Origin: Curvularia clavata
Taxonomy: Eukaryota
NCBI GenBank assembly: GCA_023920165.1
Contig: CP089277.1
Coordinates: forward strand, 2,170,001 to 2,234,000
DNA length: 64,000 nucleotides
Direction: 5' to 3'
Each line of letters starts with the position of its first letter. Position 1 is the stretch's first letter. The position numbers were made by a program, and so were the translations under genes. The notes under the pieces are model-generated. The model did not search any database and was not told the origin of the DNA. It saw only the letters and a program-made list of their open reading frames with translations. Positions 1 through 64,000 of this stretch are shown here, piece after piece.

Positions 1-503
1 CAGTGATTGGTGTTGAAAATGACTTGATCAGGTATTGAATCAAAACCATCACATCTGAAGTTAGTCGATCGGGGCCTAGACCACGCCTGCAAGGTCACTT
101 TTACATCTTCTCAAGACTCTAAATTATATGTACATATGTGTGGCAACAATAGGGGTCGCAGAAACCTCGGTCAAGTAGCTGTTCTAAACTGTCAGAAGGT
201 CTAGATCTCATGTCGGATCATATTCAGCTGCCGGAGATATGCGGACTATTTTCGGAGAGATACCCCTGGATCGAGGCGGAAACCTTACGGAGTGACCTCC
301 GTACCACGTAGGTCGCAACGGAGGATCTGATCTCATATTTCCAACCGCCACTTAGCAGGGATCAACGGCGGTTACGCGGGCAGATGTCAGTTTTGGAAGG
401 TAGGCCTTACCAAATGCGAAACCCGGGGCTAATTCTGTCTTCGCCGCAAGGCGGAATAGCTAGTATGAATTTCTTTAGCGTGGTGTTCTTACATTCTCCC
501 ATG

Positions 504-1877
504 TCAAGTCCCGTGATGACTTTGTGCGATGCAGAGTTCCGTGATTGACTTGGGCTTAGAACGGGCAAAAAATTGATCTTGAAACCCACATAATTGCTGT
601 GCTGCTTGTCTGAAAACAAGAGATAACCAAGGGGGGGTTAATTTTTCGGTCCTCCCGATGATGTACACTCCCATCAGGGCTGACATCGCTTTAGCCTTTA
701 ATAATACAACCGAGGATTATTACGCGACACCTTGACGAGAGTAGTATATGGGTATGTCCGTGATTGCTGACTAGAGTCTTACGATGAGAAACGAATCCAA
801 GGTTTCAGAATGTATCTCAGATAACATGGTGATACTCTAAGCGGTGAGGATGTCAAGGCGAGATGAAAATCGAGTGGGTCCACAAGAATTGCCCGGCACG
901 AAGAGTGTATTCAGACAAGGAAAGGCCGAGTTTTGTACTACGCTTTGAGATGCCGATGCGTGAGAAAGCTGAATATCGCTAAGCAGATCTTGGCTCGGCG
1001 TCCTCCATTTACATGATACGTGGATGTCAGAGGGTTTACTTCTGGTGCAATAAAAACACGCTCTTTCAAGGTGCATTTTCAATGAAACAAGCACCAGGTA
1101 AAGCAGAGCTTCTATAAAGGATGCAGAAGGGAGCGTCAACAGGCTCGTGGGCGTACACTCCTACTGAAGGAAGATCGAAATTGAAAAGGACTTACTCTTA
1201 ACTCGACTACCTACAAGCAATTAAGTGCTGTTCCTTAAGATTCCACGCAGCACTCAGTAACATTAGGTCAATTTAGTGGACCTATAAGTGGTGTGTATAC
1301 TGAAATGCCTCCCATCGAAAGATTCAATTCTGTCCACTAAGAACTTTTCATGTTCAGCCAGAAGTTTTGAAGTGACTGAGAGGCTGCCATCCTCTCCTCG
1401 GGCAACCATTTTAACATGGACGTGATGGAGCTCAGTGACAAACGCCTGTTCTTCTCTATCAACAGCATGGATTATGTCGCCGAGGGATAGCCGAGGCAAA
1501 AGCACTCCACCAGTTTCCTTCCATTAGGCTGATATAAATTAGCTAGATCTCCGGGATTCGGGGTAGATGTTACTGACCATCGTCGTCAAAACTCTTGCGC
1601 GTAGTTTCACTTCCGTAAATGTACTCGGATGGTCCCAATCTAAGACAGACAACCATCTCGGCGACTTGGTGAGTTTCGGGAGGCTCTTTAGTCTCATCGA
1701 CAGCGTTAGACATATAGTTGTTTTCAAACATATCCCATGTCTTTATTGGCTTAGTAAATCGAGCACGTCCAGAATCGCATAGAACCGGCTGGCCCCAAAG
1801 TGAATCATTGGGAAGACCAAGCTTGTGAGTGCTTCATATCGTGCGAGTGCTGTCCACAACCTTTCTTTGGGTAACAT
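504..1877 (-). pseudogene. Possible heavily decayed protein-coding relic of unknown family
   Basis: ORF-track fragments 1539-1727, 1263-1505, 837-1139 and 504-686 all lie in one minus-strand frame, which starts from an ATG at 1877. By hand count about 11 internal stops, nearly all TAA/TAG. No recognisable domain. Confidence 0.3.
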
Positions 1878-2449
1878 ATCTTTGCTTCAGCGTTCGCCCC
1901 ACTCCCAAGATCGGACTCATTGGCTTTCGCCAATGTCCTAGATGCTTCAAGCGAGCTATTTATGCATGCAAGTAACAATGTAATACACTATAACATATAG
2001 CCAGTAGAAGAGACAGGTATTCAAGATTATCATGAGGATCCTGCATCAGGTGCTCAGAAGGGAAACACACCTGACGGCTGATACGACTGGAGGGTTGTTG
2101 GGATATCTTGTAATTATTCTATCCCTTTTGAACAGTGGGAAGAGTAGTTTAGCTCTCTGATGCCTCAGTATTCCGGATTCGTGATGTTGGGACAGGAAAT
2201 ACGAGTACCGCAAACTATTAGTAATAGTAACTCCAACCCTTATTCTGCCTCTTTACATCAATCTTCAAAAAGTCGAGGGTACAGCCAAGCCAAACCCGAT
2301 ATACGTGTGATGACGGAGGCAGAACTTGTGTTGGCGGATTATAACGACCTCGCACGGACCTTGCACGACTAGTCGGGCCGAAGCCCGTGGAAAGTTCGCA
2401 TCATCACACCCGCACCTCCACCACGCATCGCATCTGAATCACTTATCTC

Positions 2450-3661
2450 ATGTCTGTGTCCAAGTTTGCCCGGCCACTTTTAAGGTCGGCATATCACACA
2501 TATCGAGCACCGGCATTGTCAACATGCCAGCATATATCCGTTCAACGGCGTAGCTTTTCAGAGACGCGTGTACAACGTGTACCACAAAGAGCGCCGCGGT
2601 CCTCTCATGAACAGCCACACATACCACAGAGCACACCACAAACTCCGCCGCAATTTATAGACGAAAGCTCTCATCTTGGCGCTGATAGGTCGGCTCATTC
2701 TTCGGCACCAGAAATAGATCAAGATGCAATTCTAGAGCAACTCCGACACGTTAGAGTCCGATACTTACGGCCAGCTTTATGGGCTATCTTCGTGTCTGGT
2801 GGAATTTTCGCTGGCCTGTCGTATCTCGAAGCTAAGAACGAGCTTAAAAAATCCCAGACTACCTCTGCTGGTGGATGGCTTCCAAAGCCCCAGTGGGGCG
2901 TTCCGAGGCGCACTCCACCAACACCAACTGAGGTGGTTACCGGTGCATGGACTAACCTGGATCCCATCTCCAGACTCACCTATGGAATCATTGGAGCCAA
3001 TAGTGGAGTCCATCTGAGTAGTTTCCTGGTCCCGCGAACCTGGGATACGCTCTGGCATCTTCCTGCTCGCAATGTAAATTATACCCAGTTTACCTCCATG
3101 TTTGTGCATTCTGGAGCGCTGCATTTCTTTGTAAACATGTACTTCCTGAACAATTTTATGAAGCCAGTCGGATATTCTCGCTTGTTCGAGGGCAGCTCAT
3201 ACCATACCTTGTCCTTTTTCTTATCTGCCGGCGTGCTGTCAGGCTTCGCGCAGCATTGGTCGACTTTGATACCCATTCAGAAGCGACCCATTCCCGAAAT
3301 CTTCATTCGTTGCGGCGGAGCATCAGGCGCGCTCTTTGGTATCTTGGGCGTTTTCTGTATGCAGTACCCGCATGCTGGACTGGGTATCTTGTTCGTACCG
3401 GTGCACTTTGAGGCACAGCATGTACTGCCAGCCATCATGCTTTTCGACTTCATTGGCATGATTCGCGGATATAGCTTCGTTAACTTCGGTCACGCAGTAA
3501 GTTGGTCGATCCTTTACTCTCATGAGCTATATCTCTAATGTCACCAGGCTCATTTCGCAGGTGGACTTCTCGGTGTAGCGTATTCTCAGTTGGATGGGAA
3601 AACAAACCTTTGGAATCCACTTGTGCGCTTTTGGAAACGCAGATTACAACAGCAGTCGTAA
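2450..3661 (+). CDS. Rhomboid-family intramembrane serine protease, probably mitochondrial (PARL/Pcp1-like)
   Basis: Exons 2450-3496 and 3548-3661; intron GTAAGT..CTAAT..CAG. Motifs HSGALHFFVNM, catalytic GASG (CGGASGAL) and, after splicing, GHAAHFAG (catalytic His). Arg/Ser-rich N-terminus lacking acidic residues resembles a mitochondrial presequence. Confidence 0.9.
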
Positions 3662-3937
3662 GACCGCACTGAACACACACCACCAGGACATGTCAGAATC
3701 TTTGTGCCTCGTTGAATGAGTTGATTGTAACCTAGAGCGCTGTATATCTGGCATATGCCAACACAATTCTGTACAAGTAAAAACGAAATACGAGTAAACA
3801 CACACTACTGCGACAATTACTCTTGGCTTGAGATTTGATGACAGAAACTCACAACTCGTCCAACTGCTGCGCTACCCTATACAAGGGAAGAATATGTAAA
3901 TTCAATCGTTCGTTAACATACATTGTTCCCCATCATC

Positions 3938-4501
3938 TCAGGAAGAAAACCTCCTAGCCAATCCCATAACACTATCTCTCACCATCATCTCCACTGACCT
4001 CATTGCTTCCTTGAGAACAGTTTTGCTGCTTCGACTCGTGCAGCTCTCCACACTCAACTTCTTCTCACCTGTATTGCGGCGAATAATCTCCACGCTATCC
4101 ACCGTGCGATCGGCCAACGGGAAGAAATCGAGGTCCGAGTTCTCCTCATCTTCATATTCATCTTCATCCGAGTCAACGCCAGCGGGCAGATGGCGACGTG
4201 GGATGTTCGTCCACGACGACACGCCCGGAGCAGGATTCACGGACAGATAGTTGAGTTGGAAGGTGTTTTCGACTGTACCGTGGGCAGTGTTTGCAGCTTC
4301 TTCTCTAACTAGGATGAGGGATGGAGAAGGAGGAGGAGGCGGTATTGTGGTGCGCCCTTGGACGCGTGTGGGGGGGTATGTGAGGGAAGGGACGCGCGAG
4401 AGGGTGGGTGTGGTCATTGAGGATGTGCTTGGTCTGGGTGCGAGTATGATTCTATTGAGGGCTTCTGAGACCTTGTTCATATCGATGGCGGAGTAAGACA
4501 T
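3938..4501 (-). CDS. Hypothetical protein, 187 aa, Pro/Ser/Thr-rich with an acidic patch
   Basis: Single ATG-initiated ORF with protein-like low-complexity composition (PPPPPSP, DSDEDEYEDEE). No recognisable domain. Confidence 0.55.
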   Translation of the reverse strand: MSYSAIDMNKVSEALNRIILAPRPSTSSMTTPTLSRVPSLTYPPTRVQGRTTIPPPPPSPSLILVREEAANTAHGTVENTFQLNYLSVNPAPGVSSWTNIPRRHLPAGVDSDEDEYEDEENSDLDFFPLADRTVDSVEIIRRNTGEKKLSVESCTSRSSKTVLKEAMRSVEMMVRDSVMGLARRFSS

Positions 4502-5494
4502 TGCTAAGTGGTGCTGTATTTTCCGGAAGGAGTTCGGGGTTGGCTATTTCTAAGCTTCGCGGTAGGCTCCCTTCTGTGAACAATAGATCTGATGAACTCA
4601 ACTAAGATCAAAACTATGATTCATGACACTGGGATTTATATAAGATTGGTAAAGACTTGAATTAAGATATATTGGAACCATGTCCGCTCAACCATGGTTG
4701 GGAACATGTGCCACCATGATTGGCAGCATTGGCTACGACGTTCGTAAGTTGAACCAAATACATGTAAGTGTTCAGAATAATCGAAATCGGTTTCATTGGT
4801 CTTAATTATATTCTCTCCACAACAGTGAGTGATCGGCTTTCTGACATGTTCGTAAGATGCGGCCAATAGCTATTAATGAACCCCCACAAACAACTTTTGG
4901 TCGCCCATTGGGGCTAGGAAAGCACCCAATGCCTTTGTATCAGAACTCTTGAGAAGTGGCGACTCCGTTGAGATTTTGAGTTTGCCTTCAACAGCTCCGT
5001 TGGTTCTCTCTAGTATCTTCGTCAGTGTTCTTCGAATTCTTCACAGATACGAGGAGAAGATACAATCAAGAGCGGCTTCAGCTGGCATTTCTTTCAAGAA
5101 TATGTCTGGCAACGTCTGAGATTCGATGATTCGCATTTCCATCTTTCAAACCATCCAATGCACGTGCGGTAGGACCGCACTGAATCTCTCAACACATGGT
5201 GTATGCAAGAAATGAATCGGACAAAACTGATAACGATCAAGTTGCTAGATTCTCGCATAGATTTAGTGAAAGTTATTCCGGAATTTCAGTGTCATAGTGG
5301 CACATCTGCTGCTGGTCCGAATACATGCTACGTTATAGATGTCTAGCTCTTTCTGAGCCTTAGAGACACGAGGCAAACACGAATGTTCTTAAAGAGAAGA
5401 TTCTACGACCGATGCAAGAACACAAAGTCCATATCGAAACATGCGTTGCGTAGTCTCAATAAGTCGGTTTTATTCAACTCTTTCAGTACTCACA

Positions 5495-6242
5495 CTAGGT
5501 GAGCGAATCAGATCCTTCTTCCCCAGTCTCAATCTCAGTCTCAGGCTCACCAGATTCCTTTACCAGTTTGTTCAATCTCTCACTCGTTCCTCGTTCCTCG
5601 GTCAATGGAAGAATGCCTATCCTCCATATTATGGTGCAACTTCCTGCCAACATATCGAAAGTAACCTGCTCGTCGCATGAGTATCTCTGCCTCGTCTTTC
5701 TTGCTCTGGAGAATGTCATCAATAACTCTTTTTTTTGAAGCCGCCAACAAGAGCTTCAAAGTTTTTGAGTTCCTTCCCGTCCATGCCTTTAGTCTTGATG
5801 CTGCGCCTAAGTAGCTCGGTGATGCGGAAGGCGATTAGGGTGTGGTCCATCTCGACTTCAAAATCTACTTTTAATATATCACTGGAAGCTTCCGCGGGCT
5901 TCTTGACTTTCCCTCCGTTTGCTTCGGTGATGTAAAGTTCTGCGTCTTCCTAAGCCAAGGTCAATTAAGAGCCACTGAACTGCATGTGGGATCTAATATG
6001 AGACTAATTACGCAATGCTGTTTTGCGATTTCCGTTACTGTTTCTGTCACCGTGCAGTCAGAGTCAGGTGGAATGATAGTCCATTCAACCTTGCCGTAGG
6101 TTTCGTACACGGTACGTAGTTGCTTTGCAATATCCCTATGCCGGTTATAGTGAGCTTCGTCAATCACTTCGCAGTTACGACAGCTATCCTTGGATGACTT
6201 TGAAAACACAATCTGTATCATGTCAATTCCAATTTTCTTCAA
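5495..6242 (-). pseudogene. Frameshifted hypothetical gene with two lesions
   Basis: Exon ...IAKQHC joins across intron 5950-6011 (GTAATT...TAG, phase 0) to EDAELYITE...LVGGFKK. An A8 run (plus-strand T8 at 5729-5736) and a 7-bp tandem duplication (5583-5596) break an otherwise continuous frame that ends at TAG 5495. Confidence 0.55.
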
Positions 6243-6896
6243 GATATCAAATATGACAAACCAGGTGGTAAAACGCGCGCATGGTGTAACATGCCCTCCA
6301 AAGCAAGCTGGCTTCGCACGTGGATGTGATAGCGGACGCCCGCAGTCTCTGCAATGGTGTCTATGTGGTTAGCATGTTTATTCAATACCAGGCACCGTGA
6401 TCTCAATAAAACCAGCTCATTCATTTGAGCAACTATGGAGGGAAAGACAACAGCTTACTCTCGGGCTATATATTCCTCCCATTTGAACACAGACAATTAC
6501 CCATTGTGTCTTCTGTCCGGTTTAATACTATGCGGCAAAGGAGCTGACAAGAAAATCGGTCGTTTCGAAGACGCTGACAGAGGAAGTGGTGAAGCAGATA
6601 GAGTAAACCAGATGGATCTTTGATCGTGGGTAGCTTCACATTTCACTATGGATAAATACTGCTGGACAACAACAACTTATATGTATAAAGTGAGAGTGGA
6701 GTAGCAAGGTTGACACCAAAGCGTCTGGGTACGAAACGAGAATGAAAGATATGATTCAGGCCGCCTCTGCGGAGGATGCCTGCTGTTGTCGCAGTCAAGC
6801 ATACAGCGAGCCGGCAGAGTCGACGTTCAATCCTCACAGCTGCCTCACCTCTTTGTGAGACTGCAAAACCCCTGACAGTAAATCACATACAATGAC

Positions 6897-9800
6897 CTAA
6901 ACATCTGCCACAATGCGAGCGCCGGCCCAGACATAAGGGTAGTTGCGCTGGTACCAGTTGACACTCCAACAAGTCAGTGACACGGTTCTGGCCAGCGTTG
7001 TTCTATGCACTTACAATGTCTTGCGCCCAGCGATGCGGGGATGCGTCGCCCATGATCCACCCAGAGTCACGTTGTGCTTCCCGTCAAAGAAGTCGGCTGT
7101 CTGCTGTCAGCGATGCGATTTTGCATAGTTATGGAATGAGAGCCCGTCGCACCTGTGTAACCTGGGTACAGTTTCATTGGCTCGAAGCCGTCATGCTTCT
7201 CCAGCACAGTACTAGTCCACTCCCAAACACCTCCCAGATCAGACTGCCCACAGAGCTTGTTGCCCTTGCCGGCCACTGAGACTGGATGCCAGTGCTTGAA
7301 ACCCACGTTGGCCCCCTCGAGATCGATGAAGAGATCGCGTGGCTTGAGACCTGTCGCTGCGCTAGAGTTGCCGTTGGACAAATGGTTTGATGGCGGTGTC
7401 TCAAACACGCCTTCGTTGATTAAGTGGCTGTATGGTGTCAGACATTTGTCTTTTCTTTTTCGATACTCAAAAACATACCCATTGACAGCTGGAATGGTGT
7501 TTCCGAGTGACTGCTCAAACTCTGGTTTCCTGCTATCGACATAGGCATAGATACTTCGGACCTCTTCCATTGTGGGAATGCGACCGCCCATCCACTGAGC
7601 ACAGCCAGCCAGCTCATCGTAAGATGCGACCACGGGCCAACCCATGGCAAGCTTTAAAGGGACAGTGCCGTATACTGTGCGTACGAATTTTCCTTCGATG
7701 ATGCTCTGAGTGGAATCCTGATCGCCATTGAGGTGGCCATTGACAACGCTGTCCTTCTTGGAATGACCTGTAACTTGGGTGTTGGAATAGGGCTTGTCGC
7801 ACCATGATGCGGGTATTTCTGATCGAGCTGCGTCAGTAAGGTGTGCTTAGGTGACGATACAAATAGTTTTCGGGACATTAAACAAAAACATCCCATCAGA
7901 TGAAGACAGTACGTACCAGTTTTGCCTGTCTGGAACAGGTATGTGGCATATTCACCATTCGTGATAGGGCGTGCCTTGGCGCGGAATGCCTTGACATGCG
8001 CTGATCGGGGAGGTCTTTCATTGTCCCAGCCAAAGTATCGTTTGGTAGCGAAATCGCTCTCTGGGTCATCGAGTCCAATCTTGACATCGGACTCCGGGAT
8101 CGTAAACCATTCGTTTTCGATAGCCTGAACGCCCGATTGTGCAGCATAGGCTGCAAAGTCCGGCGCCTTGGTCCCTGGCGGCGGCAAAACCTTGTCGCTC
8201 TGGATCAGCATGTAGAGTAAGGTCTCGAGGTGCATTGCCTCATGCTCAAAGCCCAGCCACAATCCACGCGAGACACGGCCGTTTTTCTCTGCTTCTTCAG
8301 AAATGTAGAGCGCTTCAACCTTGCCACGGATTGTTTGCTGGTATTCCAAAATCGTCTTCAACGATGGCCACTGTTCCGGCACTTCTGAATGAGCGTGACA
8401 TCTGGTTGGGTCATCAACATCGGGGTCCACGCCGCGCTCAAATATCTTCCAAAAGTAGGCTGGTTCCGTGGGCTTGCCGTCAGTAGCACGAGCAATGTGG
8501 ATATCCAGGAATGTAGGAATGTGGCCTAGATAAAAGATGCACTCGTTGCGTAGCTTGATTGGCTTCGAGAGCAGTTCTTGTTCTGGGATCATCTGCTTTG
8601 AAACGGCATCCCAGGCTTTCCAGAGTGCATGCCATTCAGTGAGTGAAGGCACAGGTTGTGGTGCATATTCTTCTGGTGCGGTAGGGAAGAAGACCGCAGG
8701 CTTAGAGACGAGGTGGAGTCCTGAGCATGATCAGACGGGCGCCACAAGGCTATTGGAATTGGATGCACACTCACCGTAGTCGCCCTTTGAATTGGACCAT
8801 ACAGCATTCTCGGCGAGTTTGGCAAGCTCCCAGAGGCGCTTCGCTTCGTCGTGACTGTATTTATAGCTCTCCTCGATTCTGATTCTCTCGCCGTGCTTGA
8901 TTGGCACTCCATCGATGACGACGTCTTTGCATGGTGCTACAAAGGCATGGTGCCTACCAGCTTTCACGTCATACTCACCAATGACCTCCCAGTCGTCGAG
9001 TTTGAAAGCGTCTTCGCCCATGAGGGTATTTGCGTGCTTCAGTCCGTTGAGTATGAATTTGTGGGTGATGCCGTCGCGGTCGTTGTAGGCATGAAAGACA
9101 CGCTAGGACAGGAAAAACGTCAACATGTACTTCAGGTGCATTTGGTGGTGGGGAATTTACCTTTGGGTCTTTGCAGGAATCGATACCGATAAGCATCGTA
9201 TCACCGGTTTGTAGGACTTGGCCGAAGCCGGCAAGGAACGGCGGTACTTCATGACGCTTAAAGTTGCCCAAACTGGATCCTAGCCAGAGGATCGTTTTCG
9301 GTTTGGCTTCGACGGCGGGAGACCTGAGCCACTCGAGCGCATCGTCGTAGGTTCCGTGGAGGCCAAAACACTTGACATGCCTATACCCCTCTATGCAGGT
9401 TGTCAGCAAATGCTCGCATCAGGGAGTCAGCTGGTGTAGCCATGGCGCCGTCCGGTGACAAATAGGCAACATGTCAGGCGAGCGTGGATCTCGTTGAGTG
9501 GGACATATGCAGGACCGAAGCAAGCCCCGATTAGGCTCGCCAATGAATGTGTGTCACGATAGGACATAGCAAAAGTAATGGTGCGTGCAAGCCGAGTGGG
9601 GAGAGGATGCGGGGATGGGGTTGCTTACCTATGGGAATCTGGTTGAACGTTCTTTCCAGTTCGGGCAGGGACAGGTCGACGGCATAGTACTCGATGTCTT
9701 TGCCAAGACGGTCGATGGCCTGCAACAATATGTTGACTTTTCTCAGATTACTGTCCAGATATTAGTACTTACGAAGCACAAGGCTCGTTTCCAGTCTCTC

Positions 9801-10214
9801 GTGTGCAGTGGGAGCCGGAGTCGTACCCGCTCCCCAATTCCACCACGACCGAGCCGGGGGCAATGCGCTGGGCAATGCTGTCTGCATATGTCTCGAGCAC
9901 TTGGATTTCAGCGTTGGTCAGGTAATACCTGGGTGTAGGGCCAATTAGTCAGCTTGATAGCTCGGTGTATAGTGCAAGAGAGGTCCTCACTCGTCCTGGT
10001 ATGTGATTTGCTCAAACAGACGGAGTCCTTCTTGGCTAGGGAGAGGAGAGTATTAGCACATTTATCGGGACAACTCATTCACTGCTTACTCGTAGAGCAG
10101 CAACGTGGGCAGAGTCTTCTCAGCACCAGCACCAGGACGCAGGCCCTTTTTGATATCAGCCAGGATATCTGATTCGGCAGTATCGACACGAATGTCGAGG
10201 ATTTTGGTGGCCAT
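6897..10214 (-). CDS. egt1: Ergothioneine biosynthesis protein Egt1 (histidine N-alpha-trimethyltransferase fused to hercynylcysteine sulfoxide synthase)
   Basis: About 11 exons from ATG 10214. Spliced product has LPTLLLYD-x-EGLRLFE, YYLTNAE, the SAM motif VELGSGNLRKV, LWLGSSLGNF, the iron-binding HEAMHLE (H-x3-H-x-E), and FGE-like GGVWEWTS and NWYQRNYPYVWAGAR. Introns include 10036-10089, 9929-9990, 9751-9826, 9391-9628 and 6964-7014. Confidence 0.95.
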
Positions 10215-12168
10215 GTTGCAGCAACTTTGGAAAGGCAATGTGGTTTGGTCAGATTATTGGCCCGTCACGAGCGGTCTTATTGACCTTGGAGACGCTGTGG
10301 GCTGCAAGCTACTTATAGTACGTGCAAAGTACGTAATGTGGGTACTCCAAAGCTTATGTGATGCGGTAGCTGACGGTAACTACAGGGCCGATACATGTTC
10401 ATCTCAAACCGTCCAGGAACACGACGAGGCCGTTGCCTGAAAACATGCAGCCCAGCTAGCGGACGTGGTGTTTGTGTCACCGGGTACCCGACAGCAAATC
10501 AAGACGGCTATGCACTTCACGCTCCGCATCCGTACGCAGGAAGATGCTTGTGGCCCCGCCCATTGCAGACGAGGCACTGTCGCCATCTGTCAGCACCGTC
10601 AGTCAGTCGATGGTGGGCAGGGCGATGCTATAGGGTTACAGCAGTGGTGACGTCACTACCTTCGCCCGCACCAGGCAACGCTGCATCTCCGGACGAGCAA
10701 CCAACACCATCGTACAGCATGCACATCATGCATCTGCAGCACAGGCGGGCAAGACCAAGGCCGAACAAACCGCTCAGGTACCGCGACAAAGCGTCAAGAG
10801 GCTGTCCTACCTTCGTGCGTGGACAATGCCACTGCGGGGTTGCTCGACCTGCCTGCATAAGCGATGCCGTCACAGCGGAGACAGACCTGTCTCGGCACAT
10901 GTGCCTGAACAATGGAAGTGCAAAGGCTTAGCGACACAGTGGGGTGTTATACAAGCACTGTACAGAGCGGCTAGCACGGCAAACACGGTGCTGTTCTAGT
11001 GACTGACAAACCATGCTATATGATGGAACGCAGGTGCAGTGCAAACAGCGGAATGGAGCCGCAACACACAACATATCAACCTCGTAAGCACGGGCTTATT
11101 CATCTTTCGATTACTATACAGTGCATACCGTCTGCATAATCTGGCCATAGTCCTGATTGGCCATGTATGCCGGCGTTACACACATGCAGGTACGAACACG
11201 CTTCACGCGCCAAGGAGAAGCAGTATAACACAACTGCCAGACAGCTTTGTCAGTCGCACCTTATTATATTACGGGTGCGCTGGAGAGCATCTGGGAGTAA
11301 TGGTCACGGGTCCTTGGACTACGTCCACCTCCATGCTCGACGAGCCTCTCACCCCTTGCATACCAATCTTGGAATCACGCCACCTACTGACAACGGCAGC
11401 CCAGCATGTAGCACGGACGTGCGAAGCACGTTCAACAGCTCGAGAACAAGCCGAAAACCCAACACACATTGTCATGGCTAGAGCAAATAATGTTTCCTTA
11501 CTGGCGCCTCCTCTCTTATACGTCTCCAAACGCCAGAGTTTCCTGTATAAAGAGAAATCAACACCAACTTTCACCCACTCTTCTCAGCCCCGTGCCAATC
11601 TTGCGCTCTCCGAGTCTAACCAGCTCGCATAGATGGCGAGTCGCCCTTGCCAAATACGCTCCCGGCTGCGCTGGCGCAGGGTCATTTGCTGCAAGCCTCC
11701 CGGTACCCCTTTGTGATCATCCTGATTGTCGGAAACGAACAATAACAAAAACACGCCATCCCGAGAGATGTGGCTTGTCCCTGTTCCTGAGAACCAGGCT
11801 TGTATGCTGCAGCATGGCCCAGAGGCGTGCTTCTAGCCTTTGGCCACAACGTTCGTACTCTGATCGTGGTGGTAGCTTTCCTCCCCCTACTCCTCCAAAT
11901 CCTTCGTCCAGGCTTTGATTCCCTTTGGCTCTCGGTCAGTCCGAAGCTTGAGCTATTGGAACGGTCCTGGGTCAGGATGACTTGGCCTAGCCGTGGAAGC
12001 CCACGCCACTTAGCCATCGTAGGAAGGGCCTCTTCAGCCAGCTTTCTCGTTGGTGTTTGTTTGCCTAGCTGAGCGTAAGACAACAAGATCTATGGCTCCG
12101 CCGCAAGCTCCAACGTTGTGAACTCTCTCCCAAACTTTTCAACCCCTACACAGTCTACAACTGTCGAC

Positions 12169-12903
12169 ATGAGATGCCATACCAGCTGGCCCCACCCTTG
12201 GAACATTCCGACCAAGCAAAGCTTCTTCGTCAGCAATGAACAGGTTCTTGCCGATTATGCACATTTTTCAAGGCTGGAGCACCAGAAGGAACACTTGGAA
12301 ACCAATCTTGCCAATTGTGTTACTTACCTGCAGGCCCTACGCAAGAAGTACGCTCGGGGTGCACGACAGCTTGAAACCGACTCGTATTTACCGCGGAAGA
12401 AAAAGAAGAAGATACAGCAAAACATGCGTCAGCTCGAAAAGGAGATCAAATATCGAGAACGCGATGAAGAGGCTTTTCTCAACAACCTGCAAGCCTGCAA
12501 AACAAACATCTACCTGGCCGAGACAATGTCATCGTCGTCTAAATCGGCCCCGTCAACAATACCAGATCTTGCGTCGAACTCTACGTTATCCCCATATCCA
12601 GACGAGTCGGAGCTTACAGAGTTGAATTGGTTTGGTTTGGTGGACACGACAGCTCATTCTCCCATTCAGAAATCCAGCTACTCTCCCCTTGTCAACGAAA
12701 TGGCACCTGATGGCTATCTGAGCATGGATGAAATAGCAGTGACGACAAAGACTGGAGGGGGTCCTGGCTCTGGCAGCGAGTGTGTGGAACAGACCAACAC
12801 GACCTGGTGTTCACCCATGACCAGTGCGCCGACGCAGTTCGTATTACGCCCAGAAGCCGCGGTCTTCAAGCCTCGAGCCATCTACAAGGACCAGGATAGG
12901 TAA
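12169..12903 (+). CDS. Hypothetical protein with a coiled coil and a basic NLS-like patch
   Basis: ORF of about 244 codons from the first ATG. Heptad-like segment (LEHQKEHLETNLANCVTYLQALRKK...LEKEIKYRERDEEAF), PRKKKKK and a Ser/Thr-rich tail. True start uncertain. Confidence 0.65.
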   Translation: MRCHTSWPHPWNIPTKQSFFVSNEQVLADYAHFSRLEHQKEHLETNLANCVTYLQALRKKYARGARQLETDSYLPRKKKKKIQQNMRQLEKEIKYRERDEEAFLNNLQACKTNIYLAETMSSSSKSAPSTIPDLASNSTLSPYPDESELTELNWFGLVDTTAHSPIQKSSYSPLVNEMAPDGYLSMDEIAVTTKTGGGPGSGSECVEQTNTTWCSPMTSAPTQFVLRPEAAVFKPRAIYKDQDR

Positions 12904-13957
12904 ACTAGATCACAGCCTTGTCCACGTCCGCTTGTGACCACCACTGGCATTCGTAAGACCGCTTGGAATGACATTGGACATCAACGTCAACATCGACACC
13001 AACATCATCATCAACATCAACTCGACACAAGCACGTCGATGAAGGCTACCTGAGGGAATTGTTGAGAGATTGGGAAGTCATACCTGGACCCAGATTACCC
13101 CGCAGCAGGCAAAAACAGACAAGGGGCAGAGGGCGGCAGGTCTATGAGAAGTAGGACAAACTCTTTGTGATGGGAAGGAGTAATGGCAACACTCTATAGT
13201 ACCCCACTTCCCGTGCATACATGCGTATGTACATACAGGGCATAGTCGGGCTTTAATTGGCGCATCAGAAGTGTTTAAGCAATCTGAGTTCTTTTTCATT
13301 CGATGACGCTCGACCACTGTTTCTCACGCTTCCTATGCCATTGGGCTTGGGCAGGGGTGGTCTTCTCGTAGCACTTGGGCTACAGGACAGAAATTGGGCC
13401 ACCAGAAGTGTCTTGTAGTATGTACATGCGTCTTTGGACAGGATAGCATCAAGTCGTGTAATTGTAGTAAAAAAAATTCATTTGGCATGTGCCACGGCTG
13501 CATGTTGCTCGGGAGCTCGGCGCATGGCTGCCTCTTCGGGCCAGGTCGGCTTATGGCCCAGCCCCACACTGTGACGTGCCGTCGCCCGCGCAGCCCACGC
13601 TTCCTTTGCACGGCCGCTGCACGTACGAACTGCCCACCACCTTTCCCACTCTCCTCCCACGTTCAACATCCACACGCTAGCTGGAGTTCAACACTCTACG
13701 CCTTCTCGTTGGTCCGCATCAAAGAAGCGAGATTTGCGGCCACACAAAGACCAAAACGGAATCTAGAGCCCCGGCGGCGCACCCAGCTCCAATAGAGGAC
13801 AGTTCCGTACAGTACGGTAGCTGGCTCGCCTTCAACACGGCAGTTCACGCAGCACGCGCGCCTTGGCCCTTGCCGTGATATTAGCCGGGTGAAACCCTCG
13901 CCCACCTGCTGCTCAAGCATCTGCTTTTCGCTCCGTTGTCTGCATCTCACATCCAAC

Positions 13958-16900
13958 ATGGCTGATGTTAGCAACGGCTCCAAGGCCGACGGTAGCCAGT
14001 TACGAGAGCGGCCAAGCACTAAGCCACTACACCTCAACAGTGCAGACGATGCTAAGCAAAAGGTGTTGCAATTGAACGACGATGAAGACAAAAAGCACAA
14101 AGGTGATGCCAGCAAGAAGCGAACGTACGGAAGGACTCCGGACGGTACAGGTATGTTTCTAGTCTTCGAGCATGGCGAGAACAGAAGGCAACTCTCGTGC
14201 ATAGATGACCTACCCGCCCTCTCAAAGCATCCCCTCAGTACTAACTCTTCGGTGCAGTCTTCATTGTGCCCCAAACCCACGACATGGTCTCGCAGCTTCT
14301 CTCGCCCTCGCAGCCCAAGAACCTGTCGGATTTAGCAGTCCTTGCTGTGCTCGCCTCCATGATCTTGACCTTTTTTGCATTGCCCAAAAGCGCCCGCATA
14401 CCCGTATTCGCTATAGTCTTTCTGTTCTGGCGCGCTGGCTACAATGCAGGCATTGGCTGGCTGCTCGATGGCCAGTCCAAGCACAACCGCCTGGTCTTGT
14501 GGGCAAAACAGAGCCACATCTTCGAGAAACCCGAAACTGGCAAGAACCCAAATCCAGCCCTATACAAACTTCTCAAGCGTGAGCTAGAGATCAAGATCCC
14601 AGAGGATTACAAGTTTGAAGACGCTCCGCTTGAGTACAACACATGGCTGGTTTTTAGACGTGTTGTAGACCTGATTTTGATGTGTGATTTCGTGTCATAC
14701 TGCCTCTTCGCCATCGCCTGCTTCAACAGGCCCCAAGAAAGCTGGCTCCTGTGGGCTCTGCGATGGACGACGGGCATTGCCCTTTTTCTTTTCAACCTAT
14801 GGGTCAAACTTGACGCGCATCGAGTTGTCAAAGACTTTGCATGGTACTGGGGTGACTTCTTCTACCTCATCGACCAAAGCCTGACATTCGACGGCGTCTT
14901 TGAAATGGCACCACAGTAAGATTCTCTCTGCTAAGTCGTTGAGTTAAGCACATACTAACCGGCCACCCCTGCATACAGCCCAATGTACTCGATAGGGTAT
15001 GCCGGATACTATGGCATTGCTCTAATGACGGCAAGCTACAAGGTTCTCGCAATCTCCATCATCGCCCATGCTGCACAATTTGCTTTCTTGTCCATCGTTG
15101 AGGAACCACATATTGAAGCGACCTACAACCCAGCTCCTCCCCGCCGTACGCGCCATAATTCAGGGGAGGTTGCCCCGGAAGACCGTCCACGGACTAGCCA
15201 AACTGAGCTCGCTTTCGGCGAAACTGCCTACGATCCCTCCAAGCAACCTGCCCCAACGCACCACATTGTAGGACCTTTAAACACAGACTTCCATCGCTCC
15301 ATCGATGTCACGGTAGTATTGCTTTCATTTTACATGCTCTGTTTGGCAGTGCTGACTCCAAACACGTGGACGGTGAAGGCATTCTTATTCATCAATGCCT
15401 TGGGCTGGCGACTGTGGTATGCACTGGGACTAGGCTACATTCTAGACCGACAGTCCAAGAAGAAGAACTGGACCAAACACTTCATCAAGTATGGAGACAC
15501 CAAAGAAGAGGCTTGGCGCCAGTGGAAGTCCCTCTACCACATGAGTATGACAATGAGTCACGCAAGCTTTGTCGCAGTCGCCTGGAAGATGTACAGCCTT
15601 CCCTCAGACGGTCTCAATGGACTTGCACTCTTCCGACATGTCCTTGGCGTGGCCATGATTGCTCTTCAAATGTGGGTTGCCATGAGCATATATGAGTCTC
15701 TTGGAGAATTCGGATGGTTCTGCGGCGACTTCTTCTTTGACCCTCCTTCCAAATCGCTTACCTACAGTGGCATCTACCGCTTCTTGAACAATCCAGAGAG
15801 GGTTCTTGGACTCGCCGGCGTCTGGGGCATAGCCATCATAACATGGAGCCCAGCAGTCTTCTATCTCGCGACAACAGCTCACATCCTCAACCTGGCCTTC
15901 TTACAATTTGTGGAGAAGCCGCACGTCATCAAGGTAAGTTGAGATTTGATTTGAGCACGCAAAGACTTTGAGAATCTTTCAGACATCAACTCTGGAGTGG
16001 GGGCTAAGTGACACGCTCATCAATAAGATCAGTCCTCATAGTCTAAAGTACCACTTGCTAATCTTTTACATCTAGTTGTACGGCCGCAACCTCCGTGAAA
16101 TGTCCGGCGTTAGCAAAACCGTGCGTCAAGCATTGCCCGATCCAGTCCGCCAGTGGCAATCGGCAGCCGACCGGTACATCAATTCAATCGTGGAAAAAAT
16201 TGAAAGTTTCTTGGATGATTATAGGTCAAAGATTGCCACCAAATTTGACAAATTCGCCCATGAAACTACGAGTCTCTTTAAGGCGCCCCGGACCCGGATT
16301 ACGATCAGCCGGTCCTCTGAAGACATATCCGGTTTGGATGTCCGGCAATATAAGCTAGAGGTCGAAGGAACCTTACTGCCTCCAACAGTTGAGAAACAGA
16401 AGAATGGAGGCCGCGAAGGCGAACTCGCCAGGATTCCAGCTGCTCGGACAAACGACTTCAAGACACTCATCCTGGAATACGGCGCGCCCATCAAGGTCCG
16501 CTGGCAAGCGCCCCTGAATCATAGCAAGAAGGATTGGATTGGACTGTACATGGTTGCCGATAACCAGTCTCGCGAAATCACACACATCAGTTCGAATGGA
16601 AGATGGGTCGCCACTAACAAGGACATGTTTGACACTGCTCGTGCTGAAGACGGCATACTGGTCTCGGACAAGTTGGAGCCTGCAAACCCTGCCGATGAAG
16701 AATCTTCAGATTGCTACACTGGCGAAGTCGAGTTCCACGGAGATAAGCTTTGGTGGACTACTGGTGTCTTCGAATTCAGATACCACCATGGCGGTGGACA
16801 TCATGTCATGGCACTTTCACAGGCTTTTGAAATTCGAATTCCCAAGTTTGACGAGGACGATGTGGAAGTGGACGAGAATGGAACGATCCACCGGGCCGTG

Positions 16901-17296
16901 GAAGAGGCTCTTCTCCCCATCATCCAAAACTGCTTTGACCGTGACCCAGAGGTTGCACCTTCCACGCCCGAAGAACCTTTTGGCAGCCGAGTAGAACGAC
17001 ATGGCAAATTTGCCAAGCGTGTCGTCTTTGCGGTACATCAAATGTAAGTTTATGAATACTGCTCAAGATTGCAGTACAACAAACTGACGAGACGCAGGTT
17101 CGGTATTGAGTTTGCACCCGAGGTAGTACAGGCGGATGGTACCGTCAGGAATCTCGCATGGCGCATCTGCAATGCGAAGAAAGTCTTGGTAAGTCACTTG
17201 CGTCTCAGGCGGGCGTGGGATAACACAGCTGACGTAGTTTACTTTTAGGCGCCTTACAGTATGACTGCTACCCATGGTAGAAACACACCAACATAA
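13958..17296 (+). CDS. CHO2: Phosphatidylethanolamine N-methyltransferase
   Basis: Exons 13958-14150, 14258-14915, 14979-15933, 16076-17043, 17098-17188 and 17249-17296. Diagnostic [42 protein letters not shown] and [10 protein letters not shown] (two PEMT repeats). Confidence 0.96.
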
Positions 17297-17573
17297 AGGG
17301 GATGGCGACGACAATGGCGCTGTTGATCACTGCACTTTGATAGGGGCTAGCTTGATCTCTTTGTTTTGCAGGTCACTTTCGCCATCCTTTTGAGGAATGG
17401 AGGTGTATGAGTGAGGAACGTATTGAATGGAGAACAAGACGGAAAACACGCAGCATTTCTTTATCTCGATTCTTTTGGCATTGCCCAGACTGCTGCGGGT
17501 GGACTCAAGGGAGGGGAAACGTATTCATATCTGGGTCGGAGTTTCGAATGCATCCGTAGCAGGGTTGGGAGGT

Positions 17574-17578
<5 letters not shown>

Positions 17579-17602
<24 letters not shown>
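17579..17602 (+). repeat. (TTG)8 microsatellite
   Basis: Read directly; lies 3' of CHO2. Confidence 0.9.
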
Positions 17603-17604
<2 letters not shown>

Positions 17605-18217
17605 CATTTGCATTAGAATACCCAAAGAAAACGAATACACATGGGCCCTAGCAGCAACTATATGTACAGTTCTCCGGTGCTTATCCTATCGTCAGTGGCG
17701 CCCTGTGATAGATTGACGATGTGTCCAACGCCGTACTGAATTTGGACCATGGACCATCGCTTACCAGATATGCATGTGAGCGTCAGTGCAGCGATGAGAC
17801 TGAGATGCAGGCGGAATGCGGAGGAGGACATCTTATCTGATTCGACGCTGGGCGATGGGCTCGACGTGATTCGTCGTCGGCAAGTTTAACCTCGGCCTGG
17901 CCCGTGACGATGAGGCGACGAGATGCGCTGAGCAAGAGAGCATCTTCTGGAAGCTGGCGCGCCCTCTTCATTTAGGAGCCTATCGTCGCTTCATGGGCGA
18001 CTCGTCACGATAATTGCTTTTTGCGCTTCCTGTCATCCTCCCTTCCCGCCTCCTCACATTCTATATTCAGCTGGCGCGCTCCTTATCCATCTTCGGGAAT
18101 CCGCACCCTCCCGCCACTGGTCCCAGCGGCGGCTCCGCACGTCACCACGCGACTACCACGCCTCGTCAGCTGTGATTCTTCGACAAACAGCTCAACACCC
18201 CCATTGTTTAGCACCTC

Positions 18218-21055
18218 ATGATGGGCAAAGGCTCCTCCAAGACGAGCACCACGGTGCTCCCGCTCATCCCCCTTGCGCCGCCCCTCGCCGTCCTCCCTGG
18301 AACAACGCTCAAGATCCCCATTACCAACCGCTCCGATGTCGCTGCCATTCTCGCAAAGATATACAGCGTCAGTCCCACAGCCAAGCCCGATGCTGCCATC
18401 ACGGTTGCCTGTGTACCCCTCAGATCAAACACCTTGGGCCCAGATGGCAACTTGTTGATTGAAGATGGTCACAAGCGCGAGAAGACGCGGTATGAGAGTG
18501 ACCCAATGTTGGCAACCAAGAAGGACATCTTTGGCTATGCTTGCGTGGCCAAAGTCAGCGGTGTTCAGGGTCGCAAGCAGGGTGATCTGAGCCTAATTGT
18601 TGAGGGGCTAGAGAGGGTTCAGGTTGTCGATGTTGTTCAGGAGAGACCGTACTTTGAGGGAGAGTTGGCCCCTGTCGAGGAATACAGTATGTCTTGTACC
18701 CGCATTATGGGAGTTTGGTGTAAGCTAACAGACCTAGTCGACGTTGCCAATGAAGACCTCCTGAACCAGTTCAACCTCCTCAAGCAGCTATCACGCGAGC
18801 TGCTTGCCCTCGTCCGTCTATCTGCTATACTACCGCGCACACCACAAGTCACACTTTCGCCCATTGTCGCACGGAGACTGGAAATGTTCATCACAAGGAA
18901 AGACCTCTCGGATGCTGGCCTGCTAGCCGACTTCATGGCCAATGTTGTGGACAGCACACATGAGGAGACACTGCGCGTCCTAGCAGCTATTGACGTCAAG
19001 GAGAGGGTTGATAGAGTCATCGAGATTCTTCAACGACAAATCAGCAACATTCAGGGCAACACGCGCATGACTGTTGCCACCACACAAACATCAAGCACCA
19101 CCCTGGACATGGACACATTGCGGAAACTTCAACAAGAAGCTCTAAAGAGACGGGGAAAGATGGGCAACTTGCCTCCTGGTTTCCCCGCCGGCTTTCCTGG
19201 CGGTGGCCAACAACAGGCGAGCGAAGACGAGCCAAACGAGATCGATGAACTGAAGAAGAGGTTGGAGGACGCGAAATTATCACCAGATGCCAACAAGGTA
19301 GCACAAAGAGAGCTGTCGAGATTGCAAAAGATGAACCCTGCACAAGCAGAGTACCAGGTGTGCCGGAACTATCTCGAGAACCTTGCCGAGATTCCATGGT
19401 CCAAGACAACCGTTGATCAGCTCGACTCAAACACGCTGATCAGGGCGAAGCAGCAGCTAGACAATGACCACTATGGTTTGGAGAAGATTAAGAAGAGGTT
19501 GCTCGAGTATCTGGCAGTGCTCAAGCTAAAGGAGCAGGCCAACAAGAGCATTGACGATCAAATCCGTGCCTTGACCGAGGCTCCTGGCGCCGACGCTGAT
19601 GGCGAGTCTAAGAAAGAAGAAGCCGGAAGCAAGGTCACAAAGGAGCCGTCAGATGCAGAAGTGAAGCTGCTGGAGAAGAAGCGTATGGTGGACAAGTCGC
19701 CCATTATGCTTCTCGTCGGCCCGCCTGGCACAGGAAAGACATCCCTAGCCAAATCAGTTGCTACTGCACTTGGCCGGAAATTCCACCGCATCTCGCTTGG
19801 TGGTGTCCGTGACGAGGCAGAGATTCGTGGTCATCGTCGAACCTATGTCGCAGCCATGCCCGGCCTCATCGTGAACGGTTTGAAGAAGGTTGGTGTCGCG
19901 AACCCTGTCTTCCTGCTCGATGAGATCGACAAGCTAGGCATGTCGAACCATAATGGTGACCCCGGCGCTGCCATGCTCGAAGTGCTTGACCCAGAGCAGA
20001 ACCACACCTTCACAGACCACTATGTCAACATCCCCATCGACCTCTCCAAGGTTCTCTTCATCGCTACGGCGAATTCTCTCGACACCATACCACCTCCGCT
20101 GCTCGATCGCATGGAGACTATCCAACTGTCGGGCTATACGACACTTGAAAAACGACACATTGCTTCGAGGCATCTGATACCGAAGCAGATCACGTCGAAT
20201 GGCCTCCACCCTGAGCACCTTCAGATTCCCAACGATGTGCTGGACAAGATCATTACATCGTACACGCGCGAGTCGGGTGTCCGTAATCTAGAACGAGAGA
20301 TTGGCTCCGTGTGTCGGGCCAAGGCGGTAGAATATGCCACGGCCAAAGACACAAACACGCTTGCAGCGTACTCTCCTATTGTAACACTAGAAGACCTTGA
20401 TGCAACCCTGGGTATTGAAAAATTTGCCGAAGAACTGACAGAGCAAACGGCGCGACCCGGTGTCATCACAGGCCTAGTAGCCTACTCAACCGGCGGCCAG
20501 GGCTCCATTCTCTTCATTGAAATCGCAGACATGCCCGGCCAGGGACGCGTTCAGCTGACAGGCAAACTGGGCGACGTGCTCAAGGAGAGCGTCGAAGTGG
20601 CGCTGACATGGGTCAAGGCTCACGCCTTTGATCTGGGTCTGAGCACGACGCACGACGAGGACATTATGAAGAACCGCAGCATCCACGTCCACTGTCCCAG
20701 TGGCGCCATTCCCAAGGACGGACCCTCTGCGGGCCTCGCTCACACCATTGGCCTCATCTCCCTCTTCTCCAACCAGCCTGTTCCCCCCACGCTCGCCATG
20801 ACTGGTGAGATCTCGCTCCGCGGACGCGTGCTGCCTGTCGGCGGCATCAAGGAGAAGCTCATTGGGGCCCTGCGCGCGGGCGTCGAGCGCGTCCTCCTGC
20901 CAGAAGGTAACAGAAAGGATGCGAGGGAGCTCCCCGAAGAGGTTATCCAGGGCCTCAAGATTGAGTTTGTGGGACACATCTGGGAGGCGCTGGGCAAGGT
21001 GTGGCCCGAGAGGTGGGAGGGCGAGGCGGCGAGGGGGTGGGAAAGTAGATTGTAG
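18218..21055 (+). CDS. LONP2: Peroxisomal Lon protease (LONP2/Pln type)
   Basis: Lon N-domain, AAA+ Walker A GPPGTGKT, Walker B FLLDEIDK, protease PKDGPSAG (catalytic Ser) and VGGIKEK (catalytic Lys), C-terminal PTS1 SRL. One 51-nt intron at 18687-18737. Confidence 0.96.
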   Translation: MMGKGSSKTSTTVLPLIPLAPPLAVLPGTTLKIPITNRSDVAAILAKIYSVSPTAKPDAAITVACVPLRSNTLGPDGNLLIEDGHKREKTRYESDPMLATKKDIFGYACVAKVSGVQGRKQGDLSLIVEGLERVQVVDVVQERPYFEGELAPVEEYSMSCTRIMGVWCKLTDLVDVANEDLLNQFNLLKQLSRELLALVRLSAILPRTPQVTLSPIVARRLEMFITRKDLSDAGLLADFMANVVDSTHEETLRVLAAIDVKERVDRVIEILQRQISNIQGNTRMTVATTQTSSTTLDMDTLRKLQQEALKRRGKMGNLPPGFPAGFPGGGQQQASEDEPNEIDELKKRLEDAKLSPDANKVAQRELSRLQKMNPAQAEYQVCRNYLENLAEIPWSKTTVDQLDSNTLIRAKQQLDNDHYGLEKIKKRLLEYLAVLKLKEQANKSIDDQIRALTEAPGADADGESKKEEAGSKVTKEPSDAEVKLLEKKRMVDKSPIMLLVGPPGTGKTSLAKSVATALGRKFHRISLGGVRDEAEIRGHRRTYVAAMPGLIVNGLKKVGVANPVFLLDEIDKLGMSNHNGDPGAAMLEVLDPEQNHTFTDHYVNIPIDLSKVLFIATANSLDTIPPPLLDRMETIQLSGYTTLEKRHIASRHLIPKQITSNGLHPEHLQIPNDVLDKIITSYTRESGVRNLEREIGSVCRAKAVEYATAKDTNTLAAYSPIVTLEDLDATLGIEKFAEELTEQTARPGVITGLVAYSTGGQGSILFIEIADMPGQGRVQLTGKLGDVLKESVEVALTWVKAHAFDLGLSTTHDEDIMKNRSIHVHCPSGAIPKDGPSAGLAHTIGLISLFSNQPVPPTLAMTGEISLRGRVLPVGGIKEKLIGALRAGVERVLLPEGNRKDARELPEEVIQGLKIEFVGHIWEALGKVWPERWEGEAARGWESRL

Positions 21056-23744
21056 TAGGAACACAAGACTGCTGTTGTACATGTATATTTATCTCTATGA
21101 GAAAAGGGAAAGATCATGGCAGAATGAACAAGAGAAGATAGGTTTTTCTTTGAAGGGATGGATTGGCGTTGGCATATAGGCGTTGTTGTTTGTTAGTTTA
21201 GCGTTGCATGCAGTAGGTTTTTGATAAACAATAAACAGCTAGCTCGTAACACGCCAGGCTTTGTCTTGCATGTTCTTGCTGTGTTTGTCTTGTGCCTTCT
21301 TTCTCTTTCGCGTCTAGGGACCTAAAGCGCTGACACTACTACGGCTTTTCACATGCAGTCTATTCGCACCTACTCCTAGCTCTCACTAATAGCTTTGTCA
21401 TGTTAGCATCAGCACATACACGCCCTCTTTCCCCAATACAACTTCTGAGACTGCAAAAACATCAACGTGGCACATCTGTCAAAGCCGTCTGGCTCGCAGC
21501 TACGTCTCGTTTAGGAATGTAACCAATAGCTCGATATCTCGTGTGGCCTGATGGGCGTGTCCCGAAGTAATCTTAACGACGCGAGTATATAGCCTCAGGA
21601 CTCGGGACAAGCACAGGGATCGAGTCAAACGCAAGTGGAGTACCGTGCGTTCGCGCATGTGCGGATAAGGACTGAGCGCGGTGGGTTTGTGCGTCGTCCA
21701 ACCTCCAGCCCTGGCCTAGTGCCTTGTTCTAGGCTTCCGTGTGCGCACCCTGTTAGGTAACTCGCTTCGACTGATGTCCCAATCCACCAGCGCGTAGGGC
21801 AAGAGAAAAGGTTGATATTGAGTTTGCTAGTGTTTCACGACAAAGATGAATAGGGGATGGGGAAATAGTTCCAATGGGCATCGTTGGAGCCGTTGCAACG
21901 GCAGTGTGCTTGGTCCCTGCGTTTCGGCAGTTTGGTGTAGGTTGCTTTTTCCCAGGGAAGTGGTTGGGCGTCAAGTAGTTGTGGGATGTAAATGCAAATG
22001 GTAAAATGAGTGAAGTGTCGGCATCATAGACCCGTGTTTGATGTGAGGCAGGTGCTCGTGCTCAGTATTGTTGACGTCGCGAAAGAGACATAGTTTCGGC
22101 ACGGTATGTTCTTGGACCAGTCAGTCTGTGTCTCTCCATGTTCTTGTACAGATATGTAGTGCAACGAGCAGGGTTACATTTTCTGCGTTTAGAACCCAAG
22201 AAAGACGTTGTACCGGCGCTGTTGTCAGGTCATAGTTCCCGAAATGTTAATCTTAATGATTGCGACGCGTACATGGCGTGGTTAGTGCTGATGGGGGTCT
22301 AAGCTACGAGTGGCAAGCAGAACGCAGAGTGCGCTCTTTGTCGGCGTGGAGTAGCTTGGATACGACGTGCAGGCAATAGGAAAGGCAATATACAGTATGT
22401 ACGTAGACTGTCAAGACGGTCCGAGGTTGACAGATGAAGGATGCCGAGGACTGGAAGTAGTCCAGAGGCCATGTCGCATCGATGCGTTACATCCAGTACA
22501 GTCGATGGTTAGTGGGGGGTGCGGCATAGGGCCGATGGGCACAAGACTGGGGTATTGGGATCGATAGGTAGCAAGAGAGGGGCCCGGGCTCCACTGGTCC
22601 AGGTCTCCGGAACCGCGGCGAGGCATGATTGAGCGCATTGGGCGGGCGGAAACAGCGGTGATCGCTGGCAGCAACTGTGCATTGTCGTCGGCTGTCAGGC
22701 CGGCGACCCAGCTCATGGGGAGCGGTGCATGTGTACCCAAGCCACGGTGATATTCTCGGTGGCACAATACTTGCTTCAGCCTCGATGACATGGCGTCAGG
22801 ATGTCGCGGGTGCCAGCGCAACAAGCGGGCACCGATGGAAGCCAGGTAGGTGGTGGGAGGGGATAAGCCAGGAGCTTGGCAGGCGCATGTGCAACGCAAG
22901 CGACGTGTAGTGCAGACTGGCAATATCCATGTGTACTATGGGGGTGTGGCAGCCATTTGCTGGATAAAGCAGGGTGGGGATGTATATGTATGCGAGTGTA
23001 TGGGTAGATGGATGGATGTGAGCAGCAGGAGCATCGAGCATGTAGTAGTCGAGTACAGGAGGTAAAGGTAGGCAGCGAATGGCCGCGGAGGCGGCGTACG
23101 GCCTTGTTTGGCGCTGGCGTCGGCCGACGGGGCGTGGGCCGGGGTTTTCCCAGCGGCACAGAAGCTCGTCGCCGCAGTCTGCCGATGCAACTGAGCAAAA
23201 GTCTGACCAGGCAGTGCCCTGAGACTTTCCGCACCTGGCCGCCAACGGGCCGCTCACTCGGTCGTCGCGACGCTTGCGAGTAGTTCGTCAATGGGGTCCA
23301 TCCCAGCACGCCGGGCCTGCTGGCGGCCACGCTTCTCTGCCACACAGCGGCGGCGGCGACTAGTACTTGTATACCAGCACGCCGCCCACGCCCTCACTGC
23401 TGCTACTGCCGCCCGCTTGTCTGACCATCACCGCCTCTTGCTGTGGCTCGCGACGCCGCCGCTGTCCCTCTGCCCGTGTATTGGCTGTGGCTGTTGTGGG
23501 GTCCCCTACCAAGCCTTCGGTGTCCCGAGCAAATTGGCCCAGTTGACCCAGTGGCCAGACTCCAGGGATTTCTTAGCTGACCTGCATGCACGTCTGACCG
23601 TCGACGCCGCGCGACCACCTTCGCTTCGTATATTCTGGGAACGTGATCGCCAGTCTGCCACTGTCTCGTCATCGTCGTCGTCGTTGTCGTCGTCGTCTGT
23701 TCTGTTATTGCTGCATTCCACTCCATCTCACTGCCGCAGCAAAC

Positions 23745-25011
23745 ATGTCGACGCCCACCAATCCCGGAACGGCCGCCAAGGGCAAGAATGTCGAGCGTGG
23801 TGGCTTGGGCAAGTATGTCAAAAGGATGAGCACCGTCTTCAAGAGAGACCGATCCAGCAAAAGCCAGGCTCCTGCCACGGCCCCAGACGCACCTGCTGCT
23901 TCTGCGTCCCAAGGCCCAGCACAGCAGGCGCAGCCGGAACAACAACAGACTGGACAGGAACAGCATCAACACCAACAACAACAATCTACCCCAGCCCAGG
24001 GCGAAAACGATGCCACCACCACCACCGCCGCCGCCGTCTCCCCTACGTGAGTCCTGGTATACACAACTGTTGTCGACATGTTCACTAACCTCCACAGCCC
24101 CGTTGTTCCACATGTCTCAGCCCCACCTGCTCCTGTTCCCGTTTCCAAAACCATGGACCGCAATGCCATGCAGCAAGAACGTGCCCGTGCTCTCTTCGCA
24201 AAATACGGTCTCACTTTGGAATCCCACGAATGGATCGCCACCCCAGGCCCCATGCCTGCCCTCGAGCGTGTCGAGAAGCCAATTCGCATGCGCGTCCATC
24301 GTAGCTGCCACCGCTGTGGCACCCTCTACGGCGCCGACAGGACTTGTGTGCAGTGCGAGCACCGCCGCTGCAAAAAGTGCCCTCGCTTCCCCAGAAAGAA
24401 GACGCCCGAGGAGAAGCTGGCTGAGAAGGAAGGTACTGACCAACCCAAGAGAAAGCGCATGCTCACCATCCGTACCCGAGCTGGAGACGAACTAGTCTAT
24501 CAGCCCACCAAGCAACGCATCAGACGCACCTGCCATGTGTGCTCTACCGTCTTTGTGCCCGCTCAAGCAACCGTTTGCCAGAACTGCCAGCACCTGCGAT
24601 GCACAAAGTGCCCGCGTGAACCGGCAAAACTGAGCAAGTGGCCAGCCGGATACCCCGGCGATGCTGAGCCGGATAGTGAAACAGAAATGGACAGGCAACT
24701 CGAGACGTTTAGACGGACATGGCGGAAGCCTAGGACGAGGGTGCGATGGCAGTGTGAGAAGTGTAATAGCCTCTTCCAGAACCATTCGCCCCAGTGTCCG
24801 GGCTGTGGCCATGAGCGGTGTGACCAGTGTACCCGATCTCCGTGAGTGCTATGTTGCCTTGAGTACTGATCACTTGCTAACTCGCACATGTAGTGTCAAG
24901 AAACCAAAGAAGACAGAGCAGTTTGATGCACAGGTCGTCGCAGCTGTCGAAGCCAAACTTCGAGCTTTTGGTATAGACGACGGTCCTTCGTCAGCAGCAG
25001 AAGCTACTTAG
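23745..25011 (+). CDS. Uncharacterised Cys/His-rich protein with three putative zinc-binding repeats
   Basis: Exons 23745-24046, 24098-24841 and 24894-25011 join in frame. Three copies of CxxC-x8/10-CxxCxHxRCxxC-[PT]R; Gln/Thr/Ala-rich N-terminus. Confidence 0.85.
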
Positions 25012-26915
25012 TTCTGCCGCTGCCGAATACCATGCCCACTGGCCCTGCGTCATTGCAAGCCTCCTGATCCGTTCCATTCTTCTCCATCCTCTTTTGTGTT
25101 TTACAGCCACAACTGACAGCAAGCACGTACTTTTCACTTTGATTTGACACGTATGGACTTTGCTCCAGACAATGCCATTTACTGTTACATTTCATCCTTC
25201 TTCTCAAAACTTCAGTGACAGTGCAGCAATTGACATGCTTTCTTATACCCATAGCTTACACACTGATCGGCCAGGTTCTCGTGTCTATACTATTCCAACA
25301 CTGAAAACCCCTATGTTACCTTTGACGTCAAATCGTTGGTGATGCTCGCTCTACAGTAGGGCAACCAGGAACCGTTCCAAGCCTCTTGATTGGTATACTC
25401 TGCGCTGTCTATATAAACCCACCAAAAAGAAAAGCGTGATAGTTTCCAGCTTACTCCCAATACAACGCCCAGCTATCCCCGGCCCCACGTCATCAGCCAT
25501 ATGTACAATCCCCCATCATCCTTCATCCTTCGACCATCCTCCCGACCACCACATTGCGGGGGAACAAGAATTTCCCGTCCGAGACATCCAGCACACGCCA
25601 TTGCACTGACCGCCTTCTAGAAACCCATCTGTTTACTACAAGGGGATTTTTTCCCCTCATCAAATCAACTTGCTGCATGCCCTTGTTCAGGCGCGCTACC
25701 GGACCAGGATGTTGCCCTTGGCCCTTGGACTACTCCGGAGCTGAGCTGAGCTGGGGGCTGAACCAAGGTATTGGTTGGTGCCTTATCATGATCTTGATTT
25801 TCTGGCGCGCTAGAACGCAGTGAGGGTACTTACGTAGTAACTGTGGAAATGGGATGGATGATTTGTCACAAAAAAGCAACATGGTCCCGATGTACATACA
25901 TACGCACATGCACATGTAATGCGGCTGTGGGAACGTGTGAGTGTGGGTAGTAGGTACATGAGGGGGGAGGGATATGGAGGCGCGATAACCGCGGTGGTGG
26001 AATTACTCGGGCGGCGAAAGAGAAAGAGAAATTTGTTTCATGTACATGGAAGGAAAGAGTCGTGGATATTGGGGATTTGGGCACATTATCCTCTTAGCCT
26101 ATATTCGCTATCTTGTCGTGTTTTCTCCTCCATCTCCCTACTTCCTCTGCCTCCGATCTAACATCTTATACCCATGTCCTTCTTTTTCTTTTCTGCGCAT
26201 TCTCCTCTCTTCCACGCTTCTGCAAGATATCGATAGTACAAAGAACCCTCGGCTCAGAACTGTTTTCGTTTTTAGGCATCCCACTAGATAACCTGCCATT
26301 TGGGTCTAAGCGCCCATTCAGCCGCGTTTTTCTCGTGTTCGTGTTGATGGGCAGCATGGATTAGGAAGTGGCTAGGAAACGGGCATATTGTGGCGCGAAT
26401 CTGGACCCGGTGTGGCGTCAGGATCGGACGATGGGTACGGCGTGTTGATCGGACCTGGGTTCAGTGCTTTAGGGAAATATGCCTGAGGGGTCAGAGTAGA
26501 GAATTATGTAGCGAGGACGGGCCTGCGGCATATGTAAGTCAGTAGTCGAGATAGATCAGACTAGTAGACTTACATAATTCTGGTCCTTGCTTATTTTTTT
26601 CTATACTAGACCAATCTCTTTCTTGGCCTGTAACCATGCAAGATATCAAAGAACAGGATGTAAGAGAAGACCTGATGTCACATGGTAATGTTAAACAAAT
26701 ACACTATCAAATATCGTTGCATCTACCCTGAACTTATATACATCTCCTATCATAACAAGCGTAAGTAATACAAGAACACATGTCTACAGTGCTAAAGACA
26801 TCAACTATACTAAGACTGTTCCACACAACCAAATTCACCACCAACACCCCCTAAATGCGTCTTCTCGCAATGTGTTTTCCATTCCAACCCAACACATCCT
26901 CTCCCTTCCACAGCA

Positions 26916-27224
26916 TCATGACCTCCCCATCATCCGACTCCTCTCACCCTCCCTCATCATTCCTCTGAAGTTCCTGCCCCTTACCTCCGTCATATATTCC
27001 ATCTGCTCGGCACTAACGTTCTTAACCCCGTTTCCACTTGGCCTAAACCCAAATGTCTTGTGTATGGCGTAGCCAATGCAGACCGCCATACCAGCTCCGA
27101 GGATTATCAGGAGGATCATGGCGGCGATAGGAAGCGGGTAGTCGTCGTCGCGCTTTGTGAGTGGGGAGGCGGTTGTCATGGGTAGGGTGAGGAGGAGGGC
27201 TGAGATGGTGATGGTAGGTATCAT
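26916..27224 (-). CDS. Small single-pass membrane protein with signal peptide (~102 aa)
   Basis: MIPTITISALLLTLPMTTASP signal-like segment, KR dibasic site, hydrophobic helix IAAMILLIILGAGMAVCIGYAI, charged tail EQMEYMTEVRGRN. Confidence 0.7.
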   Translation of the reverse strand: MIPTITISALLLTLPMTTASPLTKRDDDYPLPIAAMILLIILGAGMAVCIGYAIHKTFGFRPSGNGVKNVSAEQMEYMTEVRGRNFRGMMREGERSRMMGRS

Positions 27225-28877
27225 GTTTGGGTTGTTTGAGTTGGTGGTTAATTGAGGTGTGTTATTGTTTGCCGAGCTTCCCAGAGAGGACGGTGTCGAA
27301 GGCAGGTATATTATTGACAGTTTGAGCGTCGATTTTAGGTTTGATGGGAGAGTCGAGCGGCTATTGGTGTGATCCAAAGGCACTGTCTTGGGGAGATGGC
27401 AATGTGGATAATGAAGTGGTCCCTGATCGATGATTTTGTATGGTATGATAAGAGGTGGTCGTATGGAAGTAAAAAGAATGAATACAATCTCTTTTGGAGT
27501 AAGAATGTCTCGTCGGCTGCGTCGAAAGCTCTTTCAACAAACGGATCAAAGCTAGCTGTAGATTTCGAACTCGAATCGTAGACTCGCAAACAGACGGAAC
27601 AAAAGAAACCCCCCAAGATAACAGCAGCGCATACAAGCCTTTTTCAACACCAATCTATTCTCTCCTTCTCCACTCATGTCCTGCCTTACCCGTGTCTCAA
27701 TACCTGTAATCCCATACACGCACTGACCACAACTCGTACATTTCCCTTTTCGCCCTGGCGTCTTTCGCTGAATTTGCAACCTGATTGGCTACTCTGCCAC
27801 ACCTCTGTCAGCATGATATCCACTATGCACGTGACAATGCGAGCGGGCCAATGGGAGTGCGTCAATCTATTTTCTGTAATGCCCTTGATTGTTCCTGCAG
27901 GACCTTGTCGATTCTGCAAGGCGTTAAAAATGTATCGAAGGATTTCGTGCGTGGCGCAATGGACCGAAGTATGTGGACGATTGAGGAGAGTGGTGCCTTG
28001 GGGACCGGTGAGGATGGGGTTTGTGTGCGTCGGCAAGACGGAATAGGCGAGAAGGGCAAGGCGGGTTGGATCGTTTGAGATTGTGAGCAATTCTGACTAG
28101 TGATGGGCAGTTTTCTTGATTTTATTCTTATCGCAACAAGAAGCTTGGGGGAGTGAGGCTCTATCAGTAGTCGTGTTGTTAATGAGCTTTACGAAAGATT
28201 GTGCAATCGTGATGTCGAGTCTTGTTAGGTTCGCAGATAGGCACCACTGTCATGGGAATGGATTTCTGAAATACTAGATGAGTAAGATTATGAATTCTAT
28301 CTTGAATATCGTCGGAGTTGAGAACAAGGAATGTCGTAGCAACATCGTAGCAAGATGCATTTTCTCAAAGAGTAGTTTGCCAAAGAACGATGCATTTAGC
28401 ACGCCAAATCCCATCAGTATCTAACTTAGAGAAAGTGAGGTATTGGAAGCTTTGCTCAAAGTCCATGTCATATATGGAAATACATGGCTATTCGACTAAA
28501 GTGCCAGCTAGAAGCGGAGTAGTTAGCCATATGCGTCTTGGATGGTGCCAAGCGCATGTCTCCGGAAATCTGGTTGAAAGCATGCACACATACTCCCCAT
28601 TATCACAGACGCCTAGCCAAGTTCCCGCCTGCTGCTAGAAGTCCTTTAAGCATCACGTACGTATTTCAAGCTTATCTCAACGGCAACGACATGTCTTATA
28701 ATTCTAGCGATATATTACAAAGACATAGGCTTGCGAGCCAGTCGCCCAAACAAGTTTCAAATTTACTCGGAGGTGACTCCGTTTCCCCCCACGAAAGCGT
28801 GACCGGTTACTTTTCTACTGCGCGAAAGGAAAATCTAGGACTAAACCAAAAAAGGCCGACTATATTGACGGGGGTAT

Positions 28878-30110
28878 CTACAAAGCCCAAGCGGCGGCGG
28901 CAAAGACAGCGGAAAGACCCATGGCCATGGTGTTGACAATGAGGGCTGAGCTAGCGCCGTTGCTCTCTGGTGCTGAGGATGGCTTGGAAGAGCTCTGGGC
29001 ACCGCCACTGCTGCTAGTGCTGCTGCCACTGCCGCTGCTGCTGCTGCCACCAGTGCTGGTGCTGTTACCGCTGTCACCGGTAGTGGAGTTGCTGGAACCG
29101 CCGGTGGTGGAAGTACCGTTGTTGCTGCTCTCGCTGCCCGAGGCGGCAGGTAGCTTGACGTCCTTGTCGCAAGTGAGGTCGAAGCGAGCGGTGGTGGACA
29201 GGTTGTCAGAGATGGCGAACTTGACCTTGTTCTCTGGGTTGGCGTCACGGAGAGTGTACCAGAAGACGTTCTTCTTGTTGAAGAGGGCGCAGCCGACAGT
29301 CTTCCAGTAGGTCTTGAGGTTGTCGACAGAGGACTTGGCAGCGCCAAAGTCGGGACCGGTGTATGACCAGCCAGTCTCGGTGATCCAGACGTCCTTGCTT
29401 CCAGCAACGCCCTCGGTGGCGGCGACGGCATCGCTCAAAAGCTGACCGGCGTTCTCGATGCTGTTGTTGTGCTCCTGCTCGTAGAAGGGGAAGGCGTTGA
29501 CGGAGAGGAAGTCAACCTCGTCAATAACGGCCTTGTTGGACTCGTTGACCCAGGCAGTCCAGGTGTCGACGTGGGTGATCTTGACGTCCTTGAGAGGGGT
29601 ATCGGCAAGGCGCTTGCGGGCGTCCTTGATGAACTTGACAATCATCTCGGCGCTGTTACCAACGCCAGACTTGTTCCTGATACCAGGCTCGGACACGCGG
29701 TAGAGATCCTCGCTACCAATGGAGAGACCAACAATGAGGTCGGTGAGCTTGGTGCCATACTCCTCGACGGCAGAGCTGAGCGCCTTGAGCTCATTGTCGA
29801 TGTTGTCAGAGCCCGAGGCCCACACACCAAGGAGCAGCTTGGAGTTTGTGGCAATGGCGGCAGGGAAAGCGGCAATGGGGGTATCCGTGGTGTAGGCCTG
29901 GATGTTGGAGTAGAGACGGATGGTGTTGAATTTGCCGGGGGCATTCTTGAGGTTCTGGGCAGTCTTGAACTCCTTCTCGAAGTCGGCCTGGGACTTTGCC
30001 TTGCCCTGGTCGTCGGTCGCGCCAGAGTTGAAACCCAGGACAAGGGAGTCTTGGGCAGCGGCACCGCCGATGGCGGCAGCCGCGAAGGCGAGGGCAGTGG
30101 TGAAACGCAT
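28878..30110 (-). CDS. eglC: GPI-anchored glycoside hydrolase family 17 endo-1,3-beta-glucanase (EglC-like)
   Basis: Signal peptide; IRLYS, IGSEDLYR and WITETGW (the two GH17 catalytic Glu motifs); Ser/Gly/Thr-rich stalk; hydrophobic C-terminal GPI signal. Intronless. Confidence 0.93.
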   Translation of the reverse strand: MRFTTALAFAAAAIGGAAAQDSLVLGFNSGATDDQGKAKSQADFEKEFKTAQNLKNAPGKFNTIRLYSNIQAYTTDTPIAAFPAAIATNSKLLLGVWASGSDNIDNELKALSSAVEEYGTKLTDLIVGLSIGSEDLYRVSEPGIRNKSGVGNSAEMIVKFIKDARKRLADTPLKDVKITHVDTWTAWVNESNKAVIDEVDFLSVNAFPFYEQEHNNSIENAGQLLSDAVAATEGVAGSKDVWITETGWSYTGPDFGAAKSSVDNLKTYWKTVGCALFNKKNVFWYTLRDANPENKVKFAISDNLSTTARFDLTCDKDVKLPAASGSESSNNGTSTTGGSSNSTTGDSGNSTSTGGSSSSGSGSSTSSSGGAQSSSKPSSAPESNGASSALIVNTMAMGLSAVFAAAAWAL

Positions 30111-30903
30111 GTTGAGATAAGATGTGGGTTAAGAGAGTGACTGTGGTTCGAGACCGAAAAGTGGAAAAGCGAGTGTGTTAAAAGAAAGATGGGAAAGGTG
30201 AGAAGAAGAAAGACGAATGGTATAGCCACGCACCGGGGAAGTCGTCGCTGCTGAGCCAGCCCCCGTTTGGTTTTAGAGCCCGCCGCTATTCACGCGCCCG
30301 TAATTGCGCTGCTAGGGGATGGCGTGCTCTCATTGGCCAGCGCTGCGCCTCCCAGCGGCGCCATCCCTTCAGCTTGGCCTTGGCGCCGCCGCTTAGGGGC
30401 TGGCCGCCTCGTATTTTGGGAACACCGCGCATCCCATGAAACAGGGAGTTGATGACTATGCTTCATGCTTGCAGCTTGCACCCATCGCCTACACACGTCC
30501 TCACTTGATTGCCGACGCCACTGACAGTCTTGCTGTTGATGATTGCTCATCGGCTTTGTACTCCACGACGGCCTTCGGACTTGTACATCGGTGGCGACGA
30601 TGCCCGCTTTTGCCCACGGACTCTGGCCATGACGACGACTCCGCCATTGACAAGGCCGGTGCCCTTTTGGTTCATCCGCTTACCCCTTTCGCCCTGCATT
30701 CCACGGGGAAGCCAGTCAGAATTTCCCCAGAACACATGAGTTTGGCCATGATGCCCGAGCGATCCAAGGCCAACCATTACGGAGTACGAGAAGCCACCGA
30801 TCCAGGTCCACTCTAAACTGCGATCTCCCAGGGGGGGTTGGGGGGTTCGGTCACTTTATTGTGTACTGATGATTGATAAGCTGCACAACTATTGATACTC
30901 CTC

Positions 30904-31797
30904 CTAGACGTACGCTGGCGGTCCTTCCCCTCTCTCGTACTTGGGTACTGGATCACAGTCTCCTGCATCTCCTTGCCTATTCGCCTCTGGTACCACATCT
31001 CCAACGTCGATCCATAAAAACACTTTGGTTGCCCCAGTCCCAGTGCAGCTCTCCACCTTTCCCATTCGCTTTTCGTTCTTTCCAATTGCTTGACCAAGCG
31101 CACGGAGAAAGTGATTGTGCTCAGTAGTCTTGTTAGGCCGATATTGCAGAACAATCAGGTCTGCGTAGGTGATGCTTGGATGTGTCCACTCGGGCAAGGG
31201 AGCGTTGGGGACATAGCGCACCGCGTACAGATGGCGGACATGCTCGCGTATCCGCGATGCTTCGGGCGACACTGGAGCTGGCTGTTTCGTACGGGGGATT
31301 TCGCTTTCATCTTCGCTTCAGTCAGTACCATTCTTGGATTTCAAGGAAACTCTCGTTCCGCAGTCACACTCACCAAGCTCATTAATAGCATCGAGAAAAT
31401 CATGGACGAAAGTCCCGGTTCTCTTCATGCGAGCATCGGCATGCCCAAATGGACTTGTCACCACCGAAAATGACCTTCCCGCTCTTTCTGGTCTTGTCAC
31501 GTTCGCTTTTCTCACTTCTCTCTCGATCCTTTTTCTTTCGATAATCTCCCGCGCCCATAGCTCCATCAGCTTTGTCCGCCGACTGACCTCCCGCCCCCGG
31601 CGTTTTTCGTGCTCTAACCTCTCCCTTGTGCGTATTTCAGTAATGTATGGAGAATCAGAGGCATGTTGGTCGACACGGTAGCCCCAAGAAGCGAAGTCGC
31701 TGGCTATGAATGGAACAGTTGTCAAGAATGGTCGGGGTATTAAAGGCGCGTGTATGAGGTAAATCTTTGAGCCCAGGTGTTCAACTGCTGTCGGCAT
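30904..31797 (-). CDS. Hypothetical protein with a C-terminal PPxY motif
   Basis: ORF 31318-31797 joins the frame of ORF 30904-31272 through a putative intron 31311-31373 (GTGAGT donor, TACTGAC branch, weak AAG acceptor). Product ends PVPKYERGEGPPAYV. Confidence 0.55.
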
Positions 31798-33895
31798 GTT
31801 TGCGCTGAACGTATGTTTGGCCTTGCTTTTGCTGGGGTTACTACTGGCGTGTGTATGGATATTGCTTTTTATTGGGATACTCCTAGAGTATGTTTGTTTT
31901 CTTTTGCCCGCAAGAGGTGGTGATGATGATGCCAGCTAGATATAAGAAACGAAAAGAATGTCCAAGTCGCCGAGGAGCCTGTGTTTCACCGCAACATATA
32001 TGTCTATCCATGTCCCATAGGAAACTAGTTGCATTAGCATCATGTCAGCAAATTCTGTGGTGCACTTGACATGGCTCGGATCTGAAGTCAGCACCAGGGC
32101 GCGTTTCAGCGATGGGTTTTCACTTTCGGCAACCGGTGCCTTGCCTTGGCTTTAGCCATCCCGACACAGTCCCGTTCCAGTATCAGCCCAATGCGAGATA
32201 GGGCTGGTACACCACACGACGATGGACACATGCTCGCCTTGGGTCCTGTCTGTCACTGTTCGTCACTACTTGGCGTATAGCGGACAACGGGGCGATCTAA
32301 ACGCTGTGCATGTGCTTCTCGCAGTTTTTGATTACCTGCGCCACAGTTTCAGCTAACCTCCGAGGCCAACACGCTAGCTTACCGCATCTGGATATGTGAC
32401 ATGCCAACTGTCAAGCAAATTCGGACGCTACAGACTGTGGTCCAGTCTCAGTTGACGGTTGCGGTCATTGGCGATGGGGATGACCCTTGTTGTTATCGAG
32501 GGAGACATGTTGGTGACAAGCATGATGGCTAGGGTGACGATGCAACGGTCTCTACCGGAACATTAATCGCTAGCTCGAATGACTTGAAAGCCGATCTAAG
32601 CGCCCTCATCTCTGTCTTTCTTATTTTGCTTTGTTTTCTCGCCGGAGAGAATGGTCCCTGAATAATAACGGCCACGCTATTCTCTAGCTGAAGCTCCGAC
32701 AACGATGTCCCGAAATAGTCCCGCGACGAGAAGTTCATGCGTTGCCGGTCGCTCAGGACTAAGATTCTTTTGTCAGCCCCAGCGATGCGGTAGGTTTACC
32801 GCGTAACAGGAAGGACAAGGAAAGTTTCTGACGTGTGAACTCTAACACTACGACGTCTGCTCACATTAGCTATCAAATGAGGCATATGAACCAATAAAAT
32901 CTCTTTTACTGGTTTCGAAACATGTGGCATGGTTTGGGAAAAAGTAGGCGCCACACGCAGACTTCGAAACGATCATCCCTTTGTTTCACAGTGTGACTAT
33001 CTCGACGCCACACTGTGATCAACCACTTCTCTGGAGCTCTCACGCGTGCACAAAAAACACAATTGCATTCACAAAGATGCCATTCTCCTGCCATCATTCA
33101 CCCTCTGACTGTGCCCATTTATAGCGATCAGCCGAACGAATCTCGCTTCCACCGTCGTCGCATCATAGCGGCGGATGGATCCGCGCACAACCGGTCTAAA
33201 CTACCAACCAATGATACAAAGTCTCCTTTTCTACTAGTAACAAGGCTAGACTTTGTTTGCGCTACTACTATTTTCACACTACTGGGAGGGCGGTTGCGGC
33301 GGATGAGAAGTAGCTGAGGCGAAGAAAAGGGAGGTGTGACTTGGCTTTACCCACGTGCTTTGGGCGAAGAGATAGCCAGTATGGTCATGTCCGTAGTGGC
33401 ATCAGCTTGATGAGAAGAAATAGAAAAGGCTAGCGAGTTCATATTGCAAAGTTCACCTGCTCAACTCAAGACGCTTCTACGTTGGCTTTCCCTCTTTTTC
33501 TGCATCACGGTAAACAAGGCCAAAGTCGAATGCATGTTATCAGACGAAAAATGTAGTTTGCATCCCGTGAAATCAGAACCATGGTATCTCGCAAGCAAGC
33601 TAACAAGTTATTAAGCAAAAAGCGACGCAAAAGGTAAACATAATATCTTTTCCAACGTGAGCGAGAGAAGAGAAGAGACCTATGCATACCAGCATGCAAT
33701 AGTTGTGTATCCCTTGCCACCCTATACATTAACAAAACAAATTGCTCCAAAAACATTACATGTCATAGTGTCTTTCGCTCCTAATCGTCCGTCCCTCTTT
33801 TTGTCCCCATGTATGTACATTCGCACATATTGTCACACCCTAATTTACCATGATGAATAAAAGAGTTCATGCTCCATCTCCCCACTGCCCACTCC

Positions 33896-36800
33896 TTACA
33901 AGTCGGCACTCTTGGGGTTGACGAGATAAATATCAGGCACCTTGGGTACTTGAGGACTCTTTTGCAGAGCCTGTTTGATTGCCTCTCTCGTCTTGGTGCT
34001 GTCTTTGCCATCACCGCCCCCTCCAGTAAGCCTCCGCATGCCATTTCTGAAGCGACTTCTCGCATCCTGTGCCATGGGCTTGATCGTGCTGTCAAGGTGG
34101 AATGAACCAGCTTTGTCGGTACTGTTGGATCGGCCAGTGGTGTATTCGTCGTCGGAGAAGGTCTCGCCTTGTTCGTCCAGAACAGTCGAGGACAAGGAGG
34201 GAGAAATGCGCTGGGTTTGGTTTGGCGCAGATGGTGAAGTTACAGAGCGAGCGTGAAGACCAACCGGCCGCGAGGGATTGCTTGTCGGAGGTAAGGCGGG
34301 GGCAGAGGAGCTGGCAAAGGAGCTGAAAGCGCCTGGTGTCATAACGCCAGGGTCTCTGGCTGGTGAGAGTTTGATATCAGATATGAAGCCTGATTGAAAG
34401 GATGTAACAGAAGCGTTGCGCGTAAGAGATTTGTGCAGAATGGGCGCTGTCTGTTGATCGTATAGATTTTCGCGCATGTCATGAGCATACGGTCCATTTG
34501 TGTGACGTCCTGAAGATGAAAAGTTGGGCAGATCAGTCAATGTCTCGGCATCGTCGTCATCTTCGAAGAAGTCGTCGAGGCTGTCCAGTTTCATGACTAG
34601 CTCCCCAATATGGCTATCACCGCGAGTGTCTTCAGATGTCATGGTCGCAGTTCGGTGGTAATCGGACAGTGGGCTGAAAGGAAATTCCTCTTGGCGGAAC
34701 TCGACCTTGGGTGTCTCTGTTTGAGCCGCATGCATTCCGCCAAAGTTGCCGCAAGTATAGAAAACTGCGTGGACGTTTGCCCTCGTCAACTGTGAATGCA
34801 GAGCAGGCATTGGGATTGACCATCCACTCTCCTCGGGAATACCATAAAGCGACTGCGTCTTTTCAAACTGTTTCTTGTACCCCCTTGAAGAGTGTGAGCC
34901 TGCCATGCTCATACGAATATGTTGCTTGTCGAACGGTGCGAGGGTGCTAGTCATATTAAGATTAATGACAAAGTCGAGGACTCTCAATGCCTGTGGGCAG
35001 TATGCGCTTTGTAGGAGCCGTAGGAGCGGCGAGAAGAGATCGGAACCCTTTAATGCCATTTCTGGCTTGCGCATGTCGATTTCAGGAAGCAGGAGACACA
35101 AGGCTTCCATTGTATTGATCTTCATCCAATCGATCTTGTTCATTAACAGGCCCAAGAGGAAGACCAAGCAGCCAAACTCGTTGTCGGGAAAGAATGAAGA
35201 ACGTATTGCAAGGATGGTCTGCGCAAGGAAGTCCTTTTCGTGACGATATCTTCCCATTGCAAAGGCAGTCAACGCCTCCGATAGCGAAGTGTCCTCATAG
35301 TGCTGCTCGGCGACCTGAGCAAGCACCTCGGCAGTAGCTCTTGTGCTTGGATCCTGGACTGAAGAATCGAACGAACGTAGAAACCTTGGCAAGTTTCCGA
35401 GGATGGTATACATCAGCCGGCTGTCGTCACCCACAATGCGACTTGAAGGTAGGACTACCAGTCTCTCCAAAATCCGCAGAGAGCGATCCAGACAAACACT
35501 TGATCGGATACCCTTGTATGTGAGCTGGGAGAGACCCTCAAACTTTCCCTCCCACTTATCTGGGCAGCTCTGCTCCAATGTCATGAGCACGTCTTCATTG
35601 CCCAGATCAAGCTTGTCCAAGAATCTGTCTAGCATGAGTAAACTTTCCATGAACTCGCCCTCATGTATTGTGTCCAGGCATGCGCATGTCGTCCAGAAGA
35701 GCTGTGGATATTGGATGAGGTCTTCTGGTGTCAGTGCCTCAATGATGGTTCTCAGTGTCGTGAGGATTTCCATCGAGAAGGTTTGTATGTCGCTTTCCTC
35801 ATCCGATATTGTGTTCGAAAGTCTGGCGAGCATGTCGGAAAGCATCTGCTGGTCAAGCGAGCTCAGGATACAGCGGAAGAGTTGAAATGATCGACAAGCG
35901 ATATGTCGAACAGGACAAGAGGTTGCCCAATTCAATGCTACCCTTCCCCATGCTTCTCTTAGCCCAGGGTAGGCGAAAGTGAAGAACTTCATCACTTCTC
36001 CAGAAACGTACTCCATAGGTTCAGGGACCTTTGTGGTTGAATCAGTCGCATCTTTGCCGTTCTCATCATCGTAACTCCACACGACCTTGCTGTCGCGCTG
36101 TCGAATACCTTCGACAAAGTCTTCGATAGACCTCTTGTCAATACCCGGTGTGTCATCTTCAATCTTCGATATGACAAGTTCGTGGATCAAATGAACCAGC
36201 ATCTCGCGAGCCTGGTCTTGTACAACGGCTGTATAGTGATCCCAGAGGACCAGGACCACCTGCAGAAGAAGAGGGATATGCTCTTTCGCAACCTCAACGG
36301 GAGAGACCATGAGGTCTACCAGCAATATAAGACAGACCTGGCCCAAAGCAAAACCCGACTATTGATATTAGCATTACGACGATGCAGAGATTAGGGAATA
36401 CAAACCTGCTTGTTGCTACTAGGCAAAACCTTTGTGAGATCAGCCAAGTAGGGAAGGTTCACAGCATCCGGTGGTGGCGGCATAGGTTCACGTTTCTCGC
36501 TCACCATAGATCTAGGATTGATCTGAAGCAGCAAAAACTCAACCACTTTCAGTCCGGCAGGCGTACTTGACAAATGGACGACAATCTGCTTGGAGTAGTC
36601 GACATAATTCTGCTCTCTTCTATCCAAGCACAGATTGATGATGAAGTTCAGAATCAATTGAACATTGCCACCATAGGGCCCAGTCGCCAGTGCTTGCCAA
36701 AGCGCCTGGATTTCATTGTGCAATACATTACCAGAAGTAAATGTGATCTCGAACAGGTTGACGAGTAGCATGTAAGAGTTAGCTGTTGGTCCGCCATCCG

Positions 36801-39800
36801 GGTTGACTTGAAGTTCGACTGATTGTACCCATGGAAGCATAGCGGCGACCATGTTGCGCTTGTGGTCGGGCTGAAGGTCCTTGAAGTAGTAAGAAAATTG
36901 TGAAAAGACCAAAAAAGCGAGCTCTGCATGCTGCTTGGCAAGCCTGCGTGATGTCTCGAACTGAGCAAGTTTGTACACAGCGACTGTCTTGTCTGAAATG
37001 CTGATGTCGAGGTCTTGCAACTTTGAGTTCTTTCCCTCTCGTGCTTCTAGTGTTCGCAGCAACCGCGCGGACTTCATGCGTATCTCGCTATTCTCATGGC
37101 CTAGGGTATACAGGCCTGCACTGAGCACTTTCCAGAACGGCAGGGTGTATTCTTCATGTTGTGTGAGGACTTGAGTGACCACCTCGAAATAACTGTAGAG
37201 AGCCTTTCCTGAAGGAGCAAGGTAGCACATCTCGATTGCCTTGTCCAATAAGAACGGGTGCTCGCGATTGTAGAGAATGAGGTTGGAGAGCGCTCGACGA
37301 CCAATAGCATGCGTCCGGTCACTAGGAGTCTCGAATATGCTCTGTATCCAGGAAAGAATGCGCATGACGTCGAATTGCAGCAAAACTTTACTATCAGTTG
37401 TGATACTCACAGGTCCACCACACAGCGCAGCCATGGCACTCAAAGCTGCGGTTCGAAGGTCGCGTTTTTCGATTTCAAGCGCTGCTGTTGCACTGCCCTT
37501 GTTCACCGTGTCCGTTTCGCGATCGAGAATGGTACGGCGCATTTGTTCCTCACGCTGTCGGACCTGATGTTGGTTCGCAGAGTAGCCGCACCAATCCTCC
37601 ATCAATGTAAAAGCAGCCTTGCGAGCTTGGAATGGCATCCAGTGCAAAGGGTCTGAAGTTTTGTTGATGCCCACGAAAAGAACTTCCACCAGACCGCAGT
37701 AATGCGTACGTAGCTTCTGGTACCGTGCTTCCAGCTGGACCTCTGCATCGCTCAGAAAGATTCTGAGGTCTTTGGTGTAGTTCATCAGGTTGTTGATGAT
37801 CCACTCATCATTGTGGGCTTCGGGAGACTTCAGAAAGTGTTGCGCCGTCAGCTTGTACACGTGCGTGATTTCAGTTCGGAGGTGGTCCGTTCGATAGTTC
37901 ATAGGTCGTGGGCTACTAATGGTTCGGTTGTGGTTGCCCAGGCGCATCTTGGCCTCCTCTGAGCAAGCAGCTACGATTCCTTGGAGCGACTCTAGTAGCG
38001 TGCGGTAAAGATTGAGATTGACAGACCCGAGCCCGATGACAGCAGCATCTCGTATCGCACCATTCTCCACAGATAGGAATGGCAGAACCTTGGAAAAAAG
38101 TTCTGTAGCTGTGTGCGGCTTGACCGCGCTTGTCTGAGAAGATTTTGAGCTTTTCCTCGAATGATGTCCCTGTGTAGCGGAAGCGGCAGTTGGGCCCAAG
38201 CTGGTCAATGTCGTAAATGCAAAAATGAGGTAGAGTTTCCATTGTTCGACCACAATCTCCGGTGCTGTAGAAGCAAGGCGACCGGTGACTTTATTGGTCG
38301 CAGGCTCATGTGGCGAGTATGGGGTCGATCGTTGACCCTCAGCCAGAGAAGATAGAGTCCGGTACATTTGCGCCAGTCTCGCGCAAACAATATCCCGAGT
38401 AAGTGTAACAGCAAAGGGACAGATTTCAAAACTGATGCGAACCAGATTTGGGAAGATCTTGAACCACAGAGTGGATTCATAGGGTATGTCGCTGCTACAG
38501 AGCTCAACGAGTGTGCTTTGGACGTTGCTCTTGCGCATGCCGCGTTGTAGACGACTTCGTTCAGCTAAAGACAGGGTCTCGTCACTGATATCCAGGACTC
38601 TCTGCGGACTGCCCTCCATGACACGAATGACTCTGGTGTTTGAGCCTCCTAGGGCTGTATCGAATTCGGTAATAAGACGAAGTACGGTGACGGCGTAAGA
38701 ACGCACACGACGGGAAGGTGAGCACAAGAAGAAGACGCCATGAGACTCGACCTCGTCCACATGAGCCCATACAGATGAAAGGTCAAGCTGGGCAGCACGG
38801 CTGCCAGAGCCATCATCTGGGGTGTCTAGTGCTGCTTTGCGTGTCTTCCGCTTGATTTCCTCGATCCATATCTGTAGCAACTCGACATAAAGCTTCAATG
38901 TGTTCTCAATGTGTCCAGGTCCGAGCATCCCGCCGTCGGACATGGTAGCATACCGGTCGTCAAAATTGAAAATGAACCTCGCAAAACCAATGGTGACTTG
39001 CTGAGCATGAGATTGTCGTGCTATCGACTTGAGTGACTGAGCCGAGGACACTGCGATGCTTCCTTGAACATGTGCTGTCCCGGTGCACAATAGATTGACG
39101 AGAGAATTGAATGGGATGTGCGGAGACAAACAGCGTGGTAGAGCTTGGACGGCGACATGCAGCAGATCGTAGAACCCTTGTCGAAGATCTGTGGTAGCGA
39201 GGAAGTCTTCACGACGCCCAAAGCTAAAGGCCTCTGCCATGGGCGTTTTTGGTGTCTGGACAGAGAATTTCTCGTCCAGAACGGCCTGTCCACCAAATGC
39301 ATTGTCGCAAATGAGGGTAATCTCCCCCAGGATCTTACAAAACCGGACGTAGTGCTCTTTGGCTACCTCTGTGAACCCACTGAAATCTACGGGACGCGAA
39401 AGACGCTCTTCCTTGAGCAGGCTGGACTTTATGGGGAGATGTTGTGGGGACCGCGCGTTACTGGAAGGGGCAGGAAGCTCGTTTGAAAGTGCATTGGGAT
39501 CGTAGTCAAAGGTTAATGGAAAGGGAGGCTGCTCGGTGTTCTCCAGGTCGGCCATGATGGCAAGGAATGAGCGAATACCGATGACCATACGCTCGGGTTC
39601 AAGATTCTCGACACGCAATTCCCGACCTGACGTGAACATGTCCGAGTTGAGAAGAGGGAATACGATGGTCTTGAAGCAAAGGTCCTGATACCTGTAGCCA
39701 ATGATGCGCGCGAGCTGTATCAGAGGCTCCGCTATGACGGGTTCAGTGGAAAGATATGATCTTCGGCCAGGCTGAAACACCATGCGTATAATCTCTTCTA

Positions 39801-41869
39801 GTCGGCGTACAGCAATGGCGGGAGCCTCGGTACCTCGCCGATATACATAGGTCCACACGAGTCGACAGATGCCACGGAGGGCAATTGGTCTGGTAGTGCG
39901 TTCCTTGAGTCTGGGCTGAGTCGACAGCGCCAATGCGAGCCATTGCGAAAGGAAGATGTCTATGGGAGAAGCACACAGAATGGCAGCCATGAGTGGAAAC
40001 GCTTCATGCCAATGCTTGGGTTTGCCGAGTAATATGGCAGCGCGCTGTTTCATCAACTCAATCACGGATTTCCACTTGGGCGTGTTGAGCTCTACCGTGG
40101 CTTTGGAGGCAATGCGGAGCAACAGTTCCCTCAACACTTGACAATAAGCATACTTGACAGGCTGACCATGAGCACTGGTGAAGAGCTTGGCCATGGAAAG
40201 CATAAAATCGCATGTCCGGTCCCAAACATCGTCGGGATAGGAGTCGACTCTCATATGTCTTAGCGCACGGATCAACAAGGCTCCTTTGGCCTCGTGGTCC
40301 CTGTTGTACTGATTCTTTGCAGCCAACTGACTGTCCACCATTTTCAAGTCCGCAATGAATTTCTCTTGCACCTGCTCGAAGATGAGCCCACTTAACACAC
40401 CAAGCAGTTGGCTGTAAATAGTCCAATTGGCAAGATTGAGAGACGAGATATCCACGAGGTCAGGGTCAACAGTACTGAGTTGGCCATAGAACAGGCCTAG
40501 AAGACGATCGGCCATTTCAAATGTGAGATTTTGAATATCGGTTTGAGTCATGATTTCGATCAAGACGCGACATAAGATGTAGGTCGAGACGGTGGAGCGC
40601 TGCTCAGCCTGCGTAACGGTGTGCTGCAGTGTCAGGATGTGCTCGGCGGTCGATGCCACAGAGGTTGTGGACTGGTTGTCTGGACTCTGTGTCGACTCTG
40701 TGTTTCGCCGGGAGAGGGATGTGTGAGGATGGGTGACTGGACTGGCTTGCCGTGCCTTTGATTTATCAGTAATGTCCACTTCGGTCTCTTTCAAAAGAAT
40801 ATGATTGGGCCTACATTGAGTAACTGTGTGCGTTGTTTGGACGCTTCCTCGCTCTTTGCTTTCCGCCATAGCATTATGGTGTCTATAAGGGGCTTGGGCT
40901 TCTGGCGGGCAATGTGACCCAGGGCTGCAATGAGCTGGTCGAAGGTGGGGTCTACACCAGGTCCACAAACACCCTCTACCTTTGCCTCAGGCTGTCCTCT
41001 TTCTGTTATGCATTGGTTGATTTTGTGTTCGGCCTGGCTAATGAAGGAGTTGAAGAGGTGGTGTAAAGCATATTCGCCCACTGTCTTGAGTTCGTGCGGG
41101 TGTTGCGGGTGCCGTGACTGAGAGCGATGGTGGTTATGGCCTTTGCGCGAAGACCTCGAACTGGGCGCCCGTTCTGGCTTGCGCAGGGGAGCATAGCCAT
41201 CGGCCGGGACTGACTGAGGTGGAGGACTGCCATATGGATTTCCAGAGGCCGAGCCCGGCTGCATGCCGTTGGCAGCAAAGGCTTCGGCTATGGATTCTTG
41301 CGACATGACGGCTCCATCGAGGGTTGCACCGGCGGCGGCGGCGATGATCTGGGGGCTCAGGGGGCTTGTGGCCGGCGAGTTTACGAAACTGGTGTTCCTC
41401 GAGTGTTGTATCCCGTGCACGATCGAAGTGTTGCGATTGTGGGCGTAAGAGCCCGACGGCTTTCGTTCAAGCGTGGCCAGGGTGCGGTCAGGGCTCGAAC
41501 TGCTACTTGCGCCTTTTACGGCGGGCGTCTGCGACCGAGAGGTAATTGTTCGCGACGAGGCTGTCAGTGCCCGTCCACGCGTCTGGCTGGGCTCACGCGA
41601 GGCCGACGAGGGGTGGTGCTCTATATGGTGCGACACATTCCCGGCAGCTGGTCGAGCTTGCAAGAGAGGGAACGCTGCTGTATTCAACACAAAGTCCAGG
41701 TCAGCACAAGCTCGTTGCAGCACAGTAAAGGCGTCTGGACGACTGCCTGTGTGCCAGTAGGGCACAGCAGAGGGCCGTGTGGGGAGTGCGTTTCACGGTA
41801 ACGCTGGCACGGGTTGGGGACGACTACGCTCACAGGGGGGTGGGCGGGGGAGAAAGTTAACTTACACAT
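33896..41869 (-). CDS. TAO3: RAM/MOR network scaffold, cell morphogenesis protein PAG1/Tao3/Mor2 (Furry family), ~2559 aa
   Basis: Exons 41866-41869, 40815-41677, 36406-40755 and 33896-36358 sum to 7680 nt in frame. Conserved blocks TVGEYALHHLF..F, IARQKPKPLIDTIMLWR and WATSCPVRHIACRSFQLFR; long helical-repeat character. Confidence 0.93.
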
Positions 41870-43466
41870 GCCGCCGGCTTCTTGTGCAGCATCTTCCGCG
41901 TCTGACAGAGAGACTTGCAGCCCGTCCAGAGAGGCTCACGCAGAATACAAGGCCGTCGAGGGGGTCGCGTAGGCTGTCAATGATGTCTTTTGAGGCGGAT
42001 GGAATGGGTAGACCCTTGCCCTGTGCCTGACGACTAGCCCATTTGGTGGCAACGATCATCAATGGCGCTCCGGCAGCGTCGCGGCTGTGAAGATCCATCC
42101 GGAGTTAATATGCATTTCCCACGTGGAGGACAAAGTTAGCGATGCCGGGCTTGGGAACACCTAAAAAGGACACGGATTGATCTGGTGTGGTTCAGATGGA
42201 CGCAAAGTTGTTCTAGCGCCGCTGCGGCGTGTGAAGTTTCCTGAGAACAGAAGAGTGTCACGTGAAAGGCCCGATCCAACCCCCCGCAGGGCTAACCGCC
42301 GAGAGAGCATGTGGGACAGAGAGCGAATAGAAACACGAGAGCTGGAAGTTGCTATTCAGGGCACCGGTTAGGTTCAAGAAGTGAGGCCATCAAAAAAAAA
42401 AGAATGCAGGAGGCGGCTGTATTGGTTTTTCAAAGCGCCAGCCCAAGGCCAAGCGCACAAGCGTTGGCAAAGGGAGTGAGATGGAAAAAAAAAGTACGTA
42501 GTATCCTCGTATCAACCGTATCAACGGACGAAACGGGCACAGGCGAAACACCCTCCGAAGACGCAGCACAGACCCGGAAAAGGGAGAGAAGCAAGTAATT
42601 ACTACAGGAGTTCAAAGAGTAGGCTTTGCGATTGGAAGGCCAGTACATATGAGTAATATGTACGGTAAGCTTTTTTTTTTGGACGGGCGGGCATTGTCAG
42701 AACTAATACATAACGTCAGCCGTAGCTGATGGTCATAATATTAGCACACACACATAGCAGCTTGTAGCAGCACAACATGTACGAACAATAGTAAGGAAAA
42801 TGCTAAACAGCGGTGAAGATGGGGCAGGGCAATGCTAGTTCTATGGTGCATCCATCTTGGTCCGCCTCCGACCCCCCGCCTGCCCACCGTCACATGTTTT
42901 GTCGGCAGTGGGGTACGGATTGTTTAGAGAAGAAAGCAGCGCGAAGCACCAGCAAAAGTTACCCCACATTCGAGAGACAGCCAAATAATGGTCGGAAAAG
43001 CTAGGCTAGGGGTCCTGCGCCCGGCTGTTGCAGTACGAGTGAGTGGAAGCGGCAGCGGCAGCGGAACTGGGGCGGAACTTGTCGGCTCCGGCTCGGGCAG
43101 AGCATGCCAGTCTGTGACGGCACCATCTGCCCATAAGAATCGCGCCGTCAGCAGAAGACGCCGCCGCCAGACAGCACAAAACGCCCGAGAGCCCCTGGCC
43201 GAAAGCGAAGAAGGGAAAAGCAAGCCGCTCGTGGTAACCTTCCTTCTGCGTGCAGCAGTCTTTGGATCGCCCCTCGGTTGCATCAGAAGCCGGTTGTATT
43301 AAACTTCTCGGTCAGCCCCTGCCGATGCAGCGTGTCCGATACTAAACGTCGCCTACAAATATTATCTTCTCGCTTGCCCGCTTTCGGACATCGAATAGAT
43401 AACCGTGTCATGTCAGCCCTGCCCCTCTGTCTTTTCTCTGCGTCCTGCTAACGCCTCTCCAGTACC

Positions 43467-45612
43467 ATGGCACAACTCGATACGCTCGACATCATCGTGC
43501 TGGCCGTCCTTCTGGTCGGCACCGTGGCCTACTTCACAAAGGGCACCTACTGGGCTGTCTCGGCCGACCCGTACGGCAGCTCGCTGGCCACGGCCAATGG
43601 CGCTGCTAAGGCGGGCAAGTCCCGCAACATCATAGAGAAGATGGAGGAGACGGACAAGAACTGCGTCGTCTTCTATGGTAGCCAGACGGGTACTGCCGAG
43701 GACTACGCTTCCCGCATCTCCAAAGAGGGTCATTCACGCTTCGGTCTCAAGACAATGGTTGCCGATCTCGAGGAATACGATTACGACAATCTCGACGCCT
43801 TCCCCGAAGACAAGCTCGCCGTCTTTGTCCTGGCCACCTATGGTGAAGGTGAACCCACCGATAACGCCGTCGAGTTTTACGAGTTTATTGGCTCCGAAGA
43901 CATCTCCTTCTCCCAGGGCGGTGGCATCGAGGACAAGCCGCTCAGCAACCTCAACTACGTCGCTTTCGGTCTCGGCAACAACACCTACGAACACTACAAC
44001 TCCATGGTCCGCAACGTCGACAAGTACCTGACAAGGCTCGGTGCGAAGCGACTGGGTGCTGCTGGCGAGGGTGACGACGGTGCTGGCACAATGGAAGAAG
44101 ATTTCCTCGCTTGGAAGGAGCCCATGTGGGCTGCCGTGGCAGAGAAGATGGGCTTGGAAGAGCGTGAGGCCATGTACGAGCCAGTCTTCGAAGTCACCGA
44201 GAAGCCAGATCTCTCCCCCGAGGATGATACCGTGTACCTTGGCGAGCCGAACAAGAACCATCTCGAGGGAAACCAAAAGGGTCCCTTCAACGCCAACAAC
44301 CCCTTCATCGCTCCCATTGTCGAATCCACCGAGCTCTTCAAGGACTCTGACCGCAACTGTCTGCACATGGAAATCAGTATCGCTGGCTCCAACCTGTCCT
44401 ATACCACTGGTGATCACATTGCTATCTGGCCTACCAACGCCGGCAAAGAAGTCGACCGATTGTTCAAGGTCCTTGGCAAGGAGGACAAGCGTCACACCGT
44501 CATCTCCGTCCGTGGTCTTGACCCTACCGCCAAGGTCCCCTTCCCTTCGCCTACCACGTACGACGCTGCCATCCGCTACCACATCGAAATCAATGCCGCC
44601 GTGTCCCGTCAACTTGTTTCGGTTATCGCTCAGTTCGCTCCAAACGACGACATCAAGGCCGAAATTGTAAAGCTCGGTGGTGACAAGGACTATTTCAAGG
44701 AACAGGTCACGGATCGCAACCTCAACCTGGCACAGCTCCTTGAGATTACCGGAAAGGGCGCCACTTGGGACAAGATCCCCTTCTCGTTCCTGTTTGAGAC
44801 TATGGTCAAGATCCAGCCCCGTTACTACTCCATCTCTTCATCGTCGCTGGTGCAAAAGGACAAGATCTCCATCACTGCTGTCGTCGAGTCCATCGAGAAG
44901 CCGGGCGCGCCATATGCTCTCAAGGGTGTCACTACCAACTACCTGCTCGCCCTGAAGCAGAAGCAGCACGGAGACCCCAACCCGGATCCCCATGGTTTGA
45001 ACTACTCTATCACTGGCCCACGCAATAAATACGATGGTATCCACGTCCCTGTTCACGTCCGCCACTCCAACTTCAAGCTTCCCTCGGACCCATCCAAGCC
45101 CATCATCATGGTTGGTCCTGGTACCGGTGTTGCACCTTTCCGTGGTTTTGTCCAAGAGCGAGCTGCGCAAGCCAAGGCTGGCCAGAATGTTGGCAAGACT
45201 GTCTTGTTCTTCGGATGCAGAAGGCAGTCAGAGGACTTCATGTACGCTGACGAATGGAAGGTATGTTTAAGCTCTCGTTTTTCCTTCTTTTTACCATGGC
45301 TAACATACTATACAGCAATACCAACAAGATCTTGGCGACAAGTTCGAGATGCACACCGCCTTCTCCCGAGACGGCCCCCAAAAGGTCTATGTTCAGCACA
45401 AGCTCGAGGAGAACGGTGAAGAAGTCAACAGGCTGCTCGAGCAAAAGGCCTACTTCTACGTTTGCGGTGACGCCGCTCACATGGCTCGTGAAGTAAACAC
45501 CTTGCTCGGCAAGATCATCGCCAAGTACCGAAACGTCTCGGAGACCAAGGGCGAGGAAATCGTAAAGGCAATGAGGGCCTCGAACCAGTACCAGGAAGAC
45601 GTCTGGTCATGA
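43467..45612 (+). CDS. cprA: NADPH-cytochrome P450 reductase
   Basis: N-terminal membrane anchor; FMN motifs YGSQTGTAE and ATYGEGEPTDNA; FAD motif RYYSISS; MVGPGTGVAPF, LFFGCR and terminal YQEDVWS. Intron 45261-45315. Confidence 0.97.
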
Positions 45613-45902
45613 AAAAGGGACTAGGTAAAGGACAAGCGATCAATCAGGCGTCTGGGAACATTCGCGAGTTCTTGACAATGCATTTTCACGGTTAGATCTC
45701 TGGTGTGTCTGTGTGTAGGCGTTTGATCTAACGACAGCATTTTTGTCTTGGGGTCGTTACTTGTGTTGGATCTATCACGTTGCAGATTCCCAATCTTCGC
45801 GTCGCCGCTTAAATAGACTCATTTTTAGTTTTCTTCGTTTTGAGCGCGTCTCTCCTACCATCAGTAAAACCAAGACAAGCTGTCAACATGGAAATAATAG
45901 AT

Positions 45903-46091
45903 AACTGTGATAGCTACCGCTGCTTCTAAGAGCAGTGTTGGAAGGACTAAGAATACAGAAAACAATAAACAACTGTGGCAAATCCCGCTACTTCTAAAAG
46001 TAGACTTGTGAGTGCCGAGAATACAGCAAACAACAAACAACTGTGCAGACTACACAGCTACTTTTACAGCAGGTCGCCATTTTCCGGTTTC
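45903..46091 (+). repeat. Degenerate 68-bp tandem repeat, locus A (about 2.7 units) of a dispersed family
   Basis: Units start at 45903, 45971 and 46039 (period 68): AACTGTG...GCT(A/G)CTT(C/T)TA...AG...GAATACAG..AACAA(T/C)AAAC. Confidence 0.8.
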
Positions 46092-49000
46092 ACTAGTCGT
46101 GGGAGCTACAGGATAGAGTATGACGTCTGTACTACGTGTTCCGGCTCTGGGGGGACATGGGGAAAGGGGTTGATGTAGCGCTGTTTTAAAATAACACTGT
46201 TGTGAGCTCTTGCACCAGTTTCAAGCTGTGATGTTCCTGTTGTGAAATGATGGAGAGAATATCGCAAACCATTGGCTGTAGTCATGCAGTGACTTCTGTT
46301 GGGATTACTTCCACTGAACTTCATGTCTTTCCACCAGCTTCCATTCTCCCCCTTCCCCTATTGCGTACATACACGGAACTGGATGTTGATTCTGGCCCCT
46401 CTCTTGGTTTGAAGCAATGGACTGCGCCGCGATAATCATCCATGCACTCGACTCTGATCACAACCTCCAAAGACGGCCCCCAACATTTTACGTTGAGGGC
46501 GAGGATTTGTCGCGTGGCGAGCCCCAATTGCTCAATAGTGCAGGGCACGTATGAGCTATATAGATGGCACCACACTCATGTCTGCGACAGGACATTGCAC
46601 AGCAGTTTCCGGCTAAGTGTCTTCTTCTGTATCTTCCTGGCTGCGCATTGCATTTACAGTGCCTTCTCACACCATAAGCCGACGTGGGCCCACCACTCAG
46701 CAACACGTTGAATGCAGTGAGTTGAGACCCTGTGGATCCTCTTCTGCATGACAGGGAGTGTCTCGCTCTACCCGTTGCACGGCATCGCGTGTTCAACCAG
46801 AAGGGGTTGCTTTTCGCCTCACTTCCCCTTTCTCTTTTGATTGTGGTAGCGAGCAAATCCGAAATCCGGGTTTGAGGGTGAGACCCAGCCAACGTTTATT
46901 AAAGGCGTGACGGAGCAGGCTCGAGACAGCTCTTCACAGACTGGAAGCATCCAGACACAAATGCATGTGCTCAACAAGGATACAACATCCGACAAGCCGC
47001 ACAACATGCGAGGTTCCTGGAGCGGCTCTTACAGGTAAGAGACGCGTCGCGGAACTGACGAATGGCCGCATCTTGAACGCCACTCTTACAGGGCTCCCTA
47101 GACTCCAAGATTCCTCTGTTGCTTCCCAGGCAATAGAAGGACCTCCTTGAGTCTGTGGTAACGGCAAGCGGCTGTCAGGCTAACAATGCGGTTTCAACAG
47201 CCGGACGACCGTACGGATAGCTGCGTAGTGGTCGATGCGACACAGTAAGCAATTCGGCCGCGCCCACGCACCACGCGAGGAAGCGGACAAGTCTCCATTT
47301 GTCGAATCTGTATCACTTGAGTAAGTTGGGCGGCGGTGGGCGTCCGCTTTTCTAGTGCTTGGGGGAGGGCCATATATACAAGGCTGGTTGGCATGGTCTC
47401 TTGCACTGACCTCACTCTGGGCATGCCAAATACTGATTTACATCCATAGCCTTTCTCTTCTACCTAGGACACATCATCCTGCACACAGGATATGGGTCTA
47501 ACGCGCTTGCCCGGTAATGTGGTCATATTTTCCACATTGCTCGAGGGGGCTTGGGTTAAGGCCTAAGCCTACGGATCCGCCCTTGCATCAGCATTACCGT
47601 CGCAGGTAGCAGACAACCGTCGGGTGCCGAATATATTGGGGAGAGAAAGAGCCGGTGAATCTGGATTCGGTGTCTCATAGGCTCTCTTCGTGTGAGGGCG
47701 CTTCCTCAATCGTATCGTGTGGGGCTCCACACACATCCACATCGAGCCCTTGGTCCGCACAATTCCAGACGGCACTGGCCGCACTGCGCCGGCTCGTCAC
47801 GCGGGTTACAAGCGTGCTGCACATGCACCGGCTTGGAGGCTATCACAGGTCTAGCACGGGTTAGCAACCAGCTGGTAAGAGGACGTGAGGACAAAAGTAC
47901 CCTGCTTGTGTAGCATAACCAAGACGATGCTTGCTGATACGTTCTCAAACAGAACCTTTCCACATTTAGGATCATGAAAGTTGTCTTTTTGTGGCTCCGA
48001 GGGCAGGATAGAGTGTACAAGTCACGAAATGACGACTCGAGTACTCGCAAAGGAGGAGGGTATGCCACATCGGTGTCGACTGTGAAGAGACACGATACCG
48101 GCATTCGAGAGTCTAGTGACGAGTAATGGCGCCCTAGGGTTATGGCTCTCTTGCACCTCTTCTCAGCCTTGCTGCAAGGACGGTGTAGCTGCATTCGTCA
48201 CTGCCTCTAGTGGAAGCTGGTCGCTGCAGGGAGGGAAACGCCTCGTCATATGACTGCTACACGGGGAGATGACGGCTGCGTCTGTGAGGATGCATGCAAG
48301 ATACACAACGGCTGGTCCTGCATACTTTTACGGCTTGTTTGCGTACTACTCTGGTGAGGCCAACCTTTGGAGCGTACAAAGCTTCAGCAGGTAACGCGCA
48401 CCAGCGATATATTAGACCAGCATGCCGCCACGGCGAAGAGGACCCGACCGAGCATTGTGCCTCTGATGGAAAACAGATTTTGACATTGATATTCCGGGTA
48501 GCTCTTCCTCGAGTATTCTCTAAGACGAACGGCGGCGCGACATCTGAACGCAATCTGCCATAGCTGAAGCGCAGGTGCGATTGTGGTTGTGCATGTGTTG
48601 TGGATAACGACGTGAAGACTGACATCGCTGGGAAGGTGAGTATTGTCCGTCCTGTCCGACGTCTTGCTGCTGCGCCATGGCGACTTCCTCGTCGGCGTGG
48701 AGGCTCCCTCCTCCGTCTTCACAATGCTGTCCACCAAGACAACATCGCCATCGCTCTTGCCCTTTCTGCCACGCCCAGACGCCGTCCTCGGGTACTACAT
48801 CTTCTCTCGTCCCCCTCATCCCTCCTCTTCCCTCCTCCACTCTTCTCCGCCTCTTTCTCACCAGTTACGCATCAGTGGCCACATTCTTTGTAGCTTTTCG
48901 CAGGTCAGCCAGCCAGCCACCCCATCACTCTCACAGTCCTCGCCATCCTCTCATCACGCACCAAACGGATACTGACTTTTACACAGCTTTGGAGTCACTA

Positions 49001-49310
49001 CCAGTCCCCCGCACATTGCAAAAGTTTCACATTTACGACCTGGTGAGCTAATTTCACCTACCCCCGTTTGCTTTTCACTCGCCAAGGTCCCTGGATGTCA
49101 AGCCGCACCTCCCTTCAGCGTTTGCTTTGCGTCATTTTCAACAATCAACTCGAGCCAAAAGCTGACTCATTAAACAGAGCAACCTTCTTCTCTACATCTC
49201 AGTCTCCCTGTTCGTACCCCTTGTTGAGATCCCACTCCGCCGCTCCCTTGGCGTCCGCTCTCCTCAGTTCGCCCCTACCTACCGGCAGCTCTACGGCATA
49301 GTAACGTTCA

Positions 49311-49339
49311 CTCTCTCTCTCTCTCTTTCTCTCTCTCTC
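49311..49339 (+). repeat. (CT)n tract just upstream of the RRM gene ATG
   Basis: Read directly; one interruption. Confidence 0.85.
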
Positions 49340-49390
49340 AATCGGCTACTTCTTTTGTCTTCATAACACCACCCTTACGTACTGATCGCA

Positions 49391-51310
49391 ATGGCGACCA
49401 ACGGTCGACAGCAGAGCTACGTTGCTCCAACATCATCCTACAAGGGTCAGCATATGCTCGGCAATCAAGGTCATGGGTCCGCCCAATACCTCCCTCGAGG
49501 TCAGCTCATACCCTCTCACGATGACAATGGAATTCAAAGTCTGACGAACAATATGGCAGCCCTCAACATGCACACCTCGTATGGTTCGTCCGGCACCACC
49601 AAGTCTACCAACTCGGCACTGCCAGGTAGCTCTTCGGACTACGGCAACATCCCCCTCTCCAATGGCCAGGGTCTCTGGGTCCCCAATCAGCATGTTATTG
49701 GATCCGTGTATCAAATGATACCCGGTACTCAGCACCAGACTGGCATGACCCCTTCTCCAGGCATCTATGGCCACGCCGGCACGTACGTTCACCAAGCGGC
49801 ATATCCGTACGGTCAAGGCGTGGTTGACAATAGCCCTGTGCCCCCAGCTTGGGCGGCTCGCATGTCTTCTGCAGAGATTCCGTCGCTGATGACGCCCCGT
49901 CGCGATTCTATCTCTTCGAACGAGAACGACAACCCTGGCACGCCTTACGGTGGTGGCGCCATGTACCGCTACGGCAATAGCACTGCCATCATGGATCGCT
50001 CCCCGAACGCACTTTACACCAGCAGTGCTACCCCTTCTCCGTCGCAGTTGGCTCACCCCTACCAGGTCATGGCTCCTGTCCAGAAGCAGCATACTATACC
50101 CACACTGCCTCCCCATCTGCTCGCACTCGTACACCAGGATCCTCCCATCCCTCGGGCCATTCCTGCTCCCAGCTCCCCACACAAACCACTCGACCGTAGC
50201 CTGGAGAACAAGACCGGAGAAACCAATGTCTACATTCGCGGCCTGCTTCCTGAGACCACGGATGAGATGCTGCACATGTGGGGCAAGCGTTTCGGTGACA
50301 TTCAGAGCTCCAAGTCCATCATTGACCTCAAGACCAATCTTTGCAAGGGGTAAGTGGCCTCTTACTCATGTCATTGCTTCACTAATCAAGTCCTCGATAT
50401 AGATTCGGCTTCATCAAGTATCACAACTTCGAGGACGCTGAGGACTGCATCCGTGGCTTTCACTATCTTGGATACGAAGTCAGCTTCGCTCGTGTATGGT
50501 TTCGTTCTTTGATTACCTGTTCAGGTTTGCTAACCTTCTACAGGAATCCTTCTATTCCAAGCTCAAGAAGTTCGCCGACGAGAGCAACACCAACCTTTAC
50601 GTATCCAACATTCCAAAGAACATGAACGAGCATGTAAGTCATGGCCGATTTCCTCTTCTTTTGGCATGAATAACACAGTCTAGGAACTGGCCTCGATCTT
50701 TGCACCTCACAAGGTTTGCTCGAGCAGGATACTTCGTGACTCTTCTGGCACGGGCCGTGGCGTAGGTTTTGCTCGGTAAGGCATGGCATTTTTCTTCAGG
50801 GCATGGGCATCACTGACCTTTACTAGCTTCGAGTCCCGCGAAATCTGCGACCAGGTCATCAAGGAGTTCAACAACACCCCCGTGTCCAAACCTGGTGGAG
50901 AGGAACACCTCATCCAGATCCGCTTCTCCGATACTCACGAGCAAAAGATGCTGAAGCAACAGACTGCTGCAGGCCGTGTGTTCCGCGCTGCAGAGTACGA
51001 AGTTGGTGTTGCCCAAGCCAGGGCCCTGGGAACGCCCGATCGTTACCTTTCTGCGTCTCCAATCTCGCCTGCTCACACTAACGAGTTCGAGATGTTCATG
51101 CGCGGCCAACGACAACCATGGTCGCCACCAGTACCATCTACACTGGGTCCTGCTCGTTCCTCTGTCTACTACATGCCCCAGGGTGGCCCCATCAAGAGCG
51201 ACGATGGCACTTCCGAGAATGGTGTCGAAGTCAAGACCAACCCTGCGACTCCAGTCAAGGCTGAAGACAAATCTGCTTCACCGAGCCAGTTCTCTAGTCG
51301 CAACGACTAG
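49391..51310 (+). CDS. Two-RRM RNA-binding protein, RBMS/MSSP-2/Spo5-like
   Basis: Exons 49391-50349, 50403-50493, 50544-50633, 50684-50775 and 50827-51310. RRM1 TNVYIRGL..ETTDE...CKGFGFIKY, RRM2 TNLYVSNIP...GRGVGFARF; long S/P/Q/Y-rich disordered N-terminus. Confidence 0.9.
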
Positions 51311-52298
51311 ATGCAAGCCTTTTGAGCGGGCTGTCGACATCTCCTTTGCGTATGTACTATTTTTCGAGGCCGCTCCATCGACATCGACTCCCGCAACCTC
51401 TTTCAGACTCCCTTGGCAACGATCACACACCATGAACATAAGCTAGGAGGACCCGCTATCTCAACATGCCACATTGTCGCACTCTATCAGAAGCTCGGAG
51501 CTTTCGCCATTCATTTCTGCGACTCGTTTCAGCCTCTATCTTACATCATCGAACCCTTAATAATCTTGTTCTTGACCTCAACAGCTTGAGCATATCCTTC
51601 TCACCGACACCAGTCTCCAGGCTCACTTCGAGCATAATGTTTGGCCGGCTTTTTTTCTTACCTTCTAAAAATATGTGTTAGTATCTGGGCATGCCAGGCA
51701 AGCAAGAGAATGTCGGAGTGTTATGCAGTGTATCTGTTTTCATTGATGGCGAGGACAGGTTTCAATAAGCGGGTGGTTCTATGGTCGGATTTGTCGAAGC
51801 TTCGATAGTTCGCCGAATGATAAATTGTGTTTTATGTATGTTACTGTTTGGTGCACATGAGTCTCCAAGCTTCTCGCTTATACGCTTAAAACGTACATGT
51901 GTTCTGATTGCTCCTCTTCAAGATCTTCGAAATTTGAAACTGGAGATGTGTGTTCATATAGAGCCAGATCATTGACGCTGGAACTTTACAGCATCGTGTA
52001 TTTCTGTTTGCGCCTTGTCGTCTCTTTTCCATTCGTTCTGTAAACTGTACGAAGATGGCATTGAGATATTTTTGCTGATAAGAATTCCTTGAACACTACC
52101 GAAGTACGGCAGATCTGTGGTAAGATCGATATCAATTACGACGTGCTAGCCGAGAAAACCGCTTTGTCGTCTTGTTCGACTTTTTCGAACTTTTCTTCAG
52201 CTTCATGACAGCTCATGAAAGCTGTGTGCCAAGATGTACATATCGGGCTGATAGACTGGATGGAGGGAGCACTGTCGGGGTATGTTGTACCAGAGAGC

Positions 52299-52436
52299 AA
52301 GAAGAAGAAGAAGAAGAAGAAGAAGAAGAAGAAGAAGAAGAAGAAGAAGAAGAAGAAGAAGAAGAAGAAGAAGAAGAAGAAGAAGAAGAAGAAGAAGAAG
52401 AAGAAGAAGAAGAAGAAGAAGAAGAAGAAGAAGAAG
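52299..52436 (+). repeat. Pure (AAG)46 trinucleotide microsatellite
   Basis: Uninterrupted 138-bp run between the convergent RRM gene and RIO2. Confidence 0.97.
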
Positions 52437-52576
52437 AGTAAAATTGATCACTCAGTCATGCAGAACTTTTCTTTTCTTATATCTACATACATCTCAGAAG
52501 CCATTCTTTTCTAGATGCAAATGGGTATCGCTGGAAAGGAGGGAGAACATGAAGAGAAAGTGCGTTAGATACCGAT

Positions 52577-53977
52577 CTACAAGGCCCACCCGGCTTTCTT
52601 TTTGGCGGCCTTTGTTGTTATCGTGGGACCGGATGGCGGAGGCGGCTTGATGTCGTTGAGATCTGGCAAAGGGTCGTTGTCTCTGATCTCGAGGATTGTC
52701 ATTTGAGACGCAAGTGAGGCCGATGGCTGCTGCTCATCACCGTCCTTGGGCTCGGTATCAACAGGAATGTCCTCACCAACTGGCCCACCCTCATCATCGT
52801 TGTAGTCATCAGCCTCACCATAGTCATCTTCAACACCAGCTTCGTCGTCATCATCGCCAGGTTCATTGCCTTCAACCGCTGTTTCCGCGTTTGCAGCATC
52901 ACCATCGATACCATGTTCTTTCATGTAGACTTCCAACTCCTTTGCCATCTTCTTACTGAAACCAGAGGCCTGTACCTCGACGTCCAACCTCTTGACGAGG
53001 GTCTTTGTTGCATCCTTGAAAAACGGGCCAGGCTCGTCGCTTGTGAAGCCGAAACGACGATCGAAGAAGCGCTTTATGCAGGCGACATCACGATCAAAAT
53101 AGTATTCAGCATTGGCATGGTCAATGGAAACCATTTGCGGGAAATCGATAATGGTTGGAACCAGTGTGACTTTGCCGTCCTTCTCGGTACGCTCCTCGAC
53201 CAGGATGTTGAACTCGTTAAAGTCTCCGTGGATCAAACCGTATTGTGCGAGACGGACAATGAGGGCGAGAAGTTCGGCGTAGAGAGGCGCGGGGTTGCCG
53301 ACCTTGGAGATTTGGCGCATGGGAAAAGCGTCGATAAGGCTCATGACGACAGTGTGCCTGTTCTGGCCAACGGGTTCGGGTACGGGAAAGCCCTCGGCTC
53401 GCAGTGCTTTCATGAACTCGAACTCCTTTAGGGCAGCAAGGCGTGACATGTACATCCATGATCCGCCCTGACGGTTGCGCAGATAGTCACGGTTCGCTTT
53501 GACGGTGCGGAACGATATGCGACCCAAACGGTGGATCTTGAGGACCAGCTGCTTGCCCGTCTCGGATGCGCACACTATGATATCCGACTCTTTGCCTATG
53601 CCAATCTGGTTGCCCACCGAGTAGACGGTAGAGGCCTTCTGGTGGGTGTGCAGGGCGAGGTAGTCGAGCCCACCGTAGGTAAGACGGTAGCCGTCGTATT
53701 TGGCATTGCGGACTTTGGCGATGAGGCCGATTTTGGCCAGGTTGGAAATGCATCGGTGGACGCCAGTGCCTGAGCGGAGAGCGGCAATCTGTGAAATCAG
53801 AGGCGTGGGCACAATCTCATGGTTTCGACTGCCCATTTCTGTCTGTCACGGTCTTGATCAGCGTTAGTCCCCCCACCATAGGCGTAGACGAAGACACGGG
53901 CGGGGAGCGCATACCGCAGTCAGGACACGCCAGTCGTCGGCGGTCAGGTAGCGGATGTTCTTGACGTTCAGCTTCAT
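52577..53977 (-). CDS. RIO2: Atypical Ser/Thr kinase Rio2 (40S maturation)
   Basis: Exon 53915-53977 (MKLNVKNIRYLTADDWRVLTA), intron 53843-53914, then EMGSRNHEIVP, GYRLTYGGLDYLAL, GIGKESDI, IHGDFNEFN, IIDFPQM and an acidic tail. Confidence 0.97.
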
Positions 53978-54172
53978 GGTGGGCGCTGTCCGAAGGCCTT
54001 CCGGGCGAGGGTGAAGGCGGGTGCTGGGGTCTGAGAGTGGTGATGATAATTTTTGGTTGCGTCTCCAAGGCGAAGAGGGTCCGACTTTCCTACCAGCACT
54101 AAAACCAGAAAGCCAATCAAAGCGAGCTCACCTACTATGTGCAAAGACGACCCATCAACACCGACGATGCAC

Positions 54173-54278
54173 GACTGTGACAACTGCCGCTACTTTTTCA
54201 AAATAGAGTCGCAAGTGTAAAGCGACAAATGACTGTGACAATGACAGCTACTTTTGAAAAGTGGTGGTTTCTGGTTTC
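54173..54278 (+). repeat. Dispersed palindromic-core repeat, locus B (2 units) in the RIO2/RPN1 divergent intergenic region
   Basis: Units at 54173 and 54231: GACTGTGACAACTGCCGCTACTTTTTCAAAATAGAGTCG and GACTGTGACAATGACAGCTACTTTTGAAAAGTGG. Confidence 0.8.
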
Positions 54279-54588
54279 GCAAGCTGTGAGAGCGTCTGAG
54301 CACCCGCTGCCGCCGCCGCTGCTCATCATCGGCGGACGGTGCTTGGCCCTAGCGCGGGCGGAAGTGGTACGCGAAAGCCAGAGCTGCCTCATCGACATCA
54401 CATCCGCCCATTATCATTCCCCCACTCCCCGACTCCCTGTATTTGCCCCCGTTCCATTCGAGCGGCGCCGACACATCTCACCTCACCTCATCAACAGCAG
54501 TCCCCATCAATCCTGGGTCTCTACGCCGCTCCATCCCCGCACAATAGCCATAGTTCGCCGCTGGCCCTAGCGACATATCCTAATCACC

Positions 54589-57500
54589 ATGGCCAAGGAC
54601 GACGACAAGAAGCCCACGGCTGCCGACAAGGGCAAGGGCAAGGCGCCAGTCGCCAATGATGCGGACAAGGCCAAGGACGCAAAGCCGGATCTCGAGGACA
54701 AGAAGGGCGGCGTGGCGACCACTGGCGGTATGTTTGGCCTGCATGGAAGCTGGGATAGCTATCACGGCGCATCTTTACTGACGGACAACTACAGAGGAGC
54801 TCAGCGAGGAAGACCAGCAGCTCAAGAGCGATCTCGACATGCTCGCAGATCGGATACTGGTACGTGACGCTGCATCTCCCCTGCTCCTCGCTCGCAACAC
54901 GCGCTGACCTCATGCCTCTCTCTCTAGGGATCCGATACTAGCCTGTACAAGCCCGCCCTCAACCAGATTAAGGAATTCATCAAGACATCGACAAGCTCCA
55001 TGACAGCGGTACCCAAGCCCCTCAAGTTCCTCCGGCCACACTACGAGAGCCTCGAGAAGGCCTATGCATCATGGCCGGCCGGCGAGAACAAGGTATGCCA
55101 ACGCCGTCATTTGCAAGCGCGCAGCACTGTGCTAACGGGAGAAGCAATCGTTTGCCGATATGATGTCTGTTCTGGGAATGACATACTCGGACGAGGAACG
55201 CCTCGACTGCCTCAAGTACCGCCTCGAAGCACCCTCCACAGATCTCGGCTCATGGGGCCACGAGTACATGCGCCACCTTGCGCTTGAAATTGGTGCCGAG
55301 TACCAGAACCGCCTCAACGATGACAAACCAACTGATGATGTGACCGACCTCGCCTCGACGCTCGTTCCCTTCTTCCTGAAGCACAACGCAGAGGCCGATG
55401 CGGTTGATATCTTGTCCGAGTTGGAGATGATTGACCAGATTGAGCAATACGTCGACGAGAACACATACTCAAGAGTAGCGCTTTACATGGTCAGGTATGC
55501 AAACTCCAGAAGCGTACCTGTGTGCATAGTACTAACTATAGTAGCAACGTTCCCCTCCTCACATACCCGGACAACGACAAATTCCTCCGTACCACCTACC
55601 GCATCTATGCCAAATACAAGCAGTACACGCAGGCTATGGCAATAGCCATACGGTTACACGAGAAGGAGCTAATTCAAGAGGCTTTCGATGCCACGAAAGA
55701 TAAGTCCATTCGCAGGCAAATGGCCTTCCTCTGCGCGCGACAGCGGATATGGTTCGATGTTTCCGAGGACGAAGACCCTGAACTGCAGGAGTGCCTTAAT
55801 AACACACGCTTGCCTGATCACTTCAGGGCGCTCGGCAAAGAACTGAACATCCTCGACCCAAAGTCTCCCGACGACATTTACAAGACGCATCTTGAGAGCA
55901 GCAGGACTGCCGGTCTCACCAACACCGACTCCGCCAGACACAACCTCGCTTCTGCTTTCGTCAACGCTTTCGTCAACGCTGGTTACGCCAATGACAAGCT
56001 CATGTTGGGTGAGGCTACTAAGAGTAGCTGGGTATGGAAGACCAAGGACGAGGGTATGCTTTCGACAACGGCGTCCATGGGTATGCTTATGCTCTGGGAC
56101 GTGGAAGAAGGTCTTGACAGGATTGACCCCTACACTCAAGTCGAAGAGGACATGGTCAAGGCTGGTGCCATGCTTGCCACTGGTATCTTCAACTCAGGAG
56201 TACGAATGGACTCTGATCCGGCCATGGCGCTCTTGGGCGATGAGGACAATATCAATTCTAAGAACAAAAACATTCGTCTGGCTGCCATCATGGGTCTCGG
56301 TCTTGCCTATGCAGGATCAAACAAGGAAGAACTTCTCGATGTCCTCTTGCCAGTTGTCAGCGATACCAGTCTCGACATGCAGCTCTCCGCCATGGCGGCA
56401 CTGTCCCTTGGAATGATTTTCGTCGGTTCCGCCAACGGAGACGTCACAGACGCCCTGATGAACACGCTTCTGGACGAGGACCGAACCAAGCAACTAAAGG
56501 ACAAGTGGACTCGTTTTATGGCACTCGGTCTTGCACTGCTCTTCTTCGGCCAGCAAGAAGAAGTTGATGTCATTCTAGAGACTCTCAAGGCGCTCGACCA
56601 CCCCATGGCCAAGTCCGCCTCTGTGCTTACCGAAGTGTGCGCGTGGGCTGGCACTGGTGCTGTGTTGAAGATTCAGCAATTGCTGCACATCTGCAATGAG
56701 CACATTGAAGATGAAAGCGAAGAGAAGAAGGGCGACGAGCTTCTTCAATCGTACGCTGTCATTGGCCTTTCGCTGGTTGCAATGGGCGAGGACGTCGGCC
56801 AGGAAATGATCCTGCGCACTCTCGGTCACCTGATGCATTATGGCGAGGCAAACATCCGCAAGGCTGTGCCTCTTGCTCTGGGTCTTATCAGCCCAAGTAA
56901 CCCACAGATGAAGGTCTATGACACACTTTCGCGATACTCTCACGACAATGACAACGATGTCGCCATCAACGCCATCTTCGCCATGGGTCTCTGCGGTGCT
57001 GGTACCAACAATGCTCGTCTTGCACAGCTTCTGCGACAATTAGCCAGCTATTACCACCGCGACCCGAATGCATTGTTCATGGTTCGCATAGCACAGGGTC
57101 TCTTGCACGCTGGCAAGGGTACACTCTCGCTCAACCCCTTCCATACCGACCGCCAAGTCCTTTCTCGCGTCGCAGCTTCGGGTCTCCTTACTGTCCTTGT
57201 GTCCCTGATTGACGCCAAGTCTTTCGTCGCCGGCGATTCACACTACCTGCTCTACTACCTGGCTACCGCCATGTCACCACGCTTCCTCATTACACTTGAC
57301 GAGGAGCTTAAGCCTCTCACAGTCAACGTACGTGTTGGTCAAGCAGTAGACATTGTAGGCCAAGCAGGTCGACCAAAGACCATTACCGGATGGCAGACAC
57401 AGAGCACACCAGTGCTGTTGGCACACGGCGAGAGAGCCGAACTGGAAGACGAAAAGTATCTCAGTCTAACCAATGTACTGGAGGGCGTGGTTATCCTACG

Positions 57501-57589
57501 CAAGGTAAGTTGACTCTTTCTCCCCATTTTTTTCTTCCCTGGACAATTGCTAACGATAGTCACCACAGAACCCAGAATGGGAGGACTGA
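54589..57589 (+). CDS. RPN1: 26S proteasome regulatory subunit Rpn1 (PSMD2)
   Basis: Exons 54589-54727, 54795-54859, 54928-55092, 55145-55494, 55545-57504 and 57569-57589. Motifs [30 protein letters not shown] repeats and [21 protein letters not shown]. Confidence 0.97.
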
Positions 57590-57818
57590 GCGACGTGATC
57601 AAAGTCAAATGGAAAGCCACGGGATATGAAACAAAAAGAAACGTGACGTCATGATTGTCGCTTCTTCTTTTTCACCTATCATCATTTGTAGAACATAGGC
57701 AGCATTTGTGCGTAGTCAGCACTTTTGAACATCCTAATAGATTTATACTGGGAGAGACCTCTTCCTTACTCAGTAAAACCAGAAAATCAAAACGAGCCCG
57801 ACATAGTAGATAATGAAT

Positions 57819-57930
57819 CGCTGCGACAACTATACCTACTTTTACAAGTAGAGTCGTTAGTGCTAAGAAGACTGTGAATGATAAACGACTGTGACAACTA
57901 CAGCCACTTCAAAAGCGACCGCAAGGTTTC
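57819..57930 (+). repeat. Dispersed palindromic-core repeat, locus C (2 units, period 68)
   Basis: Units at 57819 and 57887: GCTGCGACAACTATACCTACTTTTACAAGTAGAGTCG and GACTGTGACAACTACAGCCACTTCAAAAGCG. Confidence 0.8.
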
Positions 57931-58563
57931 TCAAACTTACATTCGGAAGTGGGTACACTATCCTAGAAGATGCCTGCCCATATACGAAAGGTCAAATGTC
58001 TCAGAAGCAAATCCGTTCTTCACTACTACCAAGTACCAGCAACAAGAGACGATGTGATATAGACACCTTAGACTGGCACCAAGAGGACAATGGTCAGGCG
58101 GTGCGTAACCAAGACGCGACAAAGTTGAACAATCATCACACACGGAAATCATGGTCAAAGAGGCGTAAACAAAGTTGTCTCTTCGAAAAGCAAGAAACAC
58201 TGTGTAATTCCTACTGAGTGTTTCTGTTGGGTATCATATGCTACTGTGCCCTTGTTCAAAATCATGTTTTGCCACTAACAGTCCGCCTTTGTGTTGTGGT
58301 TCACTCCCATCATTACACGAACCACATAAAGAGTCGTCGCTCGAGCTTAGCATGTCGTCATGTTGACACGAAGCAGGGCGTCTTGTGATGTGCTGCACTG
58401 GTCGCAGGGCGACGTTAAGCGCGCCTCCTAGTTAGGACGCCTGTACCGACAAAGTTCCTATTCACTGACGTGAGTAAGTGTCAAAATACATTTGGGCTTG
58501 GTCATGACGACTGGGTAGATAAATATATCCGGGGCGTGTGAGGATTTCAATGTCCACAAGGGC

Positions 58564-59683
58564 TCAGAACCATATCTTGATCAGCTCCTCAGAGACTGCA
58601 GACGGTGTAAGAACACCAGACTCCGTGATGATTCCAGAGATTAAGTCGGGTGGCTGTTGTTAAGGGGTTAGCATATGGGTTGATGTTTGATGTGGGGAAA
58701 CATACAGTAAAGTCAACAGCATCGTGAGCATCGAGCGGAGCGACTGTCGAGCCTTGTTTTGCGGTCATGTCGGCAATGGCTTCGTCAAAGACGTTTCGCT
58801 GTTCTCCTTCGCCCTTGTTGTTTTGTTCTGCTTTGTTTTCCTCGGCCACCTTGAAGTCCAAGACCTTCTGCTCAATAGGTAGGTCGAACTGGCTAAGCGG
58901 ATACAGCCTGACGAACTTGTGGCTCTCAGCTACCACGTAGAATGGCTTGCCCTTGCTCTTGGCTAGTACTCCCAGCTGATAGGTGCCCATGCGTGATATA
59001 ATGCCGCCGTTTTCTACAACACCTTCGGCGCCCACAATGATCATGTCGACCTTGCCCAACGAGTATGCAACTGCTGAGTCAGGGATCGTGGCTACCGGCA
59101 CGTTGTGTTCGCGGAGGTCGGCAACTGTCTGCAGGCTTTCCTTGGAATCAAGCGATTTCTCAGAGGGCAGGACGTATATGACCTTGAAACGGAGGGTGCT
59201 TGATTCGGCTGCCCTTCTTAGGAGCGCACCCACTACACGCGAGCCACCGTTTGTGAGCACAGTAGCGCCGTCGCGAATGAAATGCTTGCCAAAGCTTGCT
59301 ATTTTCTCCCTGCTCTGCTTTGCTCTGTCTACAAAGAGCTTTCCGTTCGAGAGTAGGTGGTTGCGTATCGCACGGAAGTCATCCTCTGGACCCAGGTTCA
59401 GGCTGGCGGGGCGGTTGAGTGTGGTGATCAGATAGCGCTGGAAGAGATCTGTACCGGCGGAAAGAGAAATGGGATTTGCGATGGAAGCCTTTAGGGCGGC
59501 AGTGTGGCGCTCAAGGAGATCAAGAGTCTCGGCGACGGTCGACACGGAACTCTGGGCAATTGCTTCGACGAGCGCCTCAATGGCAGCGACGGGCATAGTA
59601 AGCTCGGGGTCATCTTCCAGGATACGGCGGTAGGTCGCGACAATGTCAAAGGTGGCCTTCGTGGCCTCAGGCTGGGCACTCAT
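58564..59683 (-). CDS. GCN3: Translation initiation factor eIF2B subunit alpha
   Basis: MPVAAIEAL, LSAGTDLF, VGAEGVVENGGIISRMGTY and VAESHKFVRLYPL. Intron 58654-58705 gives VDFTPPDLISGIITESGVLTPSAVSEELIKIWF*. Confidence 0.96.
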
Positions 59684-61718
59684 ATTGGCGGCAATGGAAC
59701 GCTGGCGTGTTGTTGTTCCGTATTGGCCTGTGGGATATTTTGGAACAAGTGGTGGAGGATCGGAGGGGTGGAGGGGTCGTCGGCGTTTGAGTCATTCGCC
59801 AAGACCCGACAACCAGCCCAAAAATGATTGCTGTGAACATGCAATTTGATAATAGACCGTTTCCTAATCATTCACAACTAGTCATGTGTAATGGCATTTG
59901 AGATAGTTCATCTCTAAGTTAGTACAGCTTTTGTCGGCCTTTTTGCCTTCCTTGTTCCTTCGGGTGAGCCCATCCATCCTACTCCAGTAAATACAGATCA
60001 GTCGACCTACAAACCCAACTAGCGATGATTCAGCTTGTGCAACTCCCAAACAAAATGTGCGTGCTACATCATGCCTCAAACGAGCTCTCAGCATTCCGCA
60101 AGTGCACATAACGACAGGTTGCAATGGGTTTTCGAGCCCTTGCATAGCTTACACATAAACGGCTCCACGATTACACTCACATCAGTATTATCCGGTGTGG
60201 TAATGCTCTCTCGCAATTTGTCATGTTTATTCAATAAAATCCAGTACAAAGAATACCGTACAGCCTGTCTGTTTTGTAAAGCTAGTAGCACCCGTTATAG
60301 GTCGCGTTCCTCGATCTCTGCGATCACCACGCCGCCTCCTTTGATCTTGGCCGAGACAAGGATGATCTCCCACCCAGTCCCACCGGAGAGCGACCGGATT
60401 TTCTCAGCTGATCGATTCCTATAGCCTCGAGTCCAAATACGGCTGTAAACAAAGACACCTGTCGTAGAGCCAGCAGCTACTGCGGTTGGGGGAGTACGGT
60501 ATCCGCTAGTGAAAGACTGAAAACCAAATCCTCTGAATCGGAGAACAACCCACAAGAGCACATTACCCTATTTACTCCTAAAAAACACATGTGGGACCAG
60601 GGAAAGCACTGTCTACTGTATTGTCAGCACAGGACCTTGCCATTACAATGCCGATCATGGTCACTTCCATTCGAGACTTATTGAAAGGACTACCGAATAC
60701 AAGCCTTAGTTCCTTCACATATTTTTTCCTTCCCTGGACATATACACATGGCGAATTTTGAGCCTCGAGTCAAGCAATTGTACTCAGCGTTCTGTGTTGA
60801 ACACGCCTCGAAAACTCTCAGCACGTCTACGTCATCAGAAGCACCACCTAGAGCGATCCTTGGTAATAATGGTCGCGTGATCAGTGAGATTGAATCCACT
60901 ATTTGGCAAAACGCGAACCGTTCCCCGGGAGCAATCGCGTCATGTATCGCCAGTAGAGCCCGGTGTAGGCTCTTCAGTACGTTGCTTGAGTGCTAAGGAT
61001 CATAGTCCAGATATGCAGGCTTCGTATACCGCCAGCTCAATAGCTGAAAGCAAGATACGGCATAGAATAATGACTCAAAACTAGATCTAGGATATGTTCA
61101 CTTCATAGAAATGACGAAAGCCTTCTTGGTTTCGAGGACATCTCACAATCAATCCACTCCCTCTGCGATGAGCCACTTGGACCTGATAGAAATTTGGGCA
61201 AGGAATACAAGAGGCGTTGGAAATTCTCCCACTAGTGTTCCTCGGCCTCTAATTAGAAAAGGGCGCAAGGGTTTGAGAGCATCACTGGAGTCTCATTTAG
61301 AAGAGAAACTGTCCAGACCAAGCCAAGGATTGAACCACCCTGGAAGACGCGGCAGAAGTACAGCGCAGCATTTATACACCAAATAATGAGCGTTCCAAAC
61401 CGCTGGTTATAGGGTTGAAGATCCAAATTTCAACCGAATAGCCAAAATCCCATGTTGTGTACGATGACGCATTTTACATGGGGCCCAACGTCATACGCTG
61501 ATGGAATTCTAGACCCGCGATGGCCGCGTTTCATATGGGGGAGTCAATTTTCTCCTTCAGCCAGAATCAACACCATAAGAGCTATCGTGAACTATCATGA
61601 CTGCATGTTCCATGCGAAGCCCGGGTTAATGAACTATGTTTCTAAACCTATAAGCGTCTAGCCTCTCAAAACACTTGTTACACCAGACATACGTCATTTC
61701 CGATATTATTTGCACGCC

Positions 61719-62309
61719 ATGACTATACTGTCGAACCTTGCCTCAAAAGTAAAAGATATTCGCCTAGTTCCTCCGACAGAAGAAGAAACATCTTCTTCCA
61801 CACAAGAAGCTCGGAGCTCAGAAGAAGCTTCATCCAAGCCCAAACGACCAATTCTCGAGATAACGTCGTATGACCGCTTCACACCCCCTTCTCCTAAACC
61901 AGACCTTGAATACGACTGCCGCATAACCAACAATCCGTCTCCTGAGATCCGCAAAACGTGCACAGGGCTCGACGCTGCTCTGCAAGATGAGCTCATGAGC
62001 CGTAGCTCCTTCAGTGCCCTAGTCGAGCGCGCTGAGCACGAGATCAGAAATCTCATGGAGGTGGAAGACGTAAGGGCTAGCAGGGCGGGCGAAACGGCTA
62101 TCGTGAGAGTAGGATGTCTGTGCGGTAGTGGACATCATCGCAGTGTAGCGTTTGCGGAGAAGCTGGGACAGGTGCGTTGGTGTGAGCAGGGGGAGTGGGA
62201 GGTTATCGTTAAACACCGGGATTTGACAAGTGGGGTAGAGGAAATGAAGAGGGTGAAGAGCGAGAAGAGTCGAGAGAAAAAGGGAAAAGCTAGTGAGAAG
62301 GGAGGTTAG
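61719..62309 (+). CDS. Stand-alone RapZ (YhbJ) C-terminal-domain-like protein
   Basis: Intronless 196-aa ORF. LEITSY, YDCR.TNNP, CTGLD, VRVGCLCGSGHHRSVAFAEKL and VKHRDL occur in the same order as bacterial RapZ CTD motifs recalled from memory (FESFG, FDVRFLPNP, MTGLD, AIGCTGGKHRSVYIAEQL, SRHRTL). Confidence 0.8.
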   Translation: MTILSNLASKVKDIRLVPPTEEETSSSTQEARSSEEASSKPKRPILEITSYDRFTPPSPKPDLEYDCRITNNPSPEIRKTCTGLDAALQDELMSRSSFSALVERAEHEIRNLMEVEDVRASRAGETAIVRVGCLCGSGHHRSVAFAEKLGQVRWCEQGEWEVIVKHRDLTSGVEEMKRVKSEKSREKKGKASEKGG

Positions 62310-62409
62310 GCGAATGTAAGGCAGGAGGAGTGCAGGGGGGACTGAAGTCAGGAGCTGTTCGTGTGGAGTTTGCTTGTGTTGGAGTTGCTGGCATGGGAAA
62401 AGTTTTTTT

Positions 62410-63102
62410 TTATCTTTGGGATAGCCAGGGGACCTGAGTTAGTTTGAACGGGTTGTATTTCTCCCCATCTGCAGCGCCACATCTCCACGCCTCAAGCCTT
62501 CCCACAAACGATCCTGGCAGCGATATCTCAGAAGCAGTATCGTCCTGTATCTCTTCTGCCGTCTTTCCTTTCTTTCGTGCTTCCTCTCGCAGTTCCTGTT
62601 TCCTCTCCTCCCGCCGCTTCCTTTTTCTCTCCTCCCGCAACTTCTTTCTCCTCTCCTCGTATTGCCTCAACTCCGACTCAGCTGCGTCTCTTGATTTCTG
62701 AGCCCATTGGCCTAGTTTTCTTATGCCACGCACTGCTGCATGCATCTTCCTTGAAGTCCCCTTGCTGTCATCAATATCTTTCGCGTGCTTCCTCGCAATC
62801 CTAACTCCATGCTCCCTCTGCCAGATGTGCCAAATATCCTCGTCCCATGACTCTCTCTTTGCTACAGCTTTGTATTGCGCCCACCAGTTTTTCATCTTGG
62901 GTGAGGTCTCATCTACGTCGTAGACGCGCCAGCCCCATGCAACGGCGTCCTTGGCTATGGCCTGGTTTCGTGCAGTGATATAGGGGTCGTTGGATGGTGG
63001 TAAGGCGATGTATTCTGCTGTTGTTGTTGGATAATGCGGGCTATGGGGATACGAGAGGTAGGCAGGTTCTTGGTAGTAGATTGGAATGGCGAGAATGATC
63101 AT
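62410..63102 (-). CDS. Hypothetical protein with a charged coiled coil
   Basis: 230-aa ORF with a Trp-rich middle and a K/R/E-rich helix (YEERRKKLREERKRKRREERKQELREEARKK). Start uncertain. Confidence 0.6.
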   Translation of the reverse strand: MIILAIPIYYQEPAYLSYPHSPHYPTTTAEYIALPPSNDPYITARNQAIAKDAVAWGWRVYDVDETSPKMKNWWAQYKAVAKRESWDEDIWHIWQREHGVRIARKHAKDIDDSKGTSRKMHAAVRGIRKLGQWAQKSRDAAESELRQYEERRKKLREERKRKRREERKQELREEARKKGKTAEEIQDDTASEISLPGSFVGRLEAWRCGAADGEKYNPFKLTQVPWLSQR

Positions 63103-64000
63103 TGCAATAAATATTATTTTCAGGGCCTGAGATATTTGCGGGATACGATGAAAGTCATTGAATCAGGCTTAATCATCCTAGTGATCAGAGATTATATGAA
63201 GAATTTATAGTATCGACAGCCTTAATTTGTATTGGTAACATGCAACAGTCAGTGCTGTAAAAATGAATTGTGTACGTCCATGCTGTTTGCTCCATTCACA
63301 CTGCTATGCTTGTTTTGATGGAGTACTACCTTCACGGCATGTCCGATTCACAGAAGTGACGATCTTGAATCATAAGCAAATGGGTTTGTTGAATGCACAG
63401 AGAGTGTGTTGCACATGACCTTCATTCGATAAATGTGAATTACATGACATAGGCGAGTAATTTTACATGTCAATACTCTACATTTTCCCGGAACTTGACT
63501 ACACCTAGGTCAATGGGAGCAGACATCTCAGCTATGACATCTCTACAAGATTAGTAGTCTATTGTTCGACATTTCGTTTTGTTTTGCGAAGACAAACAGC
63601 TTCATAAGAGATAGCAGATTGAGTGTATGTAGCTGCTTGGCGAATTGTTGATAATAGAATGATGAGCAATAGTCATCACTTATCGATGGTGTAATGTGAC
63701 TTCGCAGGAACCGAGTGACGTCTTCTTCCGGCCTTGCAACGGCGTGCTACTCATTGTCCGGTGCCCAGACGCGATTGCCGGCATAACGGGAATTATATGC
63801 AGGCTGGACAAAAGAAACATGGCTTTGCAGTAGTCCAACGAAGCGATTAGCACAGCAGCACTTCTTGATTCTGTTGCTTAGCAGATCGATCGGCTTCGGA
63901 AACTTTCGGAAAGACAACATGCAATTGTCGCTGTGCAGGAGACTTGGACATGCTCTTGAAATCGAGGTTACTGGGAGCCGACATTCGCTTCACCCTGTAT

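Follow-up and report, generated by a model that had tools for sequence, protein, structure and literature searches.

A stand-alone RapZ C-terminal domain protein in Curvularia clavata and its candidate phosphate-binding cysteine loop

Our analysis identified the 196-amino-acid product of a forward-strand open reading frame (ORF) in Curvularia clavata as a stand-alone RapZ C-terminal domain. The gene lies near the end of a 64,000-nucleotide stretch of contig CP089277.1, which was analyzed as a whole and is referred to here as the window. From its conserved cysteine loop, we judge the chances evenly balanced that this probably cytosolic protein is a small cysteine-dependent phosphatase of the RapZ-C family. 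Bacterial RapZ has been studied in depth as an RNA adaptor, and its essential residue Cys247 lacks an explained role. Its one-domain relatives in fungi offer the simplest system for testing whether RapZ-C is an enzyme. If it is, these relatives would constitute a new family of eukaryotic phosphatases that extends over ascomycetes and basidiomycetes, and the origin of a metabolite-sensing RNA-binding protein from an enzyme would be explained. The coding region holds the following features.

61719 to 62309, + strand: ORF of 196 aa encoding the stand-alone RapZ C-terminal domain protein, supported by RNA contigs and dN/dS
61719 to 61847, + strand: N-terminal leader, residues 1 to 43, Ser/Glu rich, with low model confidence (from sequence and model)
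61857 to 62225, + strand: PF22740 domain, residues 47 to 169, supported by Pfam, AlphaFold pLDDT, and the Z score to 5O5S/5O5Q
62121 to 62144, + strand: predicted phosphate-binding loop C135-x5-R141-S142, equivalent to E. coli C247-R253-S254, from alignment and conservation
62214 to 62222, + strand: H166-R167-D168 motif at the end of the last strand, with D168 as the candidate general acid, from conservation and strand order
62226 to 62306, + strand: C-terminal tail, Lys/Glu rich, with a predicted helix at residues 171 to 194 (from sequence and model)

Domain searches bore out the first-pass annotation, made from the letters alone, which had proposed a RapZ C-terminal domain. PF22740 matched residues 47 to 169 with an E value of 9e-15, covering profile positions 4 to 120 of 121 and scoring 55.4 bits against a Pfam gathering cutoff of 27, and the NCBIfam RapZ model NF003828 aligned at its positions 160 to 278 only, with 39.8 bits against a full-length cutoff of 244. 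A profile built from 33 fungal homologs retrieved three RapZ sequences from the PDB at E values of 5e-8 to 2e-7, including E. coli RapZ at 5e-8, the sole other match having an E value of 1.3; the window protein searched as a single sequence had zero matches among the PDB sequences. The AlphaFold model, computed from 113 sequences, has a mean pLDDT of 89 and values of 92 to 99 across the PF22740 stretch, and a single-sequence fold prediction of the domain (pLDDT of 54) was set aside. Foldseek, one of the checks proposed with the annotation, ranked RapZ first for this model (E value of 5.5e-6). An exhaustive structural aligner superimposed the model on the E. coli RapZ C-terminal domain (RapZ-CTD; 5O5S and 5O5Q) with Z scores of 17.1 to 17.3 and an rmsd of 1.8 over 119 residues at 24% identity; after RapZ, the next fold reached a Z score of 5.8.

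The P-loop half of RapZ is absent, as the annotation had stated. A stop codon lies in frame 19 codons 5' of the ATG, and one lies 6 to 30 codons 5' in nine of nine related loci; PF03668, the RapZ P-loop N-terminal domain, does not occur in the same chain, and an exon-wise search of the organism's own genome found no candidate for it. The RNA contigs contain no intron across the ORF start, and these gap-free contigs, together with the upstream in-frame stops here and in the related loci, rule out a missed N-terminal exon. E. coli RapZ (5O5S, 5O5Q, and 8B0I), by contrast, carries the P-loop domain and has sRNA and RNase E partners, whereas the window protein has no known partner of either kind. 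The domain is flanked, as described, by a Ser/Glu-rich leader and a Lys-rich tail, the latter being Lys/Glu rich with a net charge of +4. Residues 1 to 20 (window positions 61719 to 61778) are conserved among Pleosporales homologs and are basic and hydrophobic; judged by sequence, they could be a targeting signal.

The gene is expressed and conserved. Transcript evidence comes from 4 of 22 listed sequencing runs; none of these is on record as RNA, and spliced joints were used instead. Since such joints occur in the neighboring RPN1 and eIF2B-alpha genes in all four runs, the runs hold mRNA. Contigs from two of them (X1 and X3) span the whole ORF without a gap, which agrees with the annotated intronless ORF, a third (X6) covers it except for its final codons, and the fourth (X18) covers it in two pieces; such contigs cannot give the expression level or the transcript start, and depth was not used for ranking genes. 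One contig skips an intron upstream of the ATG, which indicates a + strand transcript:

61459 to 61512, + strand: GT..AG intron in the 5' untranslated stretch, from one X1 contig (depth of 4)

Core dN/dS values against nine related metagenome loci are 0.07 to 0.20, at dS values of 1.4 to 2.3, near saturation, and by this sequence comparison, the gene is under purifying selection. Pfam identified eIF2B-alpha, RPN1, and RIO2 as neighbors in the window, and a Furry/TAO3-like ORF and a P450-reductase-like ORF were recognized by eye; the fungal neighborhood thus holds housekeeping genes only, with no amino-sugar gene among them. eIF2B-alpha is also found upstream in five of the nine related loci and a convergent downstream ORF in four of the nine, several contigs being too short to show either. 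That the gene might be an artifact, a contaminant, or a decayed remnant is extremely improbable, as it sits on a 4.4-Mb contig among intron-bearing genes, has neighbors common to related fungal loci, is under purifying selection, and is covered by contigs from runs with spliced RNA; contamination is ruled out by the RNA contigs and the common neighbors.

Two observations concern this neighborhood. The convergent ORF (window positions 62410 to 63102, - strand) encodes 230 aa with no Pfam match over the cutoff and has 37 to 50% identity to ORFs in the same place in loci L004, L006, L008, and L010. In locus L004 (positions 10386 to 16552), the RapZ-C gene has RIO2, RPN1, and a further gene on its downstream side; in the window, these genes lie upstream of eIF2B-alpha, a local rearrangement.

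The expectation that similar fungal proteins already exist in databases proved correct. UniRef and NCBI hold fungal entries named RapZ C-terminal domain-containing protein, with the same family and architecture as the window protein, which is 76% identical to Bipolaris entries, 67 to 68% identical to those of Alternaria, and 36 to 48% identical to those of Xylariales, basidiomycete entries being further out. The fungal gene is one more member of an annotated family that awaits experiment; a literature coverage that lacked the most relevant paper yielded no functional study of fungal RapZ-C proteins. A phmmer search gave 53 matches among 181 candidates and 244 among 50% representatives, and a profile search gave 1135 matches of 5603. 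Named members, from 30 matches looked up, belong to Pleosporales, Xylariales, one Sordariales, one lichen fungus, three agarics, and the choanoflagellate Acanthoeca, and ESM Atlas clusters of fungal RapZ-C have 61 to 79 members. Stand-alone RapZ-C also occurs in bacteria, phages, and Streptomyces plasmids. A structure search (BFVD) found the domain in Yasminevirus, Klosneuvirus, Marseillevirus, Pithovirus, Hyperionvirus, and Harvfovirus, all of which were left out of the tree; no relative turned up in IMG/VR, which was scanned with P0150 and alignment A1.

The genome itself holds a second RapZ-C gene, a distant paralog on contig C5 (L002:1003-1881). Its 292-aa product has a long leader rich in Pro and Arg, carries a C-HAGTH-RS loop, and is without the H-R-D acid, and its best match among the fetched proteins has only 31% identity. 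The gene adjoins one that resembles ribophorin I by eye.

In a fast maximum-likelihood tree (85 sequences, 112 columns, arbitrary root), the window protein nests with ascomycete and basidiomycete sequences (SH-aLRT of 97.9). A wider group adds the choanoflagellate and further sequences (93.4), and its sister comprises one phage sequence and one short protein (93.8); a FastTree of 177 sequences broadly agrees. We refer to the group as eukaryote-type, a working label, and some of its rows may be viral. The bacterial origin that the first-pass annotation had suggested stands in part: nesting among fungal sequences rules out a recent horizontal transfer into this fungus, and the sequences point to an old acquisition by eukaryotes, for which a bacterial source is possible.

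The loop C135-x5-R141-S142 is contained in GCLCGSGHHRSVAFAEKL (residues 132 to 149). In the model, it occupies residues 135 to 141, following a strand (residues 128 to 134) and preceding a helix (residues 141 to 150), which is the placement of a CX5R(S/T) loop. The annotation was right that the loop is intact and fits the phosphatase pattern, but the loop is a property of the whole family, as E. coli RapZ also has it (C247-TGGKH-R253-S254); this rules out a fungus-specific gain of CX5R. The Cys is conserved in 173 of 177 nonredundant sequences (less than 75% identity; 294 of 325 had enough core, and the C5 paralog and one phage protein did not), and the G, H, R, and S are nearly invariant in all four architectures. 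The same domain and Cys loop are found in bacterial kinase fusions and in stand-alone bacterial, phage, and giant-virus RapZ-C.

Around this core, the pocket differs. Relative to E. coli RapZ-CTD, the window protein keeps C247, G250, H252, R253, S254, D182, R184, N188-P189, T199-G200, and H276-R277, and H190 is changed to S74, T248 to G136, G249 to S137, K270 to W160, and T278 to D168. Among the residues that present GlmZ (K170, H190, C247, T248, G249, and R253), C247 and R253 are kept, K170 is Arg, and the rest are S, G, and S. The bacterial forms, which occur in peptidoglycan-recycling or mobile-element contexts, read C-T-G-G nearly without exception (T after the Cys in 42 of 45 and then G in 43 of 45) and have an aromatic residue at position 190 in 35 of 36 sequences outside the kinase fusions, whereas in the eukaryote-type group (n = 132), the residues at the first position after the Cys include E (41), A (31), G (26), and V (9), those at the second include R (33), S (27), M (21), and L (12), and position 190 is P/S and variable, with the aromatic lost. 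In tyrosine phosphatase (PTP) loops, backbone amides hold the phosphate, and the free variation after the Cys in the eukaryote-type group could be tolerated because backbone amides would do so here. By alignment, the residues shaping the E. coli RNA contact drift in fungi and the Cys-Gly-His-Arg-Ser core stays.

The accessible text of several studies on E. coli RapZ bears on this pocket. Its residues H190, T248, G249, H252, and R253 hold malonate or sulfate (PMC5737377); the dimer residues F181/D182 correspond by alignment to Y65/D66 of the window protein. The pocket also contacts the GlmZ backbone, and the substitutions H190A, T248D, G249W, R253A, C247A, and C247S inactivate the protein, with GlmZ processing as the readout; the C247 variants also lose RNA binding, and the authors propose that the C247 thiol may have a catalytic role (PMC9841335). 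The isolated RapZ-CTD binds GlcN6P stably with a KD of 10 nM, and its authors regard conservation of the pocket as extending across bacteria and that of the RNA-binding part as confined to Enterobacteriaceae (PMC7073468). With RNA binding lost in C247 variants and GlcN6P bound stably, the Cys of RapZ-CTD may be structural. The accessible portions of the literature contain no report of phosphatase activity for any RapZ-CTD.

In the phosphatase mechanism that we infer, the C135-x5-R141-S142 loop would cradle a phosphate monoester, attack by C135 would yield a phospho-cysteine, and the role of general acid/base would fall to D168, together with H140/H166. Position 168, after the terminal HR, carries an acidic residue (Asp or Glu) in 165 of 177 sequences. 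E. coli, with Thr, is the sole exception among 20 full-length RapZ proteins; in 10 further records, picked from 40 listed of 83 matched, Klebsiella, Proteus, and Aeromonas have Thr, Neisseria has Gln, and the other six have Asp or Glu. The last strand (residues 161 to 166) comes after the loop and the helix and ends in H166-R167-D168, and because of this order, its end should sit beside the Cys. Strand order in the model thus suggests that D168 is placed like a general acid near C135.

Structural and profile comparisons are consistent with such an enzyme. Cysteine-dependent dual-specificity phosphatases (DSPs) and tyrosine phosphatases (PF00782) share the strand-CX5R(S)-helix arrangement with the window protein, possibly in register. 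Of the 50 best-ranked structural matches, 19 are named in their titles as dual-specificity or tyrosine phosphatases, at weak Z scores of 4.1 to 5.3, and 7 are phosphofructokinases, whose Z scores of 4.3 to 5.8 equal or exceed those of the phosphatases; all of these Z scores fall in a range that the aligner calls a common arrangement. The alignment with 9C49, of which the end points were given, closes with the pair 154/321 and, if ungapped, puts C135 on C302, the catalytic Cys of that protein (PMC11289409). Profile comparison aligned the Cys with the DSP Cys (score of 28.6) and with DUF488 (28.2), against maxima of 16.4 and 16.8 in 40 shuffles, with profile probabilities of only 38 to 47%; the DSP set comprised seven segments of this genome selected by motif, which makes it partly circular, and the DUF488 set came from 30 loci, of which 16 were extracted and at least one was in the wrong frame. 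PF00782 was not listed for the window protein at E values up to 1 and matched 1 of 113 homologs (E value of 0.0038). The window protein also differs from DSPs in that Z is at most 5.3, no His precedes the Cys, and the candidate acid follows the last strand, whereas in DSPs it lies in an upstream loop.

The phosphatase-superfamily link is probably not new, having been made already by Burroughs and Aravind in 2023, whose abstract reportedly defines the clade and predicts sugar and nucleotide phosphate chemistry. Our literature searches found no link of RapZ to rhodanese and phosphatase or of YvcJ to pNPP. In its accessible part, one paper places DUF4326 in the rhodanese-phosphatase superfamily (PMC9503650); our DUF488 profile comparison agrees weakly with that superfamily placement.

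Of the three functions offered in the first-pass annotation (sugar-phosphate sensor, RNA-binding protein, and phosphatase), the last is the best-supported prediction, and the other two draw on the same pocket. A noncatalytic phospho-metabolite sensor that binds GlcN6P or a similar ligand and signals through a protein partner would be in keeping with GlcN6P binding by the isolated E. coli domain and with its authors' view of a pocket conserved well beyond the RNA-binding part (PMC7073468), and the equivalents of H252, R253, and C247, as well as the dimer residues Y65/D66, are kept. We nevertheless regard a sensor as unlikely, since the equivalents of H190, T248, and G249, where mutations inactivate E. 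coli RapZ, are P/S and variable, no output domain is attached, and mere binding would not need an invariant Cys. Comparably unlikely is an RNA or nucleic acid binder whose pocket would hold the backbone of a duplex or a phosphorylated end and possibly process it. The E. coli pocket does contact the GlmZ backbone (PMC9841335). Four of seven basic RNA contacts are still basic (R53, R68, R78, and K79), one phage copy adjoins a helicase, and the eukaryote-type cores have a mean charge of +2.0 versus -1.8 to -3.9 in bacterial cores; the core of the window protein, however, has a net charge of -3, the equivalents of K270, K281, R282, R211, and R238 are W, S, G, S, and T, H190 is lost, and the protein lacks the N-terminal domain with which a tetramer would be built. 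Furthermore, fungi are not known to have GlmZ or RNase E.

A thiol or redox enzyme, performing rhodanese-like sulfur transfer or carrying an oxidation-sensitive Cys with C133 as second thiol, seems to us quite improbable. The rhodanese-phosphatase superfamily does include thiotransferases, a C133-x-C135 pair is found in the close family, and conserved CRE-like sites upstream of the gene (see below) would fit a stress regulon. C133 occurs in only 90 of 195 rows, however, none of the top 50 structural rows is a rhodanese by title, and a six-residue loop with Arg is the phosphatase pattern.

If the window protein is an enzyme, its substrate is perhaps a small sugar or amino-sugar phosphate, although we hold this at somewhat less than an even chance; a nucleotide or nucleic acid end would come next, with a lower but appreciable likelihood, followed by a protein or other substrate. 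Fifty of 52 long homologs are fusions to an AmgK-like kinase, and 80 kinase-fusion loci contain a MurU-like gene in 79 cases, MurQ in 28, and MurA in 24; these loci are mostly from Acidobacteriota and not independent, with one representative scanned per cluster, and their AmgK and MurU scores lie below the NCBIfam cutoffs. A Nudix fusion cluster has 116 members, with one Nudix neighbor elsewhere, and one phage copy lies beside deacetylase, epimerase, and aminotransferase genes, another beside the helicase gene. By analogy, the bacterial context would point to amino sugars, and the Nudix and phage contexts would widen the choice to nucleotide or nucleic acid phosphates. The fungal ligand may differ, because the bacterial pocket is remodeled in the eukaryote-type group, and a link to hexosamine or chitin is a guess by analogy with bacterial relatives only. 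In Bacteroides thetaiotaomicron, the control lists contain PF22740 without PF03668, which would fit an AmgK-like kinase fusion.

PTPs without a general acid become substrate traps, and by analogy, enterobacterial RapZ, with T278, may be one. Loss of the general acid would explain both the tight hold of E. coli RapZ on GlcN6P and its need for the Cys. Against this idea, Aeromonas and Neisseria are also without the acid, as is the C5 paralog, and a rough pattern count did not show it in about one in four kinase fusions. A broader scenario, which we consider speculative and rather unlikely as a whole, would have fungal, choanoflagellate, and giant-virus RapZ-C as active sugar- or amino-sugar-phosphate phosphatases that use the H-R-D acid and retain the ancestral chemistry. 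Enterobacterial RapZ would then be a natural pseudo-phosphatase that traps substrate, having lost the acid (T278), and that turned into a GlcN6P/sRNA sensor, and the fungal enzyme would act as a stress-regulated hexosamine valve.

The upstream region holds a pair of sites that may bear on regulation:

61464 to 61494, no strand assigned: two CRE-like half-sites in inverted orientation (ATGACG ... CGTCAT), 5' of the ORF, the only such pair in the window

Within 450 nt upstream of the ORF, ATGACG or its reverse complement is present at least twice, both in the window and in nine of nine related loci, against an expectation of 0.2 to 0.36; the motif was chosen after the alignment had been seen, and the coding cores of two of the nine loci are identical. 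The motif corresponds to half of the Aspergillus nidulans AtfA consensus ATGACGTCA, as given in the accessible text of PMC12731236. RapZ terms had 0 matches in the supplementary file of that paper, whose gene tables may not carry the name. Judged by these sites, ATF/CREB-type (AtfA) stress or spore control of the gene is plausible.

Further upstream, window positions 59787 to 59795 read TTGAGTCAT, which we take to be a Gcn4/CpcA-like site; it lies about 105 nt upstream of eIF2B-alpha and is kept in L004, L005, L007, L008, and L012. The intergenic stretch from 59700 to 61720 has no protein-level conservation. Within it, at 60613 to 60668 (- strand), X3 and X6 contigs from two studies skip 56 nt bounded by GG...AG, a noncanonical intron; the transcript covers about 59865 to 61458, and the longest ATG ORF of its spliced form has 87 aa and is without conservation. 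Elsewhere in the window, positions 52299 to 52437 hold a short-unit repeat of more than 100 nt.
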